Source of the DNA: Deferribacterales bacterium
GTDB taxonomy: Bacteria > Chrysiogenota > Deferribacteres > Deferribacterales > Geovibrionaceae
Assembly (NCBI GenBank): GCA_050253075.1
Contig: JBFWJS010000006.1
Location: 96,001 to 160,000, forward strand
Reading direction: 5' to 3'
DNA: 64,000 nt
In this document: positions 1-64,000 of the stretch, piece by piece
Position numbering within the stretch: the first letter of the stretch is position 1
How the letters are laid out: each line of letters starts with the position of its first letter
Made by a program: the position numbers and the translations under genes
The notes under the pieces: model-generated
What the model saw: only the letters and a program-made list of their open reading frames with translations
What the model was told of the DNA's origin: nothing
The model's database searches: none

Positions 1-101
1 GAAATAGTGTCGATGTTGTCCTGTTTACCGACAATCATTTCCGCAGTTTTAATAAGCTCTTTACCGAATGAGCCGTGTGTCACTAATATAATTCCGATCA
101 T
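1..101 (-). CDS. PTS EIIA component, mannose/fructose family (5' part, truncated by window start)
   Basis: Own translation from ATG at 101: MIGIILVTHGSFGKELIKTAEMIVGKQDNIDTI; THG phospho-His motif of EIIA-Man; follows rapZ as usual. Not in ORF track. Confidence 0.85.
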   Translation of the reverse strand, partial: MIGIILVTHGSFGKELIKTAEMIVGKQDNIDTI

Positions 102-105
102 CTGA

Positions 106-963
106 TCACCTGTCCAAGTCTCTGTGTCTTATATTTACCTTGTGATTAGTCTTACTTTCAAGGTATTTAGCAATAAATTCTACGTTTGCGACAGATCTGT
201 GCCTGCCGCCGGTGCAGCCAATGGAAACCGTGAGAAACTTTTTCCCTTCCCGTATGTAGTTAGGGACGAGGAATCCCAGCATCTCCTTGAGTTGTTTCAG
301 GAACTTTTTTGCCGCAGGGTCGGAAAAGACGTATTCTCTGACTGCTTCGTCCTTGCCCGTCATCTCCCTGAGCTCTTCGTTGAAATATGGATTTTTCAGA
401 AAGCGCACATCAAACACAAGGTCAGAATCGAGCGGTAGCCCGTACTTAAACCCAAAGGACTGAACAGTGATGACCATAGCATTACTATCGCCCTCTGCAA
501 AAGCCTCTTCCAGCCTGGCTTTCAGCTGGTGTACATTCAGCTTTGAAGTGTCTATGGCGAGGTCGGAAAGCTCTCTCACAGGGAGCAGAACATTAGCCTC
601 GTGCGCTATCGCTTCCATGAGGTTGTCCCCCATGGGGTGTTTTCTTCTTGTCTCTTTATATCTCTGGAGCAGGACATCCTCATCAGCATACATGAAGACT
701 ATCTTTGCCCCGTATTTCTCTTTCAGTGTTAACAGCTTATCATACATCACGTCTATGTCTTTGCTTCTGGCGTCTATGACGAGAGCGACATTGTGAAGGT
801 CGTTATCAAAGCTGATCATGATGTCTACGAGTTTATCGAGGAGCTTTAAGGGAAGGTTGTCTATGGTGTAGTAGCCGAGGTCTTCGATAGTTGACGCCGC
901 AACAGACTTCCCTGCACCGGAAAGCCCCGTGAGCACAACAAGTGATTTATCGAATCCTTTCAT
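106..963 (-). CDS. rapZ: RNase adapter RapZ/YvcJ P-loop protein
   Basis: GLSGAGKS Walker A, SFGFKYG, DVRFL.NP, GCTGGRHRSV motifs. Confidence 0.95.
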   Translation of the reverse strand: MKGFDKSLVVLTGLSGAGKSVAASTIEDLGYYTIDNLPLKLLDKLVDIMISFDNDLHNVALVIDARSKDIDVMYDKLLTLKEKYGAKIVFMYADEDVLLQRYKETRRKHPMGDNLMEAIAHEANVLLPVRELSDLAIDTSKLNVHQLKARLEEAFAEGDSNAMVITVQSFGFKYGLPLDSDLVFDVRFLKNPYFNEELREMTGKDEAVREYVFSDPAAKKFLKQLKEMLGFLVPNYIREGKKFLTVSIGCTGGRHRSVANVEFIAKYLESKTNHKVNIRHRDLDR

Positions 964-965
964 CG

Positions 966-1958
966 CTACTCCACGCTTTTACTGCGTAACTTTTTTTCTA
1001 TCTCTTTGTGTCTCTCTTTGGCTGCTTCCGGGTTTATGTTCATCAGCAGCTTTTCAGAGAATTCCTTTGCCGAGTCATAGCCCATTATCTTTAAAAGATG
1101 ATTTCTGGCAGCGACTTCCACTATTACCGCCATGTTTCTTCCGGCGCTGATAGGCAAAAGTATTTTCGGCACTTTGAGTGTTAATATCTCTTGGTATTTA
1201 TTATCAAGACCAAGTCTATCATAAGAAGCATCAGGATTCCAGTCTGTAAACTCCACGACGAGCTCAAGTTTTTTCCTCTGTCTGATGGCTGTCACGCCGA
1301 ACATATCTTTTATATTGATAATGCCCAGCCCTCTGACCTCCATATGGTGCGCCAGCATGTCGGAGCTGCGCCCTTCGAGGTATTCCTGAACCTTTCTAAA
1401 GAGGATGATATCATCCGCTACGAGCCTGTGTCCCCGCTTTATAAGCTCTACGGCACATTCGCTCTTTCCGATGCCGCTGCGCCCGGTGATGAGCACGCCC
1501 ACACCGAAAATATCCATGAAAACACCGTGACAGTTGGTCTCCGGTGCGAGATTTTCTTCTAGATATATCATTAAGCTCTGAATAGCTTCAGAGCTAGGTA
1601 AGTCTGTTTTTAAAAGGGGTACTCCCGCAATGCGCACGGCACTGAGGAGTTCTTTGGGAAGATGAAGATTTTTTGTGATAACAAAGCAGCATATCTCACG
1701 GTTGCATACGTGGGATATGGCCTTTTCCCTCTGTTCGGGAGTAAGTGTCCAGAGATAGGACAATTCAGTATTGCCCAGAACCTGAACCCTGCCCCCGTGT
1801 ATGTGGTCTGCGAAACCAGCAAGGGCGAGACCCGGCTTCTGAATTCGGTAGCTAGTGATATATCTGCCTTTCAGGTGTTGTTTACCGTAGACCAGCTTTA
1901 GCTTAAGGTGCTCGGCTTCTTCACCCAAAAGGTCTGAGACAGGCACTACCTTCTTCAT
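966..1958 (-). CDS. hprK: HPr kinase/phosphorylase
   Basis: HGVFMDIFGVGVLITGRSGIGKSECAVELIKRGHRLVADD, EVRGLGII. Confidence 0.96.
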   Translation of the reverse strand: MKKVVPVSDLLGEEAEHLKLKLVYGKQHLKGRYITSYRIQKPGLALAGFADHIHGGRVQVLGNTELSYLWTLTPEQREKAISHVCNREICCFVITKNLHLPKELLSAVRIAGVPLLKTDLPSSEAIQSLMIYLEENLAPETNCHGVFMDIFGVGVLITGRSGIGKSECAVELIKRGHRLVADDIILFRKVQEYLEGRSSDMLAHHMEVRGLGIINIKDMFGVTAIRQRKKLELVVEFTDWNPDASYDRLGLDNKYQEILTLKVPKILLPISAGRNMAVIVEVAARNHLLKIMGYDSAKEFSEKLLMNINPEAAKERHKEIEKKLRSKSVE

Positions 1959-2419
1959 CAGAGCTTGGCTTCCTCCTCTTTAAGGATGCTGCAGACATCA
2001 GATGATGTCACACCATCGGCGAGAACTTTGTTTTTGAAATCTGTGAGCTTCACCAGACGGCTTATGCGTGCCAGCGTTTTCAGGTGCAGGTTCATCTGTT
2101 TATCAGATGCCAGAAGCAGGAAAAACAGCTTAACGGGTTCTCCGTCTGCTGCTCCGAACTCCACTCCGTCCCTGTTAATGCCGACCAGTATCGTAAGGTC
2201 TGTGAGCTCTTTCATTTTTGCGTGAGGGATAGCGACCTGCTCTCCCACACCGGTACTGCCGAGCGACTCTCTCTCCACCAGGGCAGAGAGAGCGTCGTCG
2301 GAATTATTTACTATACCGTTTTTAACTAATACATCCGTCATCTCTTTCAGCACGCCTTGTTTGTCGGATGCGGAAAGAGTAACGATCGAATTCTCGTCTA
2401 TGTATTCAGTAAGTGCCAT
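1958..2419 (-). CDS. ptsN: PTS IIA-Ntr/Fru-type protein
   Basis: RESLGSTGVGEQVAIPHAK motif; rpoN operon context. Confidence 0.9.
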   Translation of the reverse strand: MALTEYIDENSIVTLSASDKQGVLKEMTDVLVKNGIVNNSDDALSALVERESLGSTGVGEQVAIPHAKMKELTDLTILVGINRDGVEFGAADGEPVKLFFLLLASDKQMNLHLKTLARISRLVKLTDFKNKVLADGVTSSDVCSILKEEEAKL

Positions 2420-2432
2420 TTACCAATGCCTC

Positions 2433-2966
2433 TTAGGACTCAATGAGTCCGATGTTTCCATCGTCACGCTGGTAAACGACAGCCACTTCGTTAGACTCAG
2501 AGTTTCTGAATACGAAGAAGGACTTGTTAAGAAGATCCATCTGCATAACAGCCTCTTCCGGGTCCATAGGCTTAACAGGGATATCCTTAGTGATGATAAC
2601 TCTTGTTTCGCTGTCTTCGACACTCTGAGAGTCGAGTACGTTCAGCTTAAGAGGTGTATCATACTCTTTGTCCTGAAGTTTTTTATCTTTCAGCTTCTCT
2701 TTGTATTTTACAAGCTGTTTCTCGATCTTGTCTGTTGCAAGGTCAATGGAAGCGTAAAGGTCCTCTGATTTCTCAAGTCCTTTCATGAAGACGCCTTTTG
2801 CTGAAAGAAGAACTTCGACGATATGGACATTTTTCTGTACTTCAAGGAGTACACTTGCCTCTGTTATATGGTCAAAGTATTTTTCCAGTTTGGAAACCTT
2901 CTTCTCTGCGTAATTTCTGATGGCATCTGTTAAGTCGATGTTTCTGGCAGTGATTTGAATGTTCAT
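2433..2966 (-). CDS. hpf: Ribosome hibernation promoting factor (long HPF)
   Basis: MNIQITARNIDLTDAIR, DLYASID, C-terminal KPMDPEEAVMQM domain. Confidence 0.95.
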   Translation of the reverse strand: MNIQITARNIDLTDAIRNYAEKKVSKLEKYFDHITEASVLLEVQKNVHIVEVLLSAKGVFMKGLEKSEDLYASIDLATDKIEKQLVKYKEKLKDKKLQDKEYDTPLKLNVLDSQSVEDSETRVIITKDIPVKPMDPEEAVMQMDLLNKSFFVFRNSESNEVAVVYQRDDGNIGLIES

Positions 2967-2968
2967 GC

Positions 2969-4399
2969 CTACCTCCTACTACGTTTCCGTTGTGATTTTG
3001 TGGGGATGTTCATCTCATCCCTGTATTTAGCCACGGTACGTCGGGCAATTTTTATCCCTTCTCCGTTCAAAAGTTCTACTATTTTCTGATCGCTATGTGG
3101 TTTTTCAGGATTCTCCGCATCTACAATAGACTTTATCATGCTTTTCACTTTCTGCGTAGACATGTCACCTTCGTCGGTGTCCAGACCTTTTACAAAGAAT
3201 GATTTAAGCTCGAAAAGCCCCTGCTCAGTCATCGCATATTTACCGGAAGTGACACGGCTGACGGTGGATTCGTGCAGACCTGTCTCCTCTGCGATATCTT
3301 TGAGCTTTAGCGGTTTAAGAAAATCGACACCCCTCTCTAGAAAATCAGATTGAACCTCTGTAAGTACCTTTACTACTTTATATATTGCTTTCTGACGTTT
3401 GTTAAGACTTTTAATGAGCCAGATAGCATTTTTTACCTTTTCTTCGATATACTCCTTTGTCCCGCCGTCTAATTCTTTGTTTTTCAGCAGGCTGAGATAG
3501 TAGCTGTTCATACGTAATGTAGGCATACCGTCTTCATTGAGTATAATATCGTACTCTCCGTCTTTTTTTACAATATATACGTCCGGAGTGACCGCATGAT
3601 TTGTATCACGTGAAAAGTTCAGCCCCGGCTTCGGGTCTGTCTTACGCATGAGAAAAAGCATGTAGTCAAATGTGTCGTCCTCAATGCTGAGGCTGGCTTT
3701 GATATCGTCGTAACGATAGGCGATGAGGTCTTTCTCGTGGTTTTCGAGAAGTTCCGCTATGAAGTCTATATACACCTGCTCCGCACCGAAAGATTTAAGC
3801 TGCACGGCGATACACTCACGCAGTGTTCTTGATGCTATCCCCGCAGGGTCGAATGTCTGTATCAGTTTAAGAGCTTCTTCTGCTGTTGCTTCGTCAACTC
3901 CTGCATAGTCGCATACCTCTTCTATCTCAAGGTCGAAATAACCTTCCTCTGAGAGGCTGCCTATGATGTATTCCCCTGCTCTGAGTATATCAGGCTCACA
4001 GCCGAGAACTTTTAGCTGGTAAAGAAGGTGTCCATAGAGGTTTTCGTGCCCGCTGACGAACTTCTCAAGGTCATAGCCCTCATCATCGCTGGGAGTATAG
4101 GATATCTCTCCTGAGTCTCTGTAGAGCTCCTCCCAATCGATCTTTTCAAGGTCTTCGCTTGAAACGTCATCTTTGGCATCTTTCTCTTCAGTTTCTTCTT
4201 TATTTTCCGTTTTCTCCTCGTCGGGCTGCTCTTCTGTTTCTTCCAGAACAGGGTTTTCGGCGAGGAATGTATTCAATTCCTGTAAAAGATCGGTCAGAGG
4301 CATCTGAAGGATAGAGAGAGACTGCTTCATCTGCGGTGTTATGTGCAGTTTCTGAGACAGTTTCCCGCTTATTTCCAGATTAAGTCTGCCGCTTTTCAC
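2969..4399 (-). CDS. rpoN: RNA polymerase sigma-54 factor
   Basis: HESTVSR HTH and RpoN box ARRTVAKYR. Confidence 0.97.
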   Translation of the reverse strand: MKSGRLNLEISGKLSQKLHITPQMKQSLSILQMPLTDLLQELNTFLAENPVLEETEEQPDEEKTENKEETEEKDAKDDVSSEDLEKIDWEELYRDSGEISYTPSDDEGYDLEKFVSGHENLYGHLLYQLKVLGCEPDILRAGEYIIGSLSEEGYFDLEIEEVCDYAGVDEATAEEALKLIQTFDPAGIASRTLRECIAVQLKSFGAEQVYIDFIAELLENHEKDLIAYRYDDIKASLSIEDDTFDYMLFLMRKTDPKPGLNFSRDTNHAVTPDVYIVKKDGEYDIILNEDGMPTLRMNSYYLSLLKNKELDGGTKEYIEEKVKNAIWLIKSLNKRQKAIYKVVKVLTEVQSDFLERGVDFLKPLKLKDIAEETGLHESTVSRVTSGKYAMTEQGLFELKSFFVKGLDTDEGDMSTQKVKSMIKSIVDAENPEKPHSDQKIVELLNGEGIKIARRTVAKYRDEMNIPTKSQRKRSRR

Positions 4400-5115
4400 A
4401 GTGTAAAATCCTTTCCTAAGTATCTGTCGATAACCTGATCATGCTTCACGATGTCCGAAGGATGCCCCTCGGTGAGCACATTACCGTCTGCGATGATGTA
4501 TGCTCTGTCGGTTATCTTGAGTGTTTCACGTACGTTGTGGTCTGTTATCAGTACGCCTATGCCCATGTCTCTCAGAGAGAATATCATATTCTGAATGTCG
4601 GATACGGATATAGGATCAATGCCTGAAAAAGGTTCGTCCAGAAGTATAACCTCGGGTTCGCCCGACATACATCTTGCTATCTCGACCCTTCTGCGCTCTC
4701 CGCCCGAAAGCGAATAGCCGAGAGACCTTGCCACCTTCTGCAGGTTAAAGTCTTCTATAAGACGCTCTGTGCGCTCTTTTATCAGGCTTTTGTCTCTGTA
4801 TTTCAGTTCAAGTGCTGCGTAGATATTGTCGTAAACTGACATTTTGCGAAAGACAGACGGTTCCTGCGGCAGGTATCCGATACCTCCGAGGCTGCGTTTG
4901 TGCATTGAGCTGTAGGTGATGTCTTCGCCGTTCAGGTGGACAGACCCGCCGTCAGGGCGCACCAGACCTACTATCATATAGAATGTTGTGGTTTTACCGG
5001 CACCGTTAGGGCCGAGAAGTCCTACAATTTCGCCCTTATCAACTCCGATACTGACGTTCTCGACGACAGTACGTTTTTTATATATTTTTACAAGCTGTTG
5101 AGCTCTAAGTGCCAA
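4396..5115 (-). CDS. lptB: LPS export ABC ATPase
   Basis: GPNGAGKTTTFY, YLPQEPSVFRK, LSGGERRRVEIAR, ITDHNVRETL; start trimmed to TTG at 5115 just after the lptA stop. Confidence 0.93.
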   Translation of the reverse strand: MALRAQQLVKIYKKRTVVENVSIGVDKGEIVGLLGPNGAGKTTTFYMIVGLVRPDGGSVHLNGEDITYSSMHKRSLGGIGYLPQEPSVFRKMSVYDNIYAALELKYRDKSLIKERTERLIEDFNLQKVARSLGYSLSGGERRRVEIARCMSGEPEVILLDEPFSGIDPISVSDIQNMIFSLRDMGIGVLITDHNVRETLKITDRAYIIADGNVLTEGHPSDIVKHDQVIDRYLGKDFTL

Positions 5116-5116
5116 G

Positions 5117-5623
5117 TTACTTATTCTCCTTCTGAGGGGTAATGATGATCTTAACTCTTTTATCGTCATCATTGCCTTTATCCACAAAGAGTTTTTCCGA
5201 ATCAAGGAAGAGCGTCACCTTATCACCTTCGAGATAATTGTCTTCCTGCCATACACGTGCGTTCTCTGTGAGAACGACCTTCTGCTCCTGCTGATATATT
5301 CTGGCAAAGCCGGATAAAGCGAGGAGTCCTTCTCTTTCTATCTTAACATCACCTTTGCTAAAAATCTCTTTCACTTCCTTTTCTTCGGTGAAATAGACCT
5401 CCATCTCTTTGGATGTCATCTTCAGGTCGCCTTTAATAACGACTACATTACCTGTAAAATGCGACATCTGCTTGTCGCCGTAATATTTCATGTTGTCCGC
5501 TTCTACCTGTATAGGCTCGTTTTTAGCCGCCTGCTGTTCCTCGGCAAAGGCCGCCGCAGAGCAGAGCACAAGCAGTGATATGATGCTAATCTTTATTAAA
5601 ATTGACTTTAACATTTCCGTCAA
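5117..5623 (-). CDS. lptA: LPS transport periplasmic protein
   Basis: Signal peptide, PIQVEAD..FTGNVVV OstA-type beta-jellyroll; between lptC and lptB. Confidence 0.88.
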   Translation of the reverse strand: MTEMLKSILIKISIISLLVLCSAAAFAEEQQAAKNEPIQVEADNMKYYGDKQMSHFTGNVVVIKGDLKMTSKEMEVYFTEEKEVKEIFSKGDVKIEREGLLALSGFARIYQQEQKVVLTENARVWQEDNYLEGDKVTLFLDSEKLFVDKGNDDDKRVKIIITPQKENK

Positions 5624-6125
5624 ACTCCAAAATATTCTTTTTATGATAAATCATTGCTTTATTTGATAAAATAGTACCTTCTTCACCTTTCACAAGGACA
5701 TTTCCTGTCATGATGCCCTCTTCCGTCGTAAAGTCGTAATCAAAAGTACCTTCATCACCTGTTTCGAATGCAAGTCCGTTAACAACCCCGTGGATCCTGC
5801 CGCTTGCTTTCATAAAGACCTCTTCCTTCAGCATACCTTTATCGGCATTGGCCGTGAGGTCTGTTTCACCCTTTTTATATACAAGGGAGAATCTGGTAAG
5901 GTCGGCAGTCTTATCATTTTTATTAAGCACGGCGATATCCGCATTCAGCTTATAAAAATTGTTCTGCTCGTCCACAACCTTAGCAAGCTCGAAATTATTT
6001 ATCTCTATCTCGTTCTTTTTGACGTTTATCTTGATCTGATTCTTCTCGCCGCCACGCAGCCCGAAGACCGCCAAAACAGCCAGAATGATGATCAGGATAA
6101 AAATTTGCTTTTTATATCTTCCCAT
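5586..6125 (-). CDS. lptC: LPS export protein LptC-like
   Basis: Single N-terminal TM, beta-rich domain ending F.GNV; position kdsC-X-lptA. Confidence 0.7.
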   Translation of the reverse strand: MGRYKKQIFILIIILAVLAVFGLRGGEKNQIKINVKKNEIEINNFELAKVVDEQNNFYKLNADIAVLNKNDKTADLTRFSLVYKKGETDLTANADKGMLKEEVFMKASGRIHGVVNGLAFETGDEGTFDYDFTTEEGIMTGNVLVKGEEGTILSNKAMIYHKKNILEFDGNVKVNFNKD

Positions 6126-6598
6126 TGGCCGTTTCTCTCGAGGATAGCCTCGATAAACTCTCTTACAGCTCCACGCCCGCCGCCTCTGACAGTCACATAG
6201 TCCACTATGCCCTTCATATAGTCAAAAGCGTCGGCAACAGTGGCGGAGAAGCCCACAGCCTTCAGAAGAGAGATGTCGTTAAGGTCGTCGCCCATGTATG
6301 CGACATTGGCATCGCTGATGCCCATCTCCTCTTTCAGCATGCGGTAGCATTCGAGCTTATCCTTTACCCCTGTATAAACTCGTCTGATACCCAGCTCTGC
6401 CGTACGCAGGTCTGTAACGATGGATTTACGGCCTGATATTATCACTATCTCTATGCCGCATTTCTGAGCCAGTTTTATCCCCAGCCCGTCCTTCACGTCA
6501 AAACGTTTGGTCTCGTGCCCGTTCTCATCATATATTATCCCGCCGTCGGTCATAACACCGTCTACGTCGAGTATGAGAACGCTGATTTTATCTTTCAA
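6092..6598 (-). CDS. kdsC: KDO 8-phosphate phosphatase (HAD)
   Basis: DVDGVMTDG, FDVKDGLGI, MGDDLND, GGRGAVRE. Confidence 0.95.
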   Translation of the reverse strand: MKDKISVLILDVDGVMTDGGIIYDENGHETKRFDVKDGLGIKLAQKCGIEIVIISGRKSIVTDLRTAELGIRRVYTGVKDKLECYRMLKEEMGISDANVAYMGDDLNDISLLKAVGFSATVADAFDYMKGIVDYVTVRGGGRGAVREFIEAILERNGQWEDIKSKFLS

Positions 6599-6602
6599 TA
6601 TA

Positions 6603-8216
6603 TCAGCCTTCTGTTTTGTCTTTGTTATAGTTGTAAGCCGCTTCTATAAAGCTCTTAAAGAGCGGATGCGGGAAGAACGGCTTAGACTTAAACTCAGGGT
6701 GGAACTGACATCCGAGGAACCATCTGTTAGATTTCAGCTCGAATATCTCTGCAAGCCCTCTCTCTTCATTGACACCGATAAGTGAGAGTCCGTTCGAAAC
6801 TATTGCATCTTTATATGCATTGTTGAACTCGAGTCTGTGTCTGTGACGCTCGGATATGTTTTTCTCGCCGTAAGCTCTGAAAGCTGTGCTGTCCTCGTCG
6901 AGAGTACAGTCGTAAGCACCGAGGCGCATTGTACCGCCCATCTGAGTGATGTTCTTCTGCTCGTTCATATAGTCGATCACAGGGTTCGTAGTAGTAGTAT
7001 CAAACTCTACACTGTGCGCATCTTCCAGCTTAAGAACGTTTCTGGCAAATTCTATCACGATACACTGAAGACCGAGGCAGATACCAAAGAGAGGTATGTC
7101 CTTAAGTCTTGCATAGTTGATAGCTCTGATCTTTCCTTCGATGCCTCTTTCGCCGAAACCGCCGGGGACGAGTATTCCGTCCACATCAGAGAATATCTCT
7201 TCCGGCTTTCCGCCGTTTTCGAGGTCTTCTGCATCTATACGCTTAACGTTGACTTTCACTTTATTAGCGATACCGCCGTGCATGAGAGCTTCATTAATAC
7301 TGATATATGCGTCTTTGAGGTCTACGTATTTACCGACGAGTCCGATAGTAACTTCGCCCTCAGGTTTTTTGATGCGGTGTACGATCTCTTCCCATTTGCT
7401 GATGTCTGAGACACGCTCATCCATTTTCAGCTTTTTCAGGACGAGGGCCGCAATCCCCTGCTCACGCATCATTATCGGCACTTCATAAATGGTCTTAGCA
7501 TCCAGACAGCTTATAACTGCTTCTTTTGAAACGTTACAGAAGAGAGCTATCTTCTTCTTCATGCTGTCGCCCAGAGGCATCTCCGAACGGCAGACGAGGA
7601 TATCCGGCTGGATACCGATCTCTCTAAGTGTCTTAACAGAGTGCTGTGTAGGCTTTGTTTTAAGCTCTCCCGCACTCTTGATGTATGGAACAAGTGTGAG
7701 GTGTATGTAGCACACATCCTCTTCTTCTATGTCGAATTTGATCTGTCTGATGGACTCGAGGAAAGGGAGTGACTCGATGTCGCCCACTGTTCCGCCGATC
7801 TCGATGAGAACTATGTCGTAGTTCTCTGCATCTTTAAAGATGTTCATCTTTATCTCGTCGGTGATGTGAGGGATAACCTGCACAGTACCGCCGAGGTAGT
7901 CTCCGTTACGCTCTTTATCGAGCACGGATTTATATATCTTTCCTGCTGTAATGTTGCTTACTTTCGATGTATTAGTGCTGAGATACCTTTCATAGTGACC
8001 AAGGTCGAGGTCGGTCTCTGCACCGTCTTCGGTAACAAATACTTCACCGTGCTGGAACGGGCTCATTGTTCCGGGATCCACGTTCAGATACGGATCGTAT
8101 TTTTTGATTGTTACCTTGTAACCTCTTGATTCAAGAAGCGCACCCACAGATGCCGCCGTAATACCTTTTCCGAGTGATGATAAAACTCCACCAGTGATAA
8201 AAACAAACTTTGCCAT
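6603..8216 (-). CDS. pyrG: CTP synthase
   Basis: [24 protein letters not shown]. Confidence 0.98.
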
Positions 8217-8944
8217 CAGACCATCCCGTTTAAAATTTCTTCTGCTTTTTGTAAATCTTCTTCCGTATCGACTGATACGGGCTTGTATTCTGTTTCGATA
8301 ACTTTGATCTTAACTCCGCTTTCGAGTGCTCTCAGCTGTTCGAGCTTTTCTATCTGCTCCAGAGCCGAAGGCTCCATCTCGGCAAATTTAAGAAGCCACT
8401 CTTTGCGGTAACCGTAAATACCTATATGCTTGAAGTACTCCACCCCTGCAGCATTGTCCCTGTTGAAAGGTATCGCCGCACGGGAAAAGTAAAGAGCATT
8501 CCCATCAGAATCCTTCACGACCTTAACACTGTTCGGGTCGTTAACGTCCTCATCCTTGCCGAACCTGCACGCAGCAGTGACCATCATGACAGACGGGTTC
8601 TTCTCAAGGTCTGCTATCAGCATATCTATAAGCTCAGGGTCGATGAAAGGCTCATCACCCTGCACATTTATGATTATATCATCCATAATAAATTTTGCCA
8701 CAACGGCCACTCTGTCAGTGCCGGACTGCAGCTCGGGCGAAGACATAGTGGACTCCAGCCCGTCTAAACCTTCGCAAACTTCTAATATTTCTTTGGAATC
8801 TGTAGCCACGATTACTCTGTCCGCCTTCGATCTCATACATCTTTCAGCCACACGGAGTATCATAGGAACATCTTTTATCTTTCTTATAGGCTTGCCCGGA
8901 AGCCTCGTTGATGCGTATCTCGCAGGAATAACAACTATACTCAT
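8216..8944 (-). CDS. kdsB: CMP-KDO synthetase
   Basis: [39 protein letters not shown]. Confidence 0.96.
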
Positions 8945-8951
8945 TTTGACT

Positions 8952-9293
8952 CTACCTCAATATCATGCTGACAGCCATCGCACAGGTTTTACTATGTGAG
9001 ATGCTGAGCTCGATATCCTCTCTCAACTCACCGCACAAATATACAACAGGTGCGCCTGCATTGTCATTCAGTATCTCAATTTCAGTGAAAGAAACTTGCC
9101 CGATCCCCGTCTTAAGGGACTTGGAGATTGATTCCTTTGCGGCGAATCTCCCCGCAAGAAATGTGATGCTGCTGCCTCTCTTTTCGTAAATGGCAATCTC
9201 ATTATCAGAAAGTATACGGCGGATAAAATTCTCACCGTGTCTATCGACAGCGTCTTGTATTCGGTCTATCTCGATTATATCACACCCGAGCAT
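8952..9293 (-). CDS. acpS: Holo-ACP synthase
   Basis: [22 protein letters not shown]. Confidence 0.94.
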
Positions 9294-10014
9294 CCATCAA
9301 TGCCCTGTGTATTATCTCTTTCATCTCTCTGACAGCCTGTTCCAGCCCTACGAATATAGCTCTGGCTATGATGGAGTGCCCGATGTTTACCTCGTGCATC
9401 CCCGGTATGCAGACTATCTCTGCTACGTTCTGATAGTTCAAACCGTGGCCTGAATTAAGTATGAGCCCCCTCTCACGGCATCTTTCGCCCGCAACGACTA
9501 TACGTGAGAGTTCCTCACGCTGCACTGCGCCTTTGTTATCCGCATAGGAGCCTGTGTGTATCTCAACGGCGTCTGCGCCGCTTTTCGCTGAGGCATCTAT
9601 CTGTGCATTATCCGCATCCACGAAAAGGCTGACGAATATGCCTGCTCCCTTCATGATCTTAACGGATTCTGCTATCTTTTCAAAATTACCTGCTACGTCC
9701 AGACCGCCTTCGGTGGTCAGCTCCTGCCTCTTTTCAGGCACGAGTGTCACCATGTCGGGCTTACGCTCCAGAGCTATCTGCACCATCTCTTCGGTGCATG
9801 CCATCTCAAGGTTCAGCCTTGTTTTAACAGTCTCTCTCAGTATGCGCAGGTCTCTGTCGTTTATGTGTCTTCTGTCTTCTCTCAGGTGGATGGTTATCTG
9901 GTCTGCTCCACCCAGCTCTGCAAGAACCGCAGCATGCACAGGGTCCGGCTCTGCGGCCAGTCTAGCCTGTCTGACAGTTGCGACATGATCAATATTCACC
10001 CCTAACCTAACCAT
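9280..10014 (-). CDS. pdxJ: Pyridoxine 5'-phosphate synthase
   Basis: [31 protein letters not shown]. Confidence 0.97.
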
Positions 10015-10017
10015 ATC

Positions 10018-11382
10018 TTACGAACGCTCCTTGATCTCTTTTACTGCCAGAGAGCCTATGTTTTCGGCATACTCTGTTATCTTTGCGAGGTCTTCACCCT
10101 CTAGCATGACACGCAGCTTGTTCTCTGTCCCTGAATAGCGCACAAGCACCCTGCCCGTACCCTTCAGCTCAGCATTTACAGCCTGTATCTCCTTAGATGT
10201 AGCATCAAGATAATCAAGAGGTATCTTGCTCTCCACCTGAAAGTTCTTAAGAACCTGCGGATACAGTGTAATGAATTTTTTAAGCTCACTCAGAGGCTTA
10301 CCCGAGCGCACGATCACTTTCAAAAGCTGCATCGCACTGACGAGTCCGTCCCCTGTTGTATTATGATCGCTGAAAATGATATGACCCGACTGTTCACCGC
10401 CGAGGTTATATCCTTTGTCCAGCATCTCAGCCATTACATATCTGTCGCCTACGTCTGTGCGTACAAGTTTTACCCCTTCACGCTCCATAGACTTTTCAAA
10501 TCCGTAGTTACTCATCACAGTGCACACCATTGTGCTGTCGTTGAGTATCTTCTGCTCGTTCATATACTTAGCACAGATACCCATGATAATGTCTCCGTCG
10601 ACCTCGTCGCCCTTTTCATCGCAAAAGATTACTCTGTCGCCGTCGCCGTCAAAGGATATGCCGATGTCGGCTCCCTTCTCTTTCACCTTTGCACACATAG
10701 CCTGCGGATAAACAGAACCGCAGTCAGCGTTGATGTTTATACCGTTGGGCTCATTACCCATCACGTGCAGCTTCGCACCCAGCTCTTCGAATGCCATAGG
10801 AGCGACCTTATAGTTCGCACCGTTGGAGCAGTCCACCACAAGGCGCATACCGCTGAGGTCTATATCTTTATCAAATGTACTTTTGGAAAATTCCACGTAT
10901 CTGCCGATGGCAGTTTCTATTCTGTATGCCTTACCGATGCGGTCGGTGGATATAGGTATCTCACCGTTCTGTATCATCTCGTCGGTTGTCTGCTCGATAG
11001 CTTTTTCGACATCGTCGGGCAGCTTGTATCCGTCACCGGAGAAGAATTTGATACCGTTGTCATAGTATGGATTGTGCGATGCTGATATCACTACCCCCGC
11101 CTCTGCACGCAGAGAACGTGTGATGAATGATATCGCAGGTGTAGGGAGAACCCCCACAAGCACGGCATCAAGCCCCATGGATGTTATCCCAGCCACAAGG
11201 GCGTTTTCAAACATATATCCGGAGATTCTGGTATCCTTGCCTATTACAATTTTATGTATCTTTTTATTGCTGTTGGAGAAATGCTTTGCAACCGCCTGAC
11301 CCAGACGAAGTGCAAAGGTCGCTGTCATAGGGAATTCATTGGCTTTGCCTCGGACTCCGTCAGTCCCGAAGTACTTCCTCAT
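10018..11382 (-). CDS. glmM: Phosphoglucosamine mutase
   Basis: FGTDGVRG, ISASHNP, DGDGDR, GGEQSGH, RYSGTE. Confidence 0.97.
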   Translation of the reverse strand: MRKYFGTDGVRGKANEFPMTATFALRLGQAVAKHFSNSNKKIHKIVIGKDTRISGYMFENALVAGITSMGLDAVLVGVLPTPAISFITRSLRAEAGVVISASHNPYYDNGIKFFSGDGYKLPDDVEKAIEQTTDEMIQNGEIPISTDRIGKAYRIETAIGRYVEFSKSTFDKDIDLSGMRLVVDCSNGANYKVAPMAFEELGAKLHVMGNEPNGININADCGSVYPQAMCAKVKEKGADIGISFDGDGDRVIFCDEKGDEVDGDIIMGICAKYMNEQKILNDSTMVCTVMSNYGFEKSMEREGVKLVRTDVGDRYVMAEMLDKGYNLGGEQSGHIIFSDHNTTGDGLVSAMQLLKVIVRSGKPLSELKKFITLYPQVLKNFQVESKIPLDYLDATSKEIQAVNAELKGTGRVLVRYSGTENKLRVMLEGEDLAKITEYAENIGSLAVKEIKERS

Positions 11383-12277
11383 TTGTAACCTCTACTCTAA
11401 CCTTTTCAGGTTCCACACTTATTACTTTAAACATTTTAGAATCGTTTATATTCAATTTACGAAGGTATTTACCTTTCGACTTGATATTGCCGAGGTCTAC
11501 CGTCGGATAAATTTCACTTTTGATCACATCATTCTCGAGCAGGTCGACACGACCAGAGACCTTTATGGTCAGCGTATCCTGAACTTTAGCCTTGAGCCCC
11601 TCTTTCAGCAGTACGGGGCGCACGGGGATGTCCTTGAACTCTTTCTCCTGAATGTCTTCTTTAAAGACAACGAAGACCTCAACCTGCTGAGGGATGTATT
11701 CCTGTATCCCTTCATAGGATTTCAGCCCGATGCTGTATGTGATAGGGTCACGCCTGTCTGAAAGGTTAACAGGCAGTGTCTCTACGGTGCTCTGCCCCTC
11801 CAGCTTGGACTTTGCCGCCTTTACCTGTACATTTTCAGGGAATACGCTCACGCTGCCGACCTTATAGCCGATGGCGGGCTCTCCGATGAATGTAGGGGCG
11901 ACCTTCATCTCTCTCATGATGAGTGAGTCCACGATGATCTCAATAGACCCCGGAAGGATATCCGTAACCTGAAGCCCTGGGGGCATCTTGATATCTTTCA
12001 CGTCTATGATGGTGTTTGTGTACCCAGGCTTCATGCCTGATACATCGATATCTATGCTTACATCGCCGAATTTCTCTTCGTTAACGAGAGCCTTCGGCCC
12101 TTTTGCATGTACGTTTATAAGGTGCTCATCCGTAACGGCAACATATCCATCAGGGATGTTTGTCAGCTTAACGGGGACATACATGGAGATGTCCTGTATC
12201 TCGCCTGTCACAAGCCCCAGCCAAAGCATAAGAGCGAGGAACGCACTGAATATTTTAAGAGGAAGATTATTCAGCAT
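11360..12277 (-). CDS. cdaR: CdaR/YbbR-domain regulator of diadenylate cyclase
   Basis: N-terminal TM then repeated YbbR-like beta domains; between cdaA and glmM. Confidence 0.85.
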   Translation of the reverse strand: MLNNLPLKIFSAFLALMLWLGLVTGEIQDISMYVPVKLTNIPDGYVAVTDEHLINVHAKGPKALVNEEKFGDVSIDIDVSGMKPGYTNTIIDVKDIKMPPGLQVTDILPGSIEIIVDSLIMREMKVAPTFIGEPAIGYKVGSVSVFPENVQVKAAKSKLEGQSTVETLPVNLSDRRDPITYSIGLKSYEGIQEYIPQQVEVFVVFKEDIQEKEFKDIPVRPVLLKEGLKAKVQDTLTIKVSGRVDLLENDVIKSEIYPTVDLGNIKSKGKYLRKLNINDSKMFKVISVEPEKVRVEVTNEEVLRD

Positions 12278-13064
12278 CCGCTTCCTCCTTTTTTGCCTTT
12301 ACCACAGGCTTCTTCTTACCGAAGACATGCTCGAGAGCATTACGCAGCTGATCGGCATCCAGCTCGTCTGAGAGCACGCCGTTCTGCGCCACTGTGATAG
12401 TACCCTTCTCCTCACTCACTGTCACGGCGAGGGCATCTGTCTCCTCTGTAACGCCGACGGCAGCTCTGTGCCTTGTACCATAGTTTTTACCCAGGTCTGT
12501 CTGACGTGTAAGGGGAAGGATGCTTCCCGCTGTGGATATGCGCCCGTTTGATATGATAACGGCGCCGTCGTGCAGCGGAGAATAAGGGATGAATATACTG
12601 ATAAGTACCTCTCTGGATATCTCGCAATCCAGCTTTGTACCTGTGTCGTCAAGGAAGTTTATAAGGTCTGTATCACGCTGTAATACTATCAGCGCACCAA
12701 TCTGTCTGTTTGCAAGGATTGTCGCCGCCTTCACTATCTCGTCAAGGATGACGCTCTTCGCCTTTGCACTGCTGCCGAAAACTCTGGTCTCTCCGAGGAA
12801 AGCGAGCGCACGGCGTATCTCATGCTGAAAGAGGACTACGATGATGATGAAGAGATAACCTGTGAAGTTGTTTAAAACCCAGCTGGTGGTCTTAAGCCCG
12901 AGAAATTTAGCCGCAAATGATACCAGCACAAGGAGCATGATGCCCATAAGCATAGGCAGAGCCCTAGTGCCCTTAATCAGGAGAAGGATATAGTATATAA
13001 CTATGGCGATGATAGCTATGTCTATAATATCAAAAACACCGACCGACTTGATCAGTTCAAGCAT
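12267..13064 (-). CDS. cdaA: Membrane diadenylate cyclase
   Basis: 3 TM, then DAC motifs PLHDGA and GTRHRAA. Confidence 0.95.
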   Translation of the reverse strand: MLELIKSVGVFDIIDIAIIAIVIYYILLLIKGTRALPMLMGIMLLVLVSFAAKFLGLKTTSWVLNNFTGYLFIIIVVLFQHEIRRALAFLGETRVFGSSAKAKSVILDEIVKAATILANRQIGALIVLQRDTDLINFLDDTGTKLDCEISREVLISIFIPYSPLHDGAVIISNGRISTAGSILPLTRQTDLGKNYGTRHRAAVGVTEETDALAVTVSEEKGTITVAQNGVLSDELDADQLRNALEHVFGKKKPVVKAKKEEADAE

Positions 13065-13876
13065 CCTTCACCCGCCTCTTTTGATTTAATAAACACATTT
13101 ATCATATCGGCAGTTTCGCTGATATCATGTGCTCTTATTATGTCTGCCCCGTTCATAAGGGCTATCGTTTCGGCTGCCAGTGTCCCTGCGAGCCTCTCCA
13201 CAGGGGGCTTCCCGGTCACTGCGCCTATCATACTTTTTCTCGAAATACCTGCCAAGACAGGCATGCCCGATTCCTTGAACTCGTTCAGCCTGCTGAGCAT
13301 TTTAAAATTATCCTCGAGGCTCTTGCCAAAGCCGAACCCCGGGTCGAGGCATATGGAGCTTTCCTTTATGCCGTCTCTTATACACTGCTCTGCCGCTTCG
13401 AAGAGGTATCTTTTAACCTCTTCCACCACATCGAGATACACAGGGTTCTCCTGCATGCTCTTAGGCTCGCCCAGCATATGCATTATACACACAGAGCACT
13501 CGTGCTCGGCACATACCCTGCGCATGGCATCACTGCGGAGCCCCGTGATGTCGTTTATCATCCCAGCGCCGTGTATCAGAGATTCCTCTGCGACCTTCGG
13601 CTTATTGGTATCCACAGACACATATAAACCGCTGTCCACAGCGAGCTTCACAGCGGGGATGACCCTGTTCAGCTCCTCCAGCTCGTCGATATATTCGGAG
13701 CCGGGTCTTGTGGATTCACCGCCTATGTCTGCCATGTCGACACCGTTTGCGATGAACTCCTCAATGCGGCTGATCATTCCGTCTATCCTATTATACACGC
13801 CTCCGTCACTAAAGGAATCAGGAGTAATGTTCAAAATACCCATCAACAAAGGTTTTTTAAGTGAAAATGTCTTCAC
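13052..13876 (-). CDS. folP: Dihydropteroate synthase
   Basis: GILNITPDSFSDGG, DIGGESTRPG, DPGFGFGK, SRKS. Confidence 0.96.
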   Translation of the reverse strand: MKTFSLKKPLLMGILNITPDSFSDGGVYNRIDGMISRIEEFIANGVDMADIGGESTRPGSEYIDELEELNRVIPAVKLAVDSGLYVSVDTNKPKVAEESLIHGAGMINDITGLRSDAMRRVCAEHECSVCIMHMLGEPKSMQENPVYLDVVEEVKRYLFEAAEQCIRDGIKESSICLDPGFGFGKSLEDNFKMLSRLNEFKESGMPVLAGISRKSMIGAVTGKPPVERLAGTLAAETIALMNGADIIRAHDISETADMINVFIKSKEAGEGCLN

Positions 13877-13913
13877 TTTGGATGTTAAGATATCAGCCTC
13901 GCTTATATACAGT

Positions 13914-13941
13914 TAAAGGCGTACATATTTGTACGCCTTTA
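13914..13941 (-). terminator. Hairpin after ftsH
   Basis: TAAAGGCGTACA-TATT-TGTACGCCTTTA perfect 12-bp stem. Confidence 0.65.
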
Positions 13942-13981
13942 TTTATCAATTCAAACTGTCTGATCAGATAAAAACGTCTTA

Positions 13982-15841
13982 TTAAACTGTAGCTTCCTCG
14001 TCCGTTATGACGTTTACTTTTGTATCAGACTCAGGAGCCGGTTCAGGCTCGTTACCCATGAGAAGATCGATCTCTTTCCCCTCGATGGTCTCTTTCTCCA
14101 GAAGGAGTTTGGCCACGCCGTGGAGGAGGTCTACATTGTCCTCGAGTATCTGGCGGGCTTTGTTGTATCCGCTCATTACAAAGCTCTTAACTTCGTCGTC
14201 GATGGACACGGCTGTTGTCTCGCTGTAGTTGGATGAGTGCCCTATCTCTTTACCGAGAAAGACATTGTCGTCTTTCTTTCCGTATGCGAGAGGTCCCATC
14301 CTCTTACTCATACCCCAGCTGCACACCATCTTTCTGGCGAGGTCAGAAGCTCTTTCGATGTCGTTTCCTGCGCCTGTTGTGAGACGGTCGAAGATTATCT
14401 CCTCAGCCACACGTCCGCCCATAAGAACTGCCAGCATACTGTCCATGTACTCTTTGGTATACATGTGCCTGTCGTCCTGAGGGAGCTGCATTGTGATACC
14501 GAGCGCCATACCTCTAGGGATGATGCTTACCTTATGCACAGGGTCAGCCTCAGGGATGAACTTCGCCACGATAGCGTGTCCGGCCTCGTGATAAGCTGTG
14601 TTTTCTTTCTCTTTATCGTTGATAGCCATGCTGCGTCTTTCCTTACCCATCATGACCTTATCTTTTGCTTCTTCGAAGTCTGCCATGTCGACAGCATCTT
14701 TATTCTTTCTCGCCGCGATGAGAGCCGCCTCGTTCACGAGGTTTGCGAGCTCCGCACCTGCATATCCCGGTGTACCCTTAGCGATGATCTCAAGGTTGAT
14801 GTCGTCAGACTTTTTAACATTAGCTGCGTGCACCTGAAGTATCATAAGACGTCCGTTCATGTCAGGAGCAGGTACAACGACCTGTCTGTCGAAACGTCCC
14901 GGTCTGAGGAGCGCAGGGTCGAGCACGTCGGGGCGGTTTGTAGCCGCTATGAGGATAACGCCTTCATTAGACTCGAATCCGTCCATCTCCACAAGAAGCT
15001 GGTTAAGTGTCTGCTCACGCTCGTCGTGTCCGCCGCCGAGACCTGCGCCTCTGTGACGTCCTACTGCGTCGATCTCATCCACAAAGATGATACACGGAGC
15101 ATTCTTCTTACCCTGTTCGAAAAGGTCACGGACACGGGAAGCACCCACACCCACGAACATCTCTACGAAGTCGGAACCTGATATAGAAAAGAAAGGAACG
15201 CCGGCCTCGCCCGCAACAGCTTTTGCGAGGAGTGTCTTACCTGTTCCCGGAGGGCCCACGAGGAGCACGCCTTTAGGTATCTTACCGCCGAGCCTCTGAA
15301 ATTTCTGAGGATCTTTGAGGAATTCGATGATCTCCTCAAGCTCTTCTTTAGCCTCTTCAACACCTGCCACATCTTTAAATGTGACCTTGTGCTGATCCTG
15401 TGTGAGGAGCTTCGCCTTAGATTTGCCGAAGCTGAAGGCCTTGCCCCCTGCTCCGCCCTGCATCTGGCGCATGAAGAATATCCATACCCCGATGAGAAGC
15501 AGCATAGGAAGCCATGATATAAGCACCTGCATATACCACGGGTTTCTGTCAGGCGGAAGTGCTGTGATCTGAACCTTGTTCTCTCTCAGTGTTTTAACAA
15601 GCTCTGCATCATCAGGTGTGTATGTCTCGAACTGTCCGCCCTCGTTGAACATACCGCTGACCTTATTCTGCTTTATAGTGACTGACTGCACGTTGCTTGT
15701 TGCTACCTGATCAAGGAATTCAGAATAGCTGATATTTTTTCTGGCTGCCTGTGTGCCGCTGATCACATTGAACAGGAACACCATAATAAAGGCTATGATG
15801 AGCCACAGAGCCAGGTTTTTGTAAAAACTATTGTTCATCAA
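13982..15841 (-). CDS. ftsH: ATP-dependent zinc metalloprotease FtsH
   Basis: 2 [29 protein letters not shown]. Confidence 0.98.
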
Positions 15842-15854
15842 TAACTCCGAATAA

Positions 15855-16385
15855 TTAGTCTGTGAATTCCACAGTGCATATATTTTTTAAGTTTCTGTAA
15901 TATCCGTCGTAATCCAGTCCATACCCTACGACAAATTCATCAGGAATCTCGAAACCTTCGTAATCGAGTCTGATGTCTGCCACCCTTCTCTCAGGCTTGT
16001 TCAGAAGGGAGACTATCTTAATTGAGGCAGGCTTACGCACTCTTAACATCTTCTTAAGATATGACAGGGTGTTGCCTGTATCAAGTATATCTTCAACAAT
16101 GAGCACATGAACATCGTCCAGCGGTCTGTCGAGGTCGCATAAAACCCTGACCTCTCCCGTGGACTTTGTGCCCTGATAGCTGGAAACAGCGAGAAAGCCT
16201 ATTTCAACATGCACGCCTTCCATTTCTCTTACGAGGTCTGCCATGAAAATAACAGAGCCTTTCAAAACGCCTACTGCAAGCACATTCTCGCCTTCATAGT
16301 CGGCTGAAATCTGCTTACCGAGTTCGACGACCCTGTTTTTGATCGTCTGTTCACTGATCATCTCTTTAAGCTTATGTGGCTTCAA
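15855..16385 (-). CDS. hpt: Hypoxanthine phosphoribosyltransferase
   Basis: [23 protein letters not shown]. Confidence 0.96.
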
Positions 16386-16388
16386 AAT

Positions 16389-17642
16389 TCATAACTCCAG
16401 ATTTTTCCTGTCGAGAGACAAACTTATACTATCATCACTGGAAATATTTTCAACCCATACAATGCAATTATCAGAAAGAATTATCACTGATGTATCACGG
16501 ATGAAAAGATCCAGCTTTTTATCTATAAAAATGTCTTTTAACTTCTTGCTTCCGATCCTGTCGCCCACGGCTCTGTTCCGCACCGTAAGCTCCTTATCTA
16601 TCCACTCTCCGCCGAAGGTCAGCTTTTTACCTAAATGCTTGATAAAGATTGTCTTCTGTCCCTTCTGCTTTATCATATCAAACTTTTCGACCAAACGCTT
16701 ATGGAAAAGTCTGAGCAGTTTGTCGCTCTTTTCAAATTTATATCCGTCAGGCATATCTATCCGAACGGAATAATCACTGTAGACCAGATCCTTCATTTCA
16801 TCGATGTGTCTGCGCTCAACACGAAAGACCTTCGAAGCCATATGATGCAGCAGATACTCCTGCTCCACCTCGTGCATAGCGTCGAAGATCGAACGCTTAA
16901 CAGACATCACAGACGGGTCTGAAACATCTATAAAAGGAATAAGTTTTTCCTGTAAATAACTGTCAAATCTAATAGCATCATGCATAATACCGATGATATT
17001 ATTTTCGAATCCGGGTCTATACTGAGACAGCTCAGCGGTGATATGGTTCCGAACAAAATTACGCAGATAACTGTCGTCTGAGTTTGTCTCGTCAACCGCA
17101 TGTTTCATCTTCAGCTTTTCTATATATTCCAGTATCTCTTCCGTCGTGATATCCAGCATGGGGCGGAAAAGATCGCCCTCCCGTTCTGTTATCCCCTTCA
17201 GCGAAAATACAGAAGCACCCTGCACCGCATGGGTGAAGAATGTCTCCACTACGTCGTTCTTTGTATGTGCCGTGAGGAGCAGGTCACACCCGAGCTCCTT
17301 CATGGCGTTCCGCAGTGCACGGTAACGCACTATCCTAGCGCCGTGTTCAAAGCTGAGCTTCTTTACCTCGCAGTATCTGGGCACATCCACACGGTAAGAC
17401 ACAAACGGAATGTCCATATCCTCGCAAAAATCTGCGCAGAATTTCTCATCCCACCCGGAAGTCTTTCTTGATAAGTGATTTATATGACATGCAGCTACAC
17501 TGTAGCCCTGAATTCCTTCATTCTTCTTCAAAAAATGGAGAAGAGATATCGAATCCTTTCCGCCTGAGAAAGCGACGAGTAAACGTCTGCCGACAAAATC
17601 ACTGAGCTTTGCGTAGAGCTTTTTCTCAAACGATAAAGTCAT
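16389..17642 (-). CDS. tilS: tRNA(Ile)-lysidine synthetase
   Basis: SGGKDS PP-loop, AHTKND, RP, DETN, RNFVR; tilS-hpt-ftsH synteny. Confidence 0.92.
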   Translation of the reverse strand: MTLSFEKKLYAKLSDFVGRRLLVAFSGGKDSISLLHFLKKNEGIQGYSVAACHINHLSRKTSGWDEKFCADFCEDMDIPFVSYRVDVPRYCEVKKLSFEHGARIVRYRALRNAMKELGCDLLLTAHTKNDVVETFFTHAVQGASVFSLKGITEREGDLFRPMLDITTEEILEYIEKLKMKHAVDETNSDDSYLRNFVRNHITAELSQYRPGFENNIIGIMHDAIRFDSYLQEKLIPFIDVSDPSVMSVKRSIFDAMHEVEQEYLLHHMASKVFRVERRHIDEMKDLVYSDYSVRIDMPDGYKFEKSDKLLRLFHKRLVEKFDMIKQKGQKTIFIKHLGKKLTFGGEWIDKELTVRNRAVGDRIGSKKLKDIFIDKKLDLFIRDTSVIILSDNCIVWVENISSDDSISLSLDRKNLEL

Positions 17643-18984
17643 CCCTTTTTACGTATATCTCCTCAAATTTGGTCTTCATATTGTCATAGCTGGATCTGCC
17701 GAGCAGTCCGTATGAATAGTTCTTACCCTCTTCCACACCAGGTTGGTCGAATGGATCGATATCGTTCGCCAGACCGACAACAGGCACTATGTACTGCCAC
17801 ATCATGAAGAGTGCGCCGAGGGTATATTCGTCGATAGAGTCTATGGAAACCTTAACCGAAGGCTTGCCTGTGTTTTTAAGTGCCGCTTCCGTAGCCAGAA
17901 GCTCGATATTGCATAATTCACCGAGGCTGTGCCCCTCGAGGTAGCCGTAGTCGTCGAACTCCGCCATTATCTTTTTGTCCTTCTCATGCTTTTCCACTTC
18001 GATGAATGTCACGATCTTATCGTTTGGTCCCTCTTTGAAAAGCTGAACCTGAGAATGCTGATCTATAACACCCACTGCTTTTACAGGTGTGGAGCCGAAG
18101 AGTACTTCGTTTCCGTCTGTGTCTTTACTCTTTCCGAGGGATTCGCCCCACAGCTGGCAGAACCAGTCTGCAAAGGATGAAAGCCTTGAAGAGTAAGGCA
18201 TAAGGACATTTATATTACGCCCGTTCTCCATAAAATACATATATATGGAGGAGAGAGTTACAATCTTTTCATACTTGTCTTTTGTGACAGAAGCCGCACC
18301 TTCGAGCAGTTTGTCTATATCCATGCCGAGCATAGCGGCAGGGAGCAGACCGACAGATGAAAGCACGCTGAACCTTCCGCCCACGTTCTGAGGCACAGGG
18401 AAAGTTACAAAACCTTCCGCCGAGCTGATCTTTCTGAGTGTACCGCCTTCAGGGTCTGTGATGGCGCAGAAGTGCTTCTTAACGTCTTTAACGCCTTCGT
18501 CGAGCCATTCGTAGATGATATTAAAATTAGCGGCTGTTTCCACAGTACTGCCTGATTTTGTGATGACACAGACAAATGTGTCCTCAGGGTGACACTCGCT
18601 GAGTATCGCAGAGAGCTTCGAAGGATCTACGTTATCCGCAACCCAAACTCTCGGAAATCCGCCTCTGGTGGAGAAAGAGCGCGCATTATGCCCGTAAGGC
18701 AGGAGAGCGTTGCAAAGTGTCTCCATACCGAGGGAGCTTCCGCCTATCCCTACGAGGATAAGGTCGTTGAACTTACCGCCCATCTCTTTTGCATATTTCT
18801 TCATCTCGGATGTATCCTGAGACGGAAGATTGACAAAGCCTGCTTTTCCGTCGTCGACAAGTCTCAACAGACGTGAGAGTCCCGTCATCGCTTTTTCTCT
18901 GTATTTAGCAAGCGCCGTATCGTCCAGACCGCCTTCTATAAAGGCGCTCATGGCGTAGTTGAAATCAACTTTCATTCTCTGCAT
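17626..18984 (-). CDS. pgi: Glucose-6-phosphate isomerase
   Basis: GIGGSSLG, KSGSTVET, VGGRFSVLS, QLWGESLGK, FDQPGVEEGK. Confidence 0.96.
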   Translation of the reverse strand: MQRMKVDFNYAMSAFIEGGLDDTALAKYREKAMTGLSRLLRLVDDGKAGFVNLPSQDTSEMKKYAKEMGGKFNDLILVGIGGSSLGMETLCNALLPYGHNARSFSTRGGFPRVWVADNVDPSKLSAILSECHPEDTFVCVITKSGSTVETAANFNIIYEWLDEGVKDVKKHFCAITDPEGGTLRKISSAEGFVTFPVPQNVGGRFSVLSSVGLLPAAMLGMDIDKLLEGAASVTKDKYEKIVTLSSIYMYFMENGRNINVLMPYSSRLSSFADWFCQLWGESLGKSKDTDGNEVLFGSTPVKAVGVIDQHSQVQLFKEGPNDKIVTFIEVEKHEKDKKIMAEFDDYGYLEGHSLGELCNIELLATEAALKNTGKPSVKVSIDSIDEYTLGALFMMWQYIVPVVGLANDIDPFDQPGVEEGKNYSYGLLGRSSYDNMKTKFEEIYVKRDDFIV

Positions 18985-20749
18985 CTTCTACCTCCAGAAA
19001 TGCAACAGCTTCGTCCAGTGAATTTATTCTAGGCACATCTTTTAACACGGCGGCAAAGAATTTACCATAATTTTTGGTGTCGATCCTTTTGTCGAGTATC
19101 ACCCAGACTCCCTTATCTTCTTCGTGCCGAAGGAGTCTGCCCACCGCCTGACGATAATATATCACTGCACGAGGAAGGAAATAATCCATGAAAGGTTCCT
19201 GACCTTTCTTACGCACACTTTCCGCCTGCTCTTTCAGCAGGAGGTCGTCGGGATATTCAAAAGGCAGCTTATCGAGTATCACGTATGAAATGCCCGTATG
19301 GGCAAAGTCCATCCCCTCTCTGAATACAGCGCATCCGACAAATATAGTGTCCGTCAGCCCTTCCGTGTCTTTTATGTCTATGTCCCTCTGAGAGTATACC
19401 CTACCGGGGCATAGTTGTTTTAACATTTTTGTCAGCTTATACATCCGCCCAACGCTGTTGCAGATGATAAGTACTGATCCCTTTGCCTTTTCTGCGAGTT
19501 CTTCATAAAAAGAATCTTCGCTCTCGGCAACAAGCAGCCTCCCCTGACGTGCCATATCAAACACGGGGTCGAGGCTCATCCTGCCTATCTCGTCCTCTTC
19601 GTACCCTGTCTCGGAAAGGAAATAGCTAAAATTCCCCTTACCTGAAAGGGTCGCACTTACAAATATAGGCGAGAGGCAAGCATTTTTCAAACCCTCACGG
19701 AGCTTATCCGCTGCATTCAGCGGGATGTACTGCATGAGGATATCGCCTCGTTCCTGATCAACAAAGCGCACGCCCTCGCTGTCTCCGAGGACTGCAACAG
19801 CCTTTTCCAGCAGGCGTTTATGAACAGTGTTCAGCTCGTCCATGTCCTTTTCGCCTATGGATTTGTTAACAAATTCTATATAAGGCACAAGGCGGTCTTT
19901 CAGCTCCGCCGTGTGTGTTCTGGTCTTTATGGTTTCCAGCAGTCCTGACAGCATCCCCGCAGCGAGTTCTATCTCTCTCGGGTCGAAATACTGTCTGTTC
20001 TCATTCATCAGTTTCAGGAAGTTCCGCAAAGAAAGCTCTGTCCCTGCGAATCTGGGGAAGATGTCCGGTATAGAGTGCGCCTCATCCATGATGATATGGT
20101 CTGCAAAGTTGAATATCGATGCGTGCTCGCTCTCGGATTTCAGCGCAAAGTCGCTCATGAGCAGATAGTGGTTTGTTATCACTATATCCGCATTATTCGC
20201 CCTCTCCTTTGCCCTGTAAAAGGAGCATATATCATAAAACTCGCACTTCGACGCAGGACACTGCCAGCTGTCGGTGGAGATATGCTCTATCTCGTGCGGG
20301 GTGAAGACGCCTATCGGCAGCTCGACAATCTCTTCGTCCACGATTGTATCATACCACTGTGCCACCTTTTCAAACCTACCCTGATTCGGGTATACAAAGC
20401 GGAAAAAGCGCAGATGGCAGAAATAGTTTCTCCGCCCTTTAAGGACGGCGACATTCCTCTCCTCTCCGCCGAATATTTTGCTGACCGCCTCGATATCCTT
20501 TCCGGCGATCTGGGACATAAGCTGTTTTGTTTTTGTAGAAATGATGGTTCGCCTGCCGAGTTCGAACGCAGGTATAAGGTATGCAAAGGTTTTGCCTGAG
20601 CCCGTAGGAGCTTCAACAACGCCCGCCTGATAGTCCTTCATGGAGTTAAAAATGAACTCCGCCGCCTCCAGCTGTGCATCCCTCTGCCTGTATCTGGGGA
20701 GGATTGCCTCCAGCGAGCCCCCTTTGCTGAAATACTTATCCATATTCAT
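18965..20749 (-). CDS. DinG/YoaA-family Fe-S DNA helicase
   Basis: EAPTGSGKT, Cys cluster (FC..C..C..C), DEAH, SATL, QAVGRLLR. Confidence 0.9.
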   Translation of the reverse strand: MNMDKYFSKGGSLEAILPRYRQRDAQLEAAEFIFNSMKDYQAGVVEAPTGSGKTFAYLIPAFELGRRTIISTKTKQLMSQIAGKDIEAVSKIFGGEERNVAVLKGRRNYFCHLRFFRFVYPNQGRFEKVAQWYDTIVDEEIVELPIGVFTPHEIEHISTDSWQCPASKCEFYDICSFYRAKERANNADIVITNHYLLMSDFALKSESEHASIFNFADHIIMDEAHSIPDIFPRFAGTELSLRNFLKLMNENRQYFDPREIELAAGMLSGLLETIKTRTHTAELKDRLVPYIEFVNKSIGEKDMDELNTVHKRLLEKAVAVLGDSEGVRFVDQERGDILMQYIPLNAADKLREGLKNACLSPIFVSATLSGKGNFSYFLSETGYEEDEIGRMSLDPVFDMARQGRLLVAESEDSFYEELAEKAKGSVLIICNSVGRMYKLTKMLKQLCPGRVYSQRDIDIKDTEGLTDTIFVGCAVFREGMDFAHTGISYVILDKLPFEYPDDLLLKEQAESVRKKGQEPFMDYFLPRAVIYYRQAVGRLLRHEEDKGVWVILDKRIDTKNYGKFFAAVLKDVPRINSLDEAVAFLEVEDAENES

Positions 20750-20823
20750 CCAAACAGAATAGTTGAATAAATATAATGTTTCAAATATATTTATTACATT
20801 AATATCTTTTCAGGAAATAAACT

Positions 20824-22167
20824 ATGAACAAGCTCATCACCGCAGTCGCGATACTCATAATGATAATAGCCACAGCATGCGTCAGTCCCTCCGAAGGGGA
20901 AGCGAAACAGACCGAATCCCCTGCAAAGACTGATATAAAGGCAGATATACACGAAGGCAGCCACAGAGTTACCCCTGTGGTGGAAGCTGTGAAAAAGATA
21001 GAGAACTCCATCGTAAACATCCGTACGGAAAAGGTTGTGACAAGACAGAGTCCGTTCTTCGGCGACGGCACTATGAATGACAACTTCTTCAACGACTTTT
21101 TCGGCTTCGGCAGAACATATAAGACTCAGTCCCTCGGCTCAGGCGTGGTGATAAAGCCTGACGGAACTATCATAACCAACTTTCACGTTGTAAAAGAAGC
21201 TACGAAAGTTTTCGTCATGCTGGCAGATAATAAATCATACGAGGCGGAATACCTCGGCGGAGACGAGATACTAGACATAGCCGTACTTAAGATAAAAGAT
21301 GCCAAAGAGGAATTCACCGCTGCAGTGACAGGCGACAGCGCAGACATCATGCTGGGCGAGACTGTCATAGCGATGGGCAACCCGTACGGGCTCTCAAGCT
21401 CCCTGACAACAGGTATCGTCAGCTCTAAAAACCGAGTGATAAACATAGGAAACGGCTACTCTGTATTTATACAGACAGACGCCCTCATCAACCCGGGCAA
21501 CTCCGGCGGACCTCTCGTAAACCTCGACGGTGAGGTGATCGGCATCAACACTGCAATCTTCAAAGAAGCACAGGGGATAGGCTTTTCCATCCCTATGAAC
21601 ACAGTTCTCCGCATACTGCCCGAGATACTCGCCCACGGAAAGGTGCGCATGGGCTATATGGGATTTACCATCCACGAAGAAAAAGATGAAGACGGCATAA
21701 AACTCATCGTTACCCGTGTAGAGCGTAAATCAAACGCAAACTACATAGGTATCGAAAAAGGCGACCAGATACTTCAGGTGTCTGACATTCCCGTATCTTC
21801 ACTGTCTGCCATGAGCTATCTGCTCCGCAGCTATCCCCCCGGCTCCAGCGTTTCCGTAGCTATCAAGCGCGGCGACAAAACCCTGAGAGGAAAGATAGGC
21901 ATATCAGACTATCCCGACAACTACGGACTTAATATCCTTCAGAATAATTATGGGCTGAACTTTGAGCTGCAAGGCAAATTCATCGTTATAACTGAAGTGA
22001 ACGGAGACAACTTCTTCCGCAAAGGAGACATCATAATAGGTGTTGAAAACAGCGAAGTGAAGAGTATCGAAGACCTTAACAAGCTGATAGTCGATAACCT
22101 GGGCGAAGTGACAATACTCAGCATATACAGAGACAGCAACCTGATAAGGGTGAAGCTGCCGCTTTAA
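20824..22167 (+). CDS. HtrA/DegP-type serine protease with PDZ domains (probable lipoprotein)
   Basis: TNFHVV, DIAVLK, INPGNSGGPL; ATAC lipobox-like signal. Confidence 0.92.
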   Translation: MNKLITAVAILIMIIATACVSPSEGEAKQTESPAKTDIKADIHEGSHRVTPVVEAVKKIENSIVNIRTEKVVTRQSPFFGDGTMNDNFFNDFFGFGRTYKTQSLGSGVVIKPDGTIITNFHVVKEATKVFVMLADNKSYEAEYLGGDEILDIAVLKIKDAKEEFTAAVTGDSADIMLGETVIAMGNPYGLSSSLTTGIVSSKNRVINIGNGYSVFIQTDALINPGNSGGPLVNLDGEVIGINTAIFKEAQGIGFSIPMNTVLRILPEILAHGKVRMGYMGFTIHEEKDEDGIKLIVTRVERKSNANYIGIEKGDQILQVSDIPVSSLSAMSYLLRSYPPGSSVSVAIKRGDKTLRGKIGISDYPDNYGLNILQNNYGLNFELQGKFIVITEVNGDNFFRKGDIIIGVENSEVKSIEDLNKLIVDNLGEVTILSIYRDSNLIRVKLPL

Positions 22168-22219
22168 AACAAGTCACTCAGTTTAACATTTTTCAGTATT
22201 ATTTAACACACTGAATAAC

Positions 22220-22254
22220 AGCGGTCTTATGAACAACATAGGGCCGCTTTTTTT
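22220..22254 (+). terminator. Intrinsic terminator
   Basis: AGCGGTCTTATG-AACAA-CATAGGGCCGCT followed by T-run. Confidence 0.75.
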
Positions 22255-22492
22255 ACCCCTGACAAAATCTTACCTTTTTTATCTTATTTTCCTCAATACT
22301 ACTAACACTTAGACCGTTATCTTAATGATAAAAATTTGCGATTATTTTTGTTGCATCCCACTAGAATTAGTAGTAGGGTTCTAACTTTGTATTTTTCGTA
22401 CGGCTAAACAATAGTATGAAAACAGTAGATACAAATAGTGACATTATTTATGCGTAAGTGAACCAAACTTATTCTATTTCAGAGGGACGAAA

Positions 22493-24451
22493 ATGAAGTA
22501 TAAGATCAAGATCGGTACTTTAAAGATAAGTACCACTATCGCTGTCGGATTTTCGATAGTGATAGCCATCCTAGCCGTTACCGCAGCGGTCTCTGTCTTT
22601 TCCGTAAAAATATCTCTAAACGGTATCCAGAGCGTTAAAATGCTGGCACAGGACTCCAGCGACATGAATACTCTCAGGGCTTCTCTGCTCCTCAGCAACC
22701 TGAACGCCAAAGAATATTTCATGGACAACAGCGAAGATTCGCTCGACAGCTATACAGAGACAAAAGACGCTATGATGGCACAGCTTAACTCCATAGACGG
22801 GAACAAGCTGAACGCAGACGAGGCTCTTCAGGGACTTTCCGAAGGTATAAAAGAATACACAGACACTTTTGACCAGATAAAGACCCTAATAGAGCAGAGA
22901 AACAGCGCAATGGCATCATTCTATAAACATGGTCAGGACATGCGTGCATCCCTTACCAATATTATGGAATACGCTTACCAGATGGATAATATCAAAGTGG
23001 TATACATCATCGGGCGTATGCAGGAAGCCATCATGAAGGCAAGGTTCTTCGCACTTGACTTTATAAAGACAAACTCGGCAGACTCTCAGACCAAGGCATA
23101 CAAGGCTATCACAGAAGACCTTGATAAAGTAATCGCCGATGCAGACAGCGCCATTGTCAACTCTTACAACAAAGACCAGCTTAATAACTTCAAACATTCC
23201 AGAGAAAGTTTCCTCGCCACATTTAACTCCATTTCTGAAGCGGTTGAAAATATTGAGCTGCTCAATAACTATGTAATGAGAAAGACAAGCGAACAGGTCA
23301 CCTATGCCGTAAACACCATTAATACCGACCTGAAAGAGAAAGAAGACAGACTCAGCCAGGCAGCGTATACCACAAGCAGCCGTCTGATGAACCTTACTTT
23401 CCTAGTTTCGGCTCTCGGCATACTGGCATCCATACTCTTCGGGCTGTTCATCACCAGAAGCGTGAAAAAGCCTCTCGGCGGTGAACCAGCTGAAATGGCT
23501 AAGATAGCCGACAGCATAGCAGACGGTAACCTGCGCATCGAACGCAGAAACGGCAAGGCAGACGGACTCTATGCATCCATGCTGAAAATGGGGGAAAACC
23601 TCACGGCAATAGCAAAGAACATCCGTGAAGCATCCGAGACAGTCTCCGCAGGCAGTGAAGAGCTCGCCAGCTCCAGCAGTCAGCTCAGCGGAAACTTTGC
23701 CGATCAGGCAGGTCAGGTACGCTCCATCGCAAGCGCACTGGAAGAGATGGCAGCATCATCCCGACAGGTTCTGGAAAATATCGAACTGGCTATGGATAAA
23801 AGCGACAACGCAAGCCAGCTCGCCGCAGACGGTAAGAACAGACTGCACGATACAAATAAGAGCATAGACTCCATCAAATCATCCACAGAGGCACTGGCGA
23901 AAACCATCGAAAGCCTCACAGGGTCATCCACCGAGATCAGCGAGATATTAAACGTGATAAACGACATCGCCGATCAGACAAACCTTCTTGCGCTTAACGC
24001 AGCCATCGAGGCAGCCAGAGCGGGCGAAGCAGGACGTGGATTTGCCGTGGTGGCGGACGAAGTGCGTAAGCTGGCGGAGAGGACACAGAGTGCGATATCT
24101 GAGATAGACTCCATCATCACATCTCTGCAGAAAGAATCCGCATCCGCATCTGCAAACATGACACAGGCGGAAGCAGAGGTTGCAAACGGCGTTAAAGCCC
24201 TTAATCAGACAGAGGAAGTTTTCAACAGCATCGTGTCCGCAGTGGAGGAAGTGGCAAACGCAAACAACATGATAGTCACAGCCGTTACAGAACAGAATCA
24301 GGCTATAGAGAGCCTCAATGATAATGTTCAGGCGGTCAGCTCAGGACAGGAACAGAGCACAATGGCTCTGCACGCTATCACAAACACCATAAACGACCTA
24401 AACGATCAGGCTCGGAACATGAACCACACTGTAGAGATTTTCAAGATATAG
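22493..24451 (+). CDS. Methyl-accepting chemotaxis protein
   Basis: TM-large helical periplasmic domain-[46 protein letters not shown]. Confidence 0.96.
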
Positions 24452-24459
24452 CAATCATT

Positions 24460-24489
24460 AAGGCAGTCTTACACAAGGCTGCCTTTTTT
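24460..24489. terminator. Terminator between convergent MCP and yoeB
   Basis: AAGGCAGTCTT-ACAC-AAGGCTGCCTT plus T-run. Confidence 0.75.
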
Positions 24490-24492
24490 ATT

Positions 24493-24747
24493 TCAATAAT
24501 GATATCTGCACTGAAAGATAATAATGGTTTTATCATCTACTTGATAAACTAGTCGATGTTCATGATCTATTCTGCGTGACCACATTCCGCTAAGGTCAAA
24601 ACGCAAAGCCTCAGGCTTTCCGACTCCTTCAAACGGGGAACGTTTTATGTCTTTTATAAGCTCATTGATTCGCTTAAGAGTTTTCTTATCATTTTTCTGC
24701 CAATAGAGATAATCTTCCCATGCGGTCTCAGTCCAGCTCAGAATCAT
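24493..24747 (-). CDS. yoeB: Txe/YoeB family toxin
   Basis: AWEDYLYWQ, GKPEALR, WSRRI..EHRLVY, C-terminal CRYHY. Confidence 0.96.
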   Translation of the reverse strand: MILSWTETAWEDYLYWQKNDKKTLKRINELIKDIKRSPFEGVGKPEALRFDLSGMWSRRIDHEHRLVYQVDDKTIIIFQCRYHY

Positions 24748-24994
24748 CTATTATATCCTTAGCCACAATTTTGCTAGCCTGATATTCAGCAATAGAGTTT
24801 CTGAGCCTCTCTGCATTTGCAGGGCTTTTCATCAAATACATAGTTTCTTCTATTGCGTTATAGTCTTCCAGAGACATCATCACCACAGGCTTAGAATTTT
24901 TCCTTGTGATGATAACAGGTTCCCTGTCTTCTATAACTTTATCCATTGTCTTCGCAAAGTTTTGCCTAGCATTTGAATAGTTTATTGCATCCAT
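24728..24994 (-). CDS. yefM: YefM/Phd antitoxin
   Basis: YSNARQNF, PVIITR, VMMSLEDYN..ET.YL..SPANAERL. Confidence 0.95.
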   Translation of the reverse strand: MDAINYSNARQNFAKTMDKVIEDREPVIITRKNSKPVVMMSLEDYNAIEETMYLMKSPANAERLRNSIAEYQASKIVAKDIIDDSELD

Positions 24995-25011
24995 AATTAT
25001 CTCCTGTATTT

Positions 25012-25039
25012 AATGTACAACTAATTGTACGTTTGTCAA
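25012..25039 (-). promoter_or_regulatory. yefM-yoeB promoter with autorepression operator
   Basis: Minus strand TTGACA-16-TACATT; TGTACA (25014) and TGTACG (25026) cores 12 bp apart. Confidence 0.7.
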
Positions 25040-25094
25040 GAATTAAACCTATCAATGTGGTTCAAACCAAAAAAATAAAATAAATCTAATTTTA

Positions 25095-25136
25095 TTGATT
25101 TGAATCAAGTAAAGCCTGCGCAAGATGCCCTATTCT
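25095..25136 (+). promoter_or_regulatory. CRP/FNR-family (FNR/DNR/HcpR-type) box and -10 of hcp promoter
   Basis: Perfect TTGAT-TTGA-ATCAA at 25095-25108; TATTCT at 25131-25136 gives class II (~-41.5) geometry. Confidence 0.75.
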
Positions 25137-25160
25137 CCTTTTATCAGATGAAACAAAAAT

Positions 25161-25250
25161 ACTTCCATGAAAGGAAGCCGCCGTGCGGAGCGAAGAGCAT
25201 TGAGATGCTCGCGAGCGGTCAGAAAATTTTCTATGGATGGTAAAATTTTC
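25161..25250 (-). repeat. Three-hairpin dispersed repeat (family 2), in hcp leader
   Basis: Reverse complement: GAAAATTTTACCA-TCCA-TAGAAAATTTTC, GACCGCTC, GAGCAT-CTCA-ATGCTC, TTCGCTC, CTTCC..GGAAG; same layout as 37858 and 42761. Confidence 0.6.
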
Positions 25251-25274
25251 AAAGTAAATTAAGGAGACAATACT

Positions 25275-26906
25275 ATGGGAATGTTCTGTTATCAGTGTCA
25301 GGAAGCAGCTAAGAACACAGGCTGTACAGCAAGAGGCGTATGCGGTAAATCAGACGATACTGCAAACCTTCAGGATGCACTTATATATGTGCTTAAAGGT
25401 CTCTCTGTTTATGCTCAGGCAGCAGCAGAAAAAGGCGCAATAGACAACAAATACGGCAGATTTGTCGGTCAGGCACTCTTCGCCACTATCACAAACGCAA
25501 ACTTTGACAATGCTAAGATATTCAAGCTGATTCAGGCTGCATGTGAGATAAGAGACGAGCTCAAGTCACTCTCCGGCGCATCTCTCGCTGTTGAAGGAGG
25601 CAACTGGACACCTGCAGACATGGCTGAAGCTGTCGCAACAGGCGCAGCACACGGTATCCTCTCTCAGGCTAACGAAGATGTCCGTTCACTCCGTGAGCTC
25701 ACAATATACGGCGTAAAAGGTATGGCTGCATACGCTGACCACGCTTCATGCCTCGGATACGAAGACGAAGTTGTCTTCAACCACATGATATCCGCACTCG
25801 CATCCACTACAAAAGACCTCTCTGTGGACGAGATGATCGGTATGGTTATGAAAACAGGTGAAATCGCTGTGACAACAATGGCTCTCCTCGATAAAGCAAA
25901 CACAGAAAGCTATGGAAACCCGGAGATAACAGAAGTAAACATCGGCGTTGGAAACAAACCGGGCATACTTATCTCCGGTCACGACCTTAAAGACCTCAAA
26001 GAGCTCCTCGAGCAGACACAGGGCACAGGCGTGGATGTATACACCCACTCTGAAATGCTCCCTGCGCACTACTATCCGGAGTTCAAGAAATACGATAACT
26101 TCGTAGGTAACTACGGTAATGCATGGTGGAAACAGTCCGACGAATTTACATCATTCAACGGCCCTATCCTCATGACAACAAACTGTATCACACCTGTGAA
26201 AGATGCATACAAAGACAGAATGTACACAACAGGCATGGCAGGATACCCCGGTCTCACACACATCGAAGATGCACCGAAAGGCCAGATGAAAGACTTCTCT
26301 GCTATCATCGAGCAGGCTAAGACATGTGCCGCTCCTACACAGATAGAAGAAGGCAAGATCGTAGGCGGTTTCGCTCACGCTCAGGTTATGGCTCTCGCTG
26401 ATAAAGTTGTCGATGCCGTTAAAGCCGGCGCAATCAAGAGATTCGTCGTTATGGCTGGATGTGACGGACGTCATAAAGAGAGAAGCTACTTTACAGATGT
26501 AGCTGAGCAGCTTCCGCAGGATGCAGTCATCCTCACAGCAGGATGCGCTAAATACCGCTACAACAAGCTGAACCTCGGCGACATCGGCGGTATCCCGAGA
26601 GTGCTTGATGCAGGTCAGTGTAACGACAGCTACTCACTCGCTGTTATCGCACTTAAGCTGAAAGAGGTATTCGGACTCGAAGACATAAACGAGCTGCCTA
26701 TCTCCTTCGACATCGCATGGTACGAGCAGAAGGCAGCCACAGTGCTCCTTGCGCTTCTCTACCTCGGTGTTAAAGGCGTACGCCTCGGGCCGACACTTCC
26801 TGCATTCCTCAGCCCGAATGTAGCGAAAGTACTCGTAGAAAACTTCGATATCAAGCCTATCGGCGATGTTAAAGCAGATATAGAAGCCATGATGGCTGGT
26901 GCTTAA
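25275..26906 (+). CDS. hcp: Hybrid cluster protein (hydroxylamine/NO reductase)
   Basis: [10 protein letters not shown]....[34 protein letters not shown]. Confidence 0.97.
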
Positions 26907-26988
26907 TAAGCATCTAAAAGATAAAGCAAAGGCGGCAGTTAAATGCAAAGCGTTTCAGAGCCGTGTTGAAATTTTGAAGTAAAATAAG

Positions 26989-27024
26989 AAAAACCCCAAT
27001 TTTAATAATAAGATTGGGGTTTTT
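26989..27024. terminator. Bidirectional terminator-like hairpin
   Basis: AAAAACCCCAATTTT...AAGATTGGGGTTTTT between convergent hcp and flavodoxin. Confidence 0.65.
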
Positions 27025-27043
27025 ACGTTTCAGAATTTTTTTT

Positions 27044-27126
27044 CGTCATCCTGAGGCTTTAGCCAAAGGATCTGAACACGTGGATTCTCTAGTGGTATCA
27101 GATTCTTCGCTCCGTTCAGAATGACG
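27044..27126. repeat. Inverted dimer of GTCA-tagged REP-like palindromes (family 1)
   Basis: CGTCATCCTGAGGCTTTAGCCAAAGGATCT ... AGATTCTTCGCTCCGTTCAGAATGACG; same B/C pair as in the 58.6-59.5 kb array. Confidence 0.85.
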
Positions 27127-27200
27127 TAGCCTTGATTGTTTTAGAGTTCTGCAACAAGTCTTTCGAACACCTTGCAGTTAAATGCCGCCTTTTTTATTTG

Positions 27201-27704
27201 TCAGAAAGAAGCGGCGAGAAGCTCCGTCCACTTTTCTATCCTCTCGTCTGAGAGGTTGCTCTGATTGTCCTCGTCCAGTACCAGCCCGATGAAACTGCCG
27301 TTTATGAACGCTTTGGATTCTGTAAAGTTATATCCGTCTGAAGGCCACTGACCCACAAGCTCTGCGCCCGATATCTGCTCGAGTATGAGCCCCATGCCGT
27401 CCACGAATGTCTCAGGATATCCGAACTGGTCGCCTGTACCGAATATCGCTATCTTTTTATCAGTGAAGTCTATGTCGCTGAGATTAGAGACAAAAGAGTC
27501 CCAGTCGTCCTGAAGATCGTCCATTCCCCATGTGGAAGTACCGAAAATTACATTCTCATACCGGCTGATATCTTCTTTGGAAGATGCGCTTATGTCTTTA
27601 ACATCAGCGTCCAGCCCCTTCTTTTTAAGTGTGGATGCTATGCTGTAAGCCACGCCCTGAGTCGTGCCTCCGTTCGAACCGAAAAATATACCTATCTTTG
27701 ACAT
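27201..27704 (-). CDS. Long-chain flavodoxin
   Basis: GIFFGSNGGTT, GTSTWG, FGTGDQFGYPETFVDGMG, GLVLDEDNQ. Confidence 0.95.
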   Translation of the reverse strand: MSKIGIFFGSNGGTTQGVAYSIASTLKKKGLDADVKDISASSKEDISRYENVIFGTSTWGMDDLQDDWDSFVSNLSDIDFTDKKIAIFGTGDQFGYPETFVDGMGLILEQISGAELVGQWPSDGYNFTESKAFINGSFIGLVLDEDNQSNLSDERIEKWTELLAASF

Positions 27705-27749
27705 AATTATACTCCTGTATGGTACGTTATGTCCCTACCTAACATTATC

Positions 27750-27768
27750 GATATTGATTGTCAATATC
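27750..27768. promoter_or_regulatory. Fur-box-like site upstream of flavodoxin
   Basis: GATATTGATTGTCAATATC, 15/19 to GATAATGATAATCATTATC. Confidence 0.7.
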
Positions 27769-27833
27769 ATTAATTAAATAAACAGAGAGATATTGTCATT
27801 AGTTTCGGTATATCATTAGTATTGAATGATTAA

Positions 27834-28493
27834 TTAATCCCGATTATTACTTTTCTGGTCGAGAACCCTGTTTATACTGCCTAAAAGAGCATTTGCATCG
27901 TCAGATTTGCCCACTGTGCACCTGCGGTATACGTCGCCCGCTTTGTCCGCTTCTAGCACTGTATTGATCTCTTCCATCGTTCCGCTGATGTGTGCACGGT
28001 AATATCGTATGATGATCATACTGGCGAGGAAAACGGCCGTAGCCATGAATACGATAGCCCAAGCTCCCGCAGAGCCTATCTGCTTCGCCTTATAGTCTGC
28101 GCTGATCATAGCGTTTCTGTTTATGGCGCTTAGTTTACGGACGGATGATATGAGCTGTGTCATGCTCTCTCTGTCTCCGCCGAAAGCGAGGGTATATTTA
28201 TTCCTGATGGTGTTGAGAGCGGCGACTTCGCCCTCTTCCGTGATGTTGTTCTCCGCTCTGACGAGGGCATCGGTAAACTTCGCCACGGCATCCGCAGGGT
28301 CTGCACCGTTGCCGTACACAGCCACAGATGTGAGCATATCTTCGCTGGCCTGAAGCGAGTGTTCGTTCCGCTCTATGATGAGAGATATAGCAGGTGACAT
28401 CCTCATGAATATCCATATAGAACCCAGTGCCATAAGCACATTCAGGCAGATGATAACCCACAGGCTGTATCTGAAAGACCTTAAGCTCCTCAT
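27834..28493 (-). CDS. Two-TM protein with periplasmic helical sensor-like domain, no output domain
   Basis: TM-(N..S..A..DM...NNITEEGE)-TM-short HAMP-like tail; abuts ktrA stop. Confidence 0.7.
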   Translation of the reverse strand: MRSLRSFRYSLWVIICLNVLMALGSIWIFMRMSPAISLIIERNEHSLQASEDMLTSVAVYGNGADPADAVAKFTDALVRAENNITEEGEVAALNTIRNKYTLAFGGDRESMTQLISSVRKLSAINRNAMISADYKAKQIGSAGAWAIVFMATAVFLASMIIIRYYRAHISGTMEEINTVLEADKAGDVYRRCTVGKSDDANALLGSINRVLDQKSNNRD

Positions 28494-29153
28494 TTAAACA
28501 CCCTTTATCAGCTTTGGAATGGCTGCTTCCGACGATACGACTATAAGTATGTCGCCTTCATTAAAGTTTTCGCTAGGCAGTGGGCGGTGTATCCCACCCT
28601 TTTCGCCTCGGCGTATGCCTACGACCATCACGCCGTATTTCTTAGGCAGTTCGAGCTCCATGAGGCTCTTGCCGACCATTGAGGGGAGAACACACATCTC
28701 TGTGATGTGCAGATCCTCGCCGACACTGCTGTCGACTATGATATTTTTGAAAATTAATTTATTGGCGAGCCTGTTGCCCAGCTCCTGTTCAGGGTCTACC
28801 ACCTGATGTGCTCCGACCAGCTTCAGAATGCGCTGATGCATCTTATCGCTAGCTCTGGCTATCACATGGGGTGCGCCCATCTGCCTCAGCAGAGCCGTGC
28901 ATATTATGGATGCGTCCTTTGCCCCTTCGCCTATGGTACAGACGGCTGAGTCACGCTTTGCAGGCTCGAGCTTTGCGAGCTCTGCCTCGTCTGTGGCATC
29001 CATGACAAGGGCTTCCGCTGCGAAGGCTGCCGCCTCTTCCACCCTGTTTTTGCGTTTATCTATGGCGAGCACCTCTGCGCCCTTTTCCGAAAGGCTTTTA
29101 GCCAGCGACATACCGAAATGTCCGAGACCTACTATCAAAACCTGTTGAGCCAT
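28494..29153 (-). CDS. TrkA/KtrA potassium uptake regulatory subunit (RCK_N + RCK_C)
   Basis: GLGHFGMSLA nucleotide-binding motif, GKSLMELEL...YGV.VVGIRR. Confidence 0.93.
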   Translation of the reverse strand: MAQQVLIVGLGHFGMSLAKSLSEKGAEVLAIDKRKNRVEEAAAFAAEALVMDATDEAELAKLEPAKRDSAVCTIGEGAKDASIICTALLRQMGAPHVIARASDKMHQRILKLVGAHQVVDPEQELGNRLANKLIFKNIIVDSSVGEDLHITEMCVLPSMVGKSLMELELPKKYGVMVVGIRRGEKGGIHRPLPSENFNEGDILIVVSSEAAIPKLIKGV

Positions 29154-29165
29154 AATATTCTCCTG

Positions 29166-31181
29166 CTATGTGAGCGTTATATTCTTTTCTATGTGTTCGG
29201 TTCCCGTCGTTGAGCTTCTGCTCAGGAAGGTGAACATGGTGACAGGGCCTATCCTGCCCGCAAACATCGCTATGACGATGACGAGCTTGCCTATGGCATC
29301 GAGCTGTGCCGTAGCACCGATGGAGAGCCCCACTGTGCCGATGGCGGATGTCACCTCGAACATAAGCTCTCTGGTGGGTATCTGCTGTGTCACCTCTACC
29401 ATTATCACCGCCGCAAACCAAACGATGAACCCTGCGATTATGATCGTAACCGCCTTATATATCGTCTCTTCGGATATCTTATAGCTGTTGTATAAGACTG
29501 ACTTCCTGTTTGAGATATTTGACCAGAATGTAAGTATCAGCACGGCTATGGTGGTGGTCTTTATACCGCCCGCCGTACCTCCGGGGCTGCCGCCTATGAA
29601 CATAAATATATGCATGATGATGAGCGAAGGAGCAGTGACATTCGCTATATCCACAGAGTTAAACCCTGCCGTGCGGAGTGTCACCGACTGAAAGAGCGCA
29701 TTCCAGAATTTGTCAAAAACACTGAGCCCGCTCAATGTCACGTCCCACTCAAATGCCAGATACATAAGAGCACCCGCCACGACCATTATAACCGATGCGG
29801 ACAAGGCGAGTTTATAGGATATCGGTACGCTCTTCCCTCGCACCACATAGGGTATGGAGAGAGCCGCAGCAGGAGCCATCCCCCCGAGGAAGATGAGCAT
29901 CGCCACAGTGTTCAGCACCATCGGCTGAGAGTTATACCCCATAAGGCTGTCTGTCTGCAGGGCAAAGCCTGCGTTGCAGAATGCGGATATAGATGTGAAA
30001 ACACCCCGCCACATAGCCTCGCCGAAGCCGTCTCCGTTTATCAGAAACATTAACGTCAGCAATGATGCACCGGCAAGTTCAAGGGTGAATGTATATTTCA
30101 GTATTACAGACAGGGAGTTTATAAGTGATTTATGGTCTGTCTCCGTCATAGCGGTGAGGACAGTCTCATGCTTCAGACTGAGCCTTTTGCCCAGTGACTG
30201 TATGGCTATGGTGGTGATGGTCATTATGCCGAGACCGCCTAGCTGTATGAGTATAAGGATGATGAACTGCCCGAAAAGAGTGAAATCGTGCGGTGTGTCG
30301 AGGACTATCAGCCCCGTAACGCACACTGCGCTGACAGCGGTGAATACGGCATCGATGAAGCTGATGTATCCGTTAACAGTGGCGGCAGGCAGCTGTAATA
30401 ATATAGAGCCCGCAAGGCACAGCATGAAAAACGTGGTAAAGAGCATCCTCGCAGGGTGCAGGAGGATAACATCCCACCAGTACATCATGCGGTCAGAGTG
30501 GCTCTTATCCATGAAGAGTATCACGGATGCGCTGAGGTTCAGCATCAGCATTATATACACCGTCAGATCTATGCTGAAAAATACCGCCGAGAGCCCCGCC
30601 AAAAGCATGAAAGCACCCGCTATGACATTGCGTGTCAGCCTGCAGCAGTATGCCCAGTATATGAACGTGAGCTGTGTAACGGCATAGGATGTCATCAGCA
30701 GATAAAGCGTGCGCCTATGAAATGCGCCGTCAGGGTCGGATATCACAAATATAAAGAGTATCAGCGTTAGTGTATGGGCAGACCACGAAGCACGTGTGTA
30801 GCACTGCCATTTTTCCCTGTCCTTTACCTTTTGGGTGCGGACAGGAGATATGTCTATTATCAGAAACAAAAGCCCGATGAAGAGCACGTTTGCTATCAGA
30901 GTATAGAAAGGACTGCTGTCCACCAGAGGGAAAGCGAGGGCGTATATCAGCACTATGGAGAGGATTCCTGATGATTTTGCGTATTTTGGTTTGATCAGTA
31001 TGAAGTATGCAAAGAATATGCTGGCTGCGACGGATAAGGCTATCATCGCCAGCTTTGCATAAAATGGAACCGGGAGCCCCGGCTCGGCATAAAGCAGTAA
31101 AACAGGAAGCGGAGAAGCCGTGAGCACAGCCCACTCTACCCCCAGGTTTGAGACAAAGTTATTGGTCGTCTGTTTTGCCAT
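29166..31181 (-). CDS. TrkH/KtrB potassium channel subunit with extra N-terminal TM region
   Basis: SAVCVTGL, SAFCNAGF, RTAGF, GGSPGGTAGGIKTTT, SAIGTVGLS. Confidence 0.93.
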   Translation of the reverse strand: MAKQTTNNFVSNLGVEWAVLTASPLPVLLLYAEPGLPVPFYAKLAMIALSVAASIFFAYFILIKPKYAKSSGILSIVLIYALAFPLVDSSPFYTLIANVLFIGLLFLIIDISPVRTQKVKDREKWQCYTRASWSAHTLTLILFIFVISDPDGAFHRRTLYLLMTSYAVTQLTFIYWAYCCRLTRNVIAGAFMLLAGLSAVFFSIDLTVYIMLMLNLSASVILFMDKSHSDRMMYWWDVILLHPARMLFTTFFMLCLAGSILLQLPAATVNGYISFIDAVFTAVSAVCVTGLIVLDTPHDFTLFGQFIILILIQLGGLGIMTITTIAIQSLGKRLSLKHETVLTAMTETDHKSLINSLSVILKYTFTLELAGASLLTLMFLINGDGFGEAMWRGVFTSISAFCNAGFALQTDSLMGYNSQPMVLNTVAMLIFLGGMAPAAALSIPYVVRGKSVPISYKLALSASVIMVVAGALMYLAFEWDVTLSGLSVFDKFWNALFQSVTLRTAGFNSVDIANVTAPSLIIMHIFMFIGGSPGGTAGGIKTTTIAVLILTFWSNISNRKSVLYNSYKISEETIYKAVTIIIAGFIVWFAAVIMVEVTQQIPTRELMFEVTSAIGTVGLSIGATAQLDAIGKLVIVIAMFAGRIGPVTMFTFLSRSSTTGTEHIEKNITLT

Positions 31182-31237
31182 ATTTACTTCTCAAACTTAC
31201 TATAACCTATTTATGATCGGAATATATACTATTTATT

Positions 31238-31582
31238 TCAGATATTACTGCGAAACATGAAATAAACCGCCCCGAGCATGCACAGGCTCGCCCATAGATA
31301 ATCAAGCCCGATGCGCTCCCTCATATACAGCATACTGAAAACAGCGAATACAGACATGGTTATCACCTCCTGCATTATCTTCAGCTGACCGAGGGAATAA
31401 AACGTGTGCCCTATCCTGTTAGCGGGAACCTGCAGACAGTATTCAAACAGAGCGATGAACCAGCTAACGCCGATGGCTATCACTAGAGGTTTCGCACGCA
31501 TATCTTTCAGGTGTCCGTACCATGCATATGTCATGAAAATATTTGAGAATATCAAAAGGATAACAGGATAAAACTTTGCCAT
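31238..31582 (-). CDS. Small DMT-family membrane protein (DUF486-like)
   Basis: SNIFMTYAWYGHLK, SW.IALFEY.LQVPANRIG, QLKIMQEVIT; start trimmed to ATG 31582. Confidence 0.85.
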   Translation of the reverse strand: MAKFYPVILLIFSNIFMTYAWYGHLKDMRAKPLVIAIGVSWFIALFEYCLQVPANRIGHTFYSLGQLKIMQEVITMSVFAVFSMLYMRERIGLDYLWASLCMLGAVYFMFRSNI

Positions 31583-31661
31583 TTTATCACCTCGGGGGAA
31601 TTTCGGATGGATTATATTCCTATCCCGAGAGCAAGACAACAAAGTTTTACCCGGGTGATGT

Positions 31662-32999
31662 TCAGTTTTGCAGATTATCGTGCAGGTCGCATCTGTCGCC
31701 TGAAAGCATGCTGTCGAGGTGCTCGCTGAAAGCTCTGTATTCCTTCACGGCCTTTGCCTGTTCCGCCTTTCTCGATGCGTCCAGTATGCCGTAGTTACTG
31801 ATGAGGAGCTTTACAATGCCTCCGTCCAGATGGCGCATGTCTGACATCTTCTGCAGGATATCTTTCACGTCTGTGCTGTCCATGCCTATGCGGTACGGCC
31901 TGTCCTCTGCCAGGGCAGTGTATACATCCGCCACAGCCATAAGGCGGGATTCGGCGGAGAGCTCGCCGTCGCCCACATGATACGGATATCCGCTGCCGTC
32001 TATCTTTTCATGGTGTTGTGAGGCGTATTCGGCTATGTCCTTCATTTGGCGCACCTGAGAGAGTATCATGTTTGTGTAATAAGAATGACTGCGGATGTAT
32101 GCCAGCTCTTTATCGTCCAGCTTCCCGTTCTTTTCCAGTATTTCGTTCGGCACTATCAGCTTGCCTATGTCGTGCAGGTTGCCCGCTATGGACAGCTCAG
32201 AGCACTTATGCTCGCCGTAATTCATCATGTATCCCAACAGCTTTGCCACATCGGAAACGCCTCGGGAGTGGGAAGCCGTGAATCTGCTTTTAAAATCTAT
32301 CACCAGCGACACCAGCTTTGTAAAATCCTCTATCTCCTTTATGCTCATAGAGCGCTTATCGGTATTGATGTATTCATGTTCGCTGAAAAGCTGATTGAAT
32401 GATGTGCTGAGCCAGAAGGATTCTTTATCCTGCAGAGACCTGAAAGCCTCCACAGCGGCAGGTGCAAATACAGAACCTATCTTTTCGGCTATGTGGTCTA
32501 TTATATTGCCCCTCTGGAGCAGGATGTGCTGGTTCTGCTTTACGAGAACGTCCACCCTGTCTGCCAGATGTATTATATAGCTGGCTATCGGTATCGGCTC
32601 GCCTATGTAGCCCATATTTGTGCCGTGCTGCCAGTATTCATGATGATAAAGGATGATCTTTGCTATTTTGCGGAAAGGCTTGTAATTGCGCAGGAGCAGA
32701 TACCCCACAAGGCAATGCTTATACGGATTTTCCACGTCAAATTGGATGAGCTGTTCCTTTTCCTGAATGGTGAGCGGTGCCGCACCTATATCATGCAGAA
32801 GCCCCGCCAGATATATCTCCTGAAGGACATCCTCAGACAGCCCCATTGCTCTGCCTATTTCTCTCGACAATACTGCTACACGTTTGTTATGCCCTGCGAC
32901 CACAGGGTTGACCAGCTCGATGGCTGTTGAAAGGCACTCGACCAGCTGTCCTATTGATATACGGTAAATGTATGCATCTTTCATAGTGGCATCCCGCAA
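31662..32999 (-). CDS. Tandem HD-GYP phosphodiesterase
   Basis: Two HD domains (LHDIG..HHE); second has HHEKIDGSGYP and RPYR. Confidence 0.92.
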   Translation of the reverse strand: MRDATMKDAYIYRISIGQLVECLSTAIELVNPVVAGHNKRVAVLSREIGRAMGLSEDVLQEIYLAGLLHDIGAAPLTIQEKEQLIQFDVENPYKHCLVGYLLLRNYKPFRKIAKIILYHHEYWQHGTNMGYIGEPIPIASYIIHLADRVDVLVKQNQHILLQRGNIIDHIAEKIGSVFAPAAVEAFRSLQDKESFWLSTSFNQLFSEHEYINTDKRSMSIKEIEDFTKLVSLVIDFKSRFTASHSRGVSDVAKLLGYMMNYGEHKCSELSIAGNLHDIGKLIVPNEILEKNGKLDDKELAYIRSHSYYTNMILSQVRQMKDIAEYASQHHEKIDGSGYPYHVGDGELSAESRLMAVADVYTALAEDRPYRIGMDSTDVKDILQKMSDMRHLDGGIVKLLISNYGILDASRKAEQAKAVKEYRAFSEHLDSMLSGDRCDLHDNLQN

Positions 33000-33146
33000 A
33001 TAATGCTATTTGACTTAGTTTGTATATACTTTAACTATGCCACTAATTAACATAAAATCAATGAAAAGACGCCACATACGACACATCTGTTTAATTAGTT
33101 ATTAATAGATCAGAAATAATTTCAGGGGATAAATGATATTCTCACG

Positions 33147-34697
33147 TTACTTAACGGTGACCATATTACGCCCGTTCTCTTTAGACTCATAAAGTGCGGA
33201 GTCGGCACGCTCCAGAAGCGATTTTTCGTCTTCGCCTGCTATGTTCATTGTAACGCCGAGGCTAGCCGTGATCTTTGTCCCTGTGCAGAATTTGAAGTTT
33301 TCGATGACCCTTCTGAGCTTCTCCGCTATTCCAGGGAGTATCTCTTTGGAAACGTTCGGCAGGATAAGGCAGAATTCCTCACCGCCCCATCTGACGAGAA
33401 AATCAGTGTTTCGTATATTTGCCTGTATGACCTCACACATCTCCTGCAGGACCTGATCACCTACTGAGTGACCGAAGCGGTCATTAACATCTTTGAAATG
33501 GTCGATGTCAATGAATATAAAGCCGAATTTAATCCCCGTACCGATTATGTGCTTCAGCCTTTCGTCATGGTAACGTCTGTTAAAGGCGCCTGTCAGAGGG
33601 TCTATGTATACCCTGTCTTCCAGTTCGCCCACCTGATGCATCAGCTTGCTAGCCGAGGCCTTCACCTGTGTCACTTCATGAACTTTTTTGTCGTATTCCT
33701 CTGCGGATATCTTTGATATATAAGCCGTGAGGAAAAATGCAAAAACAACCGAAAGGGAATATATGGCTATACTCAGCAGAAACTGCTCTTTGTGTATTGC
33801 CGAAAGATAGCGCTTATTCATTGTGAATAGAGCGTAGAGATAGTTGTCGTCGGACAGATATATCTTCCTAGCCATTGCGCCGTCGCTCAGCTTCATCTGC
33901 TTCCTGTTCGGCATGTTCTTCATGAATGGAAAATCTTCGAACATATTGGCATTTGTATCTTGGTATTTTGTGAATGTCTTATCCTTTTCAGGATGAACGA
34001 TATAGTTCCCTTCCCTGTTCGCAAGATATACGTTTACGTTCTTATAAGAATTGAAATAGGTCAGTATGCTCTCCGCAAAGTGGTTTATTATAACCAGCCC
34101 TGTCTTCTTCGAGCCCATGCCTATAGGTATGGCAAATCTGATCGTAGGGCGGTACGGATATTCCAGCTTTCCGTTCTCAAAGTTAAGGTCAACATCTGAA
34201 ATCCATATGGAATTTATATCTTCATTGATGGCCTGAGTGAAATAATACCTGTTATGCTTATCCTGAAGGTAGTCATCACCTGTGAAAACAACAGGCGAGC
34301 CAATGGCCTCTCTTTCCGCACGTATAAGCTCTTTACCGTTTATATCCAGTATGCGGAGCTGCATTATACCGCTGTAGCTGTTTGCTATGGTGTATATATA
34401 GTCGTTGAGCAGCTGCATAGCCCCCGGGTGGTCTTTAAAATTAAGGTCTGCCAGATCGTGGTCATAAATATAGCCGGATATCATGCTCAGCATATTTGAA
34501 ATGTCTGACACACGCTGATAAAGGGTTGATTCTGCTATGTAGAGCTTATCTTCGATTATCTCGCTGATGCTCTCGTTGGTCTGCTGAATACGCATGATGT
34601 ATGAGCTGAATGCCGTGATGAATATCACAAACATGCAGAGCATGAATATCACCATAAACACCTTGACCCGTGTGGAAAACTTAAAAAGTAATCCCAT
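33147..34697 (-). CDS. Membrane diguanylate cyclase with Cache-like sensor
   Basis: TM-periplasmic (R.YF...IW.S...PTIRFAIP)-TM, RNTD I-site, GGEEF. Confidence 0.92.
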   Translation of the reverse strand: MGLLFKFSTRVKVFMVIFMLCMFVIFITAFSSYIMRIQQTNESISEIIEDKLYIAESTLYQRVSDISNMLSMISGYIYDHDLADLNFKDHPGAMQLLNDYIYTIANSYSGIMQLRILDINGKELIRAEREAIGSPVVFTGDDYLQDKHNRYYFTQAINEDINSIWISDVDLNFENGKLEYPYRPTIRFAIPIGMGSKKTGLVIINHFAESILTYFNSYKNVNVYLANREGNYIVHPEKDKTFTKYQDTNANMFEDFPFMKNMPNRKQMKLSDGAMARKIYLSDDNYLYALFTMNKRYLSAIHKEQFLLSIAIYSLSVVFAFFLTAYISKISAEEYDKKVHEVTQVKASASKLMHQVGELEDRVYIDPLTGAFNRRYHDERLKHIIGTGIKFGFIFIDIDHFKDVNDRFGHSVGDQVLQEMCEVIQANIRNTDFLVRWGGEEFCLILPNVSKEILPGIAEKLRRVIENFKFCTGTKITASLGVTMNIAGEDEKSLLERADSALYESKENGRNMVTVK

Positions 34698-34807
34698 GAC
34701 ACAGCCTCCCCTTTCCTCAGAAAAGTATGCTCAAGTAATATAATATTACACTAAAAATAAACAGGCCGCATTTAAATTTGGGAGCAAATCAGTCTTTATA
34801 TATCTAA

Positions 34808-35326
34808 TTAGTTTTTTCTTATTTCAGAGGTAATTTGCGCTGCCCATTCTTTTATCCTCGCCTCCGAATGCAGCGGCTGTACATCATAGTCAAGAGCCAG
34901 CCCGACAAACCTGTCGTTAACTACGCCTCTCGATTCACGAAACTTATATCCGTCTGTGGACCATCTGCCGACGATGCGTGAGTCGTATGATGTAACAGTG
35001 TCATACAGCACGCCCATGCCGTCTACGAATGTGTCGGGATATGTCTCCTGATCGCCTGTGCCGAAGAATGCGACATTCTTACCCGAGAAGTCTATCTCGC
35101 GCAGTTTCTGGAGCACGCTGTCCCAGTCGTCCTGTATTACGCCGACACCCCATGTGGATGCGCCGAGGATAACATTATCATAATTAGCAAAGGTGCTTAG
35201 GTGTACATCTGCTATGTTCATAACATCTACTTCAAAGCCTCTGTCTGAAAGCTCTCTTGATATCATATCAGCGGCGTCTTCTGTTGCCCCGCCCGTTGAT
35301 CCGTAAAAAATACCTATCTTATCCAT
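34808..35326 (-). CDS. Long-chain flavodoxin (second paralog)
   Basis: GIFYGSTGGAT, GASTWG, FGTGDQETYPDTFVDGMG; start at ATG 35326 after AAGGAG. Confidence 0.94.
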   Translation of the reverse strand: MDKIGIFYGSTGGATEDAADMISRELSDRGFEVDVMNIADVHLSTFANYDNVILGASTWGVGVIQDDWDSVLQKLREIDFSGKNVAFFGTGDQETYPDTFVDGMGVLYDTVTSYDSRIVGRWSTDGYKFRESRGVVNDRFVGLALDYDVQPLHSEARIKEWAAQITSEIRKN

Positions 35327-35359
35327 TTTTAACTCCTTATCATTCAAGACACTATTAAC

Positions 35360-35378
35360 GATATTGATTTTGCGTATC
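35360..35378. promoter_or_regulatory. Weak Fur-box-like site
   Basis: GATATTGATTTTGCGTATC, 13/19; shares GATATTGATT with the site at 27750. Confidence 0.45.
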
Positions 35379-35464
35379 ATTTCAATACTTTTTTAGTCTG
35401 AATAGTAATAACCTTTATGCTGTTAAGTTCTGCATTTTATGATATATTCTCTTCGGAGGCTCAT

Positions 35465-36112
35465 ATGTCATTTGAATTGTGGCTGGTCTATTTTACAACT
35501 GTTTTTATCGCGTCAATAATCCCCGGCCCCAGTATGATATTGGCTCTCACCCACGGCATGCAGTTCGGCGTCAGAAAGGCCGCAATCTCATCCTTTGGGG
35601 TTATCATCTCCACAATGATACAGGCGGGAATCTCTATAGCAGGGCTGGGAGCAATACTGCTGGCATCAGAATTTCTCTTTATTGTTATAAAGATAACAGG
35701 TGCAGTTTACCTTACGTATCTGGGTATTGTTATGTTGGTGAGCAACAGTTCGTTTTATACGGATTTCAGAACTGACACATTCAGCCCTACTTCTAAGAAA
35801 CTGCTCGGGCAGGGATTTATAGTGAGTATATTTAACCCTAAAGCAGTAATATTTTTTACAGCGTTTTTTCCGCAGTTCATCGGTGCATCTGGTTCCAGCG
35901 CAGTGGGATACTTTGAGCTGATGGCAACTCTGGCGGCAGTACACTTTTCATGCAGTATGATATACGCATACGCCGGAAAGAAAGTAATCTCTTTCTTCAC
36001 CCACAGTAGTAAGGTTATAACAAAACTCATCGGCGTCTTCTTTGTGGTGACTGGTCTTTCCATAATGTTCAACTCAGTATATTCACAGTACCTTTCCACC
36101 GAAAACAACTAA
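35465..36112 (+). CDS. LysE/RhtB family exporter
   Basis: PGPS, GAVYLTYLG, NPKA; start at ATG 35465 after GGAGG. Confidence 0.92.
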   Translation: MSFELWLVYFTTVFIASIIPGPSMILALTHGMQFGVRKAAISSFGVIISTMIQAGISIAGLGAILLASEFLFIVIKITGAVYLTYLGIVMLVSNSSFYTDFRTDTFSPTSKKLLGQGFIVSIFNPKAVIFFTAFFPQFIGASGSSAVGYFELMATLAAVHFSCSMIYAYAGKKVISFFTHSSKVITKLIGVFFVVTGLSIMFNSVYSQYLSTENN

Positions 36113-36121
36113 TATGAGAAT

Positions 36122-36153
36122 AAAAAAAGGGGAACCGTAATGGTTCCCCTTTT
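36122..36153. terminator. Bidirectional intrinsic terminator
   Basis: AAAAAAAGGGGAACC-GTAAT-GGTTCCCCTTTT. Confidence 0.85.
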
Positions 36154-36178
36154 GGATTTATCTGGTAAGTGCTAGCAC

Positions 36179-37759
36179 TTAAACGATCTCTGGAACATCC
36201 CAGTTATCGATTTTCATTGTGCCGTTTTTAGCAAGGTTCATCTGCATTTTGAAGCATCTGTCGAAGAGCTGTGGCTCATGACCGACACCTTTAGCAAGAC
36301 AGATTTTGCTAGCCATATCGAAGTACTCCTGAATGATATCTTTGTAATCAGGGTGTACACATTTATCGATGATGACCTGTGCTCTCTGCTTAGGAGCAAG
36401 ACCGCGAAGGTCAGCAAGTCCCTGATCTGTAACAAGTACGTCAAGGTCGTGCTCTGTGTGGTCAATGTGTGGAGCCTTTGGAACTACACATGTGATACCT
36501 GTTGGGTCTGTCTTTGTAGGACGAGCAGACGGACAATGCATGATCTTCAGGAAACCGTTTCTAAGGAAGTCACCGGAACCGCCGAGACCGTTGATCATTC
36601 TTGTACCGCCAACGAGTGTTGAGTTAGCGTGTGCATAGATATCGAACTCAACAGGTGTGTTCATTGCGATACATCCGAGACGACGGATAGGCTCCGGAGC
36701 GTTGGAAACGGAAAGCGGACGAAGAACGATCTTGTCTGCGTATTTATCCCAGTTTGCGAAGAAACGCGGGAAGCCCTCTTTCTCGGAAAGAGAAAGTGAA
36801 CATGAAGAAGCTGCATCAAGTTTACCTGAGTCGAAGAGGTCAAGCATTGTATCCTGAAGAACTTCAGTGAAAACTGTAAGGTTCTTGAAAGGACCTTTTG
36901 CAAGTCCGCCCACAACAGCGTTAGCGATAGAACCAACACCGGACTGAAGTGGAAGAAGGTTCTCAGGGAGACGGCCTGCTTTAACTTCGTGAGCGAAGAA
37001 TTCCATGATGTGACCGGCGATAGCTTCGGATGTTTCATCGATCTCTGTAAAAGCTCTACCTTTATCAAGTCTCTTAGACTCAACAACAGCGATAACTTTG
37101 TTAGGGTCACATGCGATAGATGTAGAACCGATACGGCTGTCAGCCTTAACGATGTTGAAAGGCTCTCTGTTAGGAGGTGTGCCTGGTGTGAAAAGGTCGT
37201 GCATACCTTCGAAAGATGGCTGGCCTGTGTTTACTTCGAGGATGATTTTATCACAGATCATAAGGATCTCAGGGATAACACCACAAGAAGATGTAGGAAC
37301 AAGGCTTCCGTCTTCTTTAACACAAGAAACTTCTATGATAGCGAGGTCAAGCTTGCCTGACTCTGTATCTTTTGTATAGAAACCATAACCAAGGTCCTGA
37401 GCGAAGAGAGAGAGGTGTTTGTCACCCATTCTGATTCTGCCTTCGTTGATACCTTTAGCGATGTTTTTACCGGTCTGGTAAGGCCATCTTCTGTCGATCA
37501 TATCGAGAGTAGCCCATCTGTCTTCAGTCTCAGCACCAACAGATGCACCGATGAAGAGGTTGAACTTCATTTTGCCCTGAAGACCGTTAGCCTCTACGTA
37601 ATCAGCGAGAGCGATAGGTACTTCTTTTGGGTAACCGGCAGGTGTGAAACCTGACCAGCCAAGGTTCATTCCATTCTTAAAGAACTGGATTGTTTCTTCA
37701 GCCTTCATTACTTTCTTGAGAAGGCTTTTACATTCCACTCGGGTCTCAAGTTCAGACAT
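36179..37759 (-). CDS. Acetyl-CoA hydrolase / succinyl-CoA:acetate CoA transferase
   Basis: SGFTPAGYPK, LQSGVGSIANA, TEVLQD, NGLGGSGDF; strong codon bias; start at ATG 37759 after GGAGG. Confidence 0.94.
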   Translation of the reverse strand: MSELETRVECKSLLKKVMKAEETIQFFKNGMNLGWSGFTPAGYPKEVPIALADYVEANGLQGKMKFNLFIGASVGAETEDRWATLDMIDRRWPYQTGKNIAKGINEGRIRMGDKHLSLFAQDLGYGFYTKDTESGKLDLAIIEVSCVKEDGSLVPTSSCGVIPEILMICDKIILEVNTGQPSFEGMHDLFTPGTPPNREPFNIVKADSRIGSTSIACDPNKVIAVVESKRLDKGRAFTEIDETSEAIAGHIMEFFAHEVKAGRLPENLLPLQSGVGSIANAVVGGLAKGPFKNLTVFTEVLQDTMLDLFDSGKLDAASSCSLSLSEKEGFPRFFANWDKYADKIVLRPLSVSNAPEPIRRLGCIAMNTPVEFDIYAHANSTLVGGTRMINGLGGSGDFLRNGFLKIMHCPSARPTKTDPTGITCVVPKAPHIDHTEHDLDVLVTDQGLADLRGLAPKQRAQVIIDKCVHPDYKDIIQEYFDMASKICLAKGVGHEPQLFDRCFKMQMNLAKNGTMKIDNWDVPEIV

Positions 37760-37849
37760 ATACTCCTCCATATAGGGTTATTAAGTTTATTTAGGTTCTA
37801 TCGGTTCCGACTAGCCTGAAACACATCGGCTCCGACATTCAATTCCATA

Positions 37850-38026
37850 TTAACTGTGTAAAAAACCTTCATCCTGAAGTTTTTTACTATCGCTCTGCCG
37901 AACAAGTACGGCTTCGCTCTCTCTGCGCTGTTTAACAGCTCCGAGAAGCACATCGTGTGCTTTTAACTGTGTAAAAAACTTTCGTCGGAAAGTCTTTACT
38001 ATCGCTCTGCCGAACAAGTACGGCTT
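37850..38026 (+). repeat. Family-2 three-hairpin repeat, one full plus one partial tandem copy (113 bp period)
   Basis: TTAACTGTGTAAAAAAC..TTACTATCGCTCTGCCGAACAAGTACGGCTT at 37850 and 37963. Confidence 0.85.
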
Positions 38027-38809
38027 TTATCTTCTCTCTATCTTAAAGGTCTTCAGGGCATCCTGCATAGAAGGTATCTTTTCTCTGATATCTTCCACAT
38101 CAGCCCTGTCTGCCGTACAGCTTAAGACAGCCTCGCCGTCCGCCGGTTCAAAGAGCGCCTCGCCCCATGGGTTCCAGGCTACGCTGTATCCGCAGTCCAT
38201 AGTCTTCTTTCTGGTGTGCAGAACGCTGCAGTTCCCGCCGACGACATAGAGCTGGTTTTCAATGGCTCTCGCTCTGGTAAGCGTCTGCCAGTGCTCCTTC
38301 TTCATCGCAGGCCACATAGCAGGAACAGTTATAACATCTGCTCCGGCTGCTGCCGTCATCCTGAAAAGCTCAGGAAAACGTATCTCGTAACAAACCAGAA
38401 GACCGACCTTCATCCCTTTGAAATCAACAACACATACCTCGCTGCCGACATCAAAGTATTTATCCTCTCCTGTTGGAGAGAAGAGAAGATTTTTTCTATA
38501 TTTACCTATCACGCCGTCTTTTGTAACGGCATAAACAGTATTGAAAACCTTGTTCTGATTTTCTTCAGGGTGGGTTGTGACGACCAGTGTATCGGAATTT
38601 ATGATAGACTGTATTTCGGAAATAACTTCATCCGTTTTCAATGCAAACTGCTGAAGATTTTCGTAGTCGAAGCCACAGCTCCACATCTCAGGAAGTACGA
38701 TAATAACATCTTTCTCATCAGACAGTTGTGCGATAGCATCGAGAAAGGTTTTCTTGTTCCTTTCTAAATCCGCAAGCGCTACAGGAAGCTGAAGTGAAAT
38801 GATTTTCAT
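38027..38809 (-). CDS. Carbon-nitrogen hydrolase (nitrilase family amidase)
   Basis: LPEMW, YRK, VCYEIRFPE (E-K-C triad), RARAIENQ. Confidence 0.92.
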   Translation of the reverse strand: MKIISLQLPVALADLERNKKTFLDAIAQLSDEKDVIIVLPEMWSCGFDYENLQQFALKTDEVISEIQSIINSDTLVVTTHPEENQNKVFNTVYAVTKDGVIGKYRKNLLFSPTGEDKYFDVGSEVCVVDFKGMKVGLLVCYEIRFPELFRMTAAAGADVITVPAMWPAMKKEHWQTLTRARAIENQLYVVGGNCSVLHTRKKTMDCGYSVAWNPWGEALFEPADGEAVLSCTADRADVEDIREKIPSMQDALKTFKIERR

Positions 38810-38887
38810 ACTACTCCTCTAAACGATTGGAATTTTAAAACATAATTTGTACCATGTCAAGATGCTAAATAACAGATAATGAACAAA

Positions 38888-38944
38888 CAAAAAAAAAGGC
38901 ACCGCTTAAACCCTTAGCTATAAAGGGTTTCAGAGATGCCTTTG
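38888..38944 (-). terminator. Long hairpin terminator after radical SAM gene
   Basis: A-run, AAAGGCA..AAACCCTT-loop-AAGGGTTT..TGCCTTT. Confidence 0.55.
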
Positions 38945-38975
38945 TTTATAAAACAGTGTAAAAAGTTAAATAAAT

Positions 38976-40043
38976 TTAACCCTTATAATTGGCAGGAATA
39001 TAGTCACAGAATGGCTCTTCCGCCATGTAGTCTCCGGTGACGGCGTATGACCTCGCACGGCATCCTCCGCAGACACCGAGGTGTTTGCAGACTCCGCATT
39101 TACCGTCGTACTCTTTAAAGTTTCTCATGTCTTTAAACAGCTTGGATTCTTCCCATATCTCTTTCAGAGGTGTTTCGAACACGTTTCCGCCGTTTACGGG
39201 GAAGTAAGAGCATGGGAGCATATCTCCGTTCGAGTTTACAAGTGCGATGGTCTGACCTGCTATACAGCCCTTTCCTCCGCCTGTGGAGAATGTGAGGCTT
39301 CTGCGGTCTTTATCTTTACCCTCTTCCTTGCTTCTGTCGTGCCATATGCGATAGTACTGAGGTGCACATGTAGGACGCACGAGGATTTCTTCCTCCTCAC
39401 GCTCCATGTCATAGTGCCAGTTCAGTATCTCTTCATAGTCTTCTTTGCTGATGAGCTCTTTCATGAGCTCTTCGCCTCTGCCTGTCGGTACGATGAGGAA
39501 CATGTACCATGCTGTGGGCTGAAGGCTTTTAGCGAGTTTATATGTATTCATGATATCGTGTTGGTTACGCTTTGCGAATGAGGAGTTGATGATGAACTTT
39601 ATGCCGTGCTTTCTGAAAAGCGCAGCCGCGTCCATAACAGCCTGAAATGAGCCCTCCTGCTGACGGAAGTCGTCGTGTACAGCAGGTGTGGAGCCGTCGA
39701 GGCTGAGTGAGCATATTCTTATGCCTGATGCTATCATCTTTTCGCATATCTCGTCTGTCACGAGTGATCCGTTTGTCGCCATAGCCATGCGCAGGCCTTT
39801 GGATGTGCCGTAGCTGGCGATGTCGAAAATGTCTTCTCTCATGAGAGGCTCGCCCCCGGTGAGGACGACAACAGGGTTAGCGAAGTCTACCAGATCGTCT
39901 ATGAACTTCTTTGATTTTTCCAGAGTGAATTTGCCAACGGCAGAATGAATACCTGAAGATGAACGGCAGTGAACACATTTAAGGTTGCATTTTGATGTGA
40001 TTTCCCAAGCCATCCATTTCAGTTCCCAGTTTTTTTCAGACAT
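38976..40043 (-). CDS. Radical SAM/SPASM enzyme, AhbD/NirJ-like (heme synthesis)
   Basis: [44 protein letters not shown].....CGGCRAR. Confidence 0.8.
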
Positions 40044-40190
40044 GTATATCTCCAATAAATTATCTATGAGTAATACATTATCAATAAAGCCGAAATTTTC
40101 AATAATAAATAACGCTCTGCGACAGTAAATTATGTTAACATTGATTGTAATATCGAAATTAGATGTTATGCTTAACTATATTTATTTACA

Positions 40191-42182
40191 TTGAGGATGC
40201 GTGTGAAAGAGCTGATTTCAAACATCGCCGATGAATTTTACGAGCTGATAACCAAAAGCCAATACTTCGCTTCTTTCTTTCTTGGCAAAGATTTAGACAA
40301 GATAAAACCAAGACTGAGACAATTTTTAGTGGACCAGCTGACATCACAGGATCAGGAGAAGCAGTACAAGCAGGCCTATAATATCGGCGTGATGCATGCG
40401 TCTCAGGGTATACCTCTTAACAACGTTTTTAATTTCATAGATTTCTTTCAGTCCAAAATTTATAAATACTGCGATGAAAATCGTGACCGCTGCTCTGCTC
40501 TGAACCTGAGCAACCTAGACAACATGAAGAACTGGTTTGCGAAAGGATACCTGCATAAGACAATAGAGGACACAGACATGATGTCTATCCCACTATTCTC
40601 TGTACTTTCCACCACAAGGGTCGCCACTTCCATCATCTCATGGATGCTCGATCTTAACAAAATGATCCTCAACGAAGGCGTATTCGAAGGCGAACATCAC
40701 CATAACAACTCCTGTGACCTTATGAATTATCTGAACAAACCTTTCTTTAACATGATATTCGAGAGCGAAGACAACTTCATGGACTTCAACAGGATGCATG
40801 TGGAGCTGCATAACACGGCAAACAGCCTCCTCTACTTTATGGATGAAAAGAGCTATGCACAGGCATACTTTGTCTATAACGACTTCGTAGAGCAGTGTAA
40901 ATCGTTCCTTAACTTTTACTTCGAGCGTGTTGTTCTCTTCGAGCAGAACAACCGTAACTACTTTTATAAATTCATAAAAAAGAAGGTCGAATACGGACGC
41001 CAAGTCACTGTCTTCACCTTTAACATAAGAAACATGCAGATGATAAATAAGATATGGGGGCTGGAGGTCGGCGACCATATCGTGAACCAGATAGAGCGCC
41101 TGATAGATAAACAGCACGGGATGAACAGCGAAAACTCTGTCTATATCAAGACAAAGAACGCCGAATTCATCATAGTAATGATAAACCACCCTATCTCCAA
41201 AGCTCTCGAAGATTTTAATAATATGAATGCCATCATCGAAAGATTCCTGCTCAAACAGGAAGACTATATATCAGACGTAAGGATATCCAGCGCCTTCATA
41301 CCTTTCGGCGATCAGTCCTTCCACCACATAGAGCACTTGAAGCAGATAGTTCATCAGGCAGTATCACTTTCCAAAAACAATGACAACAAGCCTCTGATAT
41401 GTAACTTCAACATCATATCCCAGCTTAATAAAAACGTCCTCTATGATGAAAAGATAAGGCACTTTATTAAGAAATCCTTCGACAGTAACAACTTCCGACC
41501 GTTCTACCACACCATTGTGGACTCCAGAACAGGTGAGCTTTCCCACGTTGAGGCTCTCGCCAGAGTATGCGACAAGGATTCATGCATCAGTGCAGGTTCT
41601 TTCATCGACTACCTTGTTAAAACAGGGCGTGTGGTCGAGCTGGACAAAGTGATGCTGACAAAGATACTAGACGATTTCCCTAAGATGCAGCATAAGGTAT
41701 CAAAAATATTCATAAACATCAGCCCGAGGTCCCTCCGTGCGTCAGGTTATGTTCAAGCTCTCAAGGAATTCATCGTAAAAGCTGACGCCATCGGTCTTGA
41801 GCATGTCTTCGAGATAACGGAGCAGTCACTCTTTGACAACCTGGAGCTCGTCCGCTCCATACACAAATCCTACGGGTCCGTATTCGCCATAGACGACTTT
41901 GGCTCAGGGTATTCAAACTTCAGCATTGTGTCTGATCTGGGGCAGGAAGGGCTTATAGAATACCTAAAGATAGACGGCTCACTTATAAAGGACATTCACG
42001 AAAATATCTATAAAGAGAATATAGTTGCGGGGATCATACGCATAGCCACCAGCCTGAATATGAAAACCGTTGCCGAATTTGTCTCCGACGAGGCCGTAGC
42101 CGCAAAAGTGAAAAAACTGAAAGCGACATACATGCAGGGTTTCCACTTCTCCATACCTGAACCTATAGAAAACTTAATTTAA
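40191..42182 (+). CDS. EAL phosphodiesterase with globin-like, CZB-like and degenerate GGDEF domains
   Basis: FY..IGVMH..GI; SW..SCDL..HVELH; NKIWGLEVGD..KNAEF; VEALAR, EITE, DDFGSGYS, KIDG. Confidence 0.85.
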   Translation: MRMRVKELISNIADEFYELITKSQYFASFFLGKDLDKIKPRLRQFLVDQLTSQDQEKQYKQAYNIGVMHASQGIPLNNVFNFIDFFQSKIYKYCDENRDRCSALNLSNLDNMKNWFAKGYLHKTIEDTDMMSIPLFSVLSTTRVATSIISWMLDLNKMILNEGVFEGEHHHNNSCDLMNYLNKPFFNMIFESEDNFMDFNRMHVELHNTANSLLYFMDEKSYAQAYFVYNDFVEQCKSFLNFYFERVVLFEQNNRNYFYKFIKKKVEYGRQVTVFTFNIRNMQMINKIWGLEVGDHIVNQIERLIDKQHGMNSENSVYIKTKNAEFIIVMINHPISKALEDFNNMNAIIERFLLKQEDYISDVRISSAFIPFGDQSFHHIEHLKQIVHQAVSLSKNNDNKPLICNFNIISQLNKNVLYDEKIRHFIKKSFDSNNFRPFYHTIVDSRTGELSHVEALARVCDKDSCISAGSFIDYLVKTGRVVELDKVMLTKILDDFPKMQHKVSKIFINISPRSLRASGYVQALKEFIVKADAIGLEHVFEITEQSLFDNLELVRSIHKSYGSVFAIDDFGSGYSNFSIVSDLGQEGLIEYLKIDGSLIKDIHENIYKENIVAGIIRIATSLNMKTVAEFVSDEAVAAKVKKLKATYMQGFHFSIPEPIENLI

Positions 42183-42478
42183 TAAAATATTCGGAATAAA
42201 AAGAAAAATTTTTCTTGCTTTATTCTGTATTATTAATATAGTGTTTATAGTCAATCACGTATTCAGAATGTTTCTGATAGTTGTTAGCAAATTTGAATTG
42301 GATTTTGAATCAGAACAGATCAGTTTACCAAGCTCCACGTTGAATGTTCTTCAATTAAATGCCCACATAAATTTGTTCCTAGTTCCTGTTTCCGGATCAT
42401 ACCGCATCCAGCATTTGTAATACACAGATTCACCAGGATATCTGGAATTGACAAAAAAAAATTTATGAGGATCATATT

Positions 42479-42748
42479 ATGAACATTTACGTAGGAAACC
42501 TTAGCTACTCTACTAGCGAAGAAGATCTCAGCGCACTTTTCGAAAACATCGGTCAGGTTGACTCTGCAAGAATCATCTCTGACAGAGAAACAGGACGTTC
42601 TAAAGGCTTCGGCTTTGTAGAAATGTCTGACAACGATGCAGCTAAAGCTGCTATCGAGCAACTTAACGGCACAGAGTTCGGCGGCAGAAACCTCACAGTT
42701 AACGAGGCTAAGCCTAGAAACAACGACCGTGGACCTAGAAGATACTAA
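42479..42748 (+). CDS. RRM RNA-binding protein
   Basis: RNP2 IYVGNL, RNP1 KGFGFVEM. Confidence 0.96.
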   Translation: MNIYVGNLSYSTSEEDLSALFENIGQVDSARIISDRETGRSKGFGFVEMSDNDAAKAAIEQLNGTEFGGRNLTVNEAKPRNNDRGPRRY

Positions 42749-42750
42749 TT

Positions 42751-42869
42751 AGATCTTACCGTAAACAACATCCGTGTTGTTTACCCGCCTGAACTGCCCA
42801 AAGGCTAGCCTTTGCCAGTTCTCGCTACAGAGAACTTCCGCGATGCACATCAGTGTGCATTTAAGATCT
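42751..42869 (+). repeat. Family-2 three-hairpin repeat downstream of RRM gene
   Basis: GTAAACAACA-TCCG-TGTTGTTTAC, CCGCCT, GAACTG..CAGTTC, TCGCT, ATGCACA-TCAG-TGTGCAT; closed by AGATCTTA/TAAGATCT. Confidence 0.7.
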
Positions 42870-42896
42870 TCTCCTAAACAAGATAATTAAAATAAC

Positions 42897-42924
42897 AAAG
42901 CCGGACTTTTGTCCGGCTTTTTTT
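42897..42924. terminator. Bidirectional terminator
   Basis: AAAGCCGGAC-TTTT-GTCCGGCTTT plus T-run. Confidence 0.85.
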
Positions 42925-42953
42925 ATGTCTTATTTTAAAGTGCATGACGCTTA

Positions 42954-43652
42954 TTATTCGATTATATTCTTAGCCAGAGCGATGGCAACTGCGTGCTGTC
43001 TGTTCGTAGCGTGCAGTTTATACTTTATATTCTTGATGTGGAAGTTGATGGTGTTTTCGGTGATGCCGAGTATCTTTGCTATCTCCCATGATGTTTTCCC
43101 GTATTTCAGCCATGTGAGAACGCTTATCTCCCTGTCGCTGAGTCTGCCTGTGTCCTGCTGTCCTGCGGAAACGCTCATTATACGTACATAAGCACCGAGC
43201 AAATGGGCATGCAGATAGCATGATATCTCATTAAATACCCTGTAGCTCTCCTCATCGTTAATGATGAAGAAAAGGATATTTGCGATCTTTGTCTCTTTAT
43301 TCAGCTTATTCAGTATGCAGATATAAGAACCGTATGAAGCCGAGGCATTATTTTCTTTCACTTTTGAGAAAACATCATCGGCAAACAGCGGCATTTCAGA
43401 AGTGACGATGACTTCCTCACCTGCCAGTATTCTGTGTAATACATTGTCCTGATTATAGTTTTCGAGAGATACGGTATAGTTGTTTATGGTGTTCGCATCA
43501 GGAAGGTCTGTAAAAATGAGTTTATGCGTACATGTCTTATGGAACTGAACCTCTGTTAGAGATACAGATGTGAATCCGAGCATTTCTTTTGAGCTGATCA
43601 GCATTTCGGAAAATGCAGACAGTGACTTTACATTTACGATAGAAGTCACCAA
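42954..43652 (-). CDS. LuxR-family regulator (QS-type HTH, degenerate ligand domain); start uncertain
   Basis: LSDREISVLTWLKYGKTSWEIAKILGITENTINFHIKNIKYKL..NRQHAVA. Confidence 0.88.
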   Translation of the reverse strand: MVTSIVNVKSLSAFSEMLISSKEMLGFTSVSLTEVQFHKTCTHKLIFTDLPDANTINNYTVSLENYNQDNVLHRILAGEEVIVTSEMPLFADDVFSKVKENNASASYGSYICILNKLNKETKIANILFFIINDEESYRVFNEISCYLHAHLLGAYVRIMSVSAGQQDTGRLSDREISVLTWLKYGKTSWEIAKILGITENTINFHIKNIKYKLHATNRQHAVAIALAKNIIE

Positions 43653-43736
43653 GTCTAATACAGCTTTATATACGACGCTTTTAAATCATTCATAAGAACC
43701 ACTTTGACTTATTTGTTATATGATTAATCATAACAC

Positions 43737-43860
43737 AAAAAAAAAATGCCGCCAGATGCAAAGCCCGGAAAATGTTGCGATCTGACGGCCAATGCGGGAT
43801 ACGGTAGTTTTAGGTCTACCGTATTCTTTGTATTGTTAGTATCCTTTTTATTTATTAAAG
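43737..43860 (-). ncRNA. Candidate structured RNA or attenuator (two hairpins, U-run)
   Basis: Hairpins 43799-43824 and 43748-43789, then T10 on minus strand; GC-rich island in AT-rich intergenic DNA. Confidence 0.3.
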
Positions 43861-43894
43861 ATATTATTAATTACATACATTTATAAAATAATTA

Positions 43895-43914
43895 AACTAC
43901 TAAAAGTGGTAGTG
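43895..43914. promoter_or_regulatory. lux-box-like palindrome
   Basis: AACTACTAAAAGTGGTAGTG fits NNCT-N12-AGNN. Confidence 0.4.
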
Positions 43915-44086
43915 TTCGAGCAGTTAAAATTATTTACCTTTCATGTACGGACAAGAGCTGCATGAGCACTTGAAATTATCGTCACCCGATGTTGTCTTTA
44001 TAAAATTTACCAGCTTAAAAGTGCTGTAAACTGCGGCCCACAAAACGAGGGCCGCCACAATGATATTACTTAACAATTTATCCTCC

Positions 44087-46276
44087 TCAAGAAATGATCT
44101 GATAGACCACTATTGAAGCAAGAAAAGCTATACCGGTATACCCCAAAACGGTAAACCCTGCCCATCTCCATGAGCCTGTCTCTTTCGCAATAGCGACAAC
44201 AGTCACGAAACATGGTGAGTATAATAATATAAATGTAAGCAATGCGAACGCATTTGCAAGTGTCCAGCCGGATTTAGTGACCAGACTCTCAGCCAGAGGA
44301 GCAGAATCCTCTATGTCGACCTCGCCCATTGAGTATGCTGTACCCAGTGCGGAGACAACAACCTCTTTGGCTGCGATACCGCCAACAAGGGCGATGTTAG
44401 TCTTCCAGTCGAAACCTGCGTATTTACTTACACTTTCTATTGATCTGCCTATGCGCCCTGCGAAAGAATCTTTAAGGGCAGTGGCAGCGATTTCACTGTC
44501 GATCTCTGTAAGTTTGTCACGAAGCTCCTGCGCCTCAACAGATACGGCTTCTTCGTCACTCTTAGCTTCAAAAACTACTTCTTTGGTGTACTGAGACTCC
44601 ACATTTGTTATCTGTGTGTCAAATACCGCCATCTCTTCTTCATTCATAGTAGGGAATGTCATAAGAACCCAGAGAAGGATAGAGATAGCAAGTATCACTG
44701 TACCCGCTTTTCTAACGTACATCCAGCATCTCTCCCAAGCATGTATGGTGAGACCCTTCAGCGTAGGCATTCTATAAGGAGGGAGCTCCATAACGAATGC
44801 AGACGACTTTTCCTTCAGTACGAAGAAACCGAGGATACGTGCAACGCTCAGTGCGATAAGCCAGCTGAGGAGCGTGATACCGAGCATGATAGTACTTTCG
44901 TGTTTGTCAAAGAATGCAGCGATTATAAGCGCATATATGGGCAGCTTCGCACCACAAGGCATGAAAGGAGCCGTAAGGATTGTTATCAGCCTCTCCTTCT
45001 CGCCTTTGATAGTACGTGCAGCCATAACGCCGGGAACAGCACAACCGCCTGCGATACCGCCTGAAACGATATAAGCAACAACGGAGTTACCCTGAAGCCC
45101 GAACATTCTGAAAACTCTGTCCAGCATATAAGCTGTTCTAGCCATGTAGCCCGAATCCTCCATAAGGGCGATAGCGAAGAACATGAAAAGGATCAGCGGA
45201 GCAAAACCAAGAACCCCACCGACACCGTCGATAATACCTGATATTAAAAGAGACTTTAAAAGACCATCGCGAAGTCCTGAGTCTATGATGCCTGAAAGCC
45301 AGCCGAAGCCTGTCTCAAGCCAACCCACAGGGTATTCACTCGCCCAGAAAGTAAATTCGTAGATACCGTAAAGAAAAGCAAGCATAAGTAGAGGTCCGAG
45401 GAGCCTGTGTGTGAGGACCATGTCGATCTTATCACTCCAGTAGAGCCTGTCGAGACCTGATTCTTCGCAAAACATAACACCTTTGAGGATAGAGTTGATG
45501 TATCCGTATCTGTAGTCTGCTATGAGGTTTTCCGCTGTGATCTTGAGAGTGGATTTCAGGTGGCTGTTAAGAGCGTCTGACATCTCGAGGAGCTTCTTAT
45601 GGATGTCCATATGCAGAGCACCCTGAGCGTGTACCTGTTCGTCATTTTCAAGATATTTAAGGGCTACCCATCTGGCAGGGTATTTATCTGTCAGAAAGCC
45701 TGATTCTTCGATGATAGGTGTCATCTCGTCGAGACAAGTATCTATATCCTGACCGTATGATATTTTAAATTTCGGCTGAGGTTTGCCGTCTGCGATGTAT
45801 TTTGAAACAGCATCGAGAAGACCCTCGGTACCTTTGTTTTCTCTGGCGACAGTCTCGATAACCGGTACGCCGAGCTTCTCAGCGAGAAGTTTAACATCTA
45901 TGGTGATGTTACGTTTTTTAGCAACGTCCATCATGTTCAGAGCCATCACGGCAGGAACCTGAAGCTCCATGAACTGAACAAACATATAAAGGTTTCTTTC
46001 AAGGTTTGATGCGTCGATAACGTCTATGACAACGTCGGGCTTTTCGCCTACGACATAGTCTCTCGCAACGACTTCCTCAAGGGAATAAGGGCTAAGGCTG
46101 TATGTACCGGGAAGGTCGACAACATTGAACTGCTCGTTCTTATGTGTGACACGCGCTTCCTTCTTTTCAACAGTAACACCGGGGTAATTCGCCACGTGGT
46201 AATTAGCACCTGTGATATTATTGAAAAGGGATGTTTTACCGCAATTGGGGTTTCCTGCTATTGCTATAGTCTTCAT
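44087..46276 (-). CDS. feoB: Ferrous iron transporter B
   Basis: GNPNCGKT, NYPGVTVE, DLPGTYS, PFMPCGAKLP, ELPPYR; start at ATG 46276. Confidence 0.97.
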   Translation of the reverse strand: MKTIAIAGNPNCGKTSLFNNITGANYHVANYPGVTVEKKEARVTHKNEQFNVVDLPGTYSLSPYSLEEVVARDYVVGEKPDVVIDVIDASNLERNLYMFVQFMELQVPAVMALNMMDVAKKRNITIDVKLLAEKLGVPVIETVARENKGTEGLLDAVSKYIADGKPQPKFKISYGQDIDTCLDEMTPIIEESGFLTDKYPARWVALKYLENDEQVHAQGALHMDIHKKLLEMSDALNSHLKSTLKITAENLIADYRYGYINSILKGVMFCEESGLDRLYWSDKIDMVLTHRLLGPLLMLAFLYGIYEFTFWASEYPVGWLETGFGWLSGIIDSGLRDGLLKSLLISGIIDGVGGVLGFAPLILFMFFAIALMEDSGYMARTAYMLDRVFRMFGLQGNSVVAYIVSGGIAGGCAVPGVMAARTIKGEKERLITILTAPFMPCGAKLPIYALIIAAFFDKHESTIMLGITLLSWLIALSVARILGFFVLKEKSSAFVMELPPYRMPTLKGLTIHAWERCWMYVRKAGTVILAISILLWVLMTFPTMNEEEMAVFDTQITNVESQYTKEVVFEAKSDEEAVSVEAQELRDKLTEIDSEIAATALKDSFAGRIGRSIESVSKYAGFDWKTNIALVGGIAAKEVVVSALGTAYSMGEVDIEDSAPLAESLVTKSGWTLANAFALLTFILLYSPCFVTVVAIAKETGSWRWAGFTVLGYTGIAFLASIVVYQIIS

Positions 46277-46277
46277 A

Positions 46278-46511
46278 TCAGTCCTCCACTTCAACAGTTA
46301 TAAAGTCGGCTTCGTTGTTACGAAGGCTGATAGTAAAACCCCTTATTTTCAAAGCAACCGGGTCTTTCAGAGGGGCACGTCCGACGACCTTTACCTCTGC
46401 ACCAGGAGTAAGCCCCATGTCATTGATGCGCTGGCGCAGTTCACCCTCGCATTGGACACTTATTATGCGGCCCTTCTGGTTCTTTTTCATATTTCTCATG
46501 GATACTTCCAT
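46278..46511 (-). CDS. feoA: Ferrous iron transport protein A
   Basis: R..DMGLTPG, APLKDP, SLR..EA; start at ATG 46511. Confidence 0.95.
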   Translation of the reverse strand: MEVSMRNMKKNQKGRIISVQCEGELRQRINDMGLTPGAEVKVVGRAPLKDPVALKIRGFTISLRNNEADFITVEVED

Positions 46512-46623
46512 TGCACTCTCCAAAGATTAACATAATAGTAAAATTAAAATCTTCCAGTCAAATGAAATTGTTACAATTTCAAAATAAAATACTCATCATC
46601 ATTATATGTGCGCGCTTCATTAA

Positions 46624-46694
46624 TGATAACGATTTTCAATATCGTTACTTTATTTAAGAAGTGATGTCAATAAGAAAAATGAGAATTAATCTCA
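46624..46694. promoter_or_regulatory. Two Fur-box-like 7-1-7 sites upstream of feoAB
   Basis: TGATAAC-G-ATTTTCA (46624) and TGAGAAT-T-AATCTCA (46680). Confidence 0.7.
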
Positions 46695-46864
46695 ATAATG
46701 TTCTATTTGCGGATTTATCCATGTTTTAAATGCTTTATTATTAGAATGTTATAGAATCCTGAATTTTCACAAACAAATACACATACATATATAATTATAC
46801 AGCACATTTTTTGTAATGGTTAAGAGGCATTCTCAATAAGAGCCGCTTATTGAGAAAATCAGAC

Positions 46865-46896
46865 AAAAAAAAGCGGACCTTAAAAAGATCCGCTTT
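46865..46896 (-). terminator. Intrinsic terminator of trxA-zinc ribbon unit
   Basis: A8-GCGGACCTT-loop-AAGATCCGCTTT. Confidence 0.75.
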
Positions 46897-46938
46897 CGTA
46901 TTCTTATTGCACCAACCTGATACAAGAGCCTAAGGCGC

Positions 46939-47133
46939 TCAGCTGAAACCGCTGCCGCACCCTCCTCCGAAAGAACCTCCGGATGAGGCCCCCGAAGAAG
47001 AGCTGATGGTGGATATGAGCTTTTCGCAATCCTCGCTCTTACAGCTTGGGCATTCTATTTTTGTATCCTGACTGAAAACAAGCTTTGAGAACTGGTTATT
47101 ACACTTCTTACACTTGTATTCATAAATAGGCAT
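46939..47133 (-). CDS. FmdB-family zinc ribbon protein
   Basis: MPIYEYKCKKC...CPSC. Confidence 0.9.
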   Translation of the reverse strand: MPIYEYKCKKCNNQFSKLVFSQDTKIECPSCKSEDCEKLISTISSSSGASSGGSFGGGCGSGFS

Positions 47134-47144
47134 AAAAGAGCCTC

Positions 47145-47462
47145 TTAGATGTGTTTTTTAAGAGCGTCTTCGTAAACACCTTTTGGCTGTACGCCGATGA
47201 ACTGCTCTACTACTTTACCTTCGTTGAAGATCATAACAGTAGGGATGCTCATGATGCCGTACTTAGCCGCAAGCTGCTGGTTTTCATCTACGTTAACCTT
47301 AGCTACTTTCACTTTGCCTTCGTATTCTGAAGCAAGGGACTCGATAGTAGGTGTAAGCATTCTGCAAGGTCCACACCAAACTGCCCAGAAGTCCACGAGA
47401 ACAGGTACGCCCGCCTCAATTACTTCAGTCTGAAAACTAGCTTCGTTAAGTTCTGCTGCCAT
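47145..47462 (-). CDS. trxA: Thioredoxin
   Basis: DFWAVWCGPC, SIPT; start at ATG 47462 after GAGGAGG. Confidence 0.96.
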   Translation of the reverse strand: MAAELNEASFQTEVIEAGVPVLVDFWAVWCGPCRMLTPTIESLASEYEGKVKVAKVNVDENQQLAAKYGIMSIPTVMIFNEGKVVEQFIGVQPKGVYEDALKKHI

Positions 47463-47562
47463 GTGATTCCTCCTCATTTGTCAGTCATGTATATACTATA
47501 CAATTTTCATCGTTTGTCAATGTAATATGGTACATATATCGTAATATTCATATATATTTGTT

Positions 47563-48348
47563 TTATATAAAAATACAAGTCTTTTTATGAAAACAATTCG
47601 TGCATTCGTCGCATGCGCCGTACATACAGTCATTTACGATGCCTAACCGTGTAAGTGCAAAATCATATTTTGCAGGGTCTTCGGGGCATAGTTTTCTGAA
47701 AAAAGCGCTTACACTTTCCAGATTTTTCCTTGTGGCGCTGTCGGTATTTATTATCCCGTTATTTTTGGCAAAACGCAGGATATGCGTATCGATGGGCATC
47801 ATCAGCTCTGTCCGGCTGAAACTCTCCCACAGTCCGAAATCCACATCGTCCCTGCGTATCATCCAGCGGAGAAACATACGCAGACGCTTTGCGCCGGATG
47901 TCCTAGGATTAGGAAAAAGGAAGAAGAAGCCCTTCCCTGCGTCACTGCACATAGCGTTCATCACATCAAAGAAGTGGTCTATACCATCCTCCAGTGTGGG
48001 CTTCTCTCGGAAGATGTTCTCCACCGAACCGTACTCGGCATAAACACGCTTCATAAAGTGCGCATAGTAGTGCACATCGTCCACCGACTGAAAGCGGTAA
48101 TAGAGCCCGTTCGGCTCATCAGGCACCTTCAGAGGATCAGTCCCGTAATACTCGAAAAAGCTCAGCAGGAATGATTTTATAGCCTTAACATTGCCATAGG
48201 CAAAGCATGCCGCAGTCATAGCGACAAACTCTCTGTTTCCGCCGAGAGTATGGGGATAATGTATGGGGTCTGTATGGATAAAGTCTGAAATATTATATCT
48301 TTTATAAATATCTTCGAAAAAGGACTTAAAATCAGGCTGCTTAGCCAT
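47563..48348 (-). CDS. TIGR02757-family (DUF2400) protein
   Basis: DPI..PH, AYG.V..I, KRL.MFLRWM.R, P.DTH, DPAKYDFAL..LG. Confidence 0.85.
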   Translation of the reverse strand: MAKQPDFKSFFEDIYKRYNISDFIHTDPIHYPHTLGGNREFVAMTAACFAYGNVKAIKSFLLSFFEYYGTDPLKVPDEPNGLYYRFQSVDDVHYYAHFMKRVYAEYGSVENIFREKPTLEDGIDHFFDVMNAMCSDAGKGFFFLFPNPRTSGAKRLRMFLRWMIRRDDVDFGLWESFSRTELMMPIDTHILRFAKNNGIINTDSATRKNLESVSAFFRKLCPEDPAKYDFALTRLGIVNDCMYGACDECTNCFHKKTCIFI

Positions 48349-50737
48349 CCACCTTCTCCAGAAGAAACGTGTTCAGTCTCTTCATCTCAGTTTCCGAACG
48401 GCTGTAACCGAGGCTTTCGAAGTATTCATAACAGTTAAAGTTACCTGTGGTCTCAGTTTTAAAAACCACATCCTTATCACCGAGACTCACTACAAAAGCG
48501 GCGGCATTAAGCATCTTTTCAGTGCCTTTCTTATTCAGTTTTGAATAGAATGCCTCACCTTTCAGATATTTTTCTCTGAACAGCTCGAAAAGCTCAGGTT
48601 TGAATGTCATTCTGACGTATATATCAAACTTTTTCGGATGTATGGTGAACCTGCTGATGGCGCTCACTTTCACCCCCGGAGGCATGATAGCATTCACCTT
48701 TTCCAGCAGTGCCTGAGTGTCTGCAACGGGGGCGGATTCAAAGAGTATCACCTCGTTGTATCCTGCGAGCCCTGATGAAGCTGCCTGAACATAGCTCAGC
48801 TTCGGCTGCGGGTTAAACCCTTCGGAGAATTTCAGCCCGATATCTGCCAGTGTCAGAACGTGTGTAAAGAGTCTCTGTGTCTCTATAGCTGAAAGGAGGC
48901 TCATGCGCTCCACCTTGCTGAAAACAAGTGAGTAGCGTTCGAATACCTCGCCCTCTTCTGCTGTGGCGGATGTGTCTATTGTCACTGGTTCGGAGAACTC
49001 GTTCTTTATCATGTCGAAGTCGCATATACCGCACGCTGAGCAGTTCCCGTTTGTACAGTCGGGTGTAGCCGTCAGAGCTTCAGACTTCTCATATTCGCTC
49101 CAGAGGAACGCTTTTGTAACGCCGACATTGATGTTCTCCCACGGGAGTTTTTCATCCTTGCCGTATATCCTTTCGGCAAAGTCAGAGTCTTTATATCCGA
49201 ACTTCGCCAGAGCATTGTCCCATATCTCATGGTTAAAATGTTCGCTCCATGCGTCGAATCTGGCTCCGTTATTAACAGCCTCTTCGATAACATCGGCAAG
49301 CTCCACAGGCCCTCTGGAGAAAACACCCTCCAGAACGGAAGCCCTGATGCCGTGGAAAGAACAAGGTATCTTATATTTCTTCATGAGCTCTTTGAGCTCT
49401 CTTTTCTTTTCAAAGAAGTCGTCACCGCTGTTCTGACCGAACCACTGATACGGTGTGTGCGGTTTCGGCACAAAGTTAGACACGGAGACCTTAATATTAA
49501 AACGTCCCTTACGAAGCATTTTCGCCTTTCTGGCTAGCTCTGCTATTTCGAGCACATCTTCCATCGTCTCACCGGGGAGCCCCATCATGAAATAGAGCTT
49601 CGCACCGTTCCAGCCTGCATCCGATGCCTTTTCAACTGCTGCGAGGATATCTTCCTCTGTCAGACCTTTATTGATGGCGTCACGCATACGCTGAGAGCCT
49701 GCCTCGGGAGCTATGGTGAATCCGCTTTTACGAACCTTTGACAGCTCACGGAACATATATTCTTTGATTCTGTCTGCACGTATGGACGGCAGAGAGAGCG
49801 ATACTTTCTTATTGCTGGTCAGCTTCACCATTGTGATGAGCAGGTCTTCCAGCCTGCTGTAGTCCGAGGCTGAAAGGGAAAGGAGAGATGTCTCCAGATA
49901 TCCTGTATTGGATAGCTGTGTCAGGGCATCCTTTGCTATGTCGTCGATGCTCCGCTCACGGTTCGGGCGGTATATAATCCCCGCCTGACAAAAACGGCAT
50001 CCTCTGGTGCAACCTCTGGATATCTCGACGGCCACCCTGTCCTGAACGGCGGGTATAGTAGGCACTATCAGCTTCTCAATAGTGTGATCCTTTGTGAAGC
50101 CTGTGTATATGCATCTGGTCACTGCTTTATCAGCGTCCAGTTCGGGAACGTATGTGTAAGGCAGAGAGTTCAGATACTCAAGCAGCTTCCTACGGTCTGC
50201 CCCGCCCTTTTTCATCTTATGGAATTCATCCACGGCATTGGGCAGAGATTCCTCTGATTCGCCGATGAAGAATACGTCTATGAACGGTGCGACAGGCATA
50301 GGGTTCACGACGCAAGGTCCCCCTGCGAAGACTATAGGGTCTTCCTCAGTCCTGTCCTTTGACCTCATAGGCACGTCAGACATCTTCAGCGTCAGCAGCA
50401 TGTTTGTATAAGACAGCTCATACTGGAGGCTGAAGCCGAGTATGTCGAAATCTTTCAGGTTTGTAGATGATTCGAGCCCTACGAACATCTCAGAGCCGAA
50501 CTGATCTATGGCATCCACCCACGGGGTGAAGAAACGCTCACAGACGATGTTCTCACGTCTGTTCAGTCTTTCGTACAGCATCTTAAAGCCTATATGGCTG
50601 ATGCCCACTTCATAGATATCGGGGAAGATGAGGCAGAAAGATGTCCTGCCTTCGTGGTCTTTGTGGAAAGAGTTTATCTCTCCGTTTATGTATCTGGCAG
50701 GTTTATTAACCTCCAGAAGTCTTTTATAATCTTTCAT
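48341..50737 (-). CDS. TIGR03960-type radical SAM fused to C-terminal DUF2344 (TIGR03936-like) domain
   Basis: KPARY..GE, FPDIYEVG.SH.G, RGCTRGCRFCQAG, APEAGSQR; C-terminal FSK..GFNPQPKLS. Confidence 0.88.
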   Translation of the reverse strand: MKDYKRLLEVNKPARYINGEINSFHKDHEGRTSFCLIFPDIYEVGISHIGFKMLYERLNRRENIVCERFFTPWVDAIDQFGSEMFVGLESSTNLKDFDILGFSLQYELSYTNMLLTLKMSDVPMRSKDRTEEDPIVFAGGPCVVNPMPVAPFIDVFFIGESEESLPNAVDEFHKMKKGGADRRKLLEYLNSLPYTYVPELDADKAVTRCIYTGFTKDHTIEKLIVPTIPAVQDRVAVEISRGCTRGCRFCQAGIIYRPNRERSIDDIAKDALTQLSNTGYLETSLLSLSASDYSRLEDLLITMVKLTSNKKVSLSLPSIRADRIKEYMFRELSKVRKSGFTIAPEAGSQRMRDAINKGLTEEDILAAVEKASDAGWNGAKLYFMMGLPGETMEDVLEIAELARKAKMLRKGRFNIKVSVSNFVPKPHTPYQWFGQNSGDDFFEKKRELKELMKKYKIPCSFHGIRASVLEGVFSRGPVELADVIEEAVNNGARFDAWSEHFNHEIWDNALAKFGYKDSDFAERIYGKDEKLPWENINVGVTKAFLWSEYEKSEALTATPDCTNGNCSACGICDFDMIKNEFSEPVTIDTSATAEEGEVFERYSLVFSKVERMSLLSAIETQRLFTHVLTLADIGLKFSEGFNPQPKLSYVQAASSGLAGYNEVILFESAPVADTQALLEKVNAIMPPGVKVSAISRFTIHPKKFDIYVRMTFKPELFELFREKYLKGEAFYSKLNKKGTEKMLNAAAFVVSLGDKDVVFKTETTGNFNCYEYFESLGYSRSETEMKRLNTFLLEKVDG

Positions 50738-51858
50738 TAAACATCACCGGGATCATCAAATCTCCTCATAGCAACACCGTTCACCAGCCCCAGCATAGAC
50801 ATGAATGTCAGCAGGGACGAACCGCCGTAACTAACAAGCGGCATAGGGATACCAACCACAGGCATCATGCCCGCTGTCATAGCCAGATTCACATAAAACT
50901 GGAAGAATATGAATCCGCTGACACCGAAACAGATAAGCTTTCCGGCGGGTTCCTTGGCGTTCAGCGAGATGAGCATTATACGCAATAACATGATCATGAA
51001 AAGAGAAATTATTACTAGCGACCCCACAAGACCGAATTCCTCAGCGATAACAGAGAAGATAAAGTCCGTGTGTCTCTCGGGGATAAACTTAAGGTGAGAC
51101 TGAGTACCTTTCAGAAAGCCCTTCCCCGTAAGCCCTCCCGAGCCTATGGCGATCTTCGACTGGATAACGTGATACCCCGATCCGAAAGGATCTTTCTCAG
51201 GGTTCATGAATGTTATAACACGCTTTTTCTGATAAGGTTTCATCTGTGACCAGAGAACGGGTGCAGCAAATATAAGGCTCGCTATGATCAGCATCAGCGT
51301 CATGCGCTTTATACCTATCACAAGGAGCAGCATCCCCCATATAACGAGGAATGTACCCGCCGTACCCAGGTCGGGCTGTAAAAAGACAAGGGCGAAAGGA
51401 GGCACGGCCCAGATGAATTTCTTCAAAATGCCGAGCAGTCCATACTTTTCACGTCCTATCTCTATGTATAAACGGGCGAGGAATATTACCCATATGAATT
51501 TGAATATCTCCGAAGGCTGTACACGGAATCCGCCTATGGCTATCCACCTTCTGGCTCCCATACCCACATGCCCCAGTATAAGCACCGCCAGCAAGATCAA
51601 TATCCCCACGATGTAAAATACGTAGGCATACTTCACCAGCTTCTTATGCCCTATGGAGCTGAAAGCAAAGAAGAGTATATAGCCTATGACCAGCCAGTAC
51701 ATCTGCTTCACATAGTATGTCTTCACAGAGTCGTTAACTGGGTCATAGCCCGCACTGTATATAGCGACAACGCCAATGACCGTTATTAACAGCATTGTGA
51801 TGAAAAGCGCAAAATCAAAGTTTTCTAAATGCTTCCTATCAAGGTTGACGCCAAACAT
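50737..51858 (-). CDS. rodA: Rod shape-determining SEDS protein
   Basis: GARRW, QPSE, QPDLGT, HTDFIFS, P.VSYGGSS. Confidence 0.96.
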   Translation of the reverse strand: MFGVNLDRKHLENFDFALFITMLLITVIGVVAIYSAGYDPVNDSVKTYYVKQMYWLVIGYILFFAFSSIGHKKLVKYAYVFYIVGILILLAVLILGHVGMGARRWIAIGGFRVQPSEIFKFIWVIFLARLYIEIGREKYGLLGILKKFIWAVPPFALVFLQPDLGTAGTFLVIWGMLLLVIGIKRMTLMLIIASLIFAAPVLWSQMKPYQKKRVITFMNPEKDPFGSGYHVIQSKIAIGSGGLTGKGFLKGTQSHLKFIPERHTDFIFSVIAEEFGLVGSLVIISLFMIMLLRIMLISLNAKEPAGKLICFGVSGFIFFQFYVNLAMTAGMMPVVGIPMPLVSYGGSSLLTFMSMLGLVNGVAMRRFDDPGDV

Positions 51859-53665
51859 ATCCTAAATCCGCCATTTTATTTATAACCGCACCTATAACAG
51901 GCGCAGCACCCTTACTTCCCGCACCGCCGTGTTCTATCATGGCGACTGCGACATATTTCGGGTTTGAAACAGGGAAGACGGCGCCGAACCAAGAGTGGTC
52001 TCTCATCTTTTCGGGTATTTCGTCATCTTCCATCTCTTCGGTATGCTTCAGGCTCACCACCTGCGCCGTACCTGTCTTTCCGCCTATGGTCACACCGTCT
52101 ACCTTCGCACGATAGCCTGTTGCATGTCTGCCGTGGACAACTTCTCTCATCCCTTCAAGCACGACATTCACGGCGTCTTTATCCAGAGGCACTTCACGCA
52201 GCAGTTTAGGCTCCTGCATTATCTTAACCCCCGATGCGGGGTCTTCTATATATTTTATAAGGTTCGGGGCGTATATATGCCCGCCGTTGAAAAGCCCGGA
52301 AAGCATGACTGCTATCTGGAGCGGTGTAGTAGCTATATATCCCTGTCCGATAGATGTGATAATAGTCTCACCGGGATACCAGGGCTCTTTTCTCGATTTT
52401 TTCTTCCACTCTCTGCTGGGGAAAAAGCCGAATTTCTCATTAGGCAGGTTTATCTCTGTCTTTCTGCCGAGGGAGAACAGATCGGCATATTTGCTGATAG
52501 GGTCTATGCCGAGCTGAAGTCCGACGTTATAAAAATAAACGTCGCATGACTGCTCTATGGCGTGGACGAGGTCCAGCTTTCCGTGTCCGCCTTTTTTCCA
52601 GCATCTGTATGTAAAGTTTCCGTATGAAAGCTCGCCGTTGCAGTTGAATGTGGTCTCAGGGGTTATCTTCCCCTCCATAAGGGCGACAACACCCATCAGC
52701 ACTTTAAAAACAGACCCCGGAGGATAGCTCCCCTCTATGGTTCTGTTCAGCAGCGGCTTGTCTTCGTGTTTTATGATATCCAGCCTGTCCTGCGATTTGG
52801 CAAAAGGAGTAAAGGCCATAAGGTCATATGACGGTGCGGAATACATGGTCAGCACGTCAAAGTTTTCTATATCCATGACAACGACAGAGCCTGTCTTGTC
52901 CTTCATCAGCTTATGAGTGAATGTCTGCAGGTCTGAATCCAGCGTCAGGGCTATGTTATGCCCCGGCTCTGCCTGCTTTTCCGAGAGGACTTCAAGCACA
53001 CGTCCATAGGAGTCCACCTCCACCTGTCTGGCTCCGTCCTCTCCGTGCAGAACATCTTCCTGCACTTTTTCTATACCTGTCTTACCGATCATGTCTCCGC
53101 TCAGATATATCTCGCTTGTCTGGATATCTTTTTCGTTCACTTCGGAAAGATAGCCGAGAACATGGCTGAAAGCCTTGCTGTCGCTATAGCTTCGCACGGA
53201 TTCAAGACCTATTTCCACACCGTAGAAATCTGCGGAATTCTCCATAACCTTTGCCACCTGCTCAAATGTCAGTCCTCTCTGGATGACGGCAGGCTCGTAA
53301 AGGTAGGATTTTTTTATCTGTTTTTTAGCGAAAGTTTTATCTATGGGGACGATCTCGTTCAGTTTATCGAGGAGTGTGTCTATGTCTTTGACGTCTTCTT
53401 TAACCACGTTCAGCTCATAGCTCGGCGTGTTCTTAACGATCAGCCTCCCCTTCGTATCTTTTATAAAGCCTCTGTCGGCCTTTATACGCATGAGTCGTAT
53501 ACGGTTGTTCTCAGACAGTCTTTTGTATTTATCAAAGCCGATGACCTGCATATAAGCCATCCTTGCTCCGAGGATGGTCATAAAGATGAATATGACGGTA
53601 AAGAACAGAAATGTCCGTTTTTTGATGTATTCCAGCACATCATCTTTAAGCGTTTTTAACAGCAA
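51839..53665 (-). CDS. mrdA: Penicillin-binding protein 2
   Basis: PGSVFK, SCD, KTGTAQ motifs; mre operon. Confidence 0.96.
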   Translation of the reverse strand: MLLKTLKDDVLEYIKKRTFLFFTVIFIFMTILGARMAYMQVIGFDKYKRLSENNRIRLMRIKADRGFIKDTKGRLIVKNTPSYELNVVKEDVKDIDTLLDKLNEIVPIDKTFAKKQIKKSYLYEPAVIQRGLTFEQVAKVMENSADFYGVEIGLESVRSYSDSKAFSHVLGYLSEVNEKDIQTSEIYLSGDMIGKTGIEKVQEDVLHGEDGARQVEVDSYGRVLEVLSEKQAEPGHNIALTLDSDLQTFTHKLMKDKTGSVVVMDIENFDVLTMYSAPSYDLMAFTPFAKSQDRLDIIKHEDKPLLNRTIEGSYPPGSVFKVLMGVVALMEGKITPETTFNCNGELSYGNFTYRCWKKGGHGKLDLVHAIEQSCDVYFYNVGLQLGIDPISKYADLFSLGRKTEINLPNEKFGFFPSREWKKKSRKEPWYPGETIITSIGQGYIATTPLQIAVMLSGLFNGGHIYAPNLIKYIEDPASGVKIMQEPKLLREVPLDKDAVNVVLEGMREVVHGRHATGYRAKVDGVTIGGKTGTAQVVSLKHTEEMEDDEIPEKMRDHSWFGAVFPVSNPKYVAVAMIEHGGAGSKGAAPVIGAVINKMADLGYVWRQP

Positions 53666-54122
53666 TGCAGTACCCCTTAAAAAATGAGTTTATCAGGAAT
53701 ATAATGCCGACGTTCACCAGTGTCCTGTAGAGAGCTATAGTCAGCGCAGGGGCAAACATGTAGTCTGTCAGATACAGGCTGAACATACAGTATATAAACG
53801 ACATGGATGAAAACATAAGGAGCCTGTAGTGCACCTTTGTCATATCCATCATAACGTCCGAACGGAACCTGAGCATATAAAAAACCATAAACAGAGCCAC
53901 ACCCGGGCCGTAAAAGCCGTCACGTGCGAAATCTGCGAAAAATCCGAAGATAAGAGCAAGCCAGATGAAGTTGTCCTCATCGGCACACTCGAGTGTAAGT
54001 ATGAAGAGTATTATAATGTAGTCGAATCTGGTCAGAACCCCATTAACAGCTACAGTTATTATATGCAGCAGTATCAGAGCGAAAAGAATGAAAGTATATT
54101 TGTTTATCAGTCTTTCTATCAT
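53646..54122 (-). CDS. mreD: MreD-like membrane protein
   Basis: Five hydrophobic segments, GFFAD; between mreC and mrdA. Confidence 0.75.
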   Translation of the reverse strand: MIERLINKYTFILFALILLHIITVAVNGVLTRFDYIIILFILTLECADEDNFIWLALIFGFFADFARDGFYGPGVALFMVFYMLRFRSDVMMDMTKVHYRLLMFSSMSFIYCMFSLYLTDYMFAPALTIALYRTLVNVGIIFLINSFFKGYCIAVKNA

Positions 54123-54910
54123 TTACCGACAACCAGCACATTCTCCAGTTTATAAAAATCTACGTTCGACAGAAGTGAGAGGTTGCGGAAAAGACCGATA
54201 TCGACATTCTCCACATCATCCACCTGTCCAACGATAATGCCCTTAGGATAAACACCGCCAAGCCCAGATGTGATGAGTATATCGCCCTCTTTCACATCGT
54301 CCAGCCTGTCGTAGAAGTCCACAGCCATCTGACCTCGTCCGTCTCCTCTGACGATACCGACAGTTCTCGTCCTGCTGTTCATGACAGATACGTTGCTCCC
54401 CGGGTTCAGTACGACTTCGACCTTTGCCGTGTCGCTGTACACCTCGGTGACCATACCGACAAGTCCGCTGTAGCTGATGACGGGGTCTTTACGCTTCACA
54501 CCGTCTTCGGTGCCTCTGTCTATTATTATATATTTGAGATAACCTGTGATGTTTCGTCCGATGACGTTACAGGCGATGGAGTCGAGGTTTGAATATTCAC
54601 GGAATTTAAGCAGCTTTTTCAAACGCTCATATTCAGAGACACGCTCACGGAGCAGAGAGTTTTCAAGCTGCAGCTTTCCGTTCTCTTTTATGAGAGCTTC
54701 ATTCTCGTCATGAACATTAACAAGGTTGATGTATCCGCCCCAAACACTGCCAAAGAGCCCGATTGTCTTGTCGGTGTAGTATATGAAAGGATTCACAAGG
54801 TTTCCGAAGATACCTTTGAAAGGACCTTTTATATTAGGGTTTCTCGCCTGCACAATGATAAGCACGAGCAGTGCGATAAATACTATTAGAACTTTTTTCC
54901 AGGACTTCAT
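54119..54910 (-). CDS. mreC: Rod shape-determining protein MreC
   Basis: Coiled coil, IDRG..DGV, TSGLGGVYPKGI.VG. Confidence 0.95.
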   Translation of the reverse strand: MKSWKKVLIVFIALLVLIIVQARNPNIKGPFKGIFGNLVNPFIYYTDKTIGLFGSVWGGYINLVNVHDENEALIKENGKLQLENSLLRERVSEYERLKKLLKFREYSNLDSIACNVIGRNITGYLKYIIIDRGTEDGVKRKDPVISYSGLVGMVTEVYSDTAKVEVVLNPGSNVSVMNSRTRTVGIVRGDGRGQMAVDFYDRLDDVKEGDILITSGLGGVYPKGIIVGQVDDVENVDIGLFRNLSLLSNVDFYKLENVLVVGK

Positions 54911-54922
54911 TCTCTGGCTTTA

Positions 54923-56081
<1,159 letters not shown>

Positions 56082-56123
56082 AAGTCAAACAAATATAATC
56101 ATAAATTGGAGTTAATGAGTTAA

Positions 56124-57593
56124 ATGGAACAACATCGTCTGGACAAACTGGAAAAGATAAAAGCACAGAACAAACAACCTTATGTAAATTTTCATAAAAA
56201 AGAGCACGATATCATTGATGTCGTTGAGAAATATAAAGACGTCGAAAAAGATGCCCTCCCCGAGCAGTCTGTTATTTTTGATGTGGCAGGACGTATCATG
56301 GCACTGCGCGAATTCGGTAAAGCCGCATTCATGACGATAAAAGACCGCACAGAGAGCATTCAGGTCTATGTGAAAAAAGGTGAGATATCCGACGAAGACC
56401 ACGAAATTTTTAAAACTTCCGACGTCGGCGACGTTGTCGGCATCAAAGGATTCCTCTTTAAAACTAAGACAGGCGAGCTCACACTCTGTGCCACAGAGTA
56501 TAAGATGCTCACAAAAGCTCTGCGTGACCTTCCCGAAAAATTTCACGGTCTCACAGACGTTGAAAAGAGATACCGTCAGAGATATGTAGACCTCATCGTG
56601 AACGAAGAGGTTAAAGATACTTTCCGCAAGAGAAGCCAGATAATCCAGCAGGTGCGCCAGTTCTTCATCAGCAAGGACTTCCTCGAGGTGGAAACACCTA
56701 TGATGCACCCTATCGTGGGCGGCGCTACGGCTAAACCTTTCGAAACACACCACAACGCCCTCGACATGCCCCTCTATCTGAGGATCGCACCGGAGCTCTA
56801 CCTTAAAAGGCTCGTTATCGGCGGTATGGAGCGTGTATTCGAAGTGAACAGAAACTTCCGTAACGAAGGTCTCTCCACACGCCACAACCCTGAGTTCACC
56901 ATGATAGAATGGTACAACGCATACAACGACTATCACGGTCTTATGGATCAGATAGAAGAGATGATATGCGGCATATCCGAAAAAGTGAACGGAAGCCTTA
57001 AGGTAAACTTCAGAGACAAAGAAGTAGACCTCACACGCCCGTGGAAACGTGTGACAATGAACGATGCTATTACTACAATGACAGATGTAACACCCGACCA
57101 GATAGCCGACAGAGATGCCGCAGCAGCTACTGCAAAAAAATACGGTATTCATGTTGATAAAAACTGGGGAAAGGGTAAGATTGTTATGGAAATCTTTGAA
57201 GAACTGTGCGAGCACAATTTATTCAACCCTACATTCATCATTGATTATCCTAAAGAGGTTTCTCCACTGGCGAAATCTAAGGCAGACGACCCTGAAACCA
57301 CGGAACGCTTTGAGCTGTTCGTCGGCGGTTTCGAGTTGGCGAACGGATTTAACGAGCTTAACGATCCGATGGATCAGAAAGAGCGTTTTGAAAAACAGGT
57401 CGCAGCGAAAGAGGCAGGAGACGAAGAAGCAGGCATGATGGACCTCGACTACATCAGAGCCCTTGAATACGGTCTTCCACCTACAGCAGGCGCAGGACTT
57501 GGCATAGACAGGCTTGTCATGCTGATGACAGACAGCCAGTCCATCAGAGACGTAATACTCTTTCCACATATGAGGCCGGAAGATATTGATTAA
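56124..57593 (+). CDS. lysS: Lysyl-tRNA synthetase (class II)
   Basis: RYRQRY.DL, LRIAPELYLKRL, FRNEG, HNPEFT, GIDRL. Confidence 0.98.
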   Translation: MEQHRLDKLEKIKAQNKQPYVNFHKKEHDIIDVVEKYKDVEKDALPEQSVIFDVAGRIMALREFGKAAFMTIKDRTESIQVYVKKGEISDEDHEIFKTSDVGDVVGIKGFLFKTKTGELTLCATEYKMLTKALRDLPEKFHGLTDVEKRYRQRYVDLIVNEEVKDTFRKRSQIIQQVRQFFISKDFLEVETPMMHPIVGGATAKPFETHHNALDMPLYLRIAPELYLKRLVIGGMERVFEVNRNFRNEGLSTRHNPEFTMIEWYNAYNDYHGLMDQIEEMICGISEKVNGSLKVNFRDKEVDLTRPWKRVTMNDAITTMTDVTPDQIADRDAAAATAKKYGIHVDKNWGKGKIVMEIFEELCEHNLFNPTFIIDYPKEVSPLAKSKADDPETTERFELFVGGFELANGFNELNDPMDQKERFEKQVAAKEAGDEEAGMMDLDYIRALEYGLPPTAGAGLGIDRLVMLMTDSQSIRDVILFPHMRPEDID

Positions 57594-58527
57594 CACAAAG
57601 GTATTTGCTAGGGCTAAAACAGAAGACACCAGACAGCACATATCTTCTCTTTTCTCCGATGTAGAGTTCGTCGGCACCGAAGAACTCCTCACCATGGAAA
57701 AAGAGCTGATCATCTACGAAGTTATGGGGGAATGTACCGCTGAGGAGCTGAGGGAGCTGCTCGGTACTGAGAATTTTTTCCTTTTTATTTCTGATGAGTG
57801 CCACGACAATCTTTTGCTGGAGATATCCAGAGACTATTACTTTGCCTTCTGTCTGAAGGCTGACCCTATCAATGAGATAAAGATAAGATTTAACTCTCTT
57901 ATCAAACATAAAGAGCTGACAATAGCACTGGAAGAAAAGAATGAAGAGATGGAATCCACCATCTTTGAGCTCGCTTTCGCATCCACAAACGTGCTCGAGC
58001 AGAATGAATTCCTCGAGCAGATGGCGAAGAAAGACGGGCTCACCATGCTTTTCAACCACTCCTATTTCAAAGATAAACTGAAAGACGAAATGGTACGCTC
58101 GAAGCGTTATAACAACTGCTTCACCGTTGCCATTTTCGACCTCGATTTCTTTAAAAAGGTGAATGACCAGTACGGACACGTCAAAGGCGACGAAGTGCTG
58201 AAAGCATTTGCCAACATCATCAAAGAAACAGTTAGAAACACAGACATAGCAGCCAGATACGGCGGAGAGGAATTCGCCGTTCTCTTCACAGAGACAGACC
58301 TCGAAGATACCATAAGCGTGGTAGACCGCATCAGAGACAGGCTGAGCAATACTATCTTCTCCAGCGAGACAGAGTGCTTCAAAGTCACATTCAGCGCAGG
58401 CGTCACTTCCTATGACAAATCATACAAAGACGCCGAATATATGGTTAACGTCGCCGACAAGGCTCTCTACGTCAGTAAGACCGAAGGGCGTAACCGCACC
58501 ACCATCCTCACCGCCGACGACCTATAG
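57586..58527 (+). CDS. Cytoplasmic diguanylate cyclase
   Basis: Coiled coil, DGLT, DLDFFK.VND.YGH, RNTD I-site, GGEEF. Confidence 0.92.
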   Translation: MINTKVFARAKTEDTRQHISSLFSDVEFVGTEELLTMEKELIIYEVMGECTAEELRELLGTENFFLFISDECHDNLLLEISRDYYFAFCLKADPINEIKIRFNSLIKHKELTIALEEKNEEMESTIFELAFASTNVLEQNEFLEQMAKKDGLTMLFNHSYFKDKLKDEMVRSKRYNNCFTVAIFDLDFFKKVNDQYGHVKGDEVLKAFANIIKETVRNTDIAARYGGEEFAVLFTETDLEDTISVVDRIRDRLSNTIFSSETECFKVTFSAGVTSYDKSYKDAEYMVNVADKALYVSKTEGRNRTTILTADDL

Positions 58528-58562
58528 TCGGTCAGCACCGACAGGCCAATCACAAACTCCAG

Positions 58563-59505
58563 CGTCATTGCGAGGAGCGTAGCGACGCGGCAATCCTAGC
58601 CCTAACACAAACTGTCATCCTGAATGAAATGAAGGATCTGTGCATGTCAGATTCTCCGCCTGTGGCTCAGAATGACTACCAAATATACGTCATTGCGAGG
58701 AGCGTAGCGACGTGGCAATCCTATCTCTAAATACAAACTGTCATCCTGAATGAAATGAAGGATCTGTATATTTCAGATTCTTCGCCCGTGGCTCAGAATG
58801 ACTACACATCATATGTCATTGCGAACGCAGTGAAGCAATCCTAGCCCTAAATATAAACTGTCATCCTGAATGGAATTAAAGATCTGTACATTTCAGATTC
58901 TTTGCCCGTGGCTCAGAATGACTACCAAATATACGTCATTGCGAGGAGCGTAGCGACGTGGCAATCCTAGCCCTATATATAAACCGTCATACTGAATGAA
59001 ATGAAGGATCTGTACATTTCAGATTCTTCGCCCTTGGCTCAGAATGACTACCAAATATACGTCATTGCAAACGCAGTGAAGCAATCCTATCTCTAAATAC
59101 AAACTGTCATCCTGAATGAAATGAAGGATCTGTACATTTCAGATTCTTCGCCCGTGGCTCAGAATGACTACACATCATATGTCATTGCGAACACAGTGAA
59201 GCAATCCTAGCCCTAAATATAAACTGTCATCCTGAATGAAATGAAGGATCTGTACATTTCAGATTCTTCGCCCTTGGCTCAGAATCACGAGTACGCACAT
59301 TAATAGGAATCCTAAGATTGCTTCGTCATTCCACTCCTCGCAATGACCTTGAATTTAGCGTCATTGCGAACGCAGTGAAGCAATCCTATCTCTAAATACA
59401 AACTGTCATCCTGAATGAAATGAAGGATCTGTGCAGTTCAGATTCTTCGCCCTTGGCTCAGAATGACTACCAAATATACGTCATTGCAAACGCTGTGACT
59501 GCAAT
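58563..59505. repeat. Tandem array of GTCA-tagged REP-like palindromes (7 A-B-C trimers, 1 inverted A, 1 terminal A)
   Basis: A units start 58564, 58689, 58815, 58935, 59061, 59181, 59360, 59480; B = GTCATCCTGAATGAAATGAAGGATCT; C = AGATTCTTCGCCC(G/T)TGGCTCAGAATGAC; inverted A at 59316-59347. Confidence 0.95.
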
Positions 59506-59900
59506 TATGATTTTATGAATTTAAGATGTACTTTGCGTGTGCGGGGGCCGTCGAATTCACAGAAATATATACCCTGCCAGGTGCCGAGCACCATATTTCC
59601 GTTTTCCACTATAATAGTTTCCGAACAGCCGATGAGAGATGATTTTATATGACTGTCAGAGTTCCCCTCAGCGTGGCGGAACTCTGACAGATTTGGTATT
59701 AACTTTGAAAGAAATGAGTTCATATCCCTTTGCACATCAGGGTCGGCGTTTTCATTTATCGTGACGGCGGATGTGGTATGCGGTGTGTAAACCACCAGAA
59801 TACCGTCCTGCCAGCCGTTTGCCCTGAGCACAGCCTGCACATCCCCCGTGATCTCCACAAAGGCGCACCGTGTGCCTGTCCTTACGGATATGGTCTCCAT
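59505..59900 (-). CDS. YjbQ/UPF0047 family protein
   Basis: HTTSAVTINENADP, H.EGNSDSHIK, LGTWQGIYFCEFDG. Confidence 0.93.
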   Translation of the reverse strand: METISVRTGTRCAFVEITGDVQAVLRANGWQDGILVVYTPHTTSAVTINENADPDVQRDMNSFLSKLIPNLSEFRHAEGNSDSHIKSSLIGCSETIIVENGNMVLGTWQGIYFCEFDGPRTRKVHLKFIKS

Positions 59901-59904
59901 ATTA

Positions 59905-61530
59905 TTAGAGAGTGATAACCTTCGCCTCTATCATTCCGTCGAGAGCGAGGATCTCTTCGAGAACACCCGCAGGAACTTTTCCGTCGATGCGTACGAAAGC
60001 AACTGCATCGTCGCCCTTCTGATCTCTGGAAAGGTCGAAATCTGCGATGTTCACATTGTTATTTCCGAGGATAGTACCCACTTTACCGATCATGCCCGGT
60101 TTGTCCTGGTTGTTGAAGTAAAGGAATGTACCGTCGGCGATAAGGTCTGTGTAGTACTTATCATAGATAAGGAGTCTGCCTGTGTTATCGGCGAAGACTG
60201 TACCTGCGTAGACCTTCTCTTCTTTATCTGTTTTAACTTTGATAACCACAAGGTCGTTGAATTTGCCGAAGTGAGCTGCTTTTGTCTCGACTATGTCGAT
60301 ATTGCGCTCTTTAGCCACGTATGGAGCATTGATGAAGGATACTGTCTCCTTCACTGCCACTTCCATAAAGCCTTTCAGACCTGCGATGGTAAACGGCTGA
60401 AAGTTAAAAGGAGTGTCGAATGTACGCTCGCCGAAGTCTTCCTCAAACTTCTGTCCGACCATAGCGACCTCGATGGATTCCGCCCTGCCTTTTGTGAGCT
60501 GTGCAGCCATGTGGCCCATGCTCTCGAGGAGCTCGAAGTATCTCTGCATCTCTTCAGGAAGCTGTGTCTTCATGAATGGGATGTTCACGGCGTTTTTGTA
60601 TGATCTGCCGTGGAGAGCGTTTTTAACCTGCTCTGCGATGAGAACGGCAACGCCGTACTGACCTTCGTGAGTGTTTGCGCCGATGTGCGGTGTAACATAA
60701 ATGTTGTCCACTTCGAAGAATGGATGGTTCACAGGGGGCTCGGCAACGAAAACATCGAGACCCGCAGCATGAACCTTACCAGATTTACATGCTTCCACAA
60801 GGTCGAGCTCGTTCACGATACCGCCGCGTGCGCAGTTGATGATGACAACACCGTCTTTCATCTTTGCTATTTCGTCTTTTGTTATCATATTTTTTGTCTC
60901 GTCTGTGAGAGGAGTGTGGAATGTGACAACGTCAGCCTGAGCCAGTGCTTCTTCGAGCGTTTCGCAAAGCTCAACGCCGAGTGCTTCTGCTCTGGATTTT
61001 TTGATGTATGGATCGTAAGCAACAACCCTCATGTCGAAGGCTCTGCATCTTTTCGCAACGTTTCCGCCGATACGGCCAAGACCGATAACGGCGAGTGTTT
61101 TCTGATAAAGCTGGATACCCATGAAGCGCTTTCTGTCCCATTCACCTGCCTTTGTAGACTGGTTTGCAGCGGGGAGCTTACGCACGACAGACAGCATCAT
61201 AGCCATTGTCAGCTCGCAGGCAGCGAGAGTGTTGCCCGTGGGAGCGTTCATAACGATGATACCTTTCATACTGGCAGCTTCGATATCGACATTGTCGAGA
61301 CCAACGCCCGCACGTCCGATTATCTTGAGTTTTCCAGGGTTTTCGATAAGGTCAGGAGTAACAGTTGTTCCGCTTCTGGTGATGATAGCGTCGTAGTTAC
61401 CGATGATCTTCTTCAGCTCAGGATTTTTGATCCCTGCCTGAATATCGACCTCTATATCCTTGTCGTCTTTGAGGATATTCACACCGTCCTGAGAGATGTG
61501 ATCAGTGATGAGAACTTTATACTTGGCCAT
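59905..61530 (-). CDS. serA: D-3-phosphoglycerate dehydrogenase (ASB + ACT type)
   Basis: GRAGVGLDNVD, GLGRIG, INCARGG, TPHIGA, ACT domain DKPGMIG. Confidence 0.96.
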   Translation of the reverse strand: MAKYKVLITDHISQDGVNILKDDKDIEVDIQAGIKNPELKKIIGNYDAIITRSGTTVTPDLIENPGKLKIIGRAGVGLDNVDIEAASMKGIIVMNAPTGNTLAACELTMAMMLSVVRKLPAANQSTKAGEWDRKRFMGIQLYQKTLAVIGLGRIGGNVAKRCRAFDMRVVAYDPYIKKSRAEALGVELCETLEEALAQADVVTFHTPLTDETKNMITKDEIAKMKDGVVIINCARGGIVNELDLVEACKSGKVHAAGLDVFVAEPPVNHPFFEVDNIYVTPHIGANTHEGQYGVAVLIAEQVKNALHGRSYKNAVNIPFMKTQLPEEMQRYFELLESMGHMAAQLTKGRAESIEVAMVGQKFEEDFGERTFDTPFNFQPFTIAGLKGFMEVAVKETVSFINAPYVAKERNIDIVETKAAHFGKFNDLVVIKVKTDKEEKVYAGTVFADNTGRLLIYDKYYTDLIADGTFLYFNNQDKPGMIGKVGTILGNNNVNIADFDLSRDQKGDDAVAFVRIDGKVPAGVLEEILALDGMIEAKVITL

Positions 61531-61846
61531 TAAGTTAACCTCGATAAAATATACATATATGTGTTAGAAGAGAACAGATAATAGCAAAACAGATATTATT
61601 TGACAAGCCAAAACATACTAAAATAATGGGAATTGAACCTATTCTCTGCATTGGCTTATTCTGCCGCACAGACAACGCCCGGAGAGTCTGATAGATAACA
61701 TAAAATATTATTAAAAAAGATATTAATACCAACTTTAGCTCATATTAAAAACCATTTCAAAGTTAATTTTGTAAAACAACTTGACAGCAAACGGTTTTTA
61801 CTGCTTGAATACATGAATATATTATACATTTATTGAGGTGAAGCAG

Positions 61847-62860
61847 ATGGCTTTTAATGACCTTTTACTCAGAACTATGAACGGTGAAAAAACTGACAGA
61901 CCTCCGGTATGGTTTATGCGTCAGGCCGGAAGATACATGGAAGAATACAGAGAAGTACGCAGCAAGGTTTCCTTCCTTGAGCTTTGCAAATCCCCGGAGC
62001 TTTGCACAGAAGTTACACTGCAGCCGATCAGAGCTTTCGGCTTTGACAACGCTATCCTCTTCTCAGATATCCTCATCCCTATCGAGCCTATGGGTGTCGA
62101 TCTCGACTTTAACCCTGCTCCTGTCATATCAAATCCTATCCGCACACTTGCGGATGCAGATAAACTTCGCGAGATAGACCCTGCGAAGGACGTTCCTTTC
62201 GTGCTTGAGACAGTGAAAATGCTCGTAAAGGCTCTTGATGTGCCTCTTATCGGTTTCTCAGGCGCACCTTTCACACTCGCCTGTTACATGGTAGAGGGTA
62301 AAGGTTCTAAAAACTATGAATATATCAAAACTATGATGCACGCAGACCCTACAACATACAGAGTAATGATGGAGAAGCTCGCAAACTCTACCCTGAAGTA
62401 CCTTCAGGCACAGATAGACAGCGGTGCTCACGTCGTTCAGATGTTTGACACATGGGCTGGCGTCGTTTCTAAATATGACTATGAGAAATTCATATTCCCA
62501 TACGTTGAATACATCGCAAACAACCTTAAAGGTGCTCCGCTCATCTATTTCGCAAAAGACAGCTTCAGCTTCTATGACATCATAGGAAAGCTGAAATGTG
62601 CAGGAATGGGTGTAGACTGGAAAACAACTCTCGCAGACGCAGACGAAAGACTCGGCAAGGGCAAATTTGTCCTTCAGGGTAACTTCGACCCTGTTCAGCT
62701 CTTCGGTAGCAAAGAATCCATCAAGGAAACAGCCGAAAAGATCCTCGCAGAGGGTAAAGACCTTAAAGGTCATATCTTTAACCTCGGACACGGTATCCTC
62801 CCTCCTACTCCTAGAGAGAATGTGGACTACCTTGTTAAGGTCGTTAAAGGGGAAGCATGA
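61847..62860 (+). CDS. hemE: Uroporphyrinogen decarboxylase
   Basis: PVWFMRQAGRY, FSDIL, GAPFTLACY, NLGHGI; start at ATG 61847 after GAGGTG. Confidence 0.97.
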   Translation: MAFNDLLLRTMNGEKTDRPPVWFMRQAGRYMEEYREVRSKVSFLELCKSPELCTEVTLQPIRAFGFDNAILFSDILIPIEPMGVDLDFNPAPVISNPIRTLADADKLREIDPAKDVPFVLETVKMLVKALDVPLIGFSGAPFTLACYMVEGKGSKNYEYIKTMMHADPTTYRVMMEKLANSTLKYLQAQIDSGAHVVQMFDTWAGVVSKYDYEKFIFPYVEYIANNLKGAPLIYFAKDSFSFYDIIGKLKCAGMGVDWKTTLADADERLGKGKFVLQGNFDPVQLFGSKESIKETAEKILAEGKDLKGHIFNLGHGILPPTPRENVDYLVKVVKGEA

Positions 62861-63804
62861 AAAAAGACCTGCTTTATGTGATGTATATGGGCGGTCCTGA
62901 TAGTATCGAAGGGATAGAGGAGTTCCTCTTTAATCTCTTTTCGGACCGCACCATCATCGACTTTCACATCGGCGGCACACTCCAGACATTCATAGCGAAA
63001 AAGATAGCTAAAAAACGCTCCGTTAAAGTTGCGCCCGAATATGAAAAGATAGGCGGACGCTCTCCGCAGCTCCCCTACCTTCAGGCTATTCTGGAAAAGA
63101 TAAAGCCGCTCTACCTCACTGAAACAGGGCGTGAGCTCGTCACCGATATCGGTATGTGCTATTACCATCCGTACATCGAGGACTCCATACAGAAGCATAA
63201 CGGTGCAGACTATGAAAATATCATAGTCACCAGCATGTATCCGCAGTATTCATATACCACCAGCGGTGTGTGCTTCGACAGATTTGCAAAGGTGCAGAAG
63301 CTCGTTAAAGAACCTAAGATCATCAAAGAATGGTACCGTAACGAAGCATATAATAAATGTATCTCAGACAGGATACTCAGAGCAGCGGAAAAGCTGGGCA
63401 AGGACATAACCGACTGCCACGTGGTATTCTCTGCGCATTCCCTCCCCGAATACACCGTTAAAAAAGGCGACGTTTACACCATGCAGATAAACGAGCAGGT
63501 GAAAAAGCTCGTCAGCATGACACACCCGAAAACATATAACCTCGCATACCAGAGCCGTACAGGCCCCGTGAAATGGGTCGGTCCATACACGGATAAAGAG
63601 CTCGAAAGGCTCACGGCAGAGCGTGTGGATAACATCATCGTCGTGCCTATATCGTTTGTATCCGACCACATCGAGACTCTGATAGAGCTGGACGAGCAGT
63701 ATATGCCGCAGGTGCGTGAGGCAGGGCTGAATATCGTCCGCATCGAAAGCCTGAACGACTCAGACGACTTTGCCGAGGCATTCTTAAATATAATATCCGC
63801 ATAA
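62857..63804 (+). CDS. hemH: Ferrochelatase
   Basis: MGGP, GGRSP, YPQYS..T, FSAHSLP, QSR.GP..W, FVSDHIETL.ELD. Confidence 0.96.
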   Translation: MKKDLLYVMYMGGPDSIEGIEEFLFNLFSDRTIIDFHIGGTLQTFIAKKIAKKRSVKVAPEYEKIGGRSPQLPYLQAILEKIKPLYLTETGRELVTDIGMCYYHPYIEDSIQKHNGADYENIIVTSMYPQYSYTTSGVCFDRFAKVQKLVKEPKIIKEWYRNEAYNKCISDRILRAAEKLGKDITDCHVVFSAHSLPEYTVKKGDVYTMQINEQVKKLVSMTHPKTYNLAYQSRTGPVKWVGPYTDKELERLTAERVDNIIVVPISFVSDHIETLIELDEQYMPQVREAGLNIVRIESLNDSDDFAEAFLNIISA

Positions 63805-63806
63805 CA

Positions 63807-63840
63807 GTCATCATGAGGAGTGATAACGACGTGATGATCT
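63807..63840 (+). repeat. Single GTCA-tagged palindrome (family 1 variant D)
   Basis: GTC-ATCAT-GAGGAGTGATAACGACGTG-ATGAT-CT; core like type A, stem compensatorily changed. Confidence 0.8.
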
Positions 63841-63856
63841 CAGACTAGGCACACTT

Positions 63857-64000
63857 ATGAGAAACGGTTATGTTTACATAATAACTAATTCAAACAACTC
63901 AACTCTTTACGTTGGTGTAACTTCTAATATCAAAAAGAGAATATACGAGCACAAACAGAAATTTATTGACGGTTTCTCTAAAAAATATAACCTTACAAAG
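63857..64000 (+). CDS. Small GIY-YIG nuclease (UPF0213-like), truncated by window end
   Basis: Own translation: MRNGYVYIITNSNNSTLYVGVTSNIKKRIYEHKQKFIDGFSKKYNLTK; YVY..LYVG.T..R..EH motif. Not in ORF track. Confidence 0.9.
   Translation, partial: MRNGYVYIITNSNNSTLYVGVTSNIKKRIYEHKQKFIDGFSKKYNLTK

Follow-up and report, generated by a model that had tools for sequence, protein, structure and literature searches.

The window is the whole stretch of 64,000 nucleotides analysed here (G000:C6:96001-160000), and it breaks off halfway through a small nuclease gene that continues beyond its end. The following features are central to the analysis:

27045..27125, no strand assigned: head-to-head S2 dimer, belonging to a dispersed family with a 28-nt spacer.
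58564..59500, no strand assigned: array of 23 hairpins in ~7.5 tandem units, each made of an A3 element and a head-to-head S2 dimer, containing no T3.
59316..59347, minus strand: inverted A3 element interrupting the array, in a 179-nt unit; its neighbour is the S2 element at 59288, whose tag is damaged.
62857..63804, plus strand: hemH, the host gene at the left edge of the cassette; its last 18 nt are unlike the empty allele of a close relative.
63807..63839, plus strand: upstream hairpin of class T3, with a GTC tag, the arm ATCAT and a GA...GTG hinge.
63857-64144, plus strand: Ssn-family GIY-YIG gene of 95 aa, from the ORF and Pfam; 63857..64000 is its 5' half within the window.
64157-64189 in extended coordinates (G000:C6:160157-160189), minus strand, beyond the window: downstream inverted T3 hairpin (tag GTCAC, arm ACTCT).

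The preliminary description of this DNA had pointed to a stand-alone GIY-YIG gene with its ATG at 63857, more AT-rich than hemH and preceded 16 bp upstream by a GTCA-tagged palindrome, and each of these observations holds. The ORF is complete at 95 aa, its product matches Pfam PF01541 (GIY-YIG; E 7e-16), and its GC content is 0.29 versus 0.46-0.48 for hemE, hemH and ubiA (hemH 0.48); the palindrome lies 2 nt past the hemH stop and 16-17 nt before the ATG. The inverted palindrome that was suggested to lie beyond 64000 is present as well. The gene, inserted at the hemH-ubiA junction, thus carries GTC-tagged, inward-facing hairpins on both flanks.

What kind of nuclease is this? The protein is 42% identical over residues 6-95 to an NTS-flanked protein of Neisseria gonorrhoeae (E 3e-20, 95% cover), which places it, at 95 aa, within the homology and size limits for a single-domain Ssn (<150 aa, E < 1e-10, >75% cover; the comparison was with the N. 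gonorrhoeae ortholog, not N. meningitidis SsnA). Peptides of the gonococcal protein are those encoded by the SsnA mutagenesis primers of PMC11893778. Residues Y7, Y18 and E65 align with SsnA Y6, Y17 and E64 and are invariant in 29/29 alignment rows; mutation of these counterparts abolishes cutting by SsnA (PMC11893778). A structure model (pLDDT 93.9) shows a GIY-YIG fold and, by structure comparison, resembles small GIY-YIG proteins and Slx1; the sequence itself had no match in the PDB, and none of the viral sequences scanned with this single protein matched. Indirectly, 5 of 5 named genomes that contain relatives are cd10448-positive in Supplementary Data 4 of PMC11893778.

As described by Chenal et al. 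2025 (PMC11893778), Ssn proteins are small GIY-YIG nucleases that act on single-stranded DNA only, at sites immediately 5' of hairpins with a CGTC tag. The earlier survey that defined CGTC repeats found no transposase for them (Di Nocera et al. 2013, PMC3733652), and the preliminary description knew of no established enzyme either; on this point it has been overtaken, because the enzyme is already published. It had also proposed a REPtron-like unit: the hairpin-gene-hairpin arrangement is as described, but the nuclease-hairpin partnership and the analogy to REP/RAYT systems were both put forward in PMC11893778. Judged from its sequence, the window gene is a member of this published Ssn system, with a repeat variant that falls outside the published motif.

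The repeats have the form GTC, a 5-nt arm, GA, an inner part, the complementary arm and C. Perfect-stem elements number 21 in the window (shuffle mean 0.05, maximum 1 in 100 shuffles) and 286 genome-wide (0-4 in 3 shuffles), which rules out a chance origin. The first pair of the inner stem is complementary in 258 of 285 elements against a permutation mean of 180 (maximum 199), a sign of covariation, and GNA is the commonest inner-stem tip. Classes were assigned to the 286 elements by the 3' side of the hinge:

S2: GA/GA hinge, 123 copies in G000.
A3: C-ending arm and 3-nt hinge, 94 copies in G000.
T3: T-ending arm and GA/GTV hinge, 49 copies in G000.
Unclassed: 20 of the 286 in G000.

Head-to-head dimers join elements of the same class in 72 of 78 cases (permutation mean 30, maximum 44), and the base preceding the GTC tag is variable. 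The repeats have no match in Rfam. Standard DNA folding scores the hairpins no better than shuffles (z -1.9 to +0.65), which weighs against a folded hairpin as the substrate; a sheared G-A stack, the presumed form of the hinge, would explain it. The published SRM motif matches nowhere in the window and 12 times in the genome, where 8-15 matches are expected by chance; at Ssn loci it matches 0/83 with hinged hairpins versus 28/40 with a continuous stem. Since the SRM motif is a search pattern, the mismatch marks a repeat variant and not a different protein family. The hinged hairpins with their predicted 5-bp stems, missed by this motif, are a new addition to the system.

The preliminary description had noted the 23-element array and the dimer at 27 kb, and both are where it placed them; 20 of the 23 array elements satisfy the strict rule and 3 have damaged tags. 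It assigned these and the gene's own palindrome to one family, which stands at the level of a superfamily, but the class of the window gene's two hairpins is unlike that of any element in the array or the dimer, which hold A3 and S2 types only. Proximity to the window gene is therefore not a pairing, and a link of the gene to the nearby array is rejected on hairpin class; that the gene expanded its neighbouring array is not supported. The 27-kb dimer is one of 19 with 28-nt spacing genome-wide. The array has a period of 120/126 nt and a super-period of 246, and its units have spacers in common and differ at 1-12 of 76 nt, the pattern expected of tandem duplication; most likely, the array grew by tandem duplication of the A3 plus S2-dimer unit. 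At the same site, three of four relatives are empty and the fourth holds a single A3 dimer.

The two classes of the array are those that flank the other two Ssn paralogs of the genome. G000 contains three Ssn genes with mutual identities of 55-67%, in three housekeeping gene junctions:

Ssn paralog after hemL: flanked by A3.
Ssn paralog between hisF and hisE: flanked by S2.
Ssn paralog between hemH and ubiA (the window gene): flanked by T3.

Three Ssn paralogs in a single genome, each flanked by its own hairpin class, are a second new addition.

The preliminary description had asked whether stem type covaries with the nuclease, and it does. A first sample comprised 201 loci. Leaving out 37 of them, 27 for short flanks and 10 for weak matches, gave 161 distinct proteins, whose flanks were hinged in 83, continuous-stem in 40, without hairpin in 37 and tied in 1. 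Trp75 occurs at 40/40 continuous-stem loci and 0/83 hinged loci, and is lacking in the window protein; Gly71 occurs at 62/65 A3 loci and 0/17 S2/T3 loci. Tyr71-Lys72 is found in only two proteins among the 122 classed, from G000 and G025. The residue rule, fixed beforehand, was then applied with the same script to 93 new loci, namely the best-scoring matches in three other phyla and six paralogs. Of these, 92 were kept and 15 had no detected hairpin, and 76 of the 77 classifiable loci were as predicted, scored by the hinge alone; the T-ending arms predicted for S2 failed in 6 of 11 held-out S2 loci. In the model, the catalytic helix ends in a turn made of residues 71-72, and residue 75 starts the next helix. 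Residues 71 and 75 thus predict the flanking hairpin class across many bacteria. Neither the rule nor the hinged classes turned up in the literature searched, although subscription papers and figures may hold them.

Does the rule say anything about enzyme activity? If gene and hairpins were simply transferred together, by horizontal transfer or homologous recombination, residues 71 and 75 would be clade marks with little discrimination between classes. The tree is poorly resolved, Trp75 needs only 2 changes on it (close to one event), and the 9-11 inferred S2/T3 origins sit on unsupported branches, with 1 independent pair leaving the independent-pairs test powerless. The low GC of the window gene, the recombination-like replacement, which takes in the final codons of hemH, and the cross-cutting among homologs reported in PMC11893778 all fit such co-descent. 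However, when the motif is left out, the nearest neighbour of 10 of the 17 S2/T3 proteins is an A3 protein, paralogs within one genome keep different classes (G000, G068, G071, G330), and dimers sort by class. We regard co-descent alone as unlikely, and the rule likely reflects the enzymes' choice of what to cut.

We consider it probable that the window protein, like other Ssn-family enzymes, binds its hairpin folded in single-stranded DNA, cuts just (a few bases) 5' of the GTC tag, and is specific for the flanking G-A-hinged T3 class in preference to the array's classes. The hinge would be read by residues 71 and 75, which sit at the turn that follows the catalytic helix; hairpin cuts followed by host recombination repair could seed new head-to-head dimers, and the same cut-and-repair may move or delete the Ssn gene itself. 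More tentatively, Ssn enzymes could be the missing mobilisers of CGTC repeats, with a 71/75 code that reads non-canonical G-A hinges and so sustains three independent enzyme-repeat families in one genome. The oligo substrates listed in PMC11893778 all have continuous stems, a point that weighs against reading specificity into this pairing.

Across genomes, the hairpins accompany the gene, as the preliminary description had anticipated. They surround homologs at 27 of 42 GTDB loci versus 0 of 41 control windows, and at 15 of 20 loci in the phylum versus 1 of 17. In a count across the phylum, T3 repeats number 53 in G000, 20 in G025 and 6 in G024, and each of the remaining 65 genomes has 0-1; G025 holds the phylum's closest homolog of the window protein (65%), with an internal stop and mostly T3 flanks. 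All 10 of 10 genomes with a Gly71 protein hold at least 10 A3 repeats, and 4 of 4 with a Lys71 protein lack A3, each having 19-68 S2. The expectation that copy number tracks the nuclease is borne out in part: Ssn matches are patchy (16 of 68 phylum genomes), and the median is 49 repeats in the 15 Ssn-positive genomes (all at least 9) versus 4 in the negatives, kin not being independent, but 10 of 53 Ssn-negative genomes hold at least 40. A profile search of those 10 found no Ssn and distant GIY-YIG matches in two. Repeat-rich genomes without the gene, which the preliminary description had named as a refutation, do exist and count in part against its reading: single-contig genomes G023 and G029 have ~120 repeats and no Ssn match, and G036, G026 and G028 carry 75-185 S2 repeats with no S2-type protein found.

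Could the nuclease be a true equivalent of the REPtron enzyme, a dedicated mobiliser by which hairpin dimers, and the cassette of the nuclease itself, are cut out and put back elsewhere? The three genes in three housekeeping junctions and the repeat counts of Ssn-positive genomes would fit, and orphan repeat families stand against it. The absence of a HUH/Y1 transposase, claimed earlier for the window, extends to the genome: PF01797 is absent from all of G000, while a control found it in 6/14 genomes. Of 14 further loci returned by searches (12 Y1, 2 weak GIY-YIG), none has such a hairpin; a RAYT as the repeats' partner was rejected on both grounds. The hemH-ubiA junction lacks the gene in 15/15 other genomes of the family, ~96%-identical contigs from two studies bridge the site without it, and a third sequencing run has loose ends at the same two points; the cassette is a lineage-specific insertion. 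Its joints are 20 nt and 15 nt away from the tags, on their outer side. However, no target-site duplication was seen at the cassette (the longest word common to the flanks is 5 nt), and where the cassette has 418 nt the empty allele shows 158 unrelated bases, not a clean joint; a target-site duplication and a clean empty site, either of which would mark an insertion sequence or MITE, are thus both absent. An exact-pattern search of JGI metagenomes for the empty allele gave 0 matches; by eye, G025 has a gene-less T3 dimer at the same junction. Between hisF and hisE, a tail-to-tail dimer is present in two direct copies, one on each side of the Ssn gene, and the empty allele holds a single dimer (one contig, depth 3.7; six genomes, by eye), a pattern that suits a mobiliser and equally a deletion between direct repeats. 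GIY-YIG enzymes hydrolyse DNA without a covalent intermediate, and are not known to have a strand-transfer step. What these observations document is that the unit has been gained and lost, and they fall short of a transposition reaction; active spreading is unproven, since neither a target-site duplication nor transposition chemistry was found, and a dedicated mobiliser is possible but doubtful.

A domesticated host function is likewise unlikely: the enzyme would restrict incoming single-stranded DNA at hairpins, in the manner of SsnA in Neisseria, or the repeats would be RNA elements at gene ends. SsnA lowers transformation in Neisseria (PMC11893778). ComEC and DprA are present in G000, but 10-11 of the 14 control genomes have them too. 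Long ORFs contain only 8 of the 286 elements, and 111 are placed between ORFs that converge; the lack of an Rfam match and the patchy presence of Ssn (16/68 genomes) argue the other way. This reading is compatible with hairpin-specific cutting, our preferred explanation, and does not exclude it.

In the 2013 survey CGTC repeats had no enzyme (PMC3733652), and the 2025 Ssn paper tested continuous stems only. A large hinged branch, 83 of the 161 first-sample proteins, escapes the published motif. What is new and testable is the pairing rule: a class rule at residue level allows Ssn specificity to be put to a direct experiment and can guide the search for new site-specific single-strand cutters, and if the two-residue code is true, new specificities would be predictable or switchable from sequence. 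One genome with three enzyme-hairpin pairs is also a natural cross-specificity panel for the question of whether each enzyme spreads its own repeats.

Finally, we would place these cassettes among the systems already described. As in published Ssn (SsnA, CDD cd10448; NTS/SRM; PMC11893778), a single-domain protein of ~95 aa with catalytic Tyr/Tyr/Glu is encoded between GTC-AT...AT-C hairpins on both sides, with hundreds of dispersed copies; unlike in that work, the 5-bp stem and G-A hinge lie outside the SRM motif, Trp75 is missing, and three paralogs go with three classes, as read from the sequence. With CGTC REPs (PMC3733652), the repeats have in common the GTC tag, AT at the stem base, mostly head-to-head heterodimers and no adjacent Y1 transposase. 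CGTC REPs, however, are described as having 8-9-bp stems and 4-5-nt loops, unlike the 5-bp stem, hinge and inner stem seen here, and the base before GTC is free here. The separation follows the text description, with possible overlap with CGTC-3/4, and the survey itself allows that it may have overlooked bulged types. REPtrons (RAYT/TnpA-REP with GTAG REPs, REPINs and BIMEs) differ in that G000 encodes no HUH/Y1 protein and the tag is GTC, not GTAG. GIY-YIG chemistry, moreover, proceeds without the covalent intermediate. What the two have in common is the layout: an enzyme gene between cognate hairpins, dispersed dimers, tandem mosaics, and orphan repeats after gene loss.

The single exception to the rule that ties Trp75 of the small GIY-YIG nuclease Ssn to continuous-stem flanks is L334, a locus on contig C3 of compared genome G443, where the flanking hairpins have continuous stems, yet the protein lacks Trp75. 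The protein would make a good test case.

Beyond the hairpins flanking Ssn genes, repeat features of the source genome G000 and the window include:

G000, contig C3, 84948-85630: second mixed array of A3 and S2 hairpins, with an assembly gap within its span
Window, 59653-59690: perfect 13-nt inverted repeat within yjbQ

At locus L019 (G000, contig C2, 446447-446754), directly upstream of the A3-type paralog, 89 nt of the hemL 3' end are duplicated exactly, the two copies being separated by an unrelated structured repeat. In other genomes, a distinct palindromic repeat of the CCCTCC...GGAGGG type fills the same junctions as the Ssn units of G000, namely hemH-ubiA in genomes G036 and G033 (L028 and L031) as well as locus L111. 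The end of hemH appears to be a hotspot where repeats of several families occur.

In other phyla, Ssn matches number at most eight per genome in the Bacteroidota sample (G068, G100, G156, G180, G204) and at most four in genomes of some 1 Mb within the Patescibacteria sample (G393, G395, G422, G427, G480). For the Y1 transposases of G014, GTC hairpins were found near none of the six copies inspected, out of 17 that all score identically and are located on one small contig, C2.
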